From positions 928,001-992,000 of the forward strand of contig CAWJET010000001.1 in the NCBI GenBank assembly GCA_963842085.1: a stretch of DNA of 64,000 bases. Direction: 5' to 3'. Position numbers and translations under genes: made by a program. Within the stretch, counting starts at the first letter, position 1, and each line of letters begins with the position of its first letter. Shown here piece by piece: positions 1 through 64,000 of this stretch. This stretch comes from an uncultured delta proteobacterium. Lineage in GTDB: Bacteria; Desulfobacterota; Binatia; Binatales; Binataceae. Below the pieces are notes generated by a model. The model made no database searches and was not told where the DNA came from. It saw only the letters and a program-made list of their open reading frames with translations.

Positions 1-2
1 AC

Positions 3-410
3 CTGAAGGCGACCCGCAGCATCATGAAGGCTGCTGACACGATCAAGGCGGGAGTCGCAAAAATCCCGGAGCTCAAGATTATCGGCAAGCCGACCTACTG
101 CATCGCGATTACGTCAGACAAGGTGGACATCCGCCACGTCCACGATTTCCTCGTGGACCGCGGATGGCGGCTTAACGGGCTGCAGCGGCCCGCCGGCTTT
201 CATATGTGCGTCACCTTGCTCCAGACAATTCCGGGGTTGGCGGCGCGTTTCGTCAGAGACATCACGGCCGGGGTCGAGTATGCGAAGAATCCGCCGGCGA
301 CGCCCGCGCGCAGCGGCGCGATGTACGCCGGCAGCGCGGCTTCGCTTGACCCATCGATGGTGGATGAACTGATGCTGGCGTATCTCGACGCGAGCGCCGA
401 AGTCCCGTAA
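3..410 (+). CDS. PLP-dependent decarboxylase / sphingosine-1-phosphate lyase-like, C-terminal part (5' truncated by window)
   Basis: RGWRLNGLQRPAGFHMCVT and AMYAG motifs typical of S1P-lyase C-termini; frame is open to the window start. Confidence 0.75.
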   Translation: MKATRSIMKAADTIKAGVAKIPELKIIGKPTYCIAITSDKVDIRHVHDFLVDRGWRLNGLQRPAGFHMCVTLLQTIPGLAARFVRDITAGVEYAKNPPATPARSGAMYAGSAASLDPSMVDELMLAYLDASAEVP

Positions 411-823
411 CCGGGCCGGCTTCCGGGGAGAACGGCCTATGTCGGCGATTCGGCGGATTTGAAAATAGTACGCCAGACAGTCGCGAACGGATTCCGGGCG
501 AATCCTTTCACTCCCAGCACCGCCGCTTTCCCCCGCGTTCGAGTCTGCGCAATTTACGGCTCCGATGCCAGCAGTAGGGGCACATTACGATCAGAATGAA
601 TTCAAGAAAAGGAAATCCAGCATCTTTACACCACGGCTTTTCCCTGCTTGTCGGCTGAGATCTCGGTGATCTTGATGTCGACCTTGTCCCGATCAAAATT
701 GTCTGCCACGCCATCGGTGAGCCGAATTCGCTTTGTGGACGAAGATGACCCATTCGTCGGCCCCTGCATCGGCGCTTGCGTACTAAACCGCGATTCTCCT
801 TTTACCAGAAAATGAAAAGCCCG

Positions 824-853
824 TGTGTGTGGCGAATTGCTAATTCTGGCACA
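824..853. repeat. Palindromic element copy A (30 bp internally deleted derivative)
   Basis: TGTGTGTGGCGAATTGCTAATTCTGGCACA then GG; matches the left arm of copies B-D. Confidence 0.8.
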
Positions 854-858
854 GGACC

Positions 859-911
859 TGTGTGTGGCGAATTGCTGATTTTCCACCCAAATCAGCAATT
901 CGCCACACACA
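859..911. repeat. Palindromic element copy B (53 bp)
   Basis: TGTGTGTGGCGAATTGCTGATTT-TCCACCC-AAATCAGCAATTCGCCACACACA, perfect 23 bp arms. Confidence 0.9.
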
Positions 912-1095
912 GTTTCCCGCATTGACACAATTCGGGCGCCTTTCATAACTTTCGAGCGATCACATTTCGCACCGTTTGTCACGAGTTCGCACCGCGCCAA
1001 AAGGGGAGAATCAATGGCCCCATCTTCCGAATCGCGGCGCGCACGCGCCGATTTCGATCGATTCTCTGACATCTCCAAAAATCTGGAGACTGAAA

Positions 1096-1128
1096 TGTGG
1101 AGAGGGGCGGGTTCGAACCCCCGGTGCC
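1096..1128 (-). other. Degenerate tRNA(Ser)-like 3' fragment, att-like site
   Basis: Minus strand GGCACCGGGGGTTCGAACCCGCCCCTCTCCACA is T-arm plus acceptor 3' strand-like; no 5' half seen. Confidence 0.55.
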
Positions 1129-1419
1129 GCGAGGACCGATACGGGTGAAATTCGGCCCGAGCTTGGCGCACTATTTGGCCCCGAATAAAAGCATCCGTGC
1201 TGGAGAGAATTTGTTCGCCTTGGATTCGGCTCTGCTTCGGAGCTCTCGGGTTCCCTTCGTTCGTCAGGCGAATGCGAGGAATTGGGCGATGCAGAGCATA
1301 CGGCGAAGGCTCGGGGTCAAATCTCCCCTTAGCGAGCTGGCAGACAGATGTTTGTGCTGGATTGCAGAGTTCTGATTGGCCGACTCGGGAGGTCCACCAC
1401 ACAGGTCCGGTCAGGGTAA

Positions 1420-2739
1420 CTACAACTCTTCGCGGGCGCGTCTCGCCATGTAGGCCAGGCCCGCGCGCACCGCCACTCCCGACACGGGCTCGGGCGGAAT
1501 CCAGGACGGTCCGGGCAGCCGCCGCATGTCCTCAAGGAGGGCCGAATCTGCTCCCACGGCGAGGTCGGCGAGCAACTGTCCCGCGATGGTTCCCAGCGCC
1601 ACTCCCACGCCGTTGTAGCCCGCGGCCACAAACAACTTGTCATCAAGCTCCCCGAAGAAGTGCGCTCTGTTCAGCGAAATGCCGAGCACACCGCCCCATG
1701 TGTACTCCAAGTCCACGTCCGGCAGCATCGGAAAGCGCGCGCGGAAGGCGCACCGATGCCCCTCGCATACGTGTCTCCGCTGCGCCTCGTGAACCTCGAG
1801 GGATCGGGAGTAGATCACGCCGTTGCGAATGAGGATGCGGCCGTCGCGCGTCTTCCTGACGGTTGTACCCATCGTCTCTTCCGGCACGAGCCCCCACTCT
1901 GGCTCGCCCCCGAGGGCGCGCAGTTCCGCGTCGTTGAGGCGGCGCGTCAGGCTCGCAAACGTCAGCATCGGCAGTATGCGGCTCCTCAGCAGGCCGAGCC
2001 CGGCGGTGTAGCCATTTGTCGCCACGAACACGCGCTCCGCCGCTATGGTGCGGTCGCGAGTTTCGATCATAAGCTTTCCGTCCAGGCGCTGAATGCCGCG
2101 CACCGGGCACTCCTCATACAGCTCGACATTGGCGGGCAACGTGGCTGCCAGCCCGCGAATGAGTGCGGCGGGCTGCACCAGCACGGTCCCGCGGGTGTGC
2201 ACAGCAGCATGGTAGTGGGCTGTGCCGGTGATCGCCGTCATCGCAGCAGCATCGAGCTTCGTGTAGGGTTCGTCCATCGCGTCGAGGCCGGCGCAGAACG
2301 CGTCGAGGGCGCGCCTTCCGACGTCGCCGACAGCGCCGTGCAAACGGCCGCATTCCGCCCATTCGCACTCGATCGCTTGTGCGCGCACGAGCGTTCGGAG
2401 CGCGTCTTGGCCGGCGCGCTCCAACCGTACCAGGCGTCGGTTTTCCTCGACACCCCGCCGCGGTTCGTAGTGTGGAAGGTCAACCACGAATCCGGAGTTG
2501 CGACCCGAGGCGCCAGCGCCAACGCGCTGTGCCTCGACCACGATGATCCGCCAGTCTGGCCGATGCGCAGCCAACTGGCGCGCCACGGCGAGGCCGGTAA
2601 AGCCGGCGCCGATGACCGCGGCTTGCCCGTGCTGATTCGAGAGCAGGTGCCGCGGCGGCGCGGGAGGCGGAAGCAACGCCAGCCAGCCGCAGCCGTTATC
2701 GTCGGCAGGCAATCCGCGCGTGCGCCAGCTGCTCGTCAC
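1420..2739 (-). CDS. FAD-dependent oxidoreductase (DAO / PuuB-like)
   Basis: VIGAGFTGL Rossmann motif, GASGRNSG, YTWGG, GYNGVGV; probable GTG start at 2739. Confidence 0.85.
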   Translation of the reverse strand: MTSSWRTRGLPADDNGCGWLALLPPPAPPRHLLSNQHGQAAVIGAGFTGLAVARQLAAHRPDWRIIVVEAQRVGAGASGRNSGFVVDLPHYEPRRGVEENRRLVRLERAGQDALRTLVRAQAIECEWAECGRLHGAVGDVGRRALDAFCAGLDAMDEPYTKLDAAAMTAITGTAHYHAAVHTRGTVLVQPAALIRGLAATLPANVELYEECPVRGIQRLDGKLMIETRDRTIAAERVFVATNGYTAGLGLLRSRILPMLTFASLTRRLNDAELRALGGEPEWGLVPEETMGTTVRKTRDGRILIRNGVIYSRSLEVHEAQRRHVCEGHRCAFRARFPMLPDVDLEYTWGGVLGISLNRAHFFGELDDKLFVAAGYNGVGVALGTIAGQLLADLAVGADSALLEDMRRLPGPSWIPPEPVSGVAVRAGLAYMARRAREEL

Positions 2740-2997
2740 TCTTAACCCCGGGCGGTACGAGCTTACTTTACATAACACCAAGCTCAAGCGGCTATATCGT
2801 GGTCGATCACCGAACGGCGCGGCAGCGTTAAGTTGCGCAGAGCGTCAGATGGCCGGACCAAGTTTTGAGAAGCGACAGGGATTGACCTTCGATAACGATG
2901 TTGCCCGTTGGCGAGCCGAGTAAATCGGTCGCAATTTATAGTGTTTCAAGTCGCGTCGGCAAATTTTTGCGGAGGAAAATTCGCGGATGCTCTCGCC

Positions 2998-4698
2998 TCA
3001 GGCGCCGTGGCCGTGGCGCAGCAGCCGCCCCGTCGATGCGCCCGTCTGCTCACCGTCTCGCATATTGATTTCGCCGTTGACCATGATGTACCGATAGCCG
3101 TCGGACTTGCGCACGCGACGCCATTCGCCGCCGGGCAAGTCGTGCGCAATTTCCATCGGCCGCACCGCCAACTTCTCATAGTCGTAGATGACGATGTCCG
3201 CAGGCGCGCCCTCGCGGATTACTCCGCGATCGCTGAATCCAGCGCACATAGCGGGCAGCGCGCTCAGTCGCCAGTGCGCGTCCTCGAGACTCAGCATTTT
3301 GTGCTCGCGCACGAGCGACGCTAGAAATTCAGTCGGGTACTGCCCACCGGTGAAGAACTTCGTATGTGCGCCACCGTCAGAAACGCCGGGAATCAGATAC
3401 GGATAATCGATCATCTCTTTCATGTAGTCCATGTTCTGGTTGGGTCCCGGCGCGTAAAACTCGGTCCGAAGCTCGTCCGCGACCGCAAGATCAAGCATCG
3501 CGTCCACCGGATGCTGGCCGGTGCGCTCGCCGAACTCACGCAGCGTGAGGCCTTCATATTCTTTCATGTCATCGCGCGTGACCTGAGTGACGAAAATCTG
3601 ATCGAACTCCTCGGTGATGACACGCGGCAGGTGGCTGCGAAGCGCCTCGCGCCGGGCGGGATCGGCCAGCTTCGCCTTGCGTTCGGCGCAAGTGCCGGTG
3701 GTGGCGTCGCACCACGCCTGGCATTCGTCGAACAGGTTCCAGTCAACGAACGTGAACGCCATCCCGGTATCGGCGGTGACGGCTTGCCCATAGACGGGAA
3801 TCCCACGCTGGCGGCAACTCTCAAGCCACTGAATTTGCCCGCGATGCACGTAGGGATGCGAATCGCGCGGCTGCACGACGTTGTAGAGCACCGGCCGCCC
3901 ACTTAGCGTGGCAAGCTGCTCGAAGTGATTTAGATCGTGCATCGGATCGGCACTCACCAGCGTCATCTGGATGAAGCCCTCGTTGCGCTGGCCGAGCACG
4001 CGGGCCAGCGCGAGGCAGGTCTCGTCGGCCATCAGGTCGGAAACCATCGGCGTGCCGTCAAAGTCGCGCTGTACGCAAGCAGGCCCATTCGGATCGAGAC
4101 GCTGCGCGGACCATCCGCATGCGCCGGCGTCCATCGCCTCGTCCAAGAGGTGGCAGATCTCGCGCGTTTCCCGCTCGGTAGGCGGTCGCGTCTTGGCCGC
4201 TTCCAGGCCCATCACCCACGTCAGCAGCGGCGAAACCGGAACGTACGGCAGGATGTTCACCGCCTTGGGATGGCGTTCGATGCTGTCGAGAAATTCGGGA
4301 AACGTGATCCAATCCCACGGCATCCCAGCCTTCATCGAAGCATATGGGATCGCCTCCACGCGCGTCATCGTAAGCATCGCCCGCTCGCGGCCATCGGGAC
4401 GCACCGGCGCGAAGCCGAAGCCGCAGTTGCCGATTACGACCGACGTGACACCGTGCCAACTCGAGATCGAGCAGTATGGATCCCAGAACAACTGCGCATC
4501 GTAGTGGGTGTGCAGATCGACAAAGCCCGGCGCTACGATCAAACCCGAAGCATCGATGGTTTGTCCGCCGTCGGTCGAGCGCAGCCGACCGATTTTCGCG
4601 ATGCGACCGTCCTTGATGCCGACGTCGCCGCGCAACCGCGGCATCCGTGTTCCGTCCACGACCATTCCATCGCGAATGACAAGGTCGAACTCCGCCAT
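2998..4698 (-). CDS. N-acyl-D-amino-acid deacylase family amidohydrolase
   Basis: APGFVDLHTHYDAQ, GVTSVVIGNCG, SDGGAH, GAPADIVIYD. Confidence 0.9.
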   Translation of the reverse strand: MAEFDLVIRDGMVVDGTRMPRLRGDVGIKDGRIAKIGRLRSTDGGQTIDASGLIVAPGFVDLHTHYDAQLFWDPYCSISSWHGVTSVVIGNCGFGFAPVRPDGRERAMLTMTRVEAIPYASMKAGMPWDWITFPEFLDSIERHPKAVNILPYVPVSPLLTWVMGLEAAKTRPPTERETREICHLLDEAMDAGACGWSAQRLDPNGPACVQRDFDGTPMVSDLMADETCLALARVLGQRNEGFIQMTLVSADPMHDLNHFEQLATLSGRPVLYNVVQPRDSHPYVHRGQIQWLESCRQRGIPVYGQAVTADTGMAFTFVDWNLFDECQAWCDATTGTCAERKAKLADPARREALRSHLPRVITEEFDQIFVTQVTRDDMKEYEGLTLREFGERTGQHPVDAMLDLAVADELRTEFYAPGPNQNMDYMKEMIDYPYLIPGVSDGGAHTKFFTGGQYPTEFLASLVREHKMLSLEDAHWRLSALPAMCAGFSDRGVIREGAPADIVIYDYEKLAVRPMEIAHDLPGGEWRRVRKSDGYRYIMVNGEINMRDGEQTGASTGRLLRHGHGA

Positions 4699-4789
4699 GG
4701 CTCAACCTCCGTACAGCTAATATTCAAGATTACCGCGTCTGCTCACAAGTCGCACCGCCCGCCCGCTGTGTCAATGAAAATGGACGCTC

Positions 4790-5270
4790 TAAGCGTACGG
4801 GCCAAATCGCTCGAAGTCGTCTCGGGTGCCACTCCGAAACCACTCGAGTTCCAATTTCTTTCTGGCAGCATGCTCGATGGCGAGTGCACAGATCGTGACG
4901 ACCTGGGCAACGCCGCGAGCACGAGCTTCCTGCTTGAGATGCTCGAGCGCGAGTCTGACGGAGTTCCACTCGCTTTGATCGTCAACCATAAGTCAGCGAT
5001 TTGAAGCGTCAGGCCGCCAGGATCATAGACTTCCAGTAAGCGTTGGGACGGCGAAGCCGCGAATCTTGCGGGCACTTTCGTCCACCGCCGCAATGACGCG
5101 TTTCGCGCACAGCCGTGCTTTGAAGAACATTGCCTTCAATCTCTGCTGCTGCTTTCCTGCGCAAGACCTGGGTTCGAGCCGGCTCACCCGCGCTTGCTTT
5201 CTGAAGTCCTCCTGGATTACGCGTTTATTCTGAGTTCTCAGCTCGCGGCCGCTCGACAACTTGCCGCGCA
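4790..5270 (-). pseudogene. Degraded GNAT-like acetyltransferase remnant
   Basis: Fragments in different frames: EVYDPGGLTLQIAD, then VDDQSEWNSVRLALEHLKQEARARGVAQVVTICA; family recalled from memory. Confidence 0.4.
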
Positions 5271-5401
5271 AGCTATGGTGAACCCTTGATCTGTGCTATG
5301 GCTGTGACCGCGAGCCATGCCATCGGAAGTGCTACTGGGGTGGCGCACCTTCGAAGTCTCGTCGAAGACCGCGGATCAATCCACACTGGGGAGGTAGATT
5401 G

Positions 5402-6097
5402 ATGGCTCATGAATTCATTCTGAAATCGTTGGTCGACGGTCTCGAGAATATGGCCGGCGACTTTGAGAAATTCGCGGTCCTTCTCAACCAGCGGGCGGAG
5501 GTTTACGGCTTTTCGATTCGCTTCAAGCCCACGCCGTATCACACGCCCAGGGCACCGAACTATCCGAGTAAAGAAGAATCGTTGGCGAGAGCAGCTGATT
5601 TTGAAGAGAAGATAGCCGACAACTATGGTCTGGTAGTTTCGTACTTTCGAATTCAATCAGACCCGCCTGCCACGCTGAGTCCGGAGTCATACGGCGAAGA
5701 TGGCCTGTTGCACCTGATAACTTCATGGCAGGGACTGTGCGCGGGAGTCTTCAAAGCGACTCTGAATCTGTACGGAGAAAAGCCTCTCCCGCCGCCACCC
5801 GCGTCCCAGCCCGGCGCCGCCTCGGAATTGAGATTGTGCGCCGAGATCGCTGCGTGGCTCGAGAAAATTGCCGCCGATTCGACTCTATTTTCGGCCAGTC
5901 AAGAGCTTTCGGAGGCGAGCAAGTCGAGATCGAAGAAGATCAACCCAGCTCCGGTTCTCAACTCTCTTGCGCGCCTGGAACAAGCTTTTCACAGAACGAC
6001 TTCGAATGCCCTACTGGTCGCCAACAAGTTACCGCATCATCTTTACCGGGCCGCTCACAAAAATTACGGAGCCACTTCCAAGAAAACGCCCCGGTGA
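5402..6097 (+). CDS. Hypothetical protein
   Basis: ~231 aa ORF with GGAGG RBS just upstream; no recognised motif. Confidence 0.6.
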   Translation: MAHEFILKSLVDGLENMAGDFEKFAVLLNQRAEVYGFSIRFKPTPYHTPRAPNYPSKEESLARAADFEEKIADNYGLVVSYFRIQSDPPATLSPESYGEDGLLHLITSWQGLCAGVFKATLNLYGEKPLPPPPASQPGAASELRLCAEIAAWLEKIAADSTLFSASQELSEASKSRSKKINPAPVLNSLARLEQAFHRTTSNALLVANKLPHHLYRAAHKNYGATSKKTPR

Positions 6098-6235
6098 TTG
6101 CGTCGAGCCCGTTCATCGAAGGAGCGGATTCCCCTATCATTGGGTGCCGTGCTTCGTGCACCGGCGAAGGGCTGAGCGGCTTGCGCATCGTGGCCCTTGA
6201 GGTTGCCTGATCTGGTTCTCAAGGAATACGCGTCA

Positions 6236-9200
6236 ATGAAAGAAGTTTCGCCTACACGCACAGCGGTCTCTGATTCAATGCCGGCCATTCACCCCCATAG
6301 TGCATTCGTCGGACGAGCGCGCGAATCCGAGATTCTGCGCTCCGCGGTGACCGGCCTGCTTGCGGGACGGGGTGGGTTGGTCATGCTCGCCGGAGAGCCC
6401 GGCATCGGCAAGACTCGCCTCGCCGAAGAATCCGCAAATTACGCAATCGCCAAGGGCTCGCGGGTAATATGGGGACGATGCTGGGAGGGTGGGGGCGCGC
6501 CGGCGTTCTGGCCGTGGATTCAACTGATTCGTGAAAGCGTTCACGCCTTTTCAGATTCGATGCTCGCTGAGGCAGGTTCCGGACTCAGCTGTATTGCCCA
6601 AATGGTTCCGGAACTGCGCTTGTCAACCGCCGCAGTGGAACCCGGCCGCAATCCCGTTTCAGCATGGCCGCTCGCTGAAGACTCGATGGCAGCGGGGCCC
6701 GAACGCTTCCGTCTTTTCGACGCCGTCACGGCCCTTTTCAAACAGCTTGCGGCGAACACACCGTTGATGATGGTGCTCGACGACCTTCATGCAGCCGACG
6801 AAGACTCACTCATGCTGCTGCGGTTTCTAGCGCGCGATTTGAAACAGACTCATATCCTGATGGTCGCCACTTATCGCGAGGTCGAATTACGGCAGTCGAG
6901 GGCGCATTCCACGTTGCTTTCGGAGATTAGCCGTGAGGGCAGCACCATTCTGCTTCGGGGTCTCAGCGTCGATGAAGTAGCGGATTTCATCGGACTCAAC
7001 TCCAGACTCGGAGCGGATGAATCGACTGTCTCCTCGCTCTATCATGCGACCGACGGAAATCCGTTTTTCCTCGACGAGATCGTCCGTTTGATTGTTGCCG
7101 AGCGCAACCTTGGTCACTCGATCAGCCTCGATTCAGGTTTTACTGTCCCGGACTCGGTCCGAACGATCATCCGGCGGCGTATCGCGCCGTTTGCAGAGCA
7201 AACGAAATCCGTCATGACGATCGCGTCGTTGATAGGAAAGGAATTTGACCTCGCCTTGCTCGCAGAGGTTACCGGAATTAGCATTGAGCAGCTTATCGAG
7301 TCACTCGAACAGGCCGCGGCTAATTCTCTAATTGTGGAAGTGACGGAAACATTCGGATGCTACCGTTTCGCTCACGAGGTCATCCGGGAAACGCTGCGCA
7401 CCGAGCTCGGCAAAACCGCAAGCGCGCGGCTTCATCAGCGGATCGCAGCCGCAATCGAAGAGCTGAATTCCAGGGACCTCGAGCCACACCTCGCTCGGCT
7501 CGCTCATCACTACGTTGAAGCGCTCCCGCTCGGGACGGCGGCAAAGGCTGTTGAATACGCCCGCCGGGGGGGCGAGCGCGCTCGCAAAGAATTGGCATTC
7601 GCGGAAGCGTCGCGTCTCTACGCGATCGCGCTCCGGGCGCTGGACTCCGTGCCGAGACGCGATGAGGTACAGCGCTGCGAAGTGCTGCTCGCGATGGGTG
7701 AAACCCAGGCCCAGGGCCGAAGCCTGAGGGAGGCGAGGCACAGCTTCGAGCGAGCTGCCGATATCGCTCGCAACTTGGGCCGAACAGATCTGCTGGCGCA
7801 AACCGCACTGAGCCTGAGCGCATGGTTCGGTGGCTTTTTCAACAAGGGTCGGCCACTGATCGGGGTCATCGCGGAAGTGCTGTCTTCGATGGATCCCGGC
7901 GACACTGCGGTTCGCGCCACACTGACTGCCAAGCTTGGCGGCGAGCACTACTGGACTGGTGAGCGCGAAAAGGGCCTGTCTCTTTGCCAGGAGGCCGTGG
8001 CAATGGCACGGCGGATCGGGGACCCTCGCGCGCTCGTTTCGGCGCTCTGGGATCGCAGTCAGATCAGTTGGGGCCCCGAAAACGTGGAAGGTCGTCTCGC
8101 GACCGCGACCGAGATCGCCACACTGGCCGAATCGATCGGCGATTATCAATGCGCGCTGAGGGCGCGCGAAATGCGGTTTACCGCGTTGCTCGAAATCGGC
8201 GATATGGCAGGAATCGACGCAGAAGTGCGCGCCTACGCGGCACTTGCTGAGAAATCTGGCGAGCAGTTCGGAATCGTTGAAAGATTTCACGCCGCGCTTG
8301 CCCTATCGAGAGGGGACTTCGAACTGGCCGAGCGGAAGACGCGAGAATTGTCGCGGCACGCTCAGAGAAGGCAGGACCCGGCCTTACTTGCATGCGCCAG
8401 CTACCTCACGGAAATCTTGGGCCGCGAGCGCGACGGGATCGATCTGGCGCAGTTTGAGGGGCTTCGAAAAGCGAGGATCGCGCGGTCTTTGACTACCGCT
8501 GCTGTGTTCCGAATTGAGTTGGCCATCTTTTTCACGGCTATCGGGCGGCGGGCCGAAGCTCTGGCTGAGATGGGGTCTCTCGAAAGAAACAACTTCGCCG
8601 CTATTCCGCGCGACTGGAACTGGCTCTACAACATGTGCGGTCTCGCGACCCTGTGCGTAGGTCTGCGCGACGCTCAACGCGCCGCTGCCGTTTACGAACT
8701 TCTTCTTCCCTACGCCAATCGCAATGTAACTGCGGGCTGGGGCGATCTAGCTTACGGTTGCTCGAGTCGATTCCTGGGCATGTTGGCAGGGGTGATAGAT
8801 CGGGCCAACGATGCGCAAGCTCACTTCGAGCAGGCTTTGGAATTCGATGATCGCATGGGATCCCGACCCTGGGCCGCTTACGCGCGATACGAATATGCCC
8901 GGGTGCTGCTAAATCGGGGCAACCAGGGCGATCTTGAACACGCACTCAAGCTGCTCACAGAAGCTCGGGAAATCACGTCCGCCATCGGGATGAAGCCGCT
9001 CGGGGGGCGCGTCAACTCGCTCATCGCCAAGGCCCAGGCACCCAAATCGAATCTCGCGGCCGCAACCGCCCGGCCACCAGCCGGCGCGAATACGGGCGAA
9101 CATTCGCAGCGCGTCATTGCCACGATTCTCTTCATCGACATCGTCAGCTCAACCGAGCACGTCACCGAGCTAAAGGACCGGCGATGGGTTGAACTCCGTG

Positions 9201-9595
9201 CCCGCTTTTTCGAGAGCGTCCGCAAAGAACTTGCGAGTTTCGGGGGACGCGAGATCAACACGGCCGGCGACGGGATGTTCGCGATATTTGATCGGCCGGA
9301 CACCGCGATTCATTGCGCGTTCGCGATGTCGGACGGCGCGCAGAAGATCGGCCTGCAGATAAGAGCCGGCATTCACACCGGCGAATGCGAACTGGTCGGC
9401 GGTGATGCTGTCGGCATCGCGGTACATATCGGCGCGCGGGTCGCCGGCTGCGCCGCCGCGACCGAGGTGATGGTTTCAAGCACGGTAAGGGATTTGTTGG
9501 CCGGCGGCGATATATCATTCACCGACCGGGGCAGCCGTGTGCTGAAGGGGATTCTGGGCGAGTGGCGGCTCTACGCTGTCCAGCCGATAGAATAG
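6236..9595 (+). CDS. STAND-type AAA ATPase with helical-repeat region and C-terminal class III nucleotidyl cyclase
   Basis: FVGR, Walker A GEPGIGKT, Walker B MVLDDLHAAD, GNPFFL, YRFAH; cyclase ILFIDIVSST...NTAGDG...IRAGIHTGE...VHIGARV; start uncertain (6236 or 6278). Confidence 0.9.
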   Translation: MKEVSPTRTAVSDSMPAIHPHSAFVGRARESEILRSAVTGLLAGRGGLVMLAGEPGIGKTRLAEESANYAIAKGSRVIWGRCWEGGGAPAFWPWIQLIRESVHAFSDSMLAEAGSGLSCIAQMVPELRLSTAAVEPGRNPVSAWPLAEDSMAAGPERFRLFDAVTALFKQLAANTPLMMVLDDLHAADEDSLMLLRFLARDLKQTHILMVATYREVELRQSRAHSTLLSEISREGSTILLRGLSVDEVADFIGLNSRLGADESTVSSLYHATDGNPFFLDEIVRLIVAERNLGHSISLDSGFTVPDSVRTIIRRRIAPFAEQTKSVMTIASLIGKEFDLALLAEVTGISIEQLIESLEQAAANSLIVEVTETFGCYRFAHEVIRETLRTELGKTASARLHQRIAAAIEELNSRDLEPHLARLAHHYVEALPLGTAAKAVEYARRGGERARKELAFAEASRLYAIALRALDSVPRRDEVQRCEVLLAMGETQAQGRSLREARHSFERAADIARNLGRTDLLAQTALSLSAWFGGFFNKGRPLIGVIAEVLSSMDPGDTAVRATLTAKLGGEHYWTGEREKGLSLCQEAVAMARRIGDPRALVSALWDRSQISWGPENVEGRLATATEIATLAESIGDYQCALRAREMRFTALLEIGDMAGIDAEVRAYAALAEKSGEQFGIVERFHAALALSRGDFELAERKTRELSRHAQRRQDPALLACASYLTEILGRERDGIDLAQFEGLRKARIARSLTTAAVFRIELAIFFTAIGRRAEALAEMGSLERNNFAAIPRDWNWLYNMCGLATLCVGLRDAQRAAAVYELLLPYANRNVTAGWGDLAYGCSSRFLGMLAGVIDRANDAQAHFEQALEFDDRMGSRPWAAYARYEYARVLLNRGNQGDLEHALKLLTEAREITSAIGMKPLGGRVNSLIAKAQAPKSNLAAATARPPAGANTGEHSQRVIATILFIDIVSSTEHVTELKDRRWVELRARFFESVRKELASFGGREINTAGDGMFAIFDRPDTAIHCAFAMSDGAQKIGLQIRAGIHTGECELVGGDAVGIAVHIGARVAGCAAATEVMVSSTVRDLLAGGDISFTDRGSRVLKGILGEWRLYAVQPIE

Positions 9596-9699
9596 ATCTC
9601 CAGGTCTCCGGAGGCCAATGGCCTCGCGCGGCTTCTCCGAGCATGACAAGCGCGACGAGGCGAGCGCGACGCACACCGTGCACGCCGCCGCCCCGAATC

Positions 9700-10629
9700 T
9701 CACATGAGTTGGAGTTTTGCGCAGGCACAAGGTTCCTCGCGATGGCACTGAAACTGACCTGTGTCTGGCGAATTGCTGATTCTGGGAAAATCAGTAATTC
9801 GCCACACACAGGTGAATTTCGGCTCCCGGCGCTGCAAAAACGCCTGCAGTCCTTCTTGACGGTCCCGGCTTATCTCCTGCGGATGGGTGAATAGGATGTA
9901 TTCCCGTTCATCTACACGGACTTTGTTGTCCGTTGTCTTGTAGTGCCCGTACTTGACCGACTTGATGTAAAGCGGCGGAATCTTCTTGAGCAAGTCAGCC
10001 CAGCGGATCGCCTCGTCCATCACCTGCTCATCCGCAACGACCCTGTTGACCAGCCCGACCTCATAGGCGCGCTGCGCGTCCATGATCTGCCCGCCATTCC
10101 AAGCTAGCAGCATGAACTCGAGGCTGATCTTGAAGGGCATATAGGGAAGATACTCCACCGGTGGGATCGGCGTGCCAATCCGTGCTTCCGGAAAACCCAT
10201 CAGCGTGCTCTCGCCGGCGATCGTAATGTCGCAGCCGCGAACCGCGAGCGCATAGCCGGCCCCCAGCGTGTAGCCCTTGATCGCGCCGACGATCGGCTTG
10301 AACACGGTGATGCCGTTCTGCGGATAGCCTTGATGGACTTGAAATGGCACTTCGCGATCGATCGCACCGGGGCTCACGTCCGCGCCGGCGCAGAAATGCT
10401 TGCCAGCGCCGGTGAGGATGGCGACTTTGGCGGCAGGGTCGGCCTCGAACCGTTTCCAGGTTGCGCACAAGGCGTCACTGAGCGCGCCGTTGAGCGCGTT
10501 GACCTTTTCTGGCCGATTCAACGTGATGAAGGCGATTTGATCCTTCACCTCATAGAGCAGCACATTCTCTGACTTCGCCGCCTTGAGCTTGGCGTTGCGC
10601 TTCTCCTGCGCGCTCAACACACTAGCCAT
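9700..10629 (-). CDS. Enoyl-CoA hydratase/isomerase with palindrome-derived C-terminal extension
   Basis: ITLNRPEKVNAL, FCAGAD, GLVNRVV, AFLQRREPKFT then CVWRITDFPRISNSPDT encoded by repeat copy C. Confidence 0.85.
   Translation of the reverse strand: MASVLSAQEKRNAKLKAAKSENVLLYEVKDQIAFITLNRPEKVNALNGALSDALCATWKRFEADPAAKVAILTGAGKHFCAGADVSPGAIDREVPFQVHQGYPQNGITVFKPIVGAIKGYTLGAGYALAVRGCDITIAGESTLMGFPEARIGTPIPPVEYLPYMPFKISLEFMLLAWNGGQIMDAQRAYEVGLVNRVVADEQVMDEAIRWADLLKKIPPLYIKSVKYGHYKTTDNKVRVDEREYILFTHPQEISRDRQEGLQAFLQRREPKFTCVWRITDFPRISNSPDTGQFQCHREEPCACAKLQLM
9760..9810. repeat. Palindromic element copy C (51 bp) inside the ECH 3' end
   Basis: ACC|TGTGTCTGGCGAATTGCTGATTCTGGGAAAATCAGTAATTCGCCACACACA|GGT. 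Confidence 0.9.
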
Positions 10630-10863
10630 GGCGTCTCTCCTCTGATTGGTCACGCGGCCTCAGCGCCTCCACCGCCGTCTCTGCGATCGGATCTGCCGGA
10701 TTGGTGTAAACCGGGATCTTCACTTCGAAACTTGATTCAGACTCGCACCGGTACCGGGCGGTTTGCAAACGCGCATACGAAAAGGCGCCTCCCCCCGGGC
10801 GCCGGGAGGGGCTGGTTTCGCATCTCGCGGCCGCGCAACGCATTCATTCGACGGTCAGCTTGG

Positions 10864-10914
10864 TGTGTGTGGCGAATTGCTGATTCTGGGAAAATCAGCA
10901 ATTCGCCACACACA
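10864..10914. repeat. Palindromic element copy D (51 bp)
   Basis: TGTGTGTGGCGAATTGCTGATTCTGGGAAAATCAGCAATTCGCCACACACA|GGT; 2 mismatches to copy C. Confidence 0.9.
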
Positions 10915-10915
10915 G

Positions 10916-11716
10916 GTCGGAAGCGAATTTAAATATACCGTCAAGGCTGGCGATACCCTGGTCAGCATCGGCGCTCGTAGTGGAATCGAGAGCGGGACGC
11001 TGGCAGCAATGAACGGACTCAAACCAAGGACAGCCTTGAAGCCGGGTCAGGTGCTTTACATCGACAACCGCCACATCGTTCCGGCGGATTTGCCCGATGG
11101 CATTCTGGTCAATCTGCCGCAGCGAAAACTGTTCTTACTGAATGGCGGCAAGGTCCAGGGAAATTATCCGATTGGTCCGGGTAAGGCTGCCTTCGCTACG
11201 CCAATCGGCAGCTTCGCGGTTATTCAGATGCGCGAGAACCCGACCTGGTATGTACCGAAATCGATCCAGGACGAATGGGCGCGAGCAGGCAAGGTGGTCA
11301 AGAAGACCGTTCCACCCGGCCCTAACAATCCATTAGGCGGTTACTGGATCGGACTGAGCTTTCCGTCGTACGGGATTCACGGCACGAATGCTCCGCTCTC
11401 GATCTATGACTTTCAGAGCCGGGGTTGTATTCGGATGCATCCCGATGACGCGGGCGCGCTGTTCCGGCAGGTGAAAGTCGGCCAGCCTGGAGAGATCATT
11501 TATGAGCCCGTGTTGATGGCGCAACTCCAGGACGGCGAGATCCTTCTCGAAGTGCATCGTGATCCGTACAGAAAGAAGAGCAAGGACGCACTGCAATTTG
11601 TCCGCGACTTGGCCGCCGCCAACAATCTGGAACAACAGATCGATTGGAGGAAGACCACGGAGGCAATATCCCGCAACGACGGCGTAGCCCGCGAGATCAG
11701 TGCGATCACCCACTGA
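10916..11716 (+). CDS. LysM + L,D-transpeptidase (YkuD/ErfK family); native N-terminus not evident
   Basis: YTVKAGDTL LysM, NPTWYVP, PGPNNPLG, YGIHGT...SRGCIRM; recognisable sequence starts right after repeat D; no signal peptide upstream. Confidence 0.8.
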   Translation, partial: VGSEFKYTVKAGDTLVSIGARSGIESGTLAAMNGLKPRTALKPGQVLYIDNRHIVPADLPDGILVNLPQRKLFLLNGGKVQGNYPIGPGKAAFATPIGSFAVIQMRENPTWYVPKSIQDEWARAGKVVKKTVPPGPNNPLGGYWIGLSFPSYGIHGTNAPLSIYDFQSRGCIRMHPDDAGALFRQVKVGQPGEIIYEPVLMAQLQDGEILLEVHRDPYRKKSKDALQFVRDLAAANNLEQQIDWRKTTEAISRNDGVAREISAITH

Positions 11717-11813
11717 TGATCCGCGGCCCCGCGTCGTCTCGTCTGCGCTTGGAATCGTCTGAGCATCGCCCGGTGGAAGTCCGCACTTAAGCGGGACCGT
11801 CGCTGTGCGAAGA

Positions 11814-13106
11814 CTAGAATTTCCAGATGATGTTGACCGCGACAAAGTTCAAAAGGTTCGTTGAATGGTGCCCCTGCAGAGTTCCGGCCAGCGGTCCGCG
11901 GCGATTGCTGTAGGGGCCCGGCCCGGCGTCCATCAACTCCCATGCGGTACCCGCCGTCACATTTTCATTGATCTGGTATTGGATGCCGGTTCCGTAGCGT
12001 AACTGTCGATCCAGTGGCAGCACGGCGTTACGATTCGCTTTCGAAACCGGCGAACTGTCATACGCGAATCCCGCTGACCACAGCCACCTCTCGGCGATCC
12101 GATATTGCTGCCCAATCGCTATCTGCCATGTGTTCGAGAAATGCAGATTCGTGTCGACATCCGTCGTTTGCGTGGGCGAGGAGATTCCGACTGGGAATTC
12201 CCCGAAATCCGCCCAGTTCTGCCATCCGACGTTGCCCATAAGACTGAGGTTCGGCAGGACCTCGTAGACCCCACTTGCCATCACTTGCTCCGGTTTCGAC
12301 AAAGGAAGATTGACTTTCACTCCGCCGATTTTTTTGCGGATAAAATTGAGACCGGGGCCGAGACCCGTCAGGTGCGTCCGAAAGCCGAATTTGTAATCTT
12401 CCGGCGACTGATAAGTGAGTCCGATGCGAAGTTTGGAAAACGGCCTGACCAATATGCCGACGTTACCGCCGAACGCTTCGTCCCACGACTCTAACGCCAA
12501 GCCGCCATCCGGTAGAGGAGGCCTAAGGATGCGAGGGGGGTTCTTAATTTTCGATTGAAACGTGAGACGCCCGACCCCGAAGTTGAAACCTGCTCCCACT
12601 GACAGCCAGTTATTCACCTGGTAAGCGATTGACGGGTTGACCTTGCCGGTGATGAGTTGGGCCCGGGTTATGTAATAGCGCCCGACCCAGGTTTTGCCGT
12701 AATCTCCGCTAAGACCGAAATCTGAAACGATCGCCACGCCGAGCCGCACTCGCTCGGACCATTTGTACACATAGAAGAACGAGCCGATTGGAAAGAACAC
12801 GCCGGAATTGCCACCACCGCCGCCCTGTGTTGTGGTTTGCGGCGCTACATCGAAGTTGGTCGAGGGCAGGAGCGCGCCGGACGCACCCAGCAGTTGCGAA
12901 CGATCGAGCAGTGTCATCCCGGCGGGATTGGCGGCAGCGGTCGAGGCGTCCGCAGCCATTGCGGCACGCCCGGCGCTCGCGGTGCCGAGGTCAGGTGCGC
13001 CGGTCTCATAGAGCAGAAGCCCGGAGCCTCGCGCAGACGTGGCGAGCGCCAGCACGGCCGCGATTGCCAGACAGATAGGCCTATGTGTCCGGCGCAACAG
13101 TTGCAC
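11814..13106 (-). CDS. FadL/OmpP1/TodX outer-membrane transporter
   Basis: Signal peptide, GLLLYETGAPDLGTASAG, DASTAAANPAGM, C-terminal WKF. Confidence 0.9.
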   Translation of the reverse strand: MQLLRRTHRPICLAIAAVLALATSARGSGLLLYETGAPDLGTASAGRAAMAADASTAAANPAGMTLLDRSQLLGASGALLPSTNFDVAPQTTTQGGGGGNSGVFFPIGSFFYVYKWSERVRLGVAIVSDFGLSGDYGKTWVGRYYITRAQLITGKVNPSIAYQVNNWLSVGAGFNFGVGRLTFQSKIKNPPRILRPPLPDGGLALESWDEAFGGNVGILVRPFSKLRIGLTYQSPEDYKFGFRTHLTGLGPGLNFIRKKIGGVKVNLPLSKPEQVMASGVYEVLPNLSLMGNVGWQNWADFGEFPVGISSPTQTTDVDTNLHFSNTWQIAIGQQYRIAERWLWSAGFAYDSSPVSKANRNAVLPLDRQLRYGTGIQYQINENVTAGTAWELMDAGPGPYSNRRGPLAGTLQGHHSTNLLNFVAVNIIWKF

Positions 13107-13227
13107 AGCCGTCCCCTGCTGTTTTACACAGCACGCTTGACAAAGACAGCCGGAACGGCGGGCATCAGACTGTCGATGTCCATCGTGCTAAGTGGCGATC
13201 CGACTCGTCTACGGCGCAATCATGGTG

Positions 13228-15609
13228 CTACTGCAGGGTCATCAACATGTTCACCAGGTCTTCGCGTGAGATGAGATGATCCACGTTTTCTTTCGTGTCC
13301 GCGTCGATCACTATGACTTGCACTGTCCCCGTGAACGCGTTGTTCTCAGTCGGCACCTCAGGCGTTACCGGTGCTCCGCGCTTCAGACCAACGTCGGAGG
13401 TTTCATCTGCAGAAAAGACCATGGCTATTGTATGTTCGACCCGGCCTGAACCCACCGGGTTACCGTCAATATAGAGCGTCACGGTTCCTCCCTTTCCTAA
13501 GCCGCCGCCGTCGTATGCAAACTCCATTCGCACCTGATGTTCGCCGGATGGGAGTGGCTGTGTCGCCGAGATGGTGTACTTCTCTAATCCGGCGAAGTTG
13601 TAGCAATACTTCAAGTGAGCGTCTTTGACATAGAGGATCCATCCTCCGGCAAAGCCCCCCTGCGATAGAATCGCGCCTTCACACGGTTTGCCATCGGGTA
13701 CAATCACTTGAGCAGTGATCGAATGACTCTTGTTCTTTATGTTTAGCACTGCACTTTCATTTAACCCGCCCATGCCTCTCGCGAGTATCTGTGTATTGCC
13801 ACGTACCAGCGTTGGCCGGCCCGCCAGATCAGAGTTGAAGCGCTCGATAATGCGATCGTCCATCGGCAAAACGCCATTGCGTGTCGCCTCGATAATCCAC
13901 AAGCGCTGCAGCTCATGCAGTTTTTCAGGCATCTGCTTCGAAAGGTCATGTGCCTGTGTCCAATCCTTATTTGTGTCGTACAATTCCCAAACGTCATCAT
14001 CGAATGGCGGCGTCTTTCCGGTCACTATCCACGGGGTGCGATGGCGGGTCACGGCCGTCCAGCCCTTATGGTAGATCCCGCGATTGCCAAACATCTCAAA
14101 GTACTGCGTCTCGCGCCGCTCCGCCGCTTTCGCGTCGTCGAAGCTATAGAGCATGCTGACGCCCTGCATCGGTACCTGCGCGACGCTATTAACCATGTAG
14201 GGTTCGGGAAGCTGGGCCGCTTCGAGAATCGTCGGTGCTACATCGATCACGTGGTGAAATTGATTCCTGATCTCTCCCTTGGCCCTGATCCCCTTGGGCC
14301 AATGGACCACTGTGCCGTTGCGCGTTCCGCCCCAGTGCGATGCGACCTGCTTGGTCCATTGATATGGCGTGTCCGTGGCGTGCGCCCAGCCCACGGCGTA
14401 GTGATTATACGACTCCGGAGTGCCTAGTTTGTTGATGTGAGCTTTCAGGAACTCCTTGGTTTCCAACGCGCTGAGGCCGTTGGCAACAAGAACCTCGTTG
14501 AAAGTACCCAGCGGAGTTCCTTCACCCGAAGCTCCGTTATCGCCGATGATATAGTAGATCATCGTGTCGTCGAATACCTGTAATTGTTTCAACGCGTCGA
14601 TTAGCCGCCCAATGTGATAATCGGTGAACTCCAGGAACCCAGCGAACACTTCCATTTGGCGAGCCAACACGGGTTTAAAATCCGCAGCCTGGTCGTCCCA
14701 TGCGGGAATCTCGGAAGGACGTTTTGTCAGATCGCAGCCCTCGGGAATAACTCCGAGCTTTTTCTGGCGCGCGAAAATCTCTTCGCGAAGTTTGTCCCAT
14801 CCTTGATCGAACTTGCCTTTGTATTTGTCAGCCCACTCCTTCGGAACGTGATGCGGCGCGTGGGCTGCTCCCGGCGCGAAGTACATCAAAAAGGGCCTGG
14901 ACGCTGCCAACACTCGCTGCTGACGCACCCAGTCGATCGCGCGATCGGTCATGTCAGCCATGAAATGGTAGCCTTCTTCGGGTGTAGCGGGAGGCTCGAC
15001 ACTCTTGGTGCCTTCGTGAAGCGACGGATAATACTGATTCGTCTCGCCCGCGAGGAATCCGTAGAAGTGTTCGAATCCTGAACCCGTGGGCCAGCGATCG
15101 AACGGGCCTACCGGACTCGCCTCCCACACCGGCACTTCATGGCACTTGCCGAACTGGGCTGTAGAGTATCCGTTCATTCGAAGAATCTCAGCGATGGTCG
15201 CCATAGAGTTCGGCCGGCGCGAGGTATAGCCCGGTGCCGAGGTCGCCATCTCCGTAATTCCACCAAACCCCAGCATGTGATGGTTACGGCCGCCTAGAAG
15301 CGCTGACCGGGTCGGGGAGCACAGCGCCGTTGTGTGAAATCGCGTATATCGCAATCCGTTTGCCGCGAGCTGTTCAGCAATCGGCGTCTCGCATGGCCCT
15401 CCAAATGCACTCGACGCGCCGAACCCAACATCGTCAAGGAGTATGAGCAAAACGTTCGGCGCACCTTGCGGCGGACGCAGCACCTCGATCGGCGCAAACT
15501 TGGAATCGGGATCCTTCGCGTCATACGCGACAAATCCGGCATATTGCTTGTCGGGAATGGGCAGGACGTCGCGCTGAATTTGTTTCGATGTGTTCTTGGA
15601 ATCGCTCAT
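13228..15609 (-). CDS. Arylsulfatase (Cys-type, formylglycine dependent)
   Basis: PNVLLILLDDVG, CSPTR motif, GYSTAQFGKCH, GDNG. Confidence 0.95.
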   Translation of the reverse strand: MSDSKNTSKQIQRDVLPIPDKQYAGFVAYDAKDPDSKFAPIEVLRPPQGAPNVLLILLDDVGFGASSAFGGPCETPIAEQLAANGLRYTRFHTTALCSPTRSALLGGRNHHMLGFGGITEMATSAPGYTSRRPNSMATIAEILRMNGYSTAQFGKCHEVPVWEASPVGPFDRWPTGSGFEHFYGFLAGETNQYYPSLHEGTKSVEPPATPEEGYHFMADMTDRAIDWVRQQRVLAASRPFLMYFAPGAAHAPHHVPKEWADKYKGKFDQGWDKLREEIFARQKKLGVIPEGCDLTKRPSEIPAWDDQAADFKPVLARQMEVFAGFLEFTDYHIGRLIDALKQLQVFDDTMIYYIIGDNGASGEGTPLGTFNEVLVANGLSALETKEFLKAHINKLGTPESYNHYAVGWAHATDTPYQWTKQVASHWGGTRNGTVVHWPKGIRAKGEIRNQFHHVIDVAPTILEAAQLPEPYMVNSVAQVPMQGVSMLYSFDDAKAAERRETQYFEMFGNRGIYHKGWTAVTRHRTPWIVTGKTPPFDDDVWELYDTNKDWTQAHDLSKQMPEKLHELQRLWIIEATRNGVLPMDDRIIERFNSDLAGRPTLVRGNTQILARGMGGLNESAVLNIKNKSHSITAQVIVPDGKPCEGAILSQGGFAGGWILYVKDAHLKYCYNFAGLEKYTISATQPLPSGEHQVRMEFAYDGGGLGKGGTVTLYIDGNPVGSGRVEHTIAMVFSADETSDVGLKRGAPVTPEVPTENNAFTGTVQVIVIDADTKENVDHLISREDLVNMLMTLQ

Positions 15610-15789
15610 GATACTTCTCCCTCTGTCGCGTAGATTGAGGGTGCGGAAACGCGGTTAAAGCTGTGACTTTCCGAACCCCAAGCTTCTACAACCCTCGCGA
15701 AATCAGTGTCAAGCTGATGCACGCCACGGGTCCCCTTGCTCGCTGAGGCTGATGTTTTGGTAACACAACGGAAACCCATGCTTAAAACA

Positions 15790-16560
15790 TCACTTGGCTA
15801 TCCTGCCGATCAATTCTCGAATCGGCTCCTGGCTTACGCTTACCAGCCCGCGTGCGGGTTGGTTTAAATCGAGAATGACGGAGATCGTGAGAACTACGAC
15901 GAGTATGAAGCCCAGCGTGCCTCCCAGCTCCACTCTGGCGGCAATGCCTTGTTCGCGTCCAACCAATATCGTTGAGACAATCGCTGACACAAAGAGTAAG
16001 ACTATGATCTCCGGCGGGAGGCGGTCTTTCACTGCGGCGAGGCGCGCGGACTGGCTATTCTGCACGCGATTGAGGCTGCTCAGCAATGTTGCGCCGAGGG
16101 TCGGGTCCTCCTTTTTCATTGCCTCGGAAACTAACTCTCTCATCTGGATCTGCATCGTCTGAAAGCGTGGGAGCGCCACTCGCAATTCGGCCTCCGGATG
16201 GCTTGAGTCTCCGATCTTGAGTCGGAGCTCAACATACTCTCTGATCAGTTGAATCAGCTCGCTTCGCGGCGGTTCGTTAAGCACGCTGACACAGGTATAA
16301 AAGTCGCCGATCGAATTCGCATCGGCGAGGACCATATCCCTGCGATTGTCGTGCTTGTTCAACGACATTCCAAAACTGAAGGCGAGCAGCAGGCTCAGAA
16401 GTGCCAGGCTTGCATCATCGAATTTGCTCCCCGCCCGCGGGCTGGGGAGGTCGCGAAGCCTCGACCCGAGCCGCCACGCCACGCCCCATGACACAAGCAT
16501 TGCCACGGCAAGCAGAACAACTACAGTATGGGGATGATACTCTGTGAAGATGTCGTTCAT
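15790..16560 (-). CDS. DUF4239-like membrane protein
   Basis: LLSLLLAFSFG...EANxIG-like (DANSIGD), ILDLNQPARG; several TM helices. Confidence 0.7.
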   Translation of the reverse strand: MNDIFTEYHPHTVVVLLAVAMLVSWGVAWRLGSRLRDLPSPRAGSKFDDASLALLSLLLAFSFGMSLNKHDNRRDMVLADANSIGDFYTCVSVLNEPPRSELIQLIREYVELRLKIGDSSHPEAELRVALPRFQTMQIQMRELVSEAMKKEDPTLGATLLSSLNRVQNSQSARLAAVKDRLPPEIIVLLFVSAIVSTILVGREQGIAARVELGGTLGFILVVVLTISVILDLNQPARGLVSVSQEPIRELIGRIAK

Positions 16561-16651
16561 TTGTCAACGCTGGCGCGACCGGCGAGCCGGGCGGTCGGCA
16601 ACCGGGGAGGAGTCTCCACCAACGGAGGCTCCCAATCGCTCAAACCGACTG

Positions 16652-17332
16652 TCAACTTATCGAGCCACGGTCTCGAAATCTGATCTTGAGTTGCTCCGCG
16701 ATTGCGTCGGCGGTCGCTTTGGCTCTCCCCTCAAGCGTATTCCTGCCGCTCGCCTCGCCATAAACCTTCATTCCGCCGACCACGATCAGGCCTATCGGAT
16801 TGCCGGTCGCAATCGCGACCGCGGCCGGCGCGACCATTCCCGGCATCTTGTTTCCGGACGAGCTGAGCGTTCCGGACCCAAGCTTGCGCCAGCCCTCGGG
16901 CGTCACTGCATAGCCTTCGACCACCGTGTCCATCTCAGAACTCCCTGCGCCGAATCCGACGACGAAACGCTTGACGGCGCTGCCGCCCTCGACCGAAACG
17001 AGGTAGCCGCGGATTACGCCGTCACCAGCTTGGGGCGCCGATCCCGGCCCGGCCTGCACCGCTGAAAGACCCATGGCGTTGATATCCGCCACCAGGTCTT
17101 TGGCGATGGCCGCGCCAAGTTGACGGCCGCTTTCAAGCTCCTCCGCTGTCGGCGGCGTGCTCGGCGCACTGAGAGCGCCGCTGATGGAGGAATCGGCGGG
17201 CACTTTCGCGGGATCGGCGATGAAGTCGTACACCCAGATCTGATTCGGTCGCGCGAGTCCCGGGCTGACCATCGGTGTTTGCTGGGTGACGTTGGTTGAA
17301 GCGCACCCGGTAAGCACGATCACGGCCAACAA
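16652..17332 (-). CDS. DUF4410-like lipoprotein; native start displaced by inversion
   Basis: Lipobox LTGC, EGGSAVKRFVVGFGAG; native-looking start MSFRSRIVSFL with GGAGG RBS lies on the + strand at 17572-17604. Confidence 0.75.
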   Translation of the reverse strand: MLAVIVLTGCASTNVTQQTPMVSPGLARPNQIWVYDFIADPAKVPADSSISGALSAPSTPPTAEELESGRQLGAAIAKDLVADINAMGLSAVQAGPGSAPQAGDGVIRGYLVSVEGGSAVKRFVVGFGAGSSEMDTVVEGYAVTPEGWRKLGSGTLSSSGNKMPGMVAPAAVAIATGNPIGLIVVGGMKVYGEASGRNTLEGRAKATADAIAEQLKIRFRDRGSIS

Positions 17333-17537
17333 CAAGAGCGGCAATATGGTCACATTTCCGATTGGGCTCAGCGTCTCGAAGGTGCAGAGAATTGGAATCC
17401 TCCCGATACGCTTCGCCGTACAGGGACAATACATGCCGGTGCATCCTGATGCATTCGGTCAGAAATGGAACGTACAGGTGACAATTGCGCCGGTGATCCC
17501 CAAACTGATCAGAGGGAATTTACTCGAGGGTTGGTAA
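17333..17537 (+). pseudogene. Inverted C-terminal fragment of outer-membrane barrel protein 2
   Basis: VTFPIGLSVSKVQRIGILPIRFAVQGQYMPVHPDAFGQKWNVQVTIAPVIP beta-strand C-terminus. Confidence 0.75.
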
Positions 17538-17604
17538 GAGGTTGCGCACACCGAATGATAGGAGGTTCCTTATGAGTTTTCGCAGCCGCATCGTATCATT
17601 CTTG

Positions 17605-18032
17605 GTGACGCGATGGAGATTCCCGCTCCGATTAACGTATGGATTGGAATTCAGTACCTGAAGAACCGGCCGATTGATCAGGTTCCAATCTTCAGTCAGT
17701 GATATGGGCAGCACCGGTTGAAACTGAAGATTTACCTGGTTCCTATCCGAGCGGCCTGTCGGCATGTTCAGCCAGTAGGTATTTTCCTGAAACGTGATCG
17801 ACCAGATAGTCGATATCGGATTGCTCAGCTCTTTGTTTAATTCCGTCACAGACTTCGCGTCATTTGGCGTATTCTCAGCCGCACGGTAGTCCACCGGAGC
17901 CGGCGCGGTCTGCGCTCGTGCGCGCTGCGTCCCGCATACCAGGAGGGTCGCGGCCAGGACGGCTATGGTCGCGCAGGCGACGAGAATCCGGGACCTTCCG
18001 GGAGGTGACCGGCGCGGTCTTTCTTCGGTCAT
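17605..18032 (-). pseudogene. N-terminal fragment of outer-membrane barrel protein 2 (sulfatase-associated family, often labelled neuromedin U)
   Basis: Signal peptide, ELNKELSNPIS, QFQPVLPISLTEDWNLINRP; similarity stops at ~17605. Confidence 0.75.
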
Positions 18033-18124
18033 AGTTCTAGCGTCGGGAACAGTAGCGTGACTTGGAACTTCAGAGCAAATTGCTCCGTCCGGGGAGCAAA
18101 TTGCCGATACACCATCCACTCCGC
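18029..18124 (-). pseudogene. Orphan C-terminus of outer-membrane barrel protein 1
   Basis: EWMVYRQFAPRTEQFALKFQVTLLFPTLEL*; its TGA overlaps the ATG of barrel 2 (ATGA). Confidence 0.6.
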
Positions 18125-18358
18125 CAATACTTCAGGCAGCGCAGGCCGCTTTCCTTGCTCACCCGATTCGAGGGAATCGAGATAATCGGCAACGCCCATT
18201 TGAGTTTTTAGCGGAGGCGCGGGAATCGGATGACCGAGGAAGTCAGCGCGGCGAAGATGCATCATGCCGATTCCGACGACATTTTCCTGCATTTCGTCGA
18301 ATGATGCTTCGATGGCGTGTCGAATGTAGCAGATCGGTCCGGAGCCTGTGGCGTCGAA
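18125..18358 (-). pseudogene. Type I R-M specificity subunit (HsdS)-like fragment
   Basis: HLRRADFLGHPIPAPPLKTQMGVADYLDSL resembles the HsdS IPLPPLxEQxxIxxxLD motif. Confidence 0.45.
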
Positions 18359-18370
18359 CTATGGTCGTGA

Positions 18371-18895
18371 TCAAGCGGTCGTTTCGGTGATACGAAGGGT
18401 TTTCCGGCGCTGAGCCTGAGTAACCTGTCCGGGCATAGCGCGACCCCTAAGGGCTGGTCCCGGCCGGGCGCTCATCTCGCGAGCGTCAATTTTCAATTCG
18501 CAGCTCGGACAGATGAGTTTCGGTTTGATCGTGTGGCCGCAGGGCCGGTGGACCAATTCCACCGGGACGCCCGCGCGTCCAGCCATCCAACGATCACCCC
18601 ACTCGGTCATCGTGGCGATCAACGGATAGAGATCAAACCCTTTTTCCGTAAGCCGATACTCGAAGCGACGCGGGTGCATTTCGTACACGACGCGTCTAAG
18701 AACCCCATCATGCACCAGCTTACGCAGCCGGTCCGACAGCCGATGCGGCGTCAACTGCAAATCCTGCTGAATCGCGTCGAACCTCCGTATGCCGAGGAGG
18801 ACATCGCGGATGATTAGCAAGGTCCAGCGGTCGCCGACCACCGACAGTGTTCGGGCGACTGAGCATGTCATCGTGTCGATTTGTTGCCAGCGCAT
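18371..18895 (-). CDS. HxlR-family winged-helix transcriptional regulator
   Basis: CSVARTLSVVGDRWTLLIIRD, RRFD, EYRLTEKG, WGDRW, C-terminal HxxCG...CxxC. Confidence 0.92.
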   Translation of the reverse strand: MRWQQIDTMTCSVARTLSVVGDRWTLLIIRDVLLGIRRFDAIQQDLQLTPHRLSDRLRKLVHDGVLRRVVYEMHPRRFEYRLTEKGFDLYPLIATMTEWGDRWMAGRAGVPVELVHRPCGHTIKPKLICPSCELKIDAREMSARPGPALRGRAMPGQVTQAQRRKTLRITETTA

Positions 18896-18935
18896 CTGTT
18901 TAACAGCTTTGCACAACACTTGGCATGAAACTAGA

Positions 18936-18948
18936 TTCCAAATTAGAA
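18936..18948. promoter_or_regulatory. Putative HxlR operator upstream of the regulator
   Basis: TTCCAAATTAGAA; five similar sites in the same cluster. Confidence 0.65.
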
Positions 18949-18992
18949 GTTAATAGACCACAATCGTCCAGCGACCTCGATGATCCTCGCGT

Positions 18993-19469
18993 TCATGCGG
19001 GGCCAATCGGCTCGAGAACCACCACCGGGATCTGCCGCGAACCAGCTCGCTTCTGGTAGTCGTCGTAGGGCGGATACATCGCCGCCATCTTGTGCCAGCC
19101 GCGCGTTCGTTCGTCGCCGCTCGCCGTGCGTGCGCGGGCGCGCATGCGCTTCGCGCCCACTCGGATCTCGCACTCCGGATTCGCCTTCAGATTCACATAC
19201 CAGGCCGGATGCGTCGGCGCGCCGCCCTTCGAGCCGATGACGACGTACTTCCCGTCTATCTCCTGGTATAGGAGCGGCAGCGGACGGAGCTTACCGCTCT
19301 TCGCGCCGCGCGCGATCAGGAGCAGCGTCGGCAGCGGGCCGGGTCCGCCGCCAATGGTCGAGTCCCACAGGTGCGCCTTCTCGGGCTCGGACAGATAGAG
19401 CTCCACGTGGTCCTTGATCCACTTCGGCATTGCTTCCGGCAGCTTTTCGAATTCTTCTTTTTCACTCAT
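18993..19469 (-). CDS. Deazaflavin (F420)-dependent nitroreductase / quinone reductase (DDN family)
   Basis: GAKSGKLR, SKGGAPTHPAWYVNL, YQKRAGSRQIPVVVL. Confidence 0.9.
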   Translation of the reverse strand: MSEKEEFEKLPEAMPKWIKDHVELYLSEPEKAHLWDSTIGGGPGPLPTLLLIARGAKSGKLRPLPLLYQEIDGKYVVIGSKGGAPTHPAWYVNLKANPECEIRVGAKRMRARARTASGDERTRGWHKMAAMYPPYDDYQKRAGSRQIPVVVLEPIGPA

Positions 19470-19594
19470 GATGGTTCGTTTCGTCGAAATGTAACAGTGC
19501 TGCGAAGTGGGGTGCCTCGCATCTCCTACAACGTAACGAATTTACCGTCGAAGAAATATTCCCGGCCGGTCCTTCGCCACGAGCCATCGGCCGC

Positions 19595-20389
19595 TCACGC
19601 TGTCGCCCGTTCGATTTTTTGCATGTAGGGGTCGATATCGGGAGCGAATGCTGGATGTTTCGACAGTTTCGCGAAATGAGCCATAGCATCCGGAAACTGC
19701 TCGTCGACGTTCCCGCTCAGAATCGGCTCTAGTCCTCGCTTCTTCAGATCTCGGGCCCGCGGCTTCTCGTTATGGAACAGGCCGAGCTCAGCCACGAAGC
19801 ACACGTCGGCCAGGGTCAGGCGGTCGCCTACAATGAAACCTCGACCTGCCGAAAGTGCGAAGTTGATCCCGGCCATGTACACCGCGAATGCTTCGCGGGT
19901 TCGATGATAAATCTCCTCGGACAAGGATCCGCTGCCCAGCGCGAGCAGATAGATTTGTGAATCTCGCGCGAACACAAGACTTACGTCGAGAAAGCTGTCG
20001 ATCCGTGACGTTTCGTATGGATCCTTCCCATATAGCCCGAGCTTAACGTCACCGAGCCTGGCCACCGCGCGCATGATGCTGTTGGATTCGAAGATTCCTA
20101 CCTTGCCATCAGGGCTGAACGCCGCCGGCACGGTGCCAAACGGGTGCGCCTGGAGAAAGGCGGCAGTCTTATGGAGCTTGCCCTGGAAACCGGCGTGGCC
20201 GCTCACCTCGCTCGCCACCGTGGCGTCCGCCGCTGAGAACGGACGCGCATCGAAGTCCCATAGCCACGACTGAAGCTCTTTGGGCGAGGCTCCGCGCAAA
20301 TCGAGGTCGACGCCGGCCAGTCTCGCGACGATAGTTGCCTTCCAGATTCGCGGATTAGGCAAGTAGGAAAAAATTCGCAGTTGACTCAT
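19595..20389 (-). CDS. Glutathione S-transferase family (EF1B-gamma-like)
   Basis: HPFGTVPA, IFESNSIMRAV, VGDRLTLAD. Confidence 0.85.
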   Translation of the reverse strand: MSQLRIFSYLPNPRIWKATIVARLAGVDLDLRGASPKELQSWLWDFDARPFSAADATVASEVSGHAGFQGKLHKTAAFLQAHPFGTVPAAFSPDGKVGIFESNSIMRAVARLGDVKLGLYGKDPYETSRIDSFLDVSLVFARDSQIYLLALGSGSLSEEIYHRTREAFAVYMAGINFALSAGRGFIVGDRLTLADVCFVAELGLFHNEKPRARDLKKRGLEPILSGNVDEQFPDAMAHFAKLSKHPAFAPDIDPYMQKIERATA

Positions 20390-20396
20390 ATCGCTT

Positions 20397-21107
20397 TCAC
20401 CACGTTTCCTGGAAAGGCCTGACTTCGACGTTGAACGACCACGCGGACCGGTCCTGGTGAACCACGTGCCAAATCTCATCGGCAATCGCGGACGGCTGGA
20501 TGAAGAACGGGTCTTCCGCAGGCTTGGAAGTCATCGCCCGGGTCCATTCCAGGTCGATAACCGCGTCGATCACAACGTAGGCGACATGGACGCCCTTCGG
20601 TCCCAGTTCTCGGGCGATGGACTCGGCAAGTATCCGCTGCGCCGCTTTGGTAGGTGCGAATCCGGCGAAGCGAGGTTTTCCGCGCAGGGCTGAGGTGTTG
20701 CCGGTTACAATGATGGCCCCTTCTCCGGCCTCGACCATCGCCGGCGCCAGCAGCCGCGCCAGATACAACAGCGCCATCGTATTGACTTGAAAATTAAGAG
20801 CGAGGGCCTTCGGATCGATCTCCAGAAAATTGCCGAATGCGCCACCCACCGCGTTGTGGACCAACACTTTCGGCGCGCCTAGATCCCGCCGCACAGCCTC
20901 GATTACGGAATCGAGCTGAGTCTCATCGGTGACATCGCAGCTGTAGCCCCTCGCGTTCGGAATCTCGCGCTGAAGTGCATCGAGACGCTCACGCGTGCGC
21001 GCCAGCATCGCCACCTTGTATCCTCCGAGTGCGAATTTGCGCGAGATAGCCGCGCCAGTCCCAGGACCGACCCCAGTTACCAGAACTACCGGACCGTTTT
21101 CACTCAT
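20397..21107 (-). CDS. Short-chain dehydrogenase/reductase
   Basis: TGVGPGTG, HNAVG, GVHVAYVVIDAVID, WSFNVEVRP. Confidence 0.9.
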   Translation of the reverse strand: MSENGPVVLVTGVGPGTGAAISRKFALGGYKVAMLARTRERLDALQREIPNARGYSCDVTDETQLDSVIEAVRRDLGAPKVLVHNAVGGAFGNFLEIDPKALALNFQVNTMALLYLARLLAPAMVEAGEGAIIVTGNTSALRGKPRFAGFAPTKAAQRILAESIARELGPKGVHVAYVVIDAVIDLEWTRAMTSKPAEDPFFIQPSAIADEIWHVVHQDRSAWSFNVEVRPFQETW

Positions 21108-21153
21108 GATGATTGAATCCTCGCGCCCTCGCTTGAAATCGGGGTCTTCGAGT

Positions 21154-21756
21154 TCACTTTTGCGATGCGCTTTTCTTTAGGGTCGCCTCGAGGAAATCAA
21201 GGCGATCGTTTCCGAAGAACATCTCACTACCCACGACAAAGGTCGGCGAACCAAAGACTCCGCGGTCGGCAGCGAACTGAGTGTTCGACGCCAGACGTTT
21301 CGCGTATTCGTCTCCCTCCGCCTTCGTCAGAATTGAGTTTCCGTCCAGTCCGGCTGCTTCCAGGTACCGAACGACTTCGCCGCGGTCCGTGACATTCACC
21401 GCATCGGTCCAGAATGCGGAAAATACAGCTCGGTTGTATTGCTCTTCCAGATTCATTTCCTGTGCAACCAGTGCACCCCTCAAGGTCAGACTGTGATCGC
21501 CTCGAAGATGAGGATTCGCCTTGAACGGAACTTGATAGCGGGCGCACCATCTTCCGATGTCCTGCCCGGCGTACTTACGCTTGTTGCCGCAGATCACGGT
21601 TGTGGGAGTATTGCCCACGATCTTCATCAGATTGAGGAGATGCATCGGCCACATCTTGAAGCGCGCGCCGGTGCGGGCGGCGATACCATCAAGTTGCGTC
21701 CGGGCCAGATATGTATAGGGACTGATAAAGTCAAAGAAGAAATCCACGTCCGCCAT
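21154..21756 (-). CDS. 2-hydroxychromene-2-carboxylate isomerase / kappa-GST (DsbA-like)
   Basis: FFFDFISPYTYL, GVFGSPTF, FFGNDRL. Confidence 0.9.
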   Translation of the reverse strand: MADVDFFFDFISPYTYLARTQLDGIAARTGARFKMWPMHLLNLMKIVGNTPTTVICGNKRKYAGQDIGRWCARYQVPFKANPHLRGDHSLTLRGALVAQEMNLEEQYNRAVFSAFWTDAVNVTDRGEVVRYLEAAGLDGNSILTKAEGDEYAKRLASNTQFAADRGVFGSPTFVVGSEMFFGNDRLDFLEATLKKSASQK

Positions 21757-21829
21757 AATTCTTGCTCCTTGCTTGGTGATGGGCGCCGCGAGAGCCGGCG
21801 CGGTGTGACTGCCAATCAGCAACTCCGAG

Positions 21830-22303
21830 TCATGATGCCTCTGTCTGCGCGCCGTTATCCAAGAACTCCTGAAGCGCGAGCTCCAGGTTATGACTCGGTC
21901 TTTCCGAATCGCCGAGTTTAATCAGGGCGTAACGCTGGTCGTCGTCGAGAGCCGCCCATGCCTTGTCGTCGAGTTCAACACCGGCCACGCGTGCATGGTG
22001 GGCCAGTATCTGCGGCGGGCGATCGGGCGGATTGGCGGACCGGCGCGTATCGTCGGGGAGGGTCTTGGCCGGAGAGCCAGTACGTGCCAGCGCTACTTCT
22101 TCGATGAAGGTTCTCAGCGCACTCTGTTCCTCCTCTGAATCCGCGGGAGCGTGACAGATCATCAACCTTTCGCCGCGCCCGAGCTGCTCCCATTGCGCCA
22201 GATGAAGTTTAATCCCGACTGCATCCAGTTTTCTGCGTGCCGCCATCGGAAGACAATTGAGCCACTCGTAGATCTCAGCCTCAAACTTGAATTTCCGGAT
22301 CAT
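21830..22303 (-). CDS. Nitrate-reductase-associated protein family
   Basis: FKFEAE...CLPMAARRKLD..GIKLHLAQW, WAALDDDQRYALIKL, HNLELALQEF. Confidence 0.8.
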   Translation of the reverse strand: MIRKFKFEAEIYEWLNCLPMAARRKLDAVGIKLHLAQWEQLGRGERLMICHAPADSEEEQSALRTFIEEVALARTGSPAKTLPDDTRRSANPPDRPPQILAHHARVAGVELDDKAWAALDDDQRYALIKLGDSERPSHNLELALQEFLDNGAQTEAS

Positions 22304-22342
22304 CTTGATGCTCCTGCTGCGCCCGAGGTTCGTTCGGCAGCC

Positions 22343-22399
22343 TTGACAGATACTAGGTTCCAAAATAGAAGTTAGTCAAGAGCGGGTTCTAAAATAGAA
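22343..22399 (+). promoter_or_regulatory. Sigma70-like promoter with two operator copies in the divergent intergenic region
   Basis: TTGACA (22343) - 17 bp - TAGAAG (22366); TTCCAAAATAGAA 22358-22370 and TTCTAAAATAGAA 22387-22399. Confidence 0.7.
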
Positions 22400-22433
22400 G
22401 CGACGATCCCCGAATGCAAATCACTGGAGACGA

Positions 22434-23222
22434 ATGATGGGTAAGGTGCGTTTCGAAACGTCGGATGCTGTCGGCTTGATCACTTTGGCAAATCCACCGT
22501 TAAATCTGTTCGATCAGGAATTAATCGAAGATCTTCGAGCGGCTGTGGGCCAAGCCCGGCAGCATCCGCTCAGGGCGCTGCTTGTCCGCGCCGATGGCAA
22601 AAACTTCTCCGGCGGCGCCGATGTCGCGATTTTCAAGGGCAAGACCGCGATGCAAGCGCGCGAGCTCTTCACCAGCCATCTGCGAACGATCGCCGATCTC
22701 GAAGAATTGCCGTTTCCAACCATTGCTGCCGTGCAGGGGGCTTGCATGGCGGCGGGACTGGAACTTGCCCTGGCATGCGATCTCATATGGGCGGCTTCTT
22801 CGGCCCGCTTCGGGCAGGTCGAGGCGTCGATTGGAACGACCACGCTGCTGGGCGGCGTTCAACGTCTGGCTGAGCGCGCGGGCCCGAGTCGCGCGCGCGA
22901 AATTATCTACACCGCCGATCAATACGACGCCGCGACGTTTGAGCGATGGAATATCGTGAACAGAGTTGTTCCCGACGAAAACTTTGAGGCGGATATACGA
23001 GCCTTTGCCGAGCGACTCGCGAGTGGGGCGACTCTCGCCTATGCGGCCGGCAAGAAGTTCGTACGAGCATACTTGGAGAGCGGCATCCGTGCGGCCGACG
23101 CCCTGGTCGACGAGATCGCACCCGCACTGTTCGAAACGGCTGACATGCGCGCAGGTGTTGATGGCCTGATCGAACATGGGCCTCGCCAGTTTCGCAACAA
23201 GATCGTCTTTCAGGGTCGCTAA
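22434..23222 (+). CDS. Enoyl-CoA hydratase/isomerase family
   Basis: NPPLN, FSGGAD, AAGLELALACD, GGVQRL. Confidence 0.9.
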   Translation: MMGKVRFETSDAVGLITLANPPLNLFDQELIEDLRAAVGQARQHPLRALLVRADGKNFSGGADVAIFKGKTAMQARELFTSHLRTIADLEELPFPTIAAVQGACMAAGLELALACDLIWAASSARFGQVEASIGTTTLLGGVQRLAERAGPSRAREIIYTADQYDAATFERWNIVNRVVPDENFEADIRAFAERLASGATLAYAAGKKFVRAYLESGIRAADALVDEIAPALFETADMRAGVDGLIEHGPRQFRNKIVFQGR

Positions 23223-23292
23223 TTATCTTGATGTCCACCTGCCAAGACCTGAGTCAATCGAGGATTGCGATTGATTGGAGGAGAGATCGAAC

Positions 23293-24057
23293 ATGAAACC
23301 TGTTTGTTTGGTGATAGGCGCCGGTGCGGGTATCGGTGGAAATGTCGCTCGACGCTTTGCACAAGAGGGCTATCACGCTTGTCTGTGTCGGCGCAGCGAC
23401 TTGGACGGGTTGAATAGAATGGTGGACGCGATCAAGAACGACGGAGGTTCGGCAACCGGATTTCTCCTCAATGCGATCGAGGCAAACTCAATCGAAGAGA
23501 GGGTTGCCACCATCGAAGCCGACATTGGTCCGATAGAAGTCGTGGTTTACAACCTGGGCGCCCAGATTGGCGACAGGGCATTGAAGGACACATCGCTCAA
23601 GGCTTTTGAAACAGGCTGGCGCCTGGGGACGTTCGGTCTGTTTCGCCTCGCATCGGCCGTATGCCCGCTGATGGAAGCGCGCGGCAAGGGAACAATCCTC
23701 GTGACCTCGGCGACGGCGGCGATGCGTGGGAACGGCGGGCAGCATTCCCATGCGGCGGCGATGGGTGGGCGGCGAATGCTGTGCCAGACACTCAACGCAG
23801 AATTCGCATCGAAAGGAATCCACGTCGTACATATCGTGATCGACGGCGCTGTGGATGCTCCCGACACTCTTGGGAAAATGCTCGGGCCGGAAAAGTTCCA
23901 ACAGCTGAGAGAAACCCGAGGCAACGAACATGATGGACTGATGCTTCCCACGCAGATAGCCGAGACCTACCTGCACCTCGCGCGACAACACCGATCCACG
24001 TGGACCTTCGAGATCGACCTGCGGGCATTCTCCGATCGTCCATGGTGGAATCACTGA
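23293..24057 (+). CDS. Short-chain dehydrogenase/reductase
   Basis: IGAGAGIG, YNLGA, GIHVVHIVIDG, WTFEIDLR. Confidence 0.9.
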   Translation: MKPVCLVIGAGAGIGGNVARRFAQEGYHACLCRRSDLDGLNRMVDAIKNDGGSATGFLLNAIEANSIEERVATIEADIGPIEVVVYNLGAQIGDRALKDTSLKAFETGWRLGTFGLFRLASAVCPLMEARGKGTILVTSATAAMRGNGGQHSHAAAMGGRRMLCQTLNAEFASKGIHVVHIVIDGAVDAPDTLGKMLGPEKFQQLRETRGNEHDGLMLPTQIAETYLHLARQHRSTWTFEIDLRAFSDRPWWNH

Positions 24058-24117
24058 ATAACTCCGACCGAACCTGCCTCTGATTTATCTCCTTGAAGAC
24101 GCATAGGAGCACGGAAC

Positions 24118-24900
24118 ATGACTCAATCCGATCAACGCGACGCTCAACCTTCCGAGCAAGACGTTGCCCTCATCGTTGGGGGCGGCCCCGGCATCAGTTC
24201 AAGTTGCGCCAGACTGTTCGCTAAAAACGGGATGCGTGTCGCCATCGCAGCGAGGAGTGCGGATAAACCGGTCCTGCTGAGTCTTGAGAAAACGCACGGC
24301 GTGCGCCGATACGCATGCGATGCGAGCGAACCAGCGGCCGTGGAGCTGCTCTTCCAGAATGTTGTTCGGGACCTGGGGGTTCCCACTCTGGTCGTACACA
24401 ACATTGACGGCCGGGTTGCTGAGATATTTCGCAAGCAGATTATCGAAGCTGACCCGAGCGTCGCGCTCGCGACCCTTCGGAACTCAGCTTTCAGTGCGTT
24501 TTTAGTTGGTCAGCAGGCAGCTCGGCTGATGCGCGAAAACAAAGCCAATGCCAACGGCGCGAGAGGAACGATCATCTTCACCAACGCAAGCGCAGCCCTC
24601 AAAGGCTTCCCTTTGAGCGGCGCCTTTGCGATGGCGTGCCAGGCAAAGTCTGGACTCGCACAAAGCATGGCAAGGGAACTGATGCCACAGGGTATCCATG
24701 TAGCAAATGTGCCGATCGACGCCGCGGTTGGCTGGAGGCAGGAAGACGGTACCCGCGCGCATCGACTGGCGGGAACAAATGTCGACGACAACATGGCCGA
24801 CCCGGACCGCATCGCGGAAACCTATCTGCAACTGCATCGCCAGCATCGGTCAACTTGGGCGTTCGAGGTGGTGCTACGACCATGGGTCGAGAAATGGTAG
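24118..24900 (+). CDS. Short-chain dehydrogenase/reductase
   Basis: VGGGPGIS, TIIFTNASA, GIHVANVPID, WAFEVVLRPW. Confidence 0.9.
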   Translation: MTQSDQRDAQPSEQDVALIVGGGPGISSSCARLFAKNGMRVAIAARSADKPVLLSLEKTHGVRRYACDASEPAAVELLFQNVVRDLGVPTLVVHNIDGRVAEIFRKQIIEADPSVALATLRNSAFSAFLVGQQAARLMRENKANANGARGTIIFTNASAALKGFPLSGAFAMACQAKSGLAQSMARELMPQGIHVANVPIDAAVGWRQEDGTRAHRLAGTNVDDNMADPDRIAETYLQLHRQHRSTWAFEVVLRPWVEKW

Positions 24901-24936
24901 CTGGCGCTCGCAACGGCGACCAGATCTTCGCGCCAG

Positions 24937-24949
24937 ATCCAAAATAGAA
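24937..24949. promoter_or_regulatory. Putative HxlR operator
   Basis: CAG-ATCCAAAATAGAA-CTG upstream of the SDR at 24989. Confidence 0.55.
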
Positions 24950-24988
24950 CTGACGCTCTACCAATTAGCATTCCACGGAGGATTTCTC

Positions 24989-25801
24989 ATGCCGCAGAAC
25001 AATAAAGTGGCAATTGTGACGGGGGCGTCTACGGGAATCGGGCAGGCCTCCGCGAAGGCGCTGCATCAAGCTGGATTCCGCGTGTTCGGCACCAGCCGGC
25101 GGGCCGTCGCAAGTGTCAGCGAGGGGATCGCGATGATCACCTGTGATGTGACGGACGGGGCCTCGGTGAAGAAGGTCGTCGAAAAAGTGCTCGACACGAC
25201 GGGCAGGATTGACATCCTGGTCAACAATGCAGGGATGGGCCTGCTTGGAGGAGCTGAAGAGTCTTCGATCGACCAAGCTCAAGCATTGTTCGACGTAAAT
25301 CTTTTTGGAGTGATCCGCGCGACTAATGCTGTCCTGCCGGCCATGCGAGATCAGAAAGCCGGGAGGATCGTCAATATTAGTTCGGTCCTTGGCCTGATAC
25401 CTGCCCCCTTCTCGGCTCTCTACTCGGCCACGAAGCACGCCCTCGAAGGCTATTCGGAGTCGCTTGATCATGAGGTGCGGAGCTTCGGCATTCGGGTGTG
25501 CCTGCTGGAGCCGGCGTATACCCGCACGTCCTTCGAACAGAACATGGCGCTTCCCGATCGGACACTGGACGCATACGCCACGGCGCGAGCAGGGGCGAAT
25601 GCACTCATTCACGATGCGATGAATACGGCCGACGCTCCTGAGGTTGTGGTCGAGAGCTTAATCGAGGCCGCGACCGCTGCATCGCCGAGGCCGCGATACA
25701 CGTGCGGCAAGGTTGCCCGCCAGGTGAGCGTCCTTCGTCGTTTTGTCCCCGAGCGTATGTTCGACAAAAGTCTTCGCAAGCAGATGCGTTTGCCTGCGTA
25801 A
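24989..25801 (+). CDS. Classical SDR oxidoreductase
   Basis: TGASTGIG, NNAG, YSATK; GGAGG RBS before ATG 24989. Confidence 0.9.
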   Translation: MPQNNKVAIVTGASTGIGQASAKALHQAGFRVFGTSRRAVASVSEGIAMITCDVTDGASVKKVVEKVLDTTGRIDILVNNAGMGLLGGAEESSIDQAQALFDVNLFGVIRATNAVLPAMRDQKAGRIVNISSVLGLIPAPFSALYSATKHALEGYSESLDHEVRSFGIRVCLLEPAYTRTSFEQNMALPDRTLDAYATARAGANALIHDAMNTADAPEVVVESLIEAATAASPRPRYTCGKVARQVSVLRRFVPERMFDKSLRKQMRLPA

Positions 25802-25838
25802 TCCACTTGGTTCATCCGTTTGCGATCGGCGTTCGCTC

Positions 25839-25893
25839 TTGACTCGGCAGTGGGTTCCAAAATAGAAGTTATTAAGAAGCTTCCAGGATAGAA
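25839..25893 (+). promoter_or_regulatory. moaA promoter with two operator copies
   Basis: TTGACT (25839); TTCCAAAATAGAA 25855-25867; TTCCAGGATAGAA 25881-25893. Confidence 0.65.
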
Positions 25894-25908
25894 GCCACTC
25901 TCGGGAAT

Positions 25909-26904
25909 ATGCCGCGAGACCTTTTCAACCGCGAAATCGATTACCTTCGCATCTCAGTGATCGACCGCTGCAATTTGCGCTGCGTTTATTGCATGCCGCT
26001 GAATGGAATTCGCTTCCTGCCCAAGGCCGATTTGCTTACTCCCGCTGAAATCGAGGCAGTCGTGCAGGCGGCGGTGAGCGTCGGATTCAGAAAGTTCCGC
26101 CTGACCGGCGGCGAACCGACGCTCCGTCTCGACCTGCTCGAAATCGTCGAGCGGATCGCAAGGGTTCCTGGCGTGGGCGATCTTGCCTTGACCACCAACG
26201 CGATACTGATGCGTGAACTGGCGGGTGCGCTCAAAGCCGCGGGCCTCAGCCGGGTCAACGTCCACCTGGACAGCCTCATCCCTGTCACCGTCGAGCGCCA
26301 AATGCGCGGGGCAACCTTTGCCCAGATCTGGCAAGGCATCGAAGCCTGCGAAGCGGCGGGGCTGACACCGATCAAGATCAACGCCGTCGTCACGGCCGGA
26401 TACAACGAGGCCGACGTGGTCGAACTTGCGCGGCTGACGTTGACGCGCGACTGGCACGTGCGGTTCATCGAGCTGATGCCGCTGGGCGGCGGCGAATGCG
26501 CCACGCTCTCAGTGAAGCGCTACGTCTCCAACATCGAAACGCGGCGACGCATAGAGACGGCGCTGGGGCCCCTGTTCGAGTTCGAGGGCGCGAGTTCGTC
26601 GGACGAAGCGCGCAACTTCGGGCTACCAGGCGGCCGCGGCGTCATCGGCTTCATCAGCCCGGTAAGCGAACCGTATTGCGGTACTTGCAACCGGATGCGT
26701 CTTACCGCCGACGGAAAGTTTCATCTTTGCCTGCTCAATGACGACGAACTTGACGTACGTCGCGCGCTGCGTTCGGCGCGGGGAGATGGTCTCGACGAAG
26801 TGGCGCGAATTCTCCTGCGTGCGGTTGAGTTGAAGCCGACCGGCCATCACCTACTCAACGGCCGTTCGACCCGCGAACGTTCGATGTATCAGATCGGTGG
26901 ATAG
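25909..26904 (+). CDS. moaA: GTP 3',8-cyclase MoaA
   Basis: YLRISVIDRCNLRCVYCMP, TGGEP, CGTCNRMRLTADG..LCL, C-terminal IGG. Confidence 0.95.
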   Translation: MPRDLFNREIDYLRISVIDRCNLRCVYCMPLNGIRFLPKADLLTPAEIEAVVQAAVSVGFRKFRLTGGEPTLRLDLLEIVERIARVPGVGDLALTTNAILMRELAGALKAAGLSRVNVHLDSLIPVTVERQMRGATFAQIWQGIEACEAAGLTPIKINAVVTAGYNEADVVELARLTLTRDWHVRFIELMPLGGGECATLSVKRYVSNIETRRRIETALGPLFEFEGASSSDEARNFGLPGGRGVIGFISPVSEPYCGTCNRMRLTADGKFHLCLLNDDELDVRRALRSARGDGLDEVARILLRAVELKPTGHHLLNGRSTRERSMYQIGG

Positions 26905-26984
26905 CGCGAAGGGAAAATCAACAATCAGCGTTTGCTGCTCAGGCAGGCGAGCGAGAAACAACGTTCAGGTTCATGGAGGTCGCA

Positions 26985-29318
26985 ATGTCAGCTAATCTCC
27001 CCATTTCCGGTCTCGCCAACTCAGATTGGAAGTCCACAGCGTGCATTCTTTGTGAGTGCAACTGCGGTGTCGAAGTTCAACTCGGCGGCAAAGACGGCCG
27101 CCACTTGGTGAAAGTGCGCGGCGACGACGCGCATCCCGCGTCAAAAGGCTATGCCTGCGAGAAGGCCCATCGACTCGATTTCTATCAGAACGGCCCCCAT
27201 CGGCTGACGAAGCCGCTACGTCGGCGCAGTGACGGGAGCTTCGAAGAGATCGAATGGGACATCGCGATCGCGGAAGTGGCGGAACGTTTTTCGGCGCTGC
27301 GCAAAGAGCATGGCGGCGAGACGATCTTCTACTACGGTGGCGGAGGCCAGGGTAACCACTTTCCCGCTGTCTATGGCAACACAACCCGCGCGGCCCTTGG
27401 CTCCGTCCATCGCGCGAACGCGCTTTCCCAGGAGAAGACCGGGGAGTTCTGGGTCGCGACGAAGATGGTTGGGTTCTATACGAGGAGCGACTTCCACAAC
27501 TGCGAGGTCGCCTTTTTCCTTGGAAAGAACCCATGGATGTCCCACAGCATCCCGCAAGCGCGGGTTACGCTGAAGGAGATCGCCAAAGACCCTGCGCGCT
27601 GCCTGATCGTAGTAGACCCTCGCCGCACCGAGAGCGCCGAACTGGCCGATATCCACCTGCAGGTAAAACCCGGCACGGACGCGTGGCTGCTGGCCGCGAT
27701 GCTTGGTGTCTTGGTGCAGGAAAAACTCATTGCCGGCGAGTGGCTGGCTCTGCATGCGAATGGACTCGGCGAGGTAATGCCTCACTTTGCCGACCTGCCG
27801 ATAGCGAAATATTGCGAAGCTTGTGGCGTGCCCGAGGAACTGGCGCGCAAGGCGGCGAGGCGGATAGCGTCGGCCGCGAGTGTGGCCTCTTTCGAGGATC
27901 TCGGCGTGCAGATGAACCGGCATTCCACGCTGGTGTCCTATCTTCACAAGCTGCTGATGCTGCTGACCGGCAATTTCGGAAAGAAAGGATCCTCGTACAT
28001 TCCGACAATGATGGCGCCGTTTACGGTCGGACATGAGGGCGGAGCGGGAACCGAAGTAATATCGTCGGATGACCGACAGGGGGCGGGACTCAAAAAAGGC
28101 ACTCCCGTTACAGGTTCGCGCCTGATCGGAGGTCTAACGCCTTGCAACGTGATTCCGGATGAGATCCTCACGGACCATCCGAAGCGATTTCGCGCGATGC
28201 TGGTCGAGAGCGGCAACCCCGCACACTCGGTGGCAGACGCCGCGCGCATGCGTGAGGCGCTCGCGTCGCTCGAGCTGCTGGTAGTAATCGACGTCGCCTT
28301 CACGGAGACAGCTCGCCTCGCGCATTACGTGCTCCCCGTCGCGAGCCAATTCGAGAAGGCTGAGGCCACGTTCTTCAATTTCGAGTTCCCGGAGAACTAC
28401 TTCCATGTTCGCAAGCCGCTGATGGCGCCATTGCCGGGCCTGTTCTCCGAAGCTGAACTACACTGTCGGGTTCTCGAAGCCCTCGGCGAGTTGTCCGCTG
28501 AACCGATTGCCGCGTTGCGTGCCGCCTGGAAGGAAGGCCGCAAATCTTTCAGGAAGAAGTTCACCGAGCTCGCAATGAGCCATCCTCGCGTGATCGCGCT
28601 CGCGCCAGCTCTGCTATATCGAGCGATAGGCGACCAGCTGCCGGAAGGATTGGCAGAAGCCGCGGGGGTATGGCTGCTATGCCAAAGCGCAGCACAAACC
28701 CAAAGAGCTTCTCTGGCCCGCGCCGGATTCACCGGCGAGCCGGGTGAGGCCGGCGATGCGTTGTTCGATGCGATCCTGGCCGCCAAAAGCGGAGTGGTAT
28801 TCGCGATCGACAATTGGGATGAGTGCTTCGAGCGATTGCGCACGCCCAACCATAAGGTGCAGCTGGCAGTTCCCGAACTGTTCGCGGAACTCGACGCGCT
28901 TGCCACCGCGACCCCGTCGCTTGCGACGACAGAGTTTCCGTTCATGCTCTCTGCCGGCGAACGGCGCTCCTTCACCGCCAACACGATCATCCGCAACCCC
29001 GACTGGCGAAAGAAGGATGCCGGCGGGGCGCTAAACATCAACCCTGAGGACGCCAAGAGCATCGGTGTTGCAGATGGCAAACGCGCGAGGCTCACCACCC
29101 GGCGCGGCAGCGTCGAGGTATTGGTGAATGTCTCTGACCGCATGCAGCGCGGCCACCTCTCCTTGCCAAATGGACTCGGCCTTGACTTTCCTGCAGCAGA
29201 CGGCCGGAGAGTCTCGGCTGGCGTTGGACCCAACGAGCTTACGCGCAGCGAGGATCGGGACTGGGTCGCCGGCACGCCCTGGCATAAGAGCACGCCCGCG
29301 CGGGTGGAGGCTCTATAA
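26985..29318 (+). CDS. Molybdopterin-dependent oxidoreductase (DMSO reductase superfamily, 4Fe-4S), substrate unknown
   Basis: CILCECNCG...YACEK, VVDPRRTES, PGTD, TETARLAHYVLP, C-terminal molybdopterin-binding domain; alternative start 26973. Confidence 0.9.
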   Translation: MSANLPISGLANSDWKSTACILCECNCGVEVQLGGKDGRHLVKVRGDDAHPASKGYACEKAHRLDFYQNGPHRLTKPLRRRSDGSFEEIEWDIAIAEVAERFSALRKEHGGETIFYYGGGGQGNHFPAVYGNTTRAALGSVHRANALSQEKTGEFWVATKMVGFYTRSDFHNCEVAFFLGKNPWMSHSIPQARVTLKEIAKDPARCLIVVDPRRTESAELADIHLQVKPGTDAWLLAAMLGVLVQEKLIAGEWLALHANGLGEVMPHFADLPIAKYCEACGVPEELARKAARRIASAASVASFEDLGVQMNRHSTLVSYLHKLLMLLTGNFGKKGSSYIPTMMAPFTVGHEGGAGTEVISSDDRQGAGLKKGTPVTGSRLIGGLTPCNVIPDEILTDHPKRFRAMLVESGNPAHSVADAARMREALASLELLVVIDVAFTETARLAHYVLPVASQFEKAEATFFNFEFPENYFHVRKPLMAPLPGLFSEAELHCRVLEALGELSAEPIAALRAAWKEGRKSFRKKFTELAMSHPRVIALAPALLYRAIGDQLPEGLAEAAGVWLLCQSAAQTQRASLARAGFTGEPGEAGDALFDAILAAKSGVVFAIDNWDECFERLRTPNHKVQLAVPELFAELDALATATPSLATTEFPFMLSAGERRSFTANTIIRNPDWRKKDAGGALNINPEDAKSIGVADGKRARLTTRRGSVEVLVNVSDRMQRGHLSLPNGLGLDFPAADGRRVSAGVGPNELTRSEDRDWVAGTPWHKSTPARVEAL

Positions 29319-29444
29319 GCGCGCCGCGCCGGCGAGAATGCTCCGCCGAATCCCATAAATGGAGTGGGACCCTCTGGAACCGCTCCATTCGCGACCTTCG
29401 GCAGAGCACCTGAATCGTTAAGCAACCCGGAGGAAGGAAAACCG

Positions 29445-29797
29445 ATGCCTTGGATCGTCCGCGGCTGTGCCTCGATTGCATGGACACCGCTTGCGTATCG
29501 GTATGCCCAGTCGATTGCATCTACAGCTATGCGGGCGGAGACAAAGCAAGTTTCCCCAACCAGCTCTTCATCAATCCTGACGAGTGCATCGACTGCGGCG
29601 CATGCGAGCCAGAGTGTCCCTGGCAGGCAATCTTCGAAGAAGTCGCGGTGCCTCAACAGTTCAAAGATGATGTCACTCTCAACTATATGATGATGGATCG
29701 ATCGTCCCAGTTCGTCGTGCAGAAGCATGAGCCTGAGGACGCTCCGGCGCCGGAGCAGGTAGAGGCGAACAAAGCTAAGTGGGGGTTGACCGCATGA
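29445..29797 (+). pseudogene. 7Fe/8Fe ferredoxin with a 1 bp deletion near codon 6 (or sequencing error)
   Basis: RBS then ATG MPWIV, shifting to [20 protein letters not shown]...[17 protein letters not shown]. Confidence 0.75.
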
Positions 29798-30720
29798 GGC
29801 TGCGGAAAACGGCGCTCGCGCATCGCGCGAGCGCCGCGACAGCTGAGTGGGAGGCAAGGTCCCTGCCGAGAATGTAATCCGCAGCGTGCTGTGCTTGGGC
29901 GGCGGCGAGAATCACTAAGCGGCGGTCATCACGAAGCCGCTTGAGCCAGCCAGCCACGTATGCGGCCTGATTCGCGATCACCACGTTTGAGATTCCGGCT
30001 TCGGCGCAAAGGTATGCTGCTCCCATCTCCGCTATGAGTTCTTCTTTGGAGTACACAGCGGAACCGAACGCAGTTGCATACGGTTATGCCCTCGCGCGCA
30101 AGCCGCTTCGGATGTCCGCTGCTGTGGGTCAATTCATGCAAAAGCGTTGCGCTGTATTCTTCAGCCGATACGAACAGATTGCGCGGTGGCATGGTCACGC
30201 GATCGGTCATACTGTTGTAAAAAGCCTTCGAGCCTGCGTGCTGAATCTCGGGCGGCTTCGGCATTGCGGCGACTATCCGGTCGGCAGCTTCGATCCGATC
30301 GTGTTCGTGCGTTGCGATCTTCGGGAGTTTGTCGAGCGCGGCTTGCGGAAGCTCGCACTGTTCCAGATTGAAAACGCGATAGTAGCGCAATAAAAATCGC
30401 CGGCCCGATTTCTCGTTTGGCTGGTCGTTGTTGGTGTCTTCCGTCGTCTCTCCGGCGTCATCAACTTTCCAAAAGATGACGATTGTACTTTCCTCGCCCT
30501 TGCGAACGTGACCGCCCAATTCGTTCGCCTGGCGCATCGTCAACCAGAAGGGGGAAACGTACTTCGAGGCCGAGAGCAGAAAGTGATTGACGCCTCGATA
30601 AGGCTTCTTGCTTACGATATTGCGCGGCAGTCCGGTTGAAGTCCACGGCCTGCGCCACGGGACAAACCCCTGTTCAAGTAAATTGATTATCTTCTCGGTG
30701 ACAATTGCATAAACGTCCAT
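29775..30720 (-). pseudogene. ardC: ArdC-family antirestriction / ssDNA-binding protein, frameshifted
   Basis: VPWRRPW, YRGVN, GGHVRKGE, LLHELTHSSGH; +1 shift near 30079 then YSKEELIAEMGAAYLC...YVAGWL. Confidence 0.85.
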
Positions 30721-30797
30721 GGTCGTAATCTCCGAAATTGAAATTGTTGGGTTTGAAGAGAGAGCCGCTTTCGCGGCTCTCTCCTGATCGGTGAAAG

Positions 30798-31178
30798 CTA
30801 GAATGGGATGTCGTCGCCCGCCTGCGCCTTGGGCGCGTTGCCGTTCGCGCGATTCCCAAGCAAGCGCATTTGAAGCGCGATGATTTCGGTGCGGGTGCGC
30901 TTTCCGCTTCCGTCCTTCGCCTCGTACTGGCGGGTTGTCAGCCGTCCCTTGACGTATACCTGGCGTCCCTTGGAAAGCAGGCGCTGGTAGTTGTCCGCGA
31001 GCTTCCCGAAAGCAACGATTCGATGCCATTCGGTGCGTTCCTGCTGCTCGCCGTTCCGATCCTTGAATCGTGCCTTGGTTGCGACTGAGAAATTCGCCAC
31101 GTTCTGCCCTGACGGCAGTGCGCGAACCTCGGGATCACGGCCCAGATTTCCGACCACGATTGCTTTGTTGATAGACAT
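30798..31178 (-). CDS. ssb: Single-stranded DNA-binding protein (mobile-element type)
   Basis: MSINKAIVVGNLGRDPE, TEWHRIV, C-terminal DDIPF. Confidence 0.95.
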   Translation of the reverse strand: MSINKAIVVGNLGRDPEVRALPSGQNVANFSVATKARFKDRNGEQQERTEWHRIVAFGKLADNYQRLLSKGRQVYVKGRLTTRQYEAKDGSGKRTRTEIIALQMRLLGNRANGNAPKAQAGDDIPF

Positions 31179-31210
31179 GACACTTACCTCCAATTCCTTT
31201 CGCTGTTTGG

Positions 31211-31420
31211 TTAGAAACCGTCCTCGTCGATCCGGTGGGCGTTGAAATCGCGTTCGGCCGTTTCGCCGTGACCGCAACGAGTGCCGTAAACGGCCTTGTC
31301 GCCGGGGTAGTAGAACGCTCGCTCGCCGGAATTGATTTCCGCCTGGCAATTCGGCTCGGCACATCTCGCCGGATACCGGACGGTGATCCACTTGGGATCG
31401 CACTTGAACCTTCGTCGCAT
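31211..31420 (-). CDS. Small Cys-containing hypothetical protein (69 aa)
   Basis: AAGGAG RBS; WITVRYPARCAEPNCQAEI..GERAFYYP; co-oriented with ssb. Confidence 0.6.
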   Translation of the reverse strand: MRRRFKCDPKWITVRYPARCAEPNCQAEINSGERAFYYPGDKAVYGTRCGHGETAERDFNAHRIDEDGF

Positions 31421-31500
31421 TGTCGTTTCTCCTTTCCGCCCGCTTCCCGTCATCGGGCAGGGCGTGCTTCGCTTTTGCTTTCATCACCGCGCAACATTTT

Positions 31501-31843
31501 CGCGGGGACCTCTCAACCCGAACTGGAGGTCCCTGCGCAGATTTCTAGATGCGCGAGCGGAGCGGGCAGCAGGACGTGCCAGAGATACCGTCTTGCTGAG
31601 CAAGAGGATCGGTATCGTGTTCGCAGAGCGGACCTGGCGCGGCGTGCTAGTGCAGCGAACGCCACCACTTAGAGCGGTGCGAAGCGGAGATACCGTGTGG
31701 TCGATCAAGCGGGAGGGGGCTGCGGGGGAGGGAGTAGAACGCTACGACGGAACCCGACGGTATCTCACAGCGGAGAGCCCGGAAAAACGCCTTATGGGCC
31801 GGTTGGGCCAGAAGGCGTAGGGATTTTGCTGGGGCAGGGCTCT
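31501..31843. promoter_or_regulatory. Multi-hairpin structured non-coding region upstream of ssb-ardC
   Basis: Stems 31501-31512/31526-31537, 31584-31616, 31687-31696/31757-31766, 31774-31780/31837-31843, 31787-31818. Confidence 0.5.
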
Positions 31844-32033
31844 TTGAATCTTGGCGGGTACAGCGCTATATAAGCGCCAACGAGGCGACGCCAGGCGCGT
31901 GGCATGGAAGGAAAACTTGGCCGATTCGGGCCTCGACGTTCGTTTCAAATAAATGTTGTTCGAGATCGATTGAGGCGGGTGCCAGAGGGTTGGTGTTAGC
32001 GTCCCGTATCTCGTCGAGACAGGGGGATCCATC

Positions 32034-32531
32034 GTGCTAAGGAGAGCAGCAATCGGATTTATGTCCCTGTTGTGGTTCGTTACCTGTGCTCCAATCAACT
32101 CATTGGCGGACGACCTGTTCATCTATCCGACCAAAAATCAGAGCGCCGAACAGCAAGACAAGGATAAGTGGGAATGCCGCGCCTGGGCGACCAAGCAGAC
32201 CGGGTTCGATCCTGCGGCGCGCATGACCGCTTCGAGTCCGCCCCCTACACGCCAAGCGCCGAAAGCCGGCTTGGTGCGCGGCGCTGCGGGCGGTGCCGCA
32301 CTCGGTGCAGTTGGGGGCGCAATTGCGGGAAATGCCGGAAAAGGAGCTCTGATCGGCGCGGCTGGAGGAGGATTGATCGGTACGGTGCGACGTAATGACC
32401 AGATTCGACAGGAGGAGCATGCGCATCAACAATGGGCGCAGCAGAACGTCGCTCAGTACGAGCAGAATCGATCTAGTTGGGTTCGTGCCGTAAAAGCGTG
32501 TCTTACAGGTCGAGGATATACGGTTCAATAG
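32034..32531 (+). CDS. Exported glycine-zipper protein
   Basis: Signal peptide, IYP..NQSAEQQDKDKWEC, GAAGGAALGAVGGAIAG, ACLTGRGYTV. Confidence 0.8.
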   Translation: MLRRAAIGFMSLLWFVTCAPINSLADDLFIYPTKNQSAEQQDKDKWECRAWATKQTGFDPAARMTASSPPPTRQAPKAGLVRGAAGGAALGAVGGAIAGNAGKGALIGAAGGGLIGTVRRNDQIRQEEHAHQQWAQQNVAQYEQNRSSWVRAVKACLTGRGYTVQ

Positions 32532-32602
32532 TGGAAGACGTACGCAATAAACTGCGATTTGACTATGCATTCGAGCAGTCGAAAGGCAGGAGGAGGTCGC
32601 TG

Positions 32603-33190
32603 ATGAAATACATAACGGTGATCGCTGTATGCATCGCACTCAACGTCACCTGTGCACGATTCGCAGTGGCAGCTGATCAGCCGCAAGCCGGGTCAACCGC
32701 AGGTACCGGGGAGTCGGCACCTTCAGGTGATGAACTTCACTTTGTCAGCGTGCTGACGTTTCAGGGCGAAATTGTGGCCGTTGAACCGGCGAAACGACTC
32801 GTCACGCTAAAGGGTCCGAACGGGGAGGTCTTGACGCTCGAAGCGGAGAAGGAGGAGGACCTGGCTGCGCGCAAGGTCGGCGATCGTGTACTGGTTCGAT
32901 ACTTCGAGGGCGCTCAAGTTGCTAAGGAGAAGCCGGGAGAAGCGGCTCCGGTCCATCCGTTGAAAGATGGGATGATCGCCGCCGAGCCTGGCGAACCCAC
33001 CGGTGCAATAGCCGCGTCGGCAGAACGGGTCGATGCAGGGAACCAGGAGATCACGCTCAAGGGAGAGGATGGCAGCCTCGAGACGATCATGGTTTCCAAT
33101 CCCGAGCACCTCTCTGATGTCAAGGTCGGCGATCGGGTCTTGATCACGCAGCCTCAGGGGCTGGCCTTGTCGGTCGAGAGCGAAGGCTGA
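32603..33190 (+). CDS. Exported hypothetical protein with duplicated OB-like repeat
   Basis: AGGAGG RBS, signal peptide, repeated VTLKGP/ITLKGE...KVGDRV. Confidence 0.7.
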   Translation: MKYITVIAVCIALNVTCARFAVAADQPQAGSTAGTGESAPSGDELHFVSVLTFQGEIVAVEPAKRLVTLKGPNGEVLTLEAEKEEDLAARKVGDRVLVRYFEGAQVAKEKPGEAAPVHPLKDGMIAAEPGEPTGAIAASAERVDAGNQEITLKGEDGSLETIMVSNPEHLSDVKVGDRVLITQPQGLALSVESEG

Positions 33191-33442
33191 TCACGCCGAA
33201 TACGCTTCGGCGAGTAAGAACAATGGAAGATGGGCAATTGGGTTGCAGTAATTATCGCTTCGCGACTTTCGTGAGAACCTTGAATTGCGCAGATGCTACG
33301 TGCTGCTTGGGCTCTTACAAGAAAACCAAACTAATAATGTCGGGACGGCTGTCGGAGGCCTCCGGCAATCAAAGCGGTCGAGTAGAGAAGGTTTCTGGCT
33401 TTGATGTTAGTGCGCGCGAATTCCCGCAAGTCCAGCCTGAGC

Positions 33443-34206
33443 ATGAAGGCATCCCTCGTGCCGGCTCTGGCTCTGGTGGTTTGGAGCTTTGGTGCCGAGT
33501 GCCTGGCCCAGCAGACGACAGGGCCGAGCACCGCCCTCGCGGAGAGCCTGAGCGAGGAGGTTAACGACCCTACTGCCACGCTCACCCAGGCCCAGATCCA
33601 GGAGTTTTTCAGCCCGTCTGAGTTCGGCACGAACGCTCAGCCCAACACTCTGCAGGGCAGATTCATCCTTGCGGTTCTTCCACACGCCCCATTGAATCTT
33701 GCACAGATTGTGAGACCCACTTTTTCGCTGGTGACCATCCCTCAGAATAGGGGAGCTTCAACACGGACCGAATTTGGCGACCTCCAACTTTTGGATCTTT
33801 TTGTAATGCCACGGTGGATGACCGAAGGGATCGATTTGAGGTGGGCCCTGGGCCCGTACTGCGTCTTCCCAACCGCAAGTTCGAGCTCGGCCGGGCGAGG
33901 CGCGTGGCAGGCCGGTCCCGCCGCAGCATTCAGGTACCGTCCGATTCCTGGGTTGCTGATTTCGGGGCTCATGCAGCAGGCGACTTCGTTCGCTTATACG
34001 TCTCCACAGCGAACCCCAATCACTCGGTTAACCTTTCAGCCAATGCTCAGTTACCAGCTGGGGCGTGGCTGGTACATGAGATCGAGCGAGGCGATTTGGA
34101 GCTTTAATCTGCGTGACGCGACCTCGACCACAATTCCGCTTAGCGCCGGGTTCGGGAAGGTGTGGAACCTTTCCAGCGGTGAGGCAATCAACAGCTCGAT
34201 TGCCGC
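33443..34206 (+). pseudogene. Outer-membrane barrel protein 1, C-terminus missing
   Basis: Signal peptide, EVNDPTA, PTASS..G.GAWQAGP, FQPMLSYQL, IPLSAGFGKVW; runs into non-coding element after INSSIAA. Confidence 0.75.
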
Positions 34207-34255
34207 CTCGTACACGCGCGCAATTTGGGCACTTCCCCGGAGAATCCTCAAACCT

Positions 34256-34500
34256 GAGACTCGATGGCGGGTGATGCAGTCTGATGCGAACTGCTCTCCG
34301 CGTCAAATTCCCTGATCATCAGGGAAAATACAGGGAATTTTCGCGATTTCAGCTGTCTCGGGGTCGATTGGAACCGGGAAAGGCCTTGTCTGCTCTGGGG
34401 TTTTTATCGAAATTCTCTACTCAACCGAACAGGGAATTATTTTCGCGTAACAGGGAATTTAATCGGCGTATCAGGCAATTTTCTTCGGAGAACAGGGAAA
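34256..34500. repeat. tRNA-3'-like site followed by an ACAGGGAA repeat array
   Basis: Minus strand GAGCAGTTCGCATCAGACTGCATCACCCGCCA; hairpin 34308-34326; direct copies at 34428, 34449, 34470, 34491 (21 bp period). Confidence 0.7.
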
Positions 34501-34699
34501 CCGCTTTGAGGGACATTCGACGGGGTAAAACCGGGCGACGGAGAGACAGCTCTATTCGTCAATCTGCCAAACATTTGACACCCAAGCGACGGATGACAAA
34601 GGGGTGGTGACGCATGGTGGCCGGATGCGGGTATCGATTGGAAAGGCGTTATTTCTGGTACGCCGACCCAATCGATCGGTCGCGGTCTCTTTCGCGGAT

Positions 34700-35837
34700 C
34701 AGGTTTTGAGGAGCCACAGGGGACCCTGGTCGGAATGACGCGGGCGAGTTCAAAGCCGCTCTTTTCCAGCAAGGAGCGAAACTCACCCACGGTACGTTCT
34801 CTTCCACCATCGCTCACGGCCAGCATGTGCAAGTCCAGGATGCGTCCGAATCGATCTGGAAAATTTCTTTCGTTCGACATAACGATATCCATCAGCACCA
34901 GTTTCCCGGATGGCTCTAGCAGGTTGCGGAAAAACTCAATGAAAGACGATTTCGGCGAAGAGTAAGCATTACTACGATCACGAGAATGCGTCTTGGATCA
35001 ATGTCATCAGGAGTCAAAAACCCTTTTTCCGCAACCTGCTAGTGCACGGCGGCAGTTGCTCAGGATCTGCAGGGACTTTTCATCGTTCCAGTCGTGGATG
35101 ACTTGGGATAGGAAATAGAGATCACCACCCTGCGGAACGGTGTCGAAAAAGCTCCCCGCTATGAACTCGCATCGGCCGGAAAGACCGTTCCTGGCGAAGG
35201 TCGCGCGCGCGCCGGCTTCAACGTGCGGCAGATCGAATACGACGCCGCGTATCGACGGGTAACTTTTCAAAACGCCGGCAAGAATCCTGCCGTATCCTCC
35301 GCCCACATCAACTATCTTCGCCACTCCGGCAAAGTCGTATGATTCGGCGAGGGAGGCCGAAAGGCCCGCGCCGTATGAAACCATCGCACGGTCGAAGTCG
35401 GCAGCCACTTCCGGATGCTTCGAGAAATATTCAAAGACCTGGCAACCAAAGACCCTCGGAAACGCAGGCTCTCCGAACCGGATGCTGTGATCGAATTCCG
35501 CCCACCCGCGATAGAGCTCTCCTGCCATCGCAACGCTCCAGTCGCGCAACGACTCTGGATGATCGGCACGCAGAAATTCGGCGGCCGGCGTGAGCACGAA
35601 CGTGCCGTCCTCCTGCTCGGCGAAGATGCCCTGTGCGGCGAGTGCGCGCAAAAGCCGCTCCAAGCTTGGTTCGTCCGTCTTGGTGAGCCGCGCGAGCTCG
35701 GAGGCTCCTCGCGGGCCATCGCGCAAAAGGTCGGCAATCCCTAAACGCGCAGCAGAAGCGAGGGCCTGCGAGATGCAGTAGCCCAAAATGAGTTCGCGTA
35801 TCTTTAGCGCAGCAGCCGATGAGAGAGTCGTGTCCAT
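34700..35837 (-). pseudogene. SAM-dependent O-methyltransferase (Methyltransf_2) interrupted by a MITE
   Basis: VDVGGGYG, VVFDLP, GSFFD, IHDWND..NCRRAL | EPSGKLVLMD..DLHML..GGRERT; 3' end approximate. Confidence 0.85.
34920..35038. mobile_element. 119 bp MITE with 15 bp TIRs and CTAG target duplication (IS5/IS1182-like ends)
   Basis: CTAG|CAGGTTGCGGAAAAA...TTTTTCCGCAACCTG|CTAG. Confidence 0.9.
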
Positions 35838-35944
35838 GCGAAACACTCCTAAGCTAACGCTTGCGCGGGGCCCTGGTTGTGGCCACGAACCCCGCGCGGT
35901 CGGAACAAAACCAAGGCCAGATCAACCGGCTTCTTGACCTTCTT

Positions 35945-36177
35945 AGCTTATACCCCATCTTGATAAGACGACCGGCATTCCGGCTTTGCGAATCGATACC
36001 AGCGCACTGGCGCTGGGTTGGATGGCTCTCCGGATGATCTCAATATCCAACCCAGCGCGGTCGAACATGCCGCGACGCGTGGCAAAGTCATTCTGCATGT
36101 CTACAACCAGCGCCGCGGTTTCGCGCGAGATCTAGTTGAATGGGAGCCGGCCGCGCGTCGAGCATTAATGGTTTCAT
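35945..36177 (-). pseudogene. Isochorismatase / RutB-like cysteine hydrolase 5' fragment
   Basis: MKPLMLDARPAPIQLDL, frameshift, ETAALVVDMQNDF..GMFDRAGLDI..IRKAGMPVV; truncated. Confidence 0.7.
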
Positions 36178-36469
36178 AGGGTGTCTCTCTCGTCCTTGGG
36201 GGGGCTCGATCGCTTACTCGACCCGCGACCGATTCGGCAATCAAATGACACACCAGATCACCGCGATGGTACTACTCGTAAGCGACGTGGGTCCTCGTCC
36301 TTGGCTATTGACTATCTGCGGAGCGCCGATAGGGCAAACCCAAAACGCTGATCGAATTGAGTAGCGGTTGTATAGTCATTTAGGCCGCTTGTTTTCGATT
36401 ATCAAGTCCACGATTAATTGAAACATCATACTCTTTCGTAAAGCTGCTGAGTACCAATTCGTGCGCCCC

Positions 36470-37771
36470 TGTCCCTACCAAAAAGCTCCGAAAGCGTTGA
36501 AAAGTCTGGTGATTTATTTCGGTCGGCCGTAGTGTCGCCGGCATGCACTCACTCTTCTCGGAACTCTTCTCATGGCTCACCTGTCGGTTTCGCGGCCGCG
36601 TAGAATTGGAGCTCGAGGTCATAGCGCTCCGCCATCAACTCGCCGTCCTGCGCCGCCAGCGGCCCGGACGCACTCAGCTTTTCGCGATTGATCGCCTAAT
36701 TTGGGTCTGGCTCTACCGGCTGTGGCCGCGATTCCTGGAGGCGATGGTGTTGGTCAAGCCGGCAACGGTAATCAAGTGGCACCGTCAGGGCTTCCGGCTG
36801 TTTTGGCGATGGCGCTCGAGATCAGGGCGACCCTCAGTAGCTCGCGAGGTTCGCGATCTGATTCGGCAGATGAGCAGCGCGAACCCACTCTGGGGTGCGC
36901 CCCGGATCCACGGCGAGCTGCGCAAGCTCGGCATCGAAGTCAGCCATGCGACCGTTGCGAAGTATATGGTGCGAAGGCGGGGAACACCTTCTCAGAACTG
37001 GCGGACTTTCCTGCGGAATCACACCGAAGGAATCGCCGCCATCGACATGTTCGTTGTAGCATCCGCTTCGTTTCGGCTGCTCTACGTCGTGATCGTTCTG
37101 GCCCACGATCGCAGGAAGATCATACGCACAGGTGTCACTGAGCATCCGACCGCGGCTTGGATCTCGCGGCAGGTAACCGATGCATTCCCATGGGGCACGG
37201 CGCCCCGGTATCTGCTGCGAGACCGCGACGCATCGTATGGCTCGGAGTTTCGCCGCCGAGTCGAAGCAATGAACATCACGGAAGTCATCACGGCACCGCG
37301 ATCACCTTGGCAGAACGCTTACGTCGAGCGAGTGATCGGATCGATACGGCGCGAGTGTCTCGATCACCTCGTGATCTTCAACGAGCATCATCTGCGGCGC
37401 GTCATGTCTTCGTACGTCGACTACTACCAATGCACCCGCACGCATCTTTCGCTCGACAAGGATTGTCCCGACTCTCGGCCGATTCAGCATCGCAGCGCCG
37501 GAAGAGTCGTCGCCATTCCAAAAGTCGGTGGCTTGCATCATCGCTACGAACGTCTCGCCGCTTGATTCGTCTCGACTCCTGCTCACCAATCGTTGCGCGG
37601 GCTGCCGCACAACGTCGTCTGAGGCTCTATGCATCGGAGGGTTTTTCGATCTCGAAGAGGGGACCAGCCGTTTGTGGTGCAGATCGCAGTCCATCATTTG
37701 AGCGCATCCTTTTGATAGCAATTGTCTCTGCCGCTCGAATTCCGATTCAGACGGAATTTTTGGCAGGGACA
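36470..37771 (+). mobile_element. Insertion sequence (~1.3 kb) with TGT...ACA termini
   Basis: Left TGTCCCTACCAAAAA, right (reverse complement) TGTCCCTGCCAAAAA; flanks CCC|...|GGG; no direct target duplication seen. Confidence 0.85.
36543..37565 (+). CDS. DDE transposase, integrase core (rve) domain
   Basis: NPLWGAPRIHGEL, AAIDMF, LLRDRD, PWQNAYVERVIGSIRRECLDH, GGLHHRY. Confidence 0.95.
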   Translation: MHSLFSELFSWLTCRFRGRVELELEVIALRHQLAVLRRQRPGRTQLFAIDRLIWVWLYRLWPRFLEAMVLVKPATVIKWHRQGFRLFWRWRSRSGRPSVAREVRDLIRQMSSANPLWGAPRIHGELRKLGIEVSHATVAKYMVRRRGTPSQNWRTFLRNHTEGIAAIDMFVVASASFRLLYVVIVLAHDRRKIIRTGVTEHPTAAWISRQVTDAFPWGTAPRYLLRDRDASYGSEFRRRVEAMNITEVITAPRSPWQNAYVERVIGSIRRECLDHLVIFNEHHLRRVMSSYVDYYQCTRTHLSLDKDCPDSRPIQHRSAGRVVAIPKVGGLHHRYERLAA

Positions 37772-37779
37772 GGGTCGAA

Positions 37780-38655
37780 TCATTGCCAGCGTCGCGGCGC
37801 CGTGACGAGCCTATGGACGCCGAGCGCGTCGCACCAGCGCTCGAATTGCGCGCGCGGCACACCGCCGAACTTCAGGTCGTCGAGCAAGGCCTCGAGCGGG
37901 ACCGTGTCGATCAGCGTTGCCAGCTTGCGGTAGAGGAAAGCTTCGTCGCGCCTTTCGACGAGTGTCGCCCCGAGCTGGAGCGCGCCGCGTGGCTTGACCT
38001 TCCACTGGGATGCATCAGCGGGAATCCGTTCGAGATGTTCGTAGGCGCCGATCAGCATGGCCGCGCTTTTCTTGCCGAAGCCGGGCAGTCCGGGAAAACC
38101 GTCAGCACTGTCGCCCGTCAGCGCCAGGAAGTCGGGCATGCTGTCGGGTCCGAAGCCGCGCTCGGCGCGAAAGGCCGACTCGTTCGTCACTTTTTTCTGG
38201 CGCCGATCGACCTGCACCACCCGGTCGCGCTGTAAGCACTGGCCGAGATCCTTGTCCGGCGTGAGAATTCGCACCTGCTCGACCTCTTCGCGAAACCGGC
38301 GAGCACCGCTGGCGAGTCCATCATCGGCCTCGTACTCGCGCATCGGCCACACCGTCACGCCGATCGAACGGACCGCGTCTTCGGCCGCGTCGAACTGAAC
38401 GCGCAGCTCGGGCGGAACACCCTCATCACTCTTGTATGGCGGATACAGGTCGTTGCGGAACGAACGAATCGGGTTGTCGAACGCCACCGCAATGTGCGTC
38501 ACCGCCTCATCCGTGTCATGGAGCAGCGCCAGAATCGACTCGACGATGCCGACTGTAGCCTTGGCATCCGCGCCTGATGGATCGCGGTGAGCGGGGCGCG
38601 GCGAATAGTGCGCGCGATAGAGCTCGTAGGTCCCGTCGACGAGATGCAGCCTCAC
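37780..38655 (-). CDS. 5'-3' exonuclease / flap endonuclease
   Basis: LVDGTYEL, FRNDLYPPYK, YEADD, DKDL, LTGDSADGFPGLPGFGKKSA. Confidence 0.92.
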   Translation of the reverse strand: MRLHLVDGTYELYRAHYSPRPAHRDPSGADAKATVGIVESILALLHDTDEAVTHIAVAFDNPIRSFRNDLYPPYKSDEGVPPELRVQFDAAEDAVRSIGVTVWPMREYEADDGLASGARRFREEVEQVRILTPDKDLGQCLQRDRVVQVDRRQKKVTNESAFRAERGFGPDSMPDFLALTGDSADGFPGLPGFGKKSAAMLIGAYEHLERIPADASQWKVKPRGALQLGATLVERRDEAFLYRKLATLIDTVPLEALLDDLKFGGVPRAQFERWCDALGVHRLVTAPRRWQ

Positions 38656-38850
38656 GCCGCGACAATAGCACTTGGCGGGCTGTGCGAGGGGGAAGCGAAC
38701 TTGCGTGTGGAATTAGAGCTTGACGGTAGGTTTGCAAGTAGATAACTTAGTTAGTCTTATTTATCATCTTAACCGAAATGGGCATCGCCGTGACGTCTTC
38801 ACGGAGGTGACCCAGAGAGAAGAAAAAACATCAAGAGGCAGGCAACGAAT

Positions 38851-39489
38851 ATGGCACTTCACATTGGAAGCGTGGCGCCGGATTTTACGCAGGAATCGAC
38901 CGAGGGACCGATCCATTTTCATCAATGGATTGGCGACAAGTGGGCCATTCTATTTTCGCATCCCAAGGACTTCACCCCCGTCTGCACGACCGAGCTCGGC
39001 ACGGTGGCTAAGCTCAAGAGCGAGTTCGACAAGCGCAACATCAAGGCGATCGGAGTGAGCGTCGACGACGTGCCGTCGCACAAGAAGTGGGTCGGCGATA
39101 TCGAGGAGACGCAGCACACCAAGATGAACTTCCCGATTCTCGGCGATTCGGACAAGAAGGTCTCCAAGCTCTATGACATGATTCATCCCGAGTGGAACGA
39201 CACGTTGACGGTACGCTCGGTCTTCGTGATCGACAATAACAAGAAAATCCGCCTGACGCTGACCTACCCTGCAAGCACCGGGCGCAATTTTCAGGAGATC
39301 CTGCGCGCGATCGACTCGCTGCAGCTCACCGACAAGTACCAGGTGGCGACCCCGGCCGACTGGAAGAAGGGCGAGGATTGCATAATCGTGCCGGCGCTGC
39401 AGGACGAGAAGGTTCTCAAGGAAAAATTCCCCAAGGGCTACAAGGTAGTGAAGCCTTACCTGCGGATCACGCCCGACCCGAGCAAATAA
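38851..39489 (+). CDS. 1-Cys peroxiredoxin (Prx6)
   Basis: FSHPKDFTPVCTTE, YPASTGRNF, YLRITP. Confidence 0.95.
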   Translation: MALHIGSVAPDFTQESTEGPIHFHQWIGDKWAILFSHPKDFTPVCTTELGTVAKLKSEFDKRNIKAIGVSVDDVPSHKKWVGDIEETQHTKMNFPILGDSDKKVSKLYDMIHPEWNDTLTVRSVFVIDNNKKIRLTLTYPASTGRNFQEILRAIDSLQLTDKYQVATPADWKKGEDCIIVPALQDEKVLKEKFPKGYKVVKPYLRITPDPSK

Positions 39490-39536
39490 GGGCGTCGCGC
39501 GGAGCAGGGGTGACCCCTGCACTCAGTATCAAGAAC

Positions 39537-39570
39537 AGCGGCTCTCCTGGCGGAGAGCCGCTTTCGTTCT
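39537..39570 (+). terminator. Intrinsic terminator-like hairpin after prx
   Basis: AGCGGCTCTCC-TGGC-GGAGAGCCGCT then TTCGTTCT. Confidence 0.65.
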
Positions 39571-39643
39571 CACTTTCACTATTTGCGATTAGGCGCTCGT
39601 GATTTTAGTGGCATGGAGCGCGCGGCTGCGGAGCGCCACCGTG

Positions 39644-39662
39644 GAAACCCACCGCGGGTTTC
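39644..39662. repeat. 19 bp REP-like palindrome
   Basis: GAAACCCACCGCGGGTTTC; one mismatch to the reverse complement of 44883-44901. Confidence 0.5.
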
Positions 39663-39755
39663 GCGTTTGAATCGATTGATTTTCCTTTCCCCTACTACAT
39701 CTGCCGGCGCTCATGCGTTGACACGAGGCGCGGCGCGCCGGACAATTGACGCCTA

Positions 39756-39950
39756 ATGGCACGAATTACCGTTGAAGATTGCCTGGAAAAAATTCCCAAC
39801 CGCTTCGAGCTGGTGCTCGGCGCGGCGCGCCGCGCCAAACAATTGCTCAAGGGCGCGCGGCCGCTGGTGGAATCGGACAACAAAGAAGTAGTGACGGCGT
39901 TGCGCGAAATCGCCGCCGGCAAGGTCACGATCGAAGAACCCGAAACCTGA
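39756..39950 (+). CDS. rpoZ: RNA polymerase omega subunit
   Basis: [34 protein letters not shown]. Confidence 0.97.
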
Positions 39951-40057
39951 CCGGGCACGATCGAGCCGACAAGAACCGACACCGCTGCTCGCCGCCGACG
40001 GCTCGAGCATCGGTGTCCCTATTCCGTGCCAACATGTCGTGAAGCTGGAGCGATCCC

Positions 40058-41191
<1,134 letters not shown>

Positions 41192-41277
41192 CTTTCGCCA
41201 GTTTACCCCATTGCCGCTGATAGCCGCCGCTTGCGATAATGTCGATTGAGGCGGAGGCGCAAGGAGACTGCAATCGA

Positions 41278-42009
41278 ATGCGAGAACGCAGTTGCGCGCT
41301 GGTGGTGGTGGGTAACGAAATCCTTTCCGGCAAGGTACAGGACTCGAACGCGTATTTCGCGGCGCGCGAGCTGCGCAAGATTGGCGTCGCGCTGTCGCGT
41401 ATCGCAACCATCCCCGACGAGCTGGCGCTGATCGCGGGCGAAGTCGCGTATTGCTCGCGCAACTTCGATTTCGTGATCACGTCGGGCGGCGTCGGCCCGA
41501 CGCATGACGATCTCACGATGGAAGGGGTCGCGCGCGCGTTCAACCGGCGCCTGGTGATCAATCCCGAACTGGAGCGTCTCATCCGCGAACATTTCCGCGA
41601 GCGCTCGCTCGACGCCGGCCTCAAGATGGCTGAAGTGCCTGAGGGCGCTGTGCTTAATGAGGCGGGCGACATCCGGTTTCCGACCGTGCAGATCGAAAAT
41701 GTGTACGTGCTGCCCGGAATTCCGCAACTGTTCGAGGCCAAGCTGCGGGCGCTCAGCAGCCGCTTTGCGACCGATCCGTATTTCATGCGCGCGATTTACC
41801 TGACGGCAGGCGAAGGCACGATCGCCGGGCACCTGAATGACTGCATGCGCAATTTTCCCGAGTTGATGCTGGGTTCGTATCCGCGGATCGGAGACCCCGA
41901 CTACCGCGTAAAGTTAACGCTCGAGTCCAAGAACGCTGACTACCTCGAGCGCGCGTTTCGTCATCTGATGGGGCTGTTGCCGGCCGAGGCGGTGGTCAGG
42001 ACGGAGTAG
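41278..42009 (+). CDS. CinA-like molybdopterin-binding-fold protein
   Basis: VGNEILSGKVQDSN, SGGVGPTHDDLT, VLPGIP, GSYP. Confidence 0.88.
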   Translation: MRERSCALVVVGNEILSGKVQDSNAYFAARELRKIGVALSRIATIPDELALIAGEVAYCSRNFDFVITSGGVGPTHDDLTMEGVARAFNRRLVINPELERLIREHFRERSLDAGLKMAEVPEGAVLNEAGDIRFPTVQIENVYVLPGIPQLFEAKLRALSSRFATDPYFMRAIYLTAGEGTIAGHLNDCMRNFPELMLGSYPRIGDPDYRVKLTLESKNADYLERAFRHLMGLLPAEAVVRTE

Positions 42010-42042
42010 CAATTTATGCCCGAGGTGGTGGAGGAGGAAATC

Positions 42043-42642
42043 ATGAGGAAAGGAAGCTTAAGATTCGCGTTGATCGCAATCGGATTGTCGGTGATGCTGG
42101 CGATGCCGGCCGGTCCGCTCGCTGAGTACGCCGCCGCGCAGACGCAGCCCGCCGGCGCGGCGACGCCGACGCAGGTCCCGCAGCCGCCGGACAATAGCGT
42201 CAACTGGCCGGGCGCAGGTTACGGCGCAGGCGCCCTGCTCTGCAACGTTCTCTACATCCCGGCCAAGCTGGTTTACGCGCTGCTCGGCGGTATCGTTGGC
42301 GGCGGAACATATCTGATAACTGCCGGCAATTCGCAGGCCGCCAACACCGTGTGGCGCAGCGCACTCGGCGGCGACTACGTCGTGACGCCGCAAATGCTCG
42401 CGGGCCAGCAGCCAATCAACTTCAGCGGGCCAACCGACACTCCGCCTGTCGCTCCGGCGCCCGTGACGAGCTCGTCGTCGGGCACGACGACGACTGCGAG
42501 TTCGGGCGGCGTCGCGCCGATAACGCCGCTGCCGGCGTCGGGCACGTCCGCGACCGCATCGTCGTCGACGGCAGCCGGGCAGCCGCTGGATCACGGCAGC
42601 GGTCCGGCGGGCGGAACGGCGTCGGGATCGAATATCGAGTAG
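42043..42642 (+). CDS. Exported / membrane hypothetical protein with Ser/Thr/Pro-rich tail
   Basis: GAGGAGG RBS, signal peptide, YIPAKLVYA..GGDYVVTP. Confidence 0.75.
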   Translation: MRKGSLRFALIAIGLSVMLAMPAGPLAEYAAAQTQPAGAATPTQVPQPPDNSVNWPGAGYGAGALLCNVLYIPAKLVYALLGGIVGGGTYLITAGNSQAANTVWRSALGGDYVVTPQMLAGQQPINFSGPTDTPPVAPAPVTSSSSGTTTTASSGGVAPITPLPASGTSATASSSTAAGQPLDHGSGPAGGTASGSNIE

Positions 42643-42697
42643 CAGGGTCAGGCGCCTTGAAATCGGGAGCTTCGCGAGTTAGGCGAGCGGCCCGTTT

Positions 42698-42843
42698 GTC
42701 ATCCTGACGATGCGAGCGACGCGGGGTTTCCGTCATCCTGACGATGCGAGCGACGCGAGGTTTCCGTCATCTTGACGATGCGAGCAACGCGAGCTGAGGA
42801 AGGATCTCGGACAGCTTCGCGTAAGCGAAGCCGGTTCCGGTTT
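42698..42843. repeat. Three tandem 34 bp-period REP-like units plus tail
   Basis: GTCATCCTGACGATGCGAGCGACGCG at 42698, 42732, 42766 (third with 2 changes), then GAGGAAGGATCTCGGACAGCTTCGCG. Confidence 0.85.
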
Positions 42844-42923
42844 CTTAATCGCGCGATGCGCGCGCTCGTTTTAGACTTGCCGGAGACGTTCCGCGGCACT
42901 TTTCTGATCTCGGAGGATCGCGT

Positions 42924-43274
42924 GTGAGAATGATCCGCTTTCTGTGGAAGTCGACCTGAACGACTTGCCGCGACGCAAGAAGTTTCTTGCGTAAGGATCT
43001 CGGCGCCGAGCTCGACGAGCGCGACTACGCGAAAGTTCCGCTTAATTCGGCGGAGCTGAAGAACCTGTTCGCGGGCCGCGACCCGCGCGATTTTCTAAAC
43101 CCGCGCAGCCCCGCGTTCAAGGCGATGGGCCTGGCAGGCAAATCGCTAACGCCCGAGCAGGCGTTGGCGCTGATGGCGAAGGAGCCGAACTTAATCAAGC
43201 GGCCAATCGTAATCGTCGGCAAAGAGATGATCGCAGGCTTCGATCGCGATAGGCTGCGCGCCGCGGTGAAGTAG
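42924..43274 (+). CDS. ArsC/Spx-family thioredoxin-fold selenoprotein (UxxC)
   Basis: GGAGG RBS, GTG/ATG, MIRFLWKST-TGA-TTCRDARSFL continuing in frame into the 42987 ORF (PNLIKRPIV..GFD); hairpin 42973-42992. Confidence 0.85.
42973..42992 (+). promoter_or_regulatory. Putative bacterial SECIS hairpin
   Basis: ACGCAAGA-AGTT-TCTTGCGT, starting 14 nt after the in-frame TGA (42957-42959); G is the second loop base. Confidence 0.7.
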
Positions 43275-43281
43275 GTCGCAG

Positions 43282-43360
43282 AACCGGTACCGGCTTCGCT
43301 GGCGCGAAGCTGTCCGAGATCCTTCCTCAACTCGCGTTGCTCGCGTCGTCAGGGACGGAA
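43282..43360. repeat. Inverted copy of the 42766-42843 repeat
   Basis: Reverse complement reads CCTGACGACGCGAGCAACGCGAGTTGAGGAAGGATCTCGGACAGCTTCGCGCCAGCGAAGCCGGTACCGGTT. Confidence 0.85.
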
Positions 43361-43427
43361 GGGACGCGCTGCGCGTGCAATAGCGCGGGCGCGATGCTAT
43401 TTCCTGAGCCAGGCGAGGTGTTTTTTC

Positions 43428-44846
43428 ATGGCATTCTCTGACGATCTGTTTTTCGCTCCCGCCAACAAACTCGTTGCGATGCTGCGAGCGCGCGACGTGT
43501 CTTCGGTCGAGATGGTCGATGCTTTTATCGAGCGGATCGAGACGGTCAATCACGGCCTCAACGCGGTCGTCACGCTGGTCGAGGACCGCGCGGCGGGCGA
43601 AGCGGAGGACTCTGATCGGCGTCTGGGCGGCAATGGCGAGGTTCGCCCGCTCGAGGGGCTGCCGATCACAATCAAGGATTCGATAATCACCGAGGGCGTG
43701 CGCTCGACCTGGGGCATGAAGATTTTTGAGCATCACGTGGCGAAAGAGGACGCGCCCACTGTCGCGCGGCTGCGCGCGGCCGGCGCGATCGTTATCGGCA
43801 AGACCAACACGCCCGAGATGACGATGGACTACGACTGCGATAATCCCGTTTTCGGGCAGACCAACAATCCGTGGAATCGCGAGCGCGTGCCCGGCGGCTC
43901 AAGCGGCGGCGAGGCGGCGGCGCTCGCAGCGGGGATGTCGCCGCTGGGCTTGGGCTCGGACTATCGCGGATCGATCCGGGTGCCGGCGCATTTCTGCGGT
44001 GTGGTCGGGCTCAAGCCGAGCTGGGGAACGATCCCCTGCAGCGGGCATATGGCGCCGAGCGTTGCCGCGCCGCCGCCGCTCGCGCACATGGCGACGATCG
44101 GCCCGATGGCGCGCTACGTGGACGACCTGACGCTCGCCTACAACATCGTTAAAGGGCCGCATCCAAGCGCGCCGTACACGGTGCCATCACCAGACGTCCA
44201 TCCTGAAAAAATCGATCTGAAGAAAGTTCGATGCGCGATCTTTACCGACGCGTGCGACGTTCCGGTCACGTCCGACACGCGCGCCGCGATCGAGCGCGCC
44301 GGGCGCGAGTTGCAGAAGACGGGAATCGTCGTCGAGGTGGTGAAGCCGCCAGTCGACGAGGGCGAGCGGTTGTGGTGGGCGTACCAGGGCGCGGACGGCA
44401 ATCAACTTGTGCTGGAGGCGCTGGGCGAGAGCCTGAAGCTCTCGCGCGAGCGGCTGCGAAATTTCGTGGTTGCGGGCGAGGGAAAGTCGGCGGCCGAGTT
44501 CTTCAAGATCGCGATGGAACGCGACGCCTGGCGCGTGCAACTGGCGGAGTTCATGGAACGCTACCCGATAATTCTCGGACCGACGTTCTGCGTGACCGCG
44601 TTCAAGCACGGCGCCGCCGAGGTCGAAATCGACGGGAAGAAATATCCGTACATCCTTGCGAGCTGGCCGGTAGCGTGGGGCAATTGCGCAGGGCTGCCGG
44701 GCGCGGTCGTGCCGTGCGGAAGAGATCGCGAAGGGCTGCCGATCGGACTGCAGATCGTTGGGCGCGCGTTTGGCGAGGAGACCGTGCTGGCAGTCGCGAA
44801 GGCGGCGGAAGCGGCGCTGGGCGGCTATCAGAAACCGCCGCTGTGA
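43428..44846 (+). CDS. Amidase (amidase signature family)
   Basis: GLPITIKD, GKTNTPE, GGSSGGEAA, GSDYRGSIRVPA, GLPIGLQIVG. Confidence 0.93.
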   Translation: MAFSDDLFFAPANKLVAMLRARDVSSVEMVDAFIERIETVNHGLNAVVTLVEDRAAGEAEDSDRRLGGNGEVRPLEGLPITIKDSIITEGVRSTWGMKIFEHHVAKEDAPTVARLRAAGAIVIGKTNTPEMTMDYDCDNPVFGQTNNPWNRERVPGGSSGGEAAALAAGMSPLGLGSDYRGSIRVPAHFCGVVGLKPSWGTIPCSGHMAPSVAAPPPLAHMATIGPMARYVDDLTLAYNIVKGPHPSAPYTVPSPDVHPEKIDLKKVRCAIFTDACDVPVTSDTRAAIERAGRELQKTGIVVEVVKPPVDEGERLWWAYQGADGNQLVLEALGESLKLSRERLRNFVVAGEGKSAAEFFKIAMERDAWRVQLAEFMERYPIILGPTFCVTAFKHGAAEVEIDGKKYPYILASWPVAWGNCAGLPGAVVPCGRDREGLPIGLQIVGRAFGEETVLAVAKAAEAALGGYQKPPL

Positions 44847-44882
44847 GCGGGGCGCGGCAAAGCGAACAACCAAAGTAAATGT

Positions 44883-44901
44883 GAAACCCGCCGTGGGTTT
44901 C
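44883..44901. repeat. 19 bp REP-like palindrome
   Basis: GAAACCCGCCGTGGGTTTC. Confidence 0.5.
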
Positions 44902-44934
44902 AGCAGGGATGACTGCTGCATCCGATGGCTAGAC

Positions 44935-44968
44935 AAAAAACGGCCGAGTCATAATGACCCGGCCGTTT
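44935..44968 (-). terminator. Intrinsic terminator between convergent amidase and LysR genes
   Basis: CGGCCGAGTCAT-A-ATGACCCGGCCG with A6 on the left (U-tract on the minus strand) and TTT on the right. Confidence 0.75.
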
Positions 44969-44989
44969 GTCGTCATTGAATCTGTCGGG

Positions 44990-45985
44990 CTACGCCGTCT
45001 TCTCGGCCTTCTCGCTGCTGGCTTCGTTGTTGCGTTCGGCGCGCTCGCCGCGTGGCGGACGCTCGGTCTTGTCGCCGCCCTTGTCGCCACGGGCGCGGGG
45101 CACGATATTGCTGGTGGTCAGCACCTCGATGAACTTGCGCACCGCAGGCGAAAGCTCGCGGCCGCGCTTGTAGATGATGGCTAGCGGGCGGAGAAACGTG
45201 CCTTCCTGGAACTCGAGCATCCGCAGCGTGCCGCGGGTAATCTCATTCTCGACAGTCATGCGCGGCACGATCGCGCATCCAAGGCCAATCTCGACAGCGC
45301 GCTTGATGGTCTCGATGTTGTCGAATTCGAGCACGTAGGTCGGCTTGACGCCGTGTTCGCGCAGGATGCGATCGGAGGCCTTGCGCGTGGGGATGTCGCG
45401 TTCGTAGCCGACGAACTTCTGACCCTGCAACTGCCCGACGTTTACCTTCGTGTGCTTGGCCAGCGGATTGTCGGGCGGCACGGCGAGCACGAGTTCGTCG
45501 TGGCGGAACGGCACCGACACGATCTGGCTGCGCTTGGCGGGATAGGCGACGACGCCGAGATCGACCTTGCCCTCGATCAGGTCTTCGTAAATTTTGTTGG
45601 AGCGCAGATACTCGAGATGCACGTTGACGGCCGGGTAGTTGCGCAGGAATTCGGTCAGATACGGCGGCAACTCGTGCAGGCCGACGCTGTAAACGGTGCC
45701 GACACGAATCGAGCCCGCGACCACCGAGCCGATCTCGCGCAGCCGATTTTCCAATTCCAGGAAACGGCGCACGATTTCCTTGCTGGCGGCGTACAGAATC
45801 TGTCCGGCCGGCGTCGGTTTGACTCCGGCTCGTCCGCGTTCTATCAATCGGCAGTCGTACTTCTCTTCCAGACTTCGGACCTGCTGGCTGACCGCCGATT
45901 GAGTGACGAAGTTTTGCGACGCGGCATAAGAAAAGCTTCCGCTCTCGATTATGTCGCAGAAGACCTTTAGCGTTTCGATGTGCAT
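44990..45985 (-). CDS. LysR-family transcriptional regulator
   Basis: GSFSYAA..FVTQSAVSQQVRSLE, PTPAG, NIETIKRAVEIGLG. Confidence 0.95.
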   Translation of the reverse strand: MHIETLKVFCDIIESGSFSYAASQNFVTQSAVSQQVRSLEEKYDCRLIERGRAGVKPTPAGQILYAASKEIVRRFLELENRLREIGSVVAGSIRVGTVYSVGLHELPPYLTEFLRNYPAVNVHLEYLRSNKIYEDLIEGKVDLGVVAYPAKRSQIVSVPFRHDELVLAVPPDNPLAKHTKVNVGQLQGQKFVGYERDIPTRKASDRILREHGVKPTYVLEFDNIETIKRAVEIGLGCAIVPRMTVENEITRGTLRMLEFQEGTFLRPLAIIYKRGRELSPAVRKFIEVLTTSNIVPRARGDKGGDKTERPPRGERAERNNEASSEKAEKTA

Positions 45986-46224
45986 ATTGCTGGGTTGATG
46001 TATAAGGCTACGTGATACTTAAATCCGAGGCAACTAGTAGCCGTGATAAGAGAATCTTCGGCCCCGAAACAGCCTGCGGAACGAACGGGCGCGGGTCAAG
46101 AGCGGGCGATGCCTGCAGGCGGGATTTCAGTCGGCCGAAAAGCCCTGCGACACGGCCGGACTATCGCGGCTGGCGGCCGGAAAAATAGAATAAAGCACCC
46201 TTCAAGAATCGGACGGAGCGCAAG

Positions 46225-47394
<1,170 letters not shown>

Positions 47395-47460
47395 GCGCAC
47401 GATGCGTTTACCGCGGTCGCGCGCGGTCGTGCTAGATCTTCAGCGCAGGGAGAAACGACA

Positions 47461-47823
47461 ATGATCAAAGCCAAGGCGTTCAATCATGCGGCGTTTCGGG
47501 TCAGCGATGTCGAGAAGGCAACTGCGTTTTACGAAAATGTGGTCGGGCTGAAGCGGATCCCGCGGCCGAACTTCGGCTTCGGCGGCGCGTGGTACGGGAT
47601 CGGCAACAACGCGCTGCATATCATCTCGAGCGAGAACCGCGGCCAAAAGCCCGATCCGCTCGGCGCGCACGTCGCATTCGATGTCGAAGACTTCGAAGAG
47701 ACCAAGCGCACGCTCAAGGAAATGGGAATCCAGTTTCTAGAGGGTCCGAACATGGGCGCCGGCCGTCAATTGTGGATCCTCGATCCCGACGGCAACACGG
47801 TCGAGCTGCGGACCGAGAAGTAA
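47461..47823 (+). CDS. VOC / glyoxalase family protein
   Basis: NHAAFRVSD, HVAFDV, DPDGNTVEL. Confidence 0.9.
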   Translation: MIKAKAFNHAAFRVSDVEKATAFYENVVGLKRIPRPNFGFGGAWYGIGNNALHIISSENRGQKPDPLGAHVAFDVEDFEETKRTLKEMGIQFLEGPNMGAGRQLWILDPDGNTVELRTEK

Positions 47824-47857
47824 GCGCTCTCTCCAAGACTGCGAGGAAGATCAAACC

Positions 47858-48820
47858 ATGAGCTTGCTTCGCTTCGGCCCCGACTATCCAGCGGAGACCT
47901 ATGTCAGTCACGCCTTTACCGAGCAAACGATCGACACCGGCGAGACTGTCGTCAACTACGCGGTGGCAGGGGCGCCTGACAAGCCTGCGCTGTTGCTGAT
48001 TCCGGGACAGACAGAATCGTGGTGGGGCTATGAGCAGGCGATGGGCCTGCTGCAGGAGCATTTCCAGGCTTTCGCCGTCGACCTGCGCGGGCAGGGAAGA
48101 TCGAGCAGGACGCCGGGGCGCTACACCGTCGATAACTTCGGCAATGACCTAGTGCGCTTCATCGCGTTGGCCGTCGGGCGGCCCGTGATCGTCAGCGGGC
48201 TCTCGTCGGGAGGCGTGATCTCGGCGTGGCTATCCGCGTACGCAATGCCCGGCACGGTCCGCGGCGCGGTCTACGAAGACCCGCCGCTATTCTCCTCGGA
48301 GGTCAACACCTCGTGCGGTCCGCCTCTGCCTCAGACCATCGGGCCAATCTTCAAGTTGATGAGCAAGTACCTCGGCGACCAGTGGAGCGTTGGCAACTGG
48401 GACGGAATGCTCGAAGCCGCGAAAACGGAACTTCCCGGCTGGTTGTCGAACGCGATCGTCCCGATGATGTTCAGCGGCGACGGCCAGGTCTCGCAGCGGA
48501 TGAAGGAATACGATCCTGAGTGGGCGCGTGCGTTCTGGGAGGGCTCGGTATTCGCGAGCTGCGATCACTCGCGGATGCTCGCCGACGTCAAGTGCCCAGT
48601 CTTATATACACACCACTTCCGTCACGTCGATGACAATGATGGTCACTTGATGGGGGCCGCGTCGGACTTGCAGGCAAAGCGTGTATGCGAGCTGGTCTCT
48701 CAGGCCGGCCAGCCGATCGACTACCGGTCATTCCCGCAGATGCCGCATTCGATGCACGGTGAAGCGCCAGAGCAGTTTGTCGAAATGCTCGTCGAGTTCG
48801 CGGCGAAACTCAAGGCATAG
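47858..48820 (+). CDS. Alpha/beta hydrolase
   Basis: AVDLRGQGRS, nucleophile GLSSGG, C-terminal HSMH. Confidence 0.88.
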   Translation: MSLLRFGPDYPAETYVSHAFTEQTIDTGETVVNYAVAGAPDKPALLLIPGQTESWWGYEQAMGLLQEHFQAFAVDLRGQGRSSRTPGRYTVDNFGNDLVRFIALAVGRPVIVSGLSSGGVISAWLSAYAMPGTVRGAVYEDPPLFSSEVNTSCGPPLPQTIGPIFKLMSKYLGDQWSVGNWDGMLEAAKTELPGWLSNAIVPMMFSGDGQVSQRMKEYDPEWARAFWEGSVFASCDHSRMLADVKCPVLYTHHFRHVDDNDGHLMGAASDLQAKRVCELVSQAGQPIDYRSFPQMPHSMHGEAPEQFVEMLVEFAAKLKA

Positions 48821-48872
48821 CGCCTCCCGCCGACGGTTCAACCCGGGCTTGCGTGTCGACCGCGAGTGTTTG

Positions 48873-49118
48873 TCAGTCCAGGCAGTGGACCGGATCGCCG
48901 CGGCGAACGGCGCCGGGTTTCACGACGTCGGCGTAGACGCCTGCGCATGGAAGCGTTCCGAAATCGCCGGCCACTCGCATGTTGTGCTGTGCAATCGTGG
49001 GCAGGATCCTGGGGTTCTCCGCGTTGCACTTCGGGCAATGCTTTGCGAGCGCATTCCCGCACTTCGCGCAGAAGTTGTTGGTCGAAGGATTATTCGTCCC
49101 GCACTTTGAGCAGCGCAT
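48873..49118 (-). pseudogene. In-frame chimera: double zinc ribbon N-terminus plus MOSC-domain C-terminus
   Basis: MRCSKCGTNNP..FCAKCG..CPKCNAENP | RILPTIAQHN..CAGVYADVVKPGAVRRGD. Confidence 0.65.
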
Positions 49119-49127
49119 CCGTTAAAC

Positions 49128-50558
49128 TCAGATACCCGCCAGCTTGCGCGCATAGGCGGCCACCGTCTTGAAGTCGTACTCGCGGTAGGCTTGCAGCTTC
49201 TCGGCTTCGAAGCCGCCTTCGGCGTGCACCGCGAGCACTTCCTGGTATCCCCCGAAATCCGACGACGTCAGGTCGCCGATCAGGTTCAGCAGCCGCAGGC
49301 GCTTCTCCGCATCGAAGCCCTTCGCGCCGCCCATGTATTTGAGCACGTACGCGCGCGTCGCCTCGCTCGTGAGATCTTCGGCCCCCGGCCCGGTAACCAG
49401 CAAGCCGCCGGCAAGGTCCTGCACGATCTGCACGGCCTGGTGGTAGTTGTGCGCGAAGTGAAACTTGGCGACGTTGGTGAGCAGCGTGTTCGGTACCGCG
49501 ACGCCGTCCTCGAACGTGCAGGTGCGCGCGGCGTGCTCGATCAGGCCGCGGACGGTCGTGTGATAGGCCGCAAGATGCGTGAGCTTGTCGCGCACGTGGC
49601 CCGCGCGCGAGATTCCGTTGGCCTCCGCGATCGCATGGCCGGCGCCCGCCATCAGTTCGAGCAGCGGCAGTTTGTACGACACCGCGGTGAAGCGATGGAA
49701 TCGCACGAAGGTCAGCGCGAGCAGTCCGGCGAAATCGATCTCGCCTTGCAGGAACACGCGCTCCTTGGGCACGAACACGTCGTCGAACACCGTCAGCGTC
49801 TCCATCATCTTGTGCCGCGCGCTGATCGGATGCTCGAAATCATTTTTGTGCGCGCTGCCGTGCGGCGAGGCGAGCAGCTTCAGCCCCGGCGTGTTGACCG
49901 GCAACGCGAACGCAACGGCGTAGGCCTTGTCTTCGGCGCGCATCGCGCGCGTCGGCAGGACTATAACCTCATTAGTATTGGTCGAGACGCTGGTGTGGAC
50001 CTTGGCGCCGCGCACGACGATGCCGTCGGGGCGCTCCTCGACGATTCGCACGTAGTAGTCCGGATGATCCTGCTGCGTAGGGCCGAGCGCGCGATCGCCC
50101 TTGACGTCGGTTTGCGCGACGGCGACGGCGAGATCGTTGTCGCGACAGTAGCGGTAGTACTTGCGGATGCGCTCGCGGTACTCGGGCTTGCCGGCGGCCG
50201 CCAGCCGCTCGCCGATAATGTGCAGCGCGAACAACGCGTCGGTGCCGATTTCCTTGATCAGCACCACCAGCGTCGCGCCCTCGCGCGTCGCGGCCGCGAT
50301 CAGCGCGCTGCGCCTCAGCAGGTCCTCCCCATTTTGCGGAATATGGTAGTAGCGGCTGTACTCGTCAGCGCCCTCTTTCACGACCGCTAGTTCGCGATAC
50401 TTCGGATCGTGCGCCATCCGGTAGTCGAGCGCCGCATGCTCGACCGCGATTCCGATAACAGGATGCGCGGTGACGTCCGCCACCCTTTCACCGCGAAAAA
50501 ATACCGCGCGTTCATCGCGCAGCGAGCTTTTGTACTGTTCCGCCGTCCGTAGTCCCAT
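49128..50558 (-). CDS. 4-hydroxyphenylacetate 3-hydroxylase / 4-hydroxybutyryl-CoA dehydratase family
   Basis: AQTDVKGDR, GIVVRGAKVH, VFDDVFVPKERVFL, QDLAGG. Confidence 0.88.
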   Translation of the reverse strand: MGLRTAEQYKSSLRDERAVFFRGERVADVTAHPVIGIAVEHAALDYRMAHDPKYRELAVVKEGADEYSRYYHIPQNGEDLLRRSALIAAATREGATLVVLIKEIGTDALFALHIIGERLAAAGKPEYRERIRKYYRYCRDNDLAVAVAQTDVKGDRALGPTQQDHPDYYVRIVEERPDGIVVRGAKVHTSVSTNTNEVIVLPTRAMRAEDKAYAVAFALPVNTPGLKLLASPHGSAHKNDFEHPISARHKMMETLTVFDDVFVPKERVFLQGEIDFAGLLALTFVRFHRFTAVSYKLPLLELMAGAGHAIAEANGISRAGHVRDKLTHLAAYHTTVRGLIEHAARTCTFEDGVAVPNTLLTNVAKFHFAHNYHQAVQIVQDLAGGLLVTGPGAEDLTSEATRAYVLKYMGGAKGFDAEKRLRLLNLIGDLTSSDFGGYQEVLAVHAEGGFEAEKLQAYREYDFKTVAAYARKLAGI

Positions 50559-50686
50559 CGTCGTGATTTCCCCTGGTCGGAGATTGGTGCAATCGCACGC
50601 GCGGCTTGTCGGTTGCGGCAGGTGCGAAACGCCAATATAGAAGCGCTGAGCATTCGCTGTCCAACTGCGGGTTTAGGAGAAGTGCA

Positions 50687-51451
50687 ATGGCGAGTCCAAA
50701 GATGTTCGATTTGAGCGGAGAGGTGGCCGTGGTCACCGGCGGCAACGGCGGGATCGGGCGCGGGATCGCGCTTGGATTTGCCGAAGCCGGCGCGTCGGTC
50801 GCGATTCTCGCGCGCAACGAGAAGAAGAATCGCGCCGTGGTGGACGAGCTCATGAAGGCAGGCGCAGCGGCGATAGCGATACCGCTCGACGTGACGCGCC
50901 GCGACGACCTGGGTCCGGCGATGGAGCAAGTCGAGCGCAAGCTGGGGCCCATCTCGATTCTCGTCAACAACGCTGGAATCGCGATCATGGGAGGCGCGTT
51001 GGATTTCAGGGCCACGGACTGGGATCGGGTGATCGAAACGAACCTGAGCTCGTGCTTTTTCCTTTCGCAGATCGCGGCGCGCTCGATGGTTGCGCGCAAG
51101 CACGGCAAGATAATTAATATCGCGAGCGAGTATTCCTCGTTCGGCGCGCAGAACCTGATACCCTACCCCGCGGCGAAGGGCGCGCTGGTGCAGGTGACCA
51201 GGACGATGGCGATCGAACTGGCGCCGCACAACGTCCAGGTCAACGCGATCGTGCCGGGGTGGATCGAAACCGACATGACGGTGGTTGCGCAGAGCGGACC
51301 GATGTTCCGGGAAATAATCATGCGCACCCCGGCCGGCCGCTTCGGCAAGCCCGAGGAGGTGGCGGGTGCGGCGGTGTTTTTGACATCGCACGCGTCGGAC
51401 TTCGTAACGGGATCGATCGTATACGTGGACGGCGGCTACGCGATCAGGTGA
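50687..51451 (+). CDS. SDR oxidoreductase (KduD / gluconate 5-dehydrogenase-like)
   Basis: TGGNGGIG, NNAG, YPAAK, VDGGY. Confidence 0.92.
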   Translation: MASPKMFDLSGEVAVVTGGNGGIGRGIALGFAEAGASVAILARNEKKNRAVVDELMKAGAAAIAIPLDVTRRDDLGPAMEQVERKLGPISILVNNAGIAIMGGALDFRATDWDRVIETNLSSCFFLSQIAARSMVARKHGKIINIASEYSSFGAQNLIPYPAAKGALVQVTRTMAIELAPHNVQVNAIVPGWIETDMTVVAQSGPMFREIIMRTPAGRFGKPEEVAGAAVFLTSHASDFVTGSIVYVDGGYAIR

Positions 51452-51457
51452 GAAGCA

Positions 51458-51841
51458 GTGAAAAAATGCTTAGCGACGAAATTCTACGAACTTCACGGCG
51501 TGCGCATTCTCGAATGTGCGCCGGATAGGGAGAAGCTGCGGACCTATCGCGATGCGGTCGACCTCGTCGGCAAGGCATTTGAGAATCGCGCCACGCTGAT
51601 CGTGATTCCGGTTGAGTGCCTCGACGATGATTTCTTCCGGCTGAGGACGCGCATCGCCGGCGAGTTGATCCAGAAGTTCGTGCAATATCGGCGGCGCCTG
51701 GCGATCGTCGGCGATATCTCGCGGCATCTGGCCGAAAGCTCCGCGTTGCGCGCCTTGGTGAACGAGTCGAATCGCGGGAAAGAAGTGTGGTTCGCGGCAA
51801 GCCTCGCGGAACTCAACGATCGGCTCGAGCAGGCGGTTTAA
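51458..51841 (+). CDS. DUF4180 family protein
   Basis: DDFFRLRTRIAGELIQKFVQY..AIVGD..ESNRG; start uncertain. Confidence 0.8.
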   Translation: MKKCLATKFYELHGVRILECAPDREKLRTYRDAVDLVGKAFENRATLIVIPVECLDDDFFRLRTRIAGELIQKFVQYRRRLAIVGDISRHLAESSALRALVNESNRGKEVWFAASLAELNDRLEQAV

Positions 51842-51874
51842 CGCTGGCCGCGCGGCGGCGTAAGATGCCGCATC

Positions 51875-53416
51875 ATGGCTCGACGCAAAATGCCCTCTTC
51901 CGCTCGTCCTGAAACCGCGCGTCACGAGCACGGCCTGCCGGCGCTCAAGCCGTTGCGCGTGCTGGTGGCCGGCGAGGTAATCCTCGATCGCTATATCTGG
52001 GGCGACGTCGGGCGGATTTCGCCCGAGGCGCCGATCCCGATTCTGCGCGTGCAGCGGCGCGAGGAGAAGCCGGGCAACGCGGGCTTCGTGATGGCGAACC
52101 TGCGGGCGCTCGGCGCGGACGTGAGCGCGCTCAGCGTGGTAGGCGCGGATCGCAACGGCGGCCTGCTGCGCGAAATTTTCGCCGATCTCGGAATCGACAC
52201 CGGCTCGATTCTGATCGATCCCGACCGCCCCACGATCGTCAAAGATCGAATGCTCGGTTCCGTACAAGCGGCCCATCGCGCGACCCAGCAACTGCTCCGC
52301 GTCGATGAGGAAGACCCCAGCCCGCTCAAGCCGCCGCGCGAACGCGAGCTGATCGCGCGCCTCAAGTCGGAGCTGCGCAACTGCGACGGCGTTTTGATCT
52401 CGGATATCGATAAGGGCATGCTCACGCGGGCCGTGTTGCGCGCGCTGATCGACGGGGGCCGGGCGCGCGGAATCCCGGTGATCATCGATCCGCGCAGGAC
52501 CGAGGATTTTTCGATCTATCGCGGCGCCACCGCGCTCACCCCCAATCGCCACGAGACCGAAGTCGCAACCGGGATGCGCCTGACGGACCGCGACGCGTGG
52601 CGCAAAGCGGCCGAGACTCTCGTGCGCAAGCTTGGCCTCGAAGCGTGCCTGATAACGCTCGATCGCGACGGGATGTATCTGGCGGAGCGCGGCGGCCAGG
52701 ACACCTACGTCTCGACGATGCCGCGCGAGGTTTACGACGTGACGGGCGCGGGCGACGTGGTGCTGAGCGTGTTCGGGATGTTTGCGATCGCGGGGCTGGG
52801 CTTCTCGTCGGCGGCTAATATCGCGAACCTGGCCGCGAGCATCGAGGTAACCCGGATTGGCACGGAAGTTATCACGCGCGAAGATCTCGCGCGCGCATTG
52901 AGTCCCGCGCACTTAAGTTACGAGCGCAAAATCCATTCGGCGGACGAACTCAAGGCGGCGCTCGAACGCGAGCGGCGCGCCGGCCGGCGAATCGCCTTCA
53001 CCAACGGATGTTTCGACCTGCTGCACGCCGGACATATCCAGGCGCTCGCGTTTGCGCGCGCGCAGGCCGACGTGCTGGTGGTCGGACTCAACAGCGATCG
53101 CAGCGTGCGACAGCTCAAAGGCAACGGGCGCCCTATCTATCCCGCGGCGGAGCGCGCGAGAATCCTGGCCGCGCTGGAAGCGGTTGATTACGTCGTTGTG
53201 TTTGACGAAACGCGCGCCGAGAAGATTATTCGCGCGGTCAAACCCGACATTCTGGTCAAGGGCGAGGACTGGCGCGGCAAGCGGGTGGACGGCCAGGCGT
53301 TCGTCGAGTCGCGCGGCGGTAGAGTGGCGCTGGCGCCTTTGCTGGGCGGACGCTCCACCAGTGCGACTATCGATCGGATGAGTTCGACGGCGCGCGCGGA
53401 AAGAAACGGCGCCTGA
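51875..53416 (+). CDS. hldE: Bifunctional heptose-7-P kinase / heptose-1-P adenylyltransferase
   Basis: RISPEAP, DVTGAGD, FTNGCFDLLHAGH, GLNSDRSV, LVKGED. Confidence 0.92.
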   Translation: MARRKMPSSARPETARHEHGLPALKPLRVLVAGEVILDRYIWGDVGRISPEAPIPILRVQRREEKPGNAGFVMANLRALGADVSALSVVGADRNGGLLREIFADLGIDTGSILIDPDRPTIVKDRMLGSVQAAHRATQQLLRVDEEDPSPLKPPRERELIARLKSELRNCDGVLISDIDKGMLTRAVLRALIDGGRARGIPVIIDPRRTEDFSIYRGATALTPNRHETEVATGMRLTDRDAWRKAAETLVRKLGLEACLITLDRDGMYLAERGGQDTYVSTMPREVYDVTGAGDVVLSVFGMFAIAGLGFSSAANIANLAASIEVTRIGTEVITREDLARALSPAHLSYERKIHSADELKAALERERRAGRRIAFTNGCFDLLHAGHIQALAFARAQADVLVVGLNSDRSVRQLKGNGRPIYPAAERARILAALEAVDYVVVFDETRAEKIIRAVKPDILVKGEDWRGKRVDGQAFVESRGGRVALAPLLGGRSTSATIDRMSSTARAERNGA

Positions 53417-55037
53417 TTTGGTCGCTGAATTGCTTGAGTTCCGGCATCGCCAGCATCCAGGCGCCGAACAAATAGAGCCCGCCGTAAGTCGAAAGAATCG
53501 CCAACCCCTGGATGCGTGGCCCGAATCCCGCCATCCGAAGTTTCAACATGAATCCAAGCGCAGCGGCTCCTAGAGCCAGCGCCCACAACTTCGCCAGATA
53601 CGGACGCTCGAGCCCGGTCCATCCGATGCGCCCGTTCAGCGCCCATCGCAGCATCGCAAACTCGACCCACCCCGCGGCGCCCGCCGAAACCGTCAGCCCG
53701 GCAACACCCCACTTCTGCGCGATTCCGAGCATCGGCGGCAGCGGCATCGCGCATAGATAGCCGAGCACCAGCGTCAGCACGACGCGGATCAGTGCGAATC
53801 GAAGCGGCGTGCGAGTATCGAACAGCGCGTAGAACGCCGAGTTGTACAGCCGGCCCATCGTAGCCGCTAGCAGCCCGATCCCCGAGCCCGCGAGCACGGC
53901 CCACACGTAGACCGCGTCGGCGCGGGTGAACGCGCCCGACTGATAAATCATCGCGACGATCACGTCGCCTAGAATCAAAAAGGCCGCGGACGACGGGACC
54001 ACCAGAAACGCGATTTGGCGCAGGCCGCGATTGAGCCGCCCGCGCAGGATCGTGCTCATCTGCTCCGGCATCGCACCTGCCGCGCGCGACATCGCGGGCA
54101 ACTCCGACGCCGCCACCGAGTATCCGAACAGGCTGATCGGCACCATGTAGAGCACCTGGCCGTAGTTGAGCGCGGCGACGGCGCCGGTCGGCAGGAGGCT
54201 CGCCAGCACGTTATCCACGTAGCTGCTCAGGTTGATGACGCCGCGGCTGATGACCACCGGCGTCAGATTGTGGAACACCGAGCGCAAGGGCGCGGCAACG
54301 CGCGCGAAGTCGATGCGATGCTTTCTGAGCAGCGCCAGCGTTTGCGGAACCTGCACCGCGATTTGCAAAGCGGAGCCGACGACAGACGCCCAAGAGATCG
54401 CGATCGCGAGACCGTCCTGCGAGCGGCGGGGGCCGTAATAAAGCAGCGCCGCGATCATCGCGATGTTCCACGCCACTGGCGCGGTGTACGAGACGAAAAA
54501 TTTGTGATGAGTGTTTAGAACGCCGAGAAACCATGCCGACACCACGAGCAACCCCGCCCCGGGAAACAGGATGCGCACGATCTGGATCGTCAAGTCGCGC
54601 TTGTCGCCCTCGAAGCCCGGCGCGATCACGTCGATCAGATACGGCGTCACCATCACGCCGATCGCCACCATCACCGAGACGCCGAGCGTCAGAATGGCGC
54701 CGACACCCCACGCGACCATGTCGGCGGTCTCGGCGTCGCCCTCGCCCAGCAGTTTTCCGTAAACCGGGATGAACGACGCGGACAGTACGCCCTCGCCGAA
54801 CAGGTTCTGCAAAACGTTCGGGATGCGAAAGCCCGCTTTGAACGCGTCTGCGGTGGCCGAATCGCCGAGGAAATGAGCGAAGATGCTGTCGCGGACGAGA
54901 CCGGCTATCCGGCTGAGCAACACGCCTGCGGCGATCGTGCCTGCCCGGCTGGCGCCCGAGCCGCTCGCGCCGGCGACGCCGGCAGGCGGCTTGACGCGCG
55001 GTTCGTTGCGATCGTGATTGGGTGCGATTTCGGACAA
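53367..55037 (-). CDS. murJ: Lipid II flippase MurJ
   Basis: LSRIAGLVRD, FRIPNVLQNLFGEG.LSASFIP, FYALFDTRTP; probable TTG start at 55037. Confidence 0.92.
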   Translation of the reverse strand: MSEIAPNHDRNEPRVKPPAGVAGASGSGASRAGTIAAGVLLSRIAGLVRDSIFAHFLGDSATADAFKAGFRIPNVLQNLFGEGVLSASFIPVYGKLLGEGDAETADMVAWGVGAILTLGVSVMVAIGVMVTPYLIDVIAPGFEGDKRDLTIQIVRILFPGAGLLVVSAWFLGVLNTHHKFFVSYTAPVAWNIAMIAALLYYGPRRSQDGLAIAISWASVVGSALQIAVQVPQTLALLRKHRIDFARVAAPLRSVFHNLTPVVISRGVINLSSYVDNVLASLLPTGAVAALNYGQVLYMVPISLFGYSVAASELPAMSRAAGAMPEQMSTILRGRLNRGLRQIAFLVVPSSAAFLILGDVIVAMIYQSGAFTRADAVYVWAVLAGSGIGLLAATMGRLYNSAFYALFDTRTPLRFALIRVVLTLVLGYLCAMPLPPMLGIAQKWGVAGLTVSAGAAGWVEFAMLRWALNGRIGWTGLERPYLAKLWALALGAAALGFMLKLRMAGFGPRIQGLAILSTYGGLYLFGAWMLAMPELKQFSDQIRRRFFPRAPSNSSDR

Positions 55038-55115
55038 GTTGCCTCTGACGCAGGGAGTATAGCGACCGCCTGAGGCGCGTAGTAGCGGGCGTCGAAGGCG
55101 CGCTACAATCGACCC

Positions 55116-56270
55116 GTGAGCTTTTCGCTTTACGTCCATATTCCGTGGTGCCAATCGAAGTGCCCGTACTGCGACTTCAATTCGCATGCGGCGGCGTCGT
55201 GGCCGGAAGCGGATTACACGCGCGCACTGACTTCGGAGCTTGAATACAGGGCGAGCACTCCGTCGTATTCAGGTCAACGCCTCAAGACGATCTTTTTTGG
55301 TGGCGGAACGCCGTCGCTTTTCGAGCCCAAATCCATCGGCGCGATAATCGACGCCGCCAATCGCGTGTGCGGCATCGAACACGACGCCGAGATAACGCTC
55401 GAAGCGAATCCCGGCACGGTGGCCCTGGCGAAACTCGTCGGGATGCGCGCGGCCGGCGTGAATCGAATCAGCTTCGGCGCGCAATCGTTCAATGCGACGA
55501 CGCTCAAGTTTCTTGGCCGAATTCACAGCGCCGACCAAACCCGCGCGGCGGCAAAGATGGCGCATGGCGCGCGCTTCGATCGGCTCAATCTCGATTTGAT
55601 CTTCGCGGTTCCGGGACAAACGATTGCCGACGTGCTGTTCGACATCGAATCGGCGGCCGCGCTCGAACCGGATCACCTGTCGGCTTACAACCTGACCTTC
55701 GAAGAAGGCACCGCTTTTTTCACGGACTTGAAACGCGGACGAATCAAACAGCTCGCCACTGACGAGCAAGCCGCGATGTATCAAACGGTGCGCGAGGAAA
55801 TCCCGCGGCGCGGTTACGCGATGTATGAAATTTCGAACTACGCGGCGCCCGGTCACGAAGCACGCCACAATCTGACGTACTGGCGCGGGCAGACGTACCT
55901 CGGAATCGGCGCGGGCGCACATAGCTATGCAGGCCACGGGCGTGGCGGCCAGCGAAAGCGATGGTGGAATGAGAGACTGCCGGCGCGTTACATCGCCGCG
56001 ATCGAAGAGCGCCAAAGTGCGGAGGCCGGCGCCGAAACGATCGACGAAGCCACCGCACAGAGTGAGTTTGTGTTCCTGAATCTACGGCTGCGCGAAGGCT
56101 TCGCGCTGGCCGACTTTCACCAGCGCTTCGGCCGCAACTTCGAATGCATCTTCGGCAGTATCGCCACTCCGCTGTTCAACAACGGCTTGCTGACGCTCGA
56201 GCGCGGACGAATCAAACTGACCGACCGCGGCCTCGAGATGGCCGACTCGGTGTTCGCCGAATTCGTTTAG
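55116..56270 (+). CDS. hemW: Radical SAM heme chaperone HemW
   Basis: LYVHIPWCQSKCPYCDFN, GGGTPS, YEISNYA, HNLTYW. Confidence 0.92.
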   Translation: MSFSLYVHIPWCQSKCPYCDFNSHAAASWPEADYTRALTSELEYRASTPSYSGQRLKTIFFGGGTPSLFEPKSIGAIIDAANRVCGIEHDAEITLEANPGTVALAKLVGMRAAGVNRISFGAQSFNATTLKFLGRIHSADQTRAAAKMAHGARFDRLNLDLIFAVPGQTIADVLFDIESAAALEPDHLSAYNLTFEEGTAFFTDLKRGRIKQLATDEQAAMYQTVREEIPRRGYAMYEISNYAAPGHEARHNLTYWRGQTYLGIGAGAHSYAGHGRGGQRKRWWNERLPARYIAAIEERQSAEAGAETIDEATAQSEFVFLNLRLREGFALADFHQRFGRNFECIFGSIATPLFNNGLLTLERGRIKLTDRGLEMADSVFAEFV

Positions 56271-57886
56271 GCGGCTCGGCTGATGGTTGCGTCGAGCAGT
56301 TCGACGATGCGCGCCGGGGTGGCGAGCCGGATGAACGCGCCGAGGCGCGGGCCGCGCTCCTGGCCGAGAATCGAGCGATAGAGCAGCGGAAAAATCTTGC
56401 CGGGCTTGTCGTAATTTTCGCGTCCGAGATCGTAAATCTTCTTCTCGATCTCTTCGGCGCTCGCGCCCTGGTTTTCGCGCAGGTACGCCGCGAGACTTTT
56501 CAGTTGCGCGCGCTCGGTATCCGACGGCGTGTAGGGCTTCTTCGCGGGCTCGATAAAATCGCGGTAGAAATTGAGTGCGCATTCCATCAGCGCCCGCCCC
56601 ATCGCCTCGGTTTCGGGATCGCCCGCGATCGACGCGTCGTAGCGGACGATGTAATTCCAGATGAAATCGCGATCCGAACTGCCCAGCGCGGCGACCAGGT
56701 TCATCATCATCCCGAAGCTGAGCGTCGAGTTGAATCGCCTCGGCGTCGTGCTCTGGATGACGAATTCGAGAACCGACTCGCGCCGCTGTTCTTCCGACGC
56801 CGCCGCGTATTCGCGCAACGCGTCGAGGTATTCATCGACGTATTGCGGAATCGCCTCGAGAAACAACTTGCGCGCGCGGCGCGGATTGAGCAGCAGGAAA
56901 AATTTGAGCACCTCGATCGGCGCGTAACGCGTCCACTGCTCGACGGTCACGCCCCGGCCGACCGACTTCGAGACCTTGCGCCCGTCTTCGTCGAGGAACA
57001 TCTCGAATGGGAATCCGAGCGGCGGCTGCGCGCCCATCACGCGGAGAATCTGTCCCGAGAGCCGCGCCGAGTCGGTGAGATCCTTGCCGTACAATTCGTA
57101 ATCGACCTTGAGCACGTACCATCGCAGCGCCCAATCGACCTTCCATTGCACCTTGGCCTTGCCCCCGAGCACCGACTGCTCGCCGCGGAAACCGCAGCCC
57201 GAGGTGCCGCCCGCGCTCTTTTCGCAGGTAAACTCGATTGAAGCGCGCTCGGGGTGATACGCCGACACCGTTCGCTCGACGACTTGCCCGCAGTTGGGAC
57301 AAATCGGCATGAACGGCGACCATCCCGCGCGATTTTCCTCGCGCAGCGTCGGCGCGATGATCGCGATGATCTCCGCGTGTTTTTCGAGGATCACCTTGAG
57401 GCCCGCGTCGAAGCGCCCCGACGAGTACATCTCGGCCGCGCGCATCAGTTCGTACTCGACTTCGACCGGCGCCAGGAATCCGCCGAGCAACCCGAGCATG
57501 TGGTCGGCAAAGCTGGCGCAGCATCCGAATGGGTCGGGGATTTTCGAGACCGGGATGCCCAGGTACTGCTCGACGTCCTCGCGATTCGGCACGTTCTCCG
57601 GTACTTTGCGGAGTCCGTCGAGATCGTCGATGAAAACAATCAGGCGCGACGGCCGGGACGGCTCGATCTGATGAAACGCCTTGCGCACGAACGACGGGCG
57701 TAGAATCTCTGCCATCGTGCCCAGATGCGGCAATCCCGACGGCCCGAAGCCACTCTGGAAAATTACCGGACGCGCCGGCTCGTATGCTGCGACGCGCTCT
57801 GCGAGCCGCCGAGCTTCTTCACGCGGCCATAATTCGGCAACAACTGTGTTGCCTGGTTGCGAATCGGACCTCGAAGCACCCGCCAT
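56267..57886 (-). CDS. lysS: Lysine--tRNA ligase, class I
   Basis: GFGPSGLPHLG, DDLDGLRKVP, KVQWKVDWALRW, KVSKSVG, GPRLGAFI. Confidence 0.93.
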   Translation of the reverse strand: MAGASRSDSQPGNTVVAELWPREEARRLAERVAAYEPARPVIFQSGFGPSGLPHLGTMAEILRPSFVRKAFHQIEPSRPSRLIVFIDDLDGLRKVPENVPNREDVEQYLGIPVSKIPDPFGCCASFADHMLGLLGGFLAPVEVEYELMRAAEMYSSGRFDAGLKVILEKHAEIIAIIAPTLREENRAGWSPFMPICPNCGQVVERTVSAYHPERASIEFTCEKSAGGTSGCGFRGEQSVLGGKAKVQWKVDWALRWYVLKVDYELYGKDLTDSARLSGQILRVMGAQPPLGFPFEMFLDEDGRKVSKSVGRGVTVEQWTRYAPIEVLKFFLLLNPRRARKLFLEAIPQYVDEYLDALREYAAASEEQRRESVLEFVIQSTTPRRFNSTLSFGMMMNLVAALGSSDRDFIWNYIVRYDASIAGDPETEAMGRALMECALNFYRDFIEPAKKPYTPSDTERAQLKSLAAYLRENQGASAEEIEKKIYDLGRENYDKPGKIFPLLYRSILGQERGPRLGAFIRLATPARIVELLDATISRAA

Positions 57887-57902
57887 CGATTGAATCTCTT
57901 CC

Positions 57903-58154
57903 TCAGCTTTCCGGCTTGTCGGGATCTTTGCCGCGCAGCACGCTGGCGACCGCCTCGTGTATCCATGGATCGATCTGCAGGTCGCGATTTTTCTCCGAGG
58001 CGAGCCGCAGTTTAACCGCGCAGTTGCCGCAGATAAAGGCCTGCTGGCGAAAGCCCGCGGTATCTTCGACGGAAATGCGCAGCAGCCACTCGGCGAATTC
58101 GCGGCGGCAGATCACGCAGTGGTATTTGTTAGAATGTGAATTCGAGGATTCCAT
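57903..58154 (-). CDS. Small putative zinc-binding hypothetical protein
   Basis: CVIC...CGNC; co-oriented just upstream of lysS. Confidence 0.55.
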   Translation of the reverse strand: MESSNSHSNKYHCVICRREFAEWLLRISVEDTAGFRQQAFICGNCAVKLRLASEKNRDLQIDPWIHEAVASVLRGKDPDKPES

Positions 58155-58385
58155 GAGCGTTGTTATTCTATATCATTGCGTCAACTCTTTGCGCTGTGAT
58201 ATTCCCCTTCCACCGATGATTCCCACGACGCGTCGCCAGGATAGAGAATACCGCCGCTTGCATTTTCGGACCGCCGGTCCCGTTATTCGGGCCAATCGCG
58301 GGCCAGGCGCCACCACTCGAGCAGTCTGCAAATAAGCCGCTGACTCACCGGTCGTCGCTCGACGCGACCCGGGACTTTCCATTTT

Positions 58386-59432
58386 ATGGATCAGGCGTTC
58401 ACCAAACAGAAAATCAAGGAATTGCGCGCGCTGGTCGGCGAGGGCGATCGCATCGCTATCGTCTTGCAGGACGATCCTGATCCCGACGCCATGGCTAGCG
58501 CGATGGCGCTGCGCACGCTGCTCGGGCGCAACAAGCAGACCACGCCGTGCTTCGCGTTCAAGCCCGTCACGCGGCCGGAAAATCGCACGATGGTGCATCT
58601 GCTGGAGATAGCAATCCAGCCCGCCACCACCGAGGACCTGCGCTCGTTCGACAAGATTGCGATGGTCGACGTTCAGCCGCCGTACTTCGGCGAGAAACTT
58701 CCGCGCGCCGACATCGCGATCGATCATCATCCCGGCTACGCCGGCGGGGCCGCTCCGTTCGAGGACGTGCGCACGAAATACGGCGCGACTTCGACGATCA
58801 TGACCGAGTACCTGGTTACCGCTGACGAAAAAATCAGCGAGCGCTTGGCGACCGCGCTGCTCTACGGAATTCGCAGCGACACTTTGGCCTTGTCGCGCCG
58901 CGTGACCGACGACGACCTGCAAGCGTTCACGCTGCTCGTTCCGCTGGCTAACTACAGTTTGCTCCGGCAGATCGATCGTCCCGAGCTGCCGCTTAGTTTC
59001 GCGCAAATCCTGGCGCGCGCGATGAAACGGATGGTGGTCAAGGATCACCTGGTCGTGCTCAATCTTGGCCGCGTCGAGCGCGACGACCTGATCGTGCAGA
59101 TGGCGGACTTCTGCCTGCAGTTCGAGGGCGTGGCGTGGGTCGCGGTCGCGGGCAAACTTGGCGGCCAGCTCGTGATAAGTGTGCGCAACCACGGCATGAG
59201 CGGCAACAATGCCGGCGAGACAGTCAAGAGCTTGTTCGCCGATATCGGCAGCGCCGGCGGCCACCGCAACATGTCCAAGGCGGTAATTCCCTTGCGCGCG
59301 TGGCGCCGGCGCGAGGGCACTACCCGCGACTCGCAAATCGAATCGCGCTTGCGTGAGTTGTTCACCGCGCGCATCAAGGGCGAGGCCGAAGCCAACGCGG
59401 TTCGCGCTGCGCCCGGCCGCAACGGCAACTGA
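58386..59432 (+). CDS. DHH-family phosphoesterase
   Basis: DPDPDA, MVDV, IDHH, GIRSDT, AGGH. Confidence 0.92.
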   Translation: MDQAFTKQKIKELRALVGEGDRIAIVLQDDPDPDAMASAMALRTLLGRNKQTTPCFAFKPVTRPENRTMVHLLEIAIQPATTEDLRSFDKIAMVDVQPPYFGEKLPRADIAIDHHPGYAGGAAPFEDVRTKYGATSTIMTEYLVTADEKISERLATALLYGIRSDTLALSRRVTDDDLQAFTLLVPLANYSLLRQIDRPELPLSFAQILARAMKRMVVKDHLVVLNLGRVERDDLIVQMADFCLQFEGVAWVAVAGKLGGQLVISVRNHGMSGNNAGETVKSLFADIGSAGGHRNMSKAVIPLRAWRRREGTTRDSQIESRLRELFTARIKGEAEANAVRAAPGRNGN

Positions 59433-59519
59433 CTCGCGAGGCACGGCGAGACCAGTCTGCCGTTTACCGGTTTTGCCGATTTCCATATCGTAGTTGGCGC
59501 CCGTGCGTAGTCTGTTGCG

Positions 59520-60974
59520 ATGAGTTCGAAGCCCTCCAGAATCTCCGCCTTCGAGTTTCTGGCGCCGATGATCGTCGGCTGCGCGCTGTTCATGGAAATG
59601 CTCGACGCGACGGTCATCTCGACCGCGCTGCCCGCGATGGCCAAGTCGCTGGGCGAGGATCCGATCAAGCTCAATCTCGCGATCACCTCCTACCTGCTGA
59701 GCCTCGCCGTTTTCATTCCGATCAGCGGCTGGATGGCGGATCGATTCGGCGCGCGCACGGTCTTTCGCGCTGCGATCGTGATTTTCACTGTCGGTTCGGT
59801 ACTCTGCGGACTGTCGCATTCGCTGCCGCAACTGGTCGCGGCGCGGATTGCGCAAGGCTTTGGCGGGGCCATGATGGTCCCCGTCGGCCGCCTGATCGTT
59901 CTGAAGACCGTCGCCAAGTCCGACCTCGTCACCGCGATGTCTTATCTGACCGTGCCCGCCGTGTTGGGTCCGGTGGTCGGGCCGCCGGTCGGCGGGTTCA
60001 TCGTGACCTACTATTCCTGGCGCTGGATTTTCTTCATCAACGTGCCCATCGGCGCGATCGGTATCACGCTGGTCACGTGGTACATCCCCAACATCCGCGA
60101 CAATAATGTTTTCCCGCTCGACCTGCGCGGCTTTCTGCTTACCGGCCTGGGGCTGGCGGGCATGGTCTCCGCGTTCGAGTCGATCGGCCGCGGCGTCATT
60201 CCCGCCGGCGTCATCATGTGCGTGATGGCCGCCGGAGGCATGTGCATGGCGCTTTACCTACTTCACGCGCGGCGCATCGACTATCCGATCATCAATCTTG
60301 GTTTGCTGAAAGTCCCAACCTTCGCCGCGGCTACTCTTGGCGGCGGACTCTTTCGCATGGGCATCGGCGCCTTGCCGTTCCTGTTGGCAATGCTGCTGCA
60401 ATTGGTTTTCGGTCTCAGCCCGTTCGCTTCCGGCATGCTGACGTTCACCAGCGCCGCCGGCGCCTTGTTCATGAAGGTCACGGCGACGCCGATCATTCGC
60501 CGCTTCGGGTTTCGCTCGGTGCTGATCTCCAACGGCGTGCTCAGCGCCTTCATCATGATGAGTTACGCGCTGTTCCGCTCGACCACGTCCCACTACGTCA
60601 TCGTGCTGGCGCTCCTGTCGGGAGGGTTCTTCCGCTCGCTCCAATTCACGGCGCTGGGAAGCCTGGCCTACGCCGACGTGCCCGACTCGTTGATGAGCAA
60701 CGCGAGTACCCTGGCGAGCATGGCGCAGCAATTGTTCTTGAGCCTCGGCGTGGCGATCGGCGCGATGCTGCTGCACCTCAGCCTGGGCGCGCGCGGCGCG
60801 GCTCACCTGTCAGCGCACGATTTCACGCCGGCCTTCGTGGTCATGGGAGTTCTCGCGCTGCTGTCGTCGCTGCTATTCATGCCGCTCGAGTATCATGCCG
60901 GCGCTGAAGTTAGCGGCCGTCAAAGAGGTGTCGAGCTTTCTCGCACGGCGCAGACGGTTCCGGAGGCGGATTGA
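59520..60974 (+). CDS. DHA2-family MFS transporter
   Basis: MLDATVI, GWMADRFGAR, QGFGGAMMVPVGR, WRWIFFINVP. Confidence 0.93.
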   Translation: MSSKPSRISAFEFLAPMIVGCALFMEMLDATVISTALPAMAKSLGEDPIKLNLAITSYLLSLAVFIPISGWMADRFGARTVFRAAIVIFTVGSVLCGLSHSLPQLVAARIAQGFGGAMMVPVGRLIVLKTVAKSDLVTAMSYLTVPAVLGPVVGPPVGGFIVTYYSWRWIFFINVPIGAIGITLVTWYIPNIRDNNVFPLDLRGFLLTGLGLAGMVSAFESIGRGVIPAGVIMCVMAAGGMCMALYLLHARRIDYPIINLGLLKVPTFAAATLGGGLFRMGIGALPFLLAMLLQLVFGLSPFASGMLTFTSAAGALFMKVTATPIIRRFGFRSVLISNGVLSAFIMMSYALFRSTTSHYVIVLALLSGGFFRSLQFTALGSLAYADVPDSLMSNASTLASMAQQLFLSLGVAIGAMLLHLSLGARGAAHLSAHDFTPAFVVMGVLALLSSLLFMPLEYHAGAEVSGRQRGVELSRTAQTVPEAD

Positions 60975-61029
60975 TCGGGCGCGGTCGTTTACCGAAGCCG
61001 TCGATACCTTTATCGTAATCCCCGTGAAC

Positions 61030-61299
61030 GTGGCGGAGGCGACTGTGGAGGTCAAAAACCGGCTCGGACTTCATCTGCGGGCCGCATCCGCGCTCGCGCA
61101 GACGGCCGCGCAATTCACCTCGAAGGTTATGATTGGTCCGGGCAAGGACGAGCTGGTCAACGCCAAAAGCATTTCCTACCTCATGATGCTGGGCGCCGCT
61201 CAAGGCTCCAAGCTCAAGGTCCGCGCCGAAGGCGCTGACGCGCGCGAGGCTCTCAAAGCCGTCCAGACTTTGTTCGACGACCGCTTCGGCGAGGAATAA
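61030..61299 (+). CDS. ptsH: HPr phosphocarrier
   Basis: GLHLRAA (His15), NAKS (Ser46), FGEE; GTG start at 61024 or 61030. Confidence 0.9.
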   Translation: MAEATVEVKNRLGLHLRAASALAQTAAQFTSKVMIGPGKDELVNAKSISYLMMLGAAQGSKLKVRAEGADAREALKAVQTLFDDRFGEE

Positions 61300-61570
61300 C
61301 CGCCCTGAGCTCAAACCGCCTGGGCCTACCCGCAGAAGCCGCTATCTTGATTCTGTCCGATTGGTCAGTTATACCTTCACTACCTGAAAATCTTACGGCG
61401 CACTGCCGTTTTTCCATTTTTCTACTGTCTGGCAGGCGCTATGCTGACCTTCTGGAACAGAACTCAATTGAAGCCCTCAGTCCGCCGCGCCGCCCGCATA
61501 AGTTGATTTCCGGTCTGCGACGGGCCACTCGAAAACCCGAAAAGCGCTTTCCAAGGAGCAATCGCGAATA

Positions 61571-62758
<1,188 letters not shown>

Positions 62759-62825
62759 CAGCTACGGCAACCCGTTTCACCAAACCAAATAAAAACTTTC
62801 GTGAAAAAGACTTTCGGAGTTTTGA

Positions 62826-64000
<1,175 letters not shown>

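Follow-up and report, generated by a model that had tools for sequence, protein, structure and literature searches.

The gene described here lies on the forward strand of a 64,000-nucleotide stretch of DNA (hereafter, the window) from an uncultured member of the Binataceae related to Candidatus Binatus. At this place, the mechanical list of open reading frames (ORFs) holds a 95-aa protein that starts from the TTG at position 42987 and ends at 43274 (+). It contains no redox motif, as had been observed in the preliminary description of this DNA. The direct reading of the frame 5' of this ORF call gave W-K-S-T-TGA-T-T-C-R. The in-frame start codon and the ribosome-binding site reported earlier upstream of KST-TGA-TTC-R were found as well (Table 1). 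When the TGA is translated as selenocysteine (Sec, U), the frame yields a 116-aa protein with the motif U12-T-T-C15. The truncated 95-aa version exists because the ORF callers take a codon of the downstream hairpin, the TTG at 42987, as a start. The same is true of the public databases, where 65 of the 120 best cluster representatives are 95-aa proteins beginning at the TTG position, and none of these 120 representatives contains U.

Table 1. Features of the candidate selenoprotein gene and its upstream region (positions in the window).
Feature	Position	Strand	Remarks
prx	38851–39489	+	Upstream of the selenoprotein gene, same strand
rpoZ	39756–39950	+	TIGR00690, 72.9 bits (cut-off 23.6); upstream
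rpoH	40058–41191	+	NF005143, 274.8 bits (cut-off 241); upstream
Ribosome-binding site GGAGGA	42912–42917	+	6 nt 5' of the GTG start
Coding sequence of the candidate ArsC/Spx-family selenoprotein	42924–43274	+	116 codons and TAG stop; GTG start
Alternative start ATG	42930	+	In frame, read directly
In-frame TGA, codon 12, predicted to be read as selenocysteine	42957–42959	+	Corresponds to the first CxxC cysteine
TGC, Cys15, presumed resolving cysteine of UxxC	42966–42968	+	Direct reading
Hairpin within the coding sequence, 8-bp stem and AGUU loop	42973–42992	+	−9.9 kcal/mol; within the bSECIS criteria
TTG, Leu22, inside the 3' arm of the hairpin	42987–42989	+	False start for ORF callers

To compare the gene with its relatives, 80 related species-level Binataceae loci were used, and 81 genes (59 Sec forms and 22 Cys forms) entered the counts. 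The codon 12 position is occupied by TGA in 58 of the 80 related loci and by TGC or TGT in 22. Among the 81 genes, this corresponds to 59 TGA, 20 TGC and 2 TGT codons, and no other codon alternates with them. The full-length Cys homologues, which are at most 92% identical, read WKSTCTTC, and the Sec codon aligns with C10 of Spx. The TGA thus falls exactly on the first Cys of the family CxxC motif, as had been proposed. The case that would speak against a selenoprotein, namely close relatives all carrying TGC or TGT, was also checked and is not what the loci contain: TGA predominates among them, and the hairpin is kept together with TGA and decayed in the Cys forms.

In 78 of the 81 genes, the start codon precedes the Sec/Cys codon by 11 codons; in the remaining three, the distance is 10 codons. 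Of the 59 Sec-form genes, 34 have a GGAG, GAGG or AGGA motif no more than 20 nt from the start, and the resolving Cys codon (TGC or TGT) is present in all Sec forms (59/59) and all Cys forms (22/22). The orthologues are 113–119 aa in length, save two with longer N-termini. In the six conserved upstream codons, the departures from the majority codon were 85 synonymous and 9 non-synonymous for the Sec forms (354 cells) and 37 synonymous and 4 non-synonymous for the Cys forms (132 cells). Extra stop codons were absent from all 59 Sec forms. These patterns indicate that purifying selection acts both before and after the TGA and that the upstream stretch is translated. On the gene tree, the Sec and Cys forms are interleaved, with 14 changes on the best tree, and the starred branches force at least four. 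As the two forms are mixed in this way, the codon difference does not reflect the history of one clade.

If the TGA were an ordinary stop codon, be it a nonsense mutation, the mark of a pseudogene or an error of sequencing, the locus would produce the 95-aa protein from TTG 42987 or nothing. The ORF call of 42987–43274, the 95-aa form of 65 of the 120 best public representatives and the lack of any Sec machinery in the window and in 1.32 Mb of related loci are all in keeping with such a stop. However, 58 of 80 species-level genomes retain the TGA, a conserved start codon stands in front of it, the changes in the 11 upstream codons are mostly synonymous, and the frame is unbroken, with 0 of 59 Sec forms having an extra stop. 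Moreover, the 95-aa product would be devoid of strand 1 and of the whole start of the active-site helix in the predicted fold, and its TTG "start" is the Leu codon of the hairpin 3' arm. We consider it very unlikely that the TGA terminates translation here.

The hairpin downstream of the TGA is formed by the 5' arm ACGCAAGA (42973–42980), the loop AGTT (42981–42984) and the 3' arm TCTTGCGT (42985–42992). Its stem consists of eight perfect Watson–Crick pairs; from the TGA, the stem base is 13 nt and the loop 21 nt away, which agrees with the perfect 8-bp stem at a SECIS distance noted beforehand. According to the bSECIS model as given in the legend of Fig. 2 of PMC13188914, the loop has 3–9 nt with a G in its first two positions, the stem has 4–16 bp, the UGA-to-loop spacing is 16–37 nt and the minimum free energy is at most −7.5. 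The hairpin has a 4-nt AGUU loop, a stem of 8 bp, a spacing of 21 nt and an energy of −9.9 to −10.3 kcal/mol, all within the ranges of the published legend (PMC13188914).

When the presence of the hairpin was scored as at least 7 bp and at most −7 kcal/mol, it was found in 59/59 Sec forms versus 2/22 Cys forms. The hairpin codons GCA, AGA, AGT, TTC and TTG are rare in the window, where the figures for 24 genes are 11.6% for GCA, 4.2% for AGA, 7.6% for AGT and 14.1% for TTG. GCA is kept in 54, AGA in 55 and TTG in 55 of the 59 Sec forms, whereas the same positions of the 22 Cys forms are occupied by GCG (14), CGN (16) and CTG (13). In four Sec loci (L059, L060, L063 and L067), three codons have changed together, and a 7-bp hairpin is kept in a shifted register. 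Every single-sequence fold recovered the named hairpin, and its register pairs in 91.3% of the cells compared with 15.6–62.5% when slid.

Meanwhile, no double-sided compensatory change was detected in the hairpin, three of its eight pairs being invariant and its covariation score being equal to that of the shuffles. RNAalifold did not recover it from the 59 Sec-form segments and gave a different weak pairing as the consensus (−2.96 kcal/mol). The 61-nt fold has a z of −0.98, with 32 of 200 shuffles folding equally well. Among the 1,807 TGA triplets of the window, 13 (0.7%) are followed by an equally good hairpin with SECIS spacing and 8 bp or more, and 136 (7.5%) by a looser one, defined by a simplified bSECIS model. 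The phylogenetically independent test comprises only four pairs, all in the expected direction, and is under-powered (p = 0.125). The search of Rfam gave no family at gathering score in the window and two chance-level matches only in 42900–43060. The stability of the hairpin alone is not beyond chance. It is the comparison among relatives that goes beyond chance: 58 of the 80 loci have TGA in place of the Cys codon, and the codons of the hairpin are fixed in the TGA forms alone.

The genes for selenocysteine insertion were searched for in the same material. ARAGORN revealed no tRNA genes in the window and no tRNA-Sec in the 80 related loci, which represent syntenic neighbourhoods of the gene. 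The 59 ORFs of the window contained no SelA, SelB or SelD domains, and a tblastn search with the E. coli proteins SelA, SelB and SelD (NC_000913.3) produced no match in the window and 1.32 Mb of the related loci, again syntenic neighbourhoods rather than whole genomes. The lack of a tRNA-Sec or sel gene in the window and related loci would be consistent with UGA being read through as another amino acid, either by a near-cognate or suppressor tRNA (Trp, Cys, Gly) or in a lineage that reassigns UGA. But TGA is the genuine stop of the same gene in several loci (including L040, L046, L064 and L070) and ends many ORFs of the window, from which it follows that UGA is not reassigned. Furthermore, the TGA is placed exactly on the redox Cys, only TGC and TGT alternate with it, and the SECIS-type hairpin goes with TGA and only with TGA. 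A reading of this UGA as an amino acid other than Sec is, in our opinion, extremely improbable.

The earlier suggestion of a hidden ArsC/Spx-family selenoprotein at this locus, with UxxC and a SECIS-like hairpin, is supported by the 58 of 80 loci carrying TGA and by the TGA-tied hairpin. We conclude that the gene is real, though mis-annotated, and that it codes for a small, predicted redox protein in which the active site almost certainly contains selenocysteine. Together, the loci provide strong, though indirect, evidence suggesting that the Binataceae, an uncultured soil/peat lineage, use selenocysteine. In the literature searched for Binatota together with selenocysteine, one paper was found, and it has a mention only in its reference list. 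Table S1 of the BSepDB paper names at least 11 Binatia genomes, as genomes analysed and not as Sec users. The window was also screened for another selenoprotein: 21 of its TGA sites had a Cys/Ser-type context and a GC3-rich downstream frame, and only the present gene looked real. One of the candidates, 39776–41188, was rejected as an out-of-frame ORF overlapping rpoZ and in frame with rpoH across a stop.

The protein belongs to the Pfam family ArsC (PF03960), with a score of 60 bits against the cut-off of 24 and with residues 7–111 covering profile positions 3–78 of 79. Its predicted structure (pLDDT 94.3) places the Sec just before helix 1, and Foldseek gave TM scores of 0.80–0.85 to structures of Spx, YffB and ArsC. 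By sequence, the proteins of known structure closest to it are those of Spx (3l78, E = 5e-12). The highest TM score among the solved structures, 0.85, belongs to YffB (PA3664, 1rw1), which is similar in length (114 aa) but matches the sequence more weakly than Spx does (E = 1.6e-7). YffB is an uncharacterised ArsC-family protein with no known partner. Among the NCBIfam models, the nearest is TIGR01617 (Spx/MgsR), with 61.1 bits for the window protein and 67.6 for the orthologue P0040 at a cut-off of 75.05. Two more distant full-length relatives pass this model (P0128 with 79.7 and P0131 with 79.9 bits). The subgroup cd03032, which we take to be the Spx-like ArsC subgroup, would fit this placement. 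The scores for the other models are far lower than their cut-offs: 37.1 versus 106.05 bits for TIGR00014 (arsC), 24.3 versus 242 for PRK10026 and 27.7 versus 121 for PRK10853 ("ArsC family reductase").

The product of 42924–43274 (+) is very probably a protein of 116 residues with the thioredoxin fold of the ArsC/Spx/YffB superfamily, a Sec12-Thr-Thr-Cys15 active site encoded with a recoded UGA, and a redox role. Judging from the sequence, the UGA would be recoded in the bacterial way. The hairpin beginning 13 nt downstream, with the G-U of its 4-nt loop 21 nt past the UGA, would recruit SelB-GTP-Sec-tRNA(Sec) as the ribosome arrives. Family resemblance suggests that the biochemical function is that of a selenol/thiol redox protein. 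Sec12, just before helix 1, would be the nucleophile, and Cys15, in the first turn of helix 1, would resolve it, forming an intramolecular selenenylsulfide. The chemistry would then be that of CxxC proteins, except that the first residue is more reactive.

As stated previously, the gene is located near prx, rpoZ and rpoH, all three of which are upstream with the same orientation. Most relatives have it directly 3' of a conserved hypothetical gene on the same strand within an rpoZ–rpoH–cinA-like cluster. Of the 80 loci, 75 keep the cinA-like neighbour and 62 the rpoH shadow ORF. The gene and its upstream partner may form an operon. In the window, a 281-nt repeat-bearing insert parts the gene from this usual partner, and a terminator-like hairpin (42850–42864) is followed there by a T run. 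Due to this insert, the expression of the gene in the window is only putative. Two other elements were discarded: the 462-aa ORF 40019–41407 (−), taken for a conserved neighbour, is the opposite-strand shadow of rpoH, and the 70-nt inverted repeat flanking the gene, considered as a component of the system, is of a dispersed kind with copies at unrelated sites.

Membership in Pfam ArsC could mean a true glutaredoxin-coupled arsenate reductase with a catalytic Sec, and Sec "arsenate reductase" families do appear in the selenoproteome surveys (PMC2398784, PMC13188914). The arsC models argue against it, as both TIGR00014 (37.1 vs. 106.05 bits) and PRK10026 (24.3 vs. 242) stay well below their cut-offs, and the Sec arsenate reductase listed in those surveys is UxxS, not UxxC (PMC2398784, PMC13188914). 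In addition, the Pfam scan named no arsenic-resistance genes among the 59 ORFs of the window, and the conserved neighbours are rpoH, the cinA-like gene and the hypothetical gene. We regard arsenate reduction as a highly improbable function for this protein.

In a Sec-containing Spx-type regulator, U12xxC15 would sense oxidants, and the oxidised protein would bind RNA polymerase, as Spx binds alpha-CTD, and redirect transcription. TIGR01617 being the nearest NCBIfam model (61.1 bits; 67.6 for P0040) is consistent with this, and so are the closest solved structures by sequence, which are those of Spx, with a TM score of 0.84 to B. subtilis Spx. For the Spx proteins of B. subtilis and streptococci (1z3e, 3gfk, 7f75 and 3l78), E ranges from 5e-12 to 2e-9 and TM from 0.71 to 0.84. 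The redox pair occupies the same positions, with Sec/Cys in place of C10/C13. Compared with the Spx described in PMC8501982, U-T-T-C aligns with C10-T-S-C13, K-R-P-I aligns with R91-R92-P93-I94, which retains the RPI motif, and R60 is kept. A place in an rpoZ–rpoH stress cluster would also fit, and the position downstream of rpoZ–rpoH–cinA is conserved across the loci, but a gene neighbourhood on its own is weak evidence.

On the other hand, the protein scores under the TIGR01617 cut-off of 75.05, and its fold is equally near to YffB (TM 0.85) and ArsC (TM 0.80). G52 of Spx is described as essential for alpha-CTD binding (PMC8501982), whereas here it aligns with the Pro of a nearly invariant R-D-P-R-D. 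Of the Spx residues that form hydrogen bonds with alpha-CTD (R47, T53, D54, E72, L76, Q77 and Y80), the window protein has only D54, one of seven, although in loops this alignment could be shifted by one residue. Since it ends at residue 116, while Spx has 131 aa, it is also without helix alpha7 (119–131), which in Spx contacts sigma region 4 and is the target of ClpXP/YjbH; there is no ClpXP/YjbH tail. Moreover, the alpha-CTD partner Tyr263 is a feature of low-GC Gram-positives (PMC8501982). An Spx-type regulator is therefore an unlikely reading, and it is probable that the protein is not a true arsenate reductase and not an Spx regulator of the Firmicute type either. Of the two functions proposed initially, a Sec-based redox enzyme or an Spx-like regulator, the regulator, with Pro at G52, one of seven alpha-CTD residues and no C-terminal helix, is the weaker option.

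A bolder version of the regulator is conceivable, though we give it little chance: a selenocysteine transcription switch in which Sec12/Cys15 would be an unusually sensitive oxidant sensor, Spx-like but reaching RNA polymerase through a surface other than that of Firmicute Spx, and acting with rpoZ and rpoH in a Binatota stress regulon. If true, it would be the first selenoprotein transcription factor. Judged by title and abstract, none of the papers found to name both Spx and selenoprotein concerns a Sec-containing Spx. Among the distant relatives, 59 of the 150 best representatives are N-terminally truncated calls, which hints at a possibly wide distribution of proteins of this type.

That Sec forms of ArsC-like proteins have been reported and are little studied, as was remarked at the outset, agrees with PMC1794560 and PMC2398784. 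The "Arsenate reductase 2" family of the Global Ocean Sampling selenoproteome is assigned to cd03032 and has the motif UxxC (PMC2398784). Compared by its description in that paper, it shares with the present gene the thioredoxin fold of the ArsC superfamily, a UxxC motif that opens with Sec, and detection through Cys/TGA pairs; it is known from marine metagenome reads (PMC2398784), whereas the window gene comes from soil/peat Binataceae and has its own conserved SECIS and synteny. The entry "Arsenate reductase-like protein, UxxC" is of the NF041106 kind (PMC13188914, PMC9312934). This model, "ArsC family (seleno)protein", describes proteins of the same superfamily with the UxxC motif and a similar length (107 model positions). 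However, the window protein reached only 20 bits against its cut-off of 85, and none of the 32 relatives tested passed it, the best having 41 bits. As the score is below the cut-off, the window protein represents a different subfamily, one that is missed by the NCBI selenoprotein model.

The gene is therefore a new lineage of a selenoprotein kind already on record. UxxC ArsC-like selenoproteins have been listed since 2006–2008, and the finding corrects annotation more than it opens new biology. A dedicated model for the subfamily would correct the annotation in dozens of species-level genomes. The interleaved Sec and Cys forms, with the SECIS decaying in step, make up a compact natural series for Sec/Cys exchange and SECIS relaxation.

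The ORF list of the window gives a 95-residue protein of the ArsC/Spx family, and the sequence upstream of it was read in the same frame. This reading showed a GGAGGA motif, two start codons and an in-frame TGA aligned with the first Cys of the family CxxC motif; directly 3' of the TGA, the frame reads T-T-C-R-D-A-R-S-F-L and is continuous with the annotated ORF. With the TGA read as selenocysteine (U), the product has 116 residues and the motif U12-T-T-C15 (10 and 13 in the numbering of P0001, which begins at the ATG). The TTG picked as the start by ORF callers is a Leu codon within the 3' arm of the stem of a SECIS-like hairpin. The preliminary description had proposed a hidden selenoprotein here, and its coordinates and descriptions for the gene, the TGA, the ribosome-binding site and the hairpin were all correct when the sequence was re-read.

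Features of the probable Sec gene and its surroundings in the window
Feature	Position	Strand	Remarks
prx	38851-39489	+	
rpoZ	39756-39950	+	
rpoH	40058-41191	+	NF005143, 274.8 bits
cinA-like	41239-42009	+	
hypothetical	42016-42642	+	208 aa, no family
34-nt unit, three tandem copies	42698-42799		100%, 97% and 76% identity; just 5' of the dispersed repeat
70-nt inverted repeat	42773-42842 (+), 43282-43351 (inverted copy)		93% complementary; brackets the Sec gene
terminator-like GC hairpin with T run	42850-42864, T run to ~42874	+	between repeat and ribosome-binding site
GGAGGA	42912-42917	+	read upstream in frame of the 95-aa ORF
Sec gene	42924-43274	+	
GTG start; ATG also present	GTG 42924, ATG 42930	+	read from sequence
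in-frame TGA	42957-42959	+	preceded by peptide M-R-M-I-R-F-L-W-K-S-T
hairpin ACGCAAGA-AGTT-TCTTGCGT	42973-42992	+	8-bp perfect stem, 4-nt loop, 13 bases after TGA
annotated ORF, TTG start	42987-43274	+	95 aa; ORF list
amidase	43428-44846	+	

A genome-contig search in a collection holding one genome per species returned 80 related loci, nearly all from Binataceae or "uncultured delta proteobacterium" MAGs. At the position of the window's TGA, 58 of these loci have TGA and 22 have TGC or TGT; with the window included, the 81 genes comprise 59 with TGA (Sec forms) and 20 with TGC and 2 with TGT (Cys forms). The preliminary description had named Cys/TGA pairs in homologues as one of its checks, and these were found; one of the two cases that it had set against itself, TGC or TGT in all close relatives with no conserved hairpin, does not hold. 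The start codon lies 11 codons 5' of the Sec/Cys codon in 78 of the 81 genes and 10 codons in the other three. At six well-conserved upstream codons, departures from the majority codon were synonymous in 85 cases versus 9 non-synonymous in the Sec forms (354 cells), and in 37 versus 4 in the Cys forms (132 cells), and no further stop codon was present in any of the 59 Sec forms. The start position, the synonymous change and the absence of extra stops indicate that, in the TGA-bearing genomes, translation covers the 11 codons preceding the TGA, in frame with the rest. Several loci end this very gene with TGA as an ordinary stop, so UGA is not reassigned in the lineage.

The consensus bacterial SECIS quoted in PMC13188914 has a loop of 3-9 nt on a stem of 4-16 bp (Fig. 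2 legend), a G at loop position 1 or 2 with G or U as its usual next base, a UGA-to-loop distance of 16-37 nt and a minimum free energy of at most -7.5 kcal/mol. The window hairpin, with 8 bp, a 4-nt AGUU loop and a spacing of 21 nt, lies within the model as quoted there; its energy is -9.9 kcal/mol (20 nt) or -10.3 kcal/mol (21 nt). The stem codons of the Sec forms are GCA (54/59), AGA (55/59), AGT or GGT (58/59), TTC (58/59) and TTG (55/59); for the same residues the Cys forms mostly use GCG (14/22), CGN (16/22) and CTG (13/22). In 24 window genes, GCA, AGA, AGT and TTG make up 11.6%, 4.2%, 7.6% and 14.1% of the codons for their amino acids. All 59 Sec forms, versus 2 of the 22 Cys forms, have a hairpin with a stem of 7 bp or more and an energy no higher than -7 kcal/mol. 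Four Sec forms (loci L059, L060, L063 and L067) have GCC-AGG...CTG instead, three changes together, and fold into a 7-bp stem with the register shifted by one base and a GUU loop. The loop G-U is kept in every variant seen (AGUU, GGUU, GGGU and GGUC).

By itself, the hairpin is not beyond chance, since the z-score of the 61-nt fold is -0.98 and, among the 1,807 TGA triplets of the window, 13 (0.7%) are followed by an element of at least 8 bp as good as this one and 136 (7.5%) fit a simplified uninterrupted-stem SECIS model. Across the 59 aligned Sec-form segments, 91.3% of 392 cells are paired in the register of the named stem, versus 15.6-62.5% in slid registers. The stem pairs of these segments showed no double-sided change, three of them being invariant; the covariation score equalled that of every shuffle, and RNAalifold gave a weak alternative (-2.96 kcal/mol) without the named stem. 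No Rfam family matched the window. The Mann-Whitney test, which ignores relatedness, separated the Sec from the Cys forms by pairs (p = 1e-10) and by energy (p = 7e-7). On an unrooted, poorly resolved tree from 279 of the gene's other columns, the two forms were interleaved, the best tree having 14 changes; its starred branches force at least four Sec/Cys changes, and a count as low was seen in 1 of 500 shuffles. Four phylogenetically independent pairs on these branches all lie in the expected direction (p = 0.125). What counts is the comparative pattern and not the hairpin by itself.

The two Cys-form genes that pass the hairpin threshold, matched by eye, are those of L035 (-10.2 kcal/mol) and L021 (-9.1 kcal/mol), and three others (L013, L019 and L050) retain GCA-AGA/AGG codons with folds that miss it. 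These could be recent Sec-to-Cys changes, but the tree has no root and is poorly resolved.

The window contained no tRNA genes, its 59 ORFs no SelA, SelB or SelD domains, and the syntenic neighbourhoods of the 80 related loci no tRNA-Sec. A tblastn search with E. coli SelA, SelB and SelD against the window and 1.32 Mb of loci gave no match, which says little because the loci are the same neighbourhood of each genome. A literature search pairing Binatota with selenocysteine returned only a reference-list mention. Taken as a whole, the statement that the window's Sec gene is a genuine selenoprotein gene is highly probable, the remaining doubt lying in the unseen machinery and the presumed redox chemistry.

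The read-through protein scored 60 bits against Pfam ArsC (PF03960; cut-off 24). The nearest NCBIfam model was TIGR01617 (Spx/MgsR), at 61.1 bits and under its cut-off of 75.05; TIGR00014 (arsenate reductase) gave 37.1 (cut-off 106) and NF041106, the NCBI ArsC-like selenoprotein model, gave 20 (cut-off 85). TIGR01617 was also the best or near-best match for all 32 relatives tested, none of which reached the NF041106 cut-off. AlphaFold2 with a 21-row alignment gave a model (pLDDT 94.3, pTM 0.83) with Sec just ahead of helix 1 (model residues 11-23) and Cys in the first turn of the helix; as modelled, the two residues are placed as those of a CxxC motif usually are in the thioredoxin fold. In Foldseek, Spx (1z3e, TM 0.84), YffB (1rw1, 0.85) and E. 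coli ArsC (1i9d, 0.80) were equally close, and the solved relatives best by sequence were Spx proteins (E = 5e-12 to 2e-9). Among the Spx features listed in PMC8501982 (the conserved CXXC, G52 and RPI, and contacts to alpha-CTD, DNA and sigma), the window protein retains UXXC, RPI, R60, R92, T11 and R14 in the sequence alignment. Unlike Spx, it has the Pro of its family's nearly invariant R-D-P-R-D at the G52 position, only D54 identical among R47, T53, D54, E72, L76, Q77 and Y80, and an end before helix alpha7; because of these differences from the listed features, it is not filed as an Spx regulator. Nor is it filed as an arsenate reductase, since its TIGR00014 score is one third of the threshold and none of the window's ORFs is named as an ars gene.

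Among 5.8 billion protein clusters, 1,105 relatives were found, and their source names (Candidatus Binatus or Binataceae) place the window in the phylum Candidatus Binatota. The best 120 of these comprise 55 full-length proteins (113-133 aa) reading WKSxCxxC and 65 proteins of 95 aa, all starting L/M-R-K-D-L-G; none of the 120 contains U or X. A distant set (proteins P0122-P0270), the best 150 of 715 representatives at 50% identity (E <= 0.001; ~30-60% identical), includes 74 full-length proteins with CxxC and 59 short ones (<=105 aa) without an N-terminal CxxC, mostly starting just past its position. The short proteins hint that Sec forms may be common well beyond Binataceae, in a wider uncalled set, and only hint, since they are proteins without DNA and some may be contig-end fragments. 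Two "ArsC-like" selenoprotein sequences, from Desulfotalea and Desulfuromonas, were reported in 2006 (PMC1794560); given such reports, the mechanism and the motif were already known. New here are the subfamily (under the NF041106 cut-off), the phylum and the extent to which such genes are mis-annotated. The Sec gene is a clear-cut example that can serve annotation and the study of Sec/Cys evolution, and it is unsurprising to a specialist.

The cinA-like gene lies 5' of the Sec/Cys gene in 75 of the 80 loci and the 208-aa hypothetical gene directly 5' of it in 46 (tblastn). By a rough, frame-blind measure, a same-strand ORF of at least 150 codons ends within ~60 nt of the start in 51 of the 80 loci, so most relatives probably have the Sec/Cys gene in an operon with the hypothetical gene. 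The 208-aa protein, which may be a functional partner of the Sec/Cys protein, matched no Pfam or NCBIfam family; it is Gly/Ala/Ser-rich with a hydrophobic N-terminus. The longest ORF over rpoH (40019-41407, minus strand, 462 aa, no family) was rejected as the opposite-strand shadow of that gene; it appears "conserved" by tblastn in 62 of the 80 loci and can mislead gene callers that pick the longest ORF in this GC-rich genome. The 5'-3' exonuclease gene (37780-38655) had a tblastn counterpart in none of the 80 loci. An ArdC-like antirestriction/zincin gene (PF08401, PF18818) and an integrase-core transposase gene (rve_3), at 29929-31029 (-) and 36543-37565 (+), 5-13 kb upstream, suggest that the remnant of a mobile element lies close to the prx-rpoZ-rpoH cluster.

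In the window, the hypothetical gene and the Sec gene are 281 nt apart. This interval contains the three 34-nt tandem copies, the third of which runs into a single copy of a dispersed repeat, and the terminator-like hairpin. Terminator-like sites number 6 in the region versus 1.0 expected, and no sigma-70-like promoter was found; with a working terminator, the Sec gene would have to be transcribed from a promoter of its own within ~40 nt. The dispersed element (~70-100 nt) also lies 5' of the orthologous gene in six loci (L029, L025, L015, L012, L014 and L024) and at unrelated places in L013 (~8.7 kb upstream), L011 (~10 kb downstream) and L029 (~1 kb downstream). The 70-nt repeat was therefore rejected as part of the SECIS, and the element looks like a REP/MITE-like repeat of Binatus genomes. 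By eye, it has an internal hairpin, GCTTCGC-GTAA-GCGAAGC.
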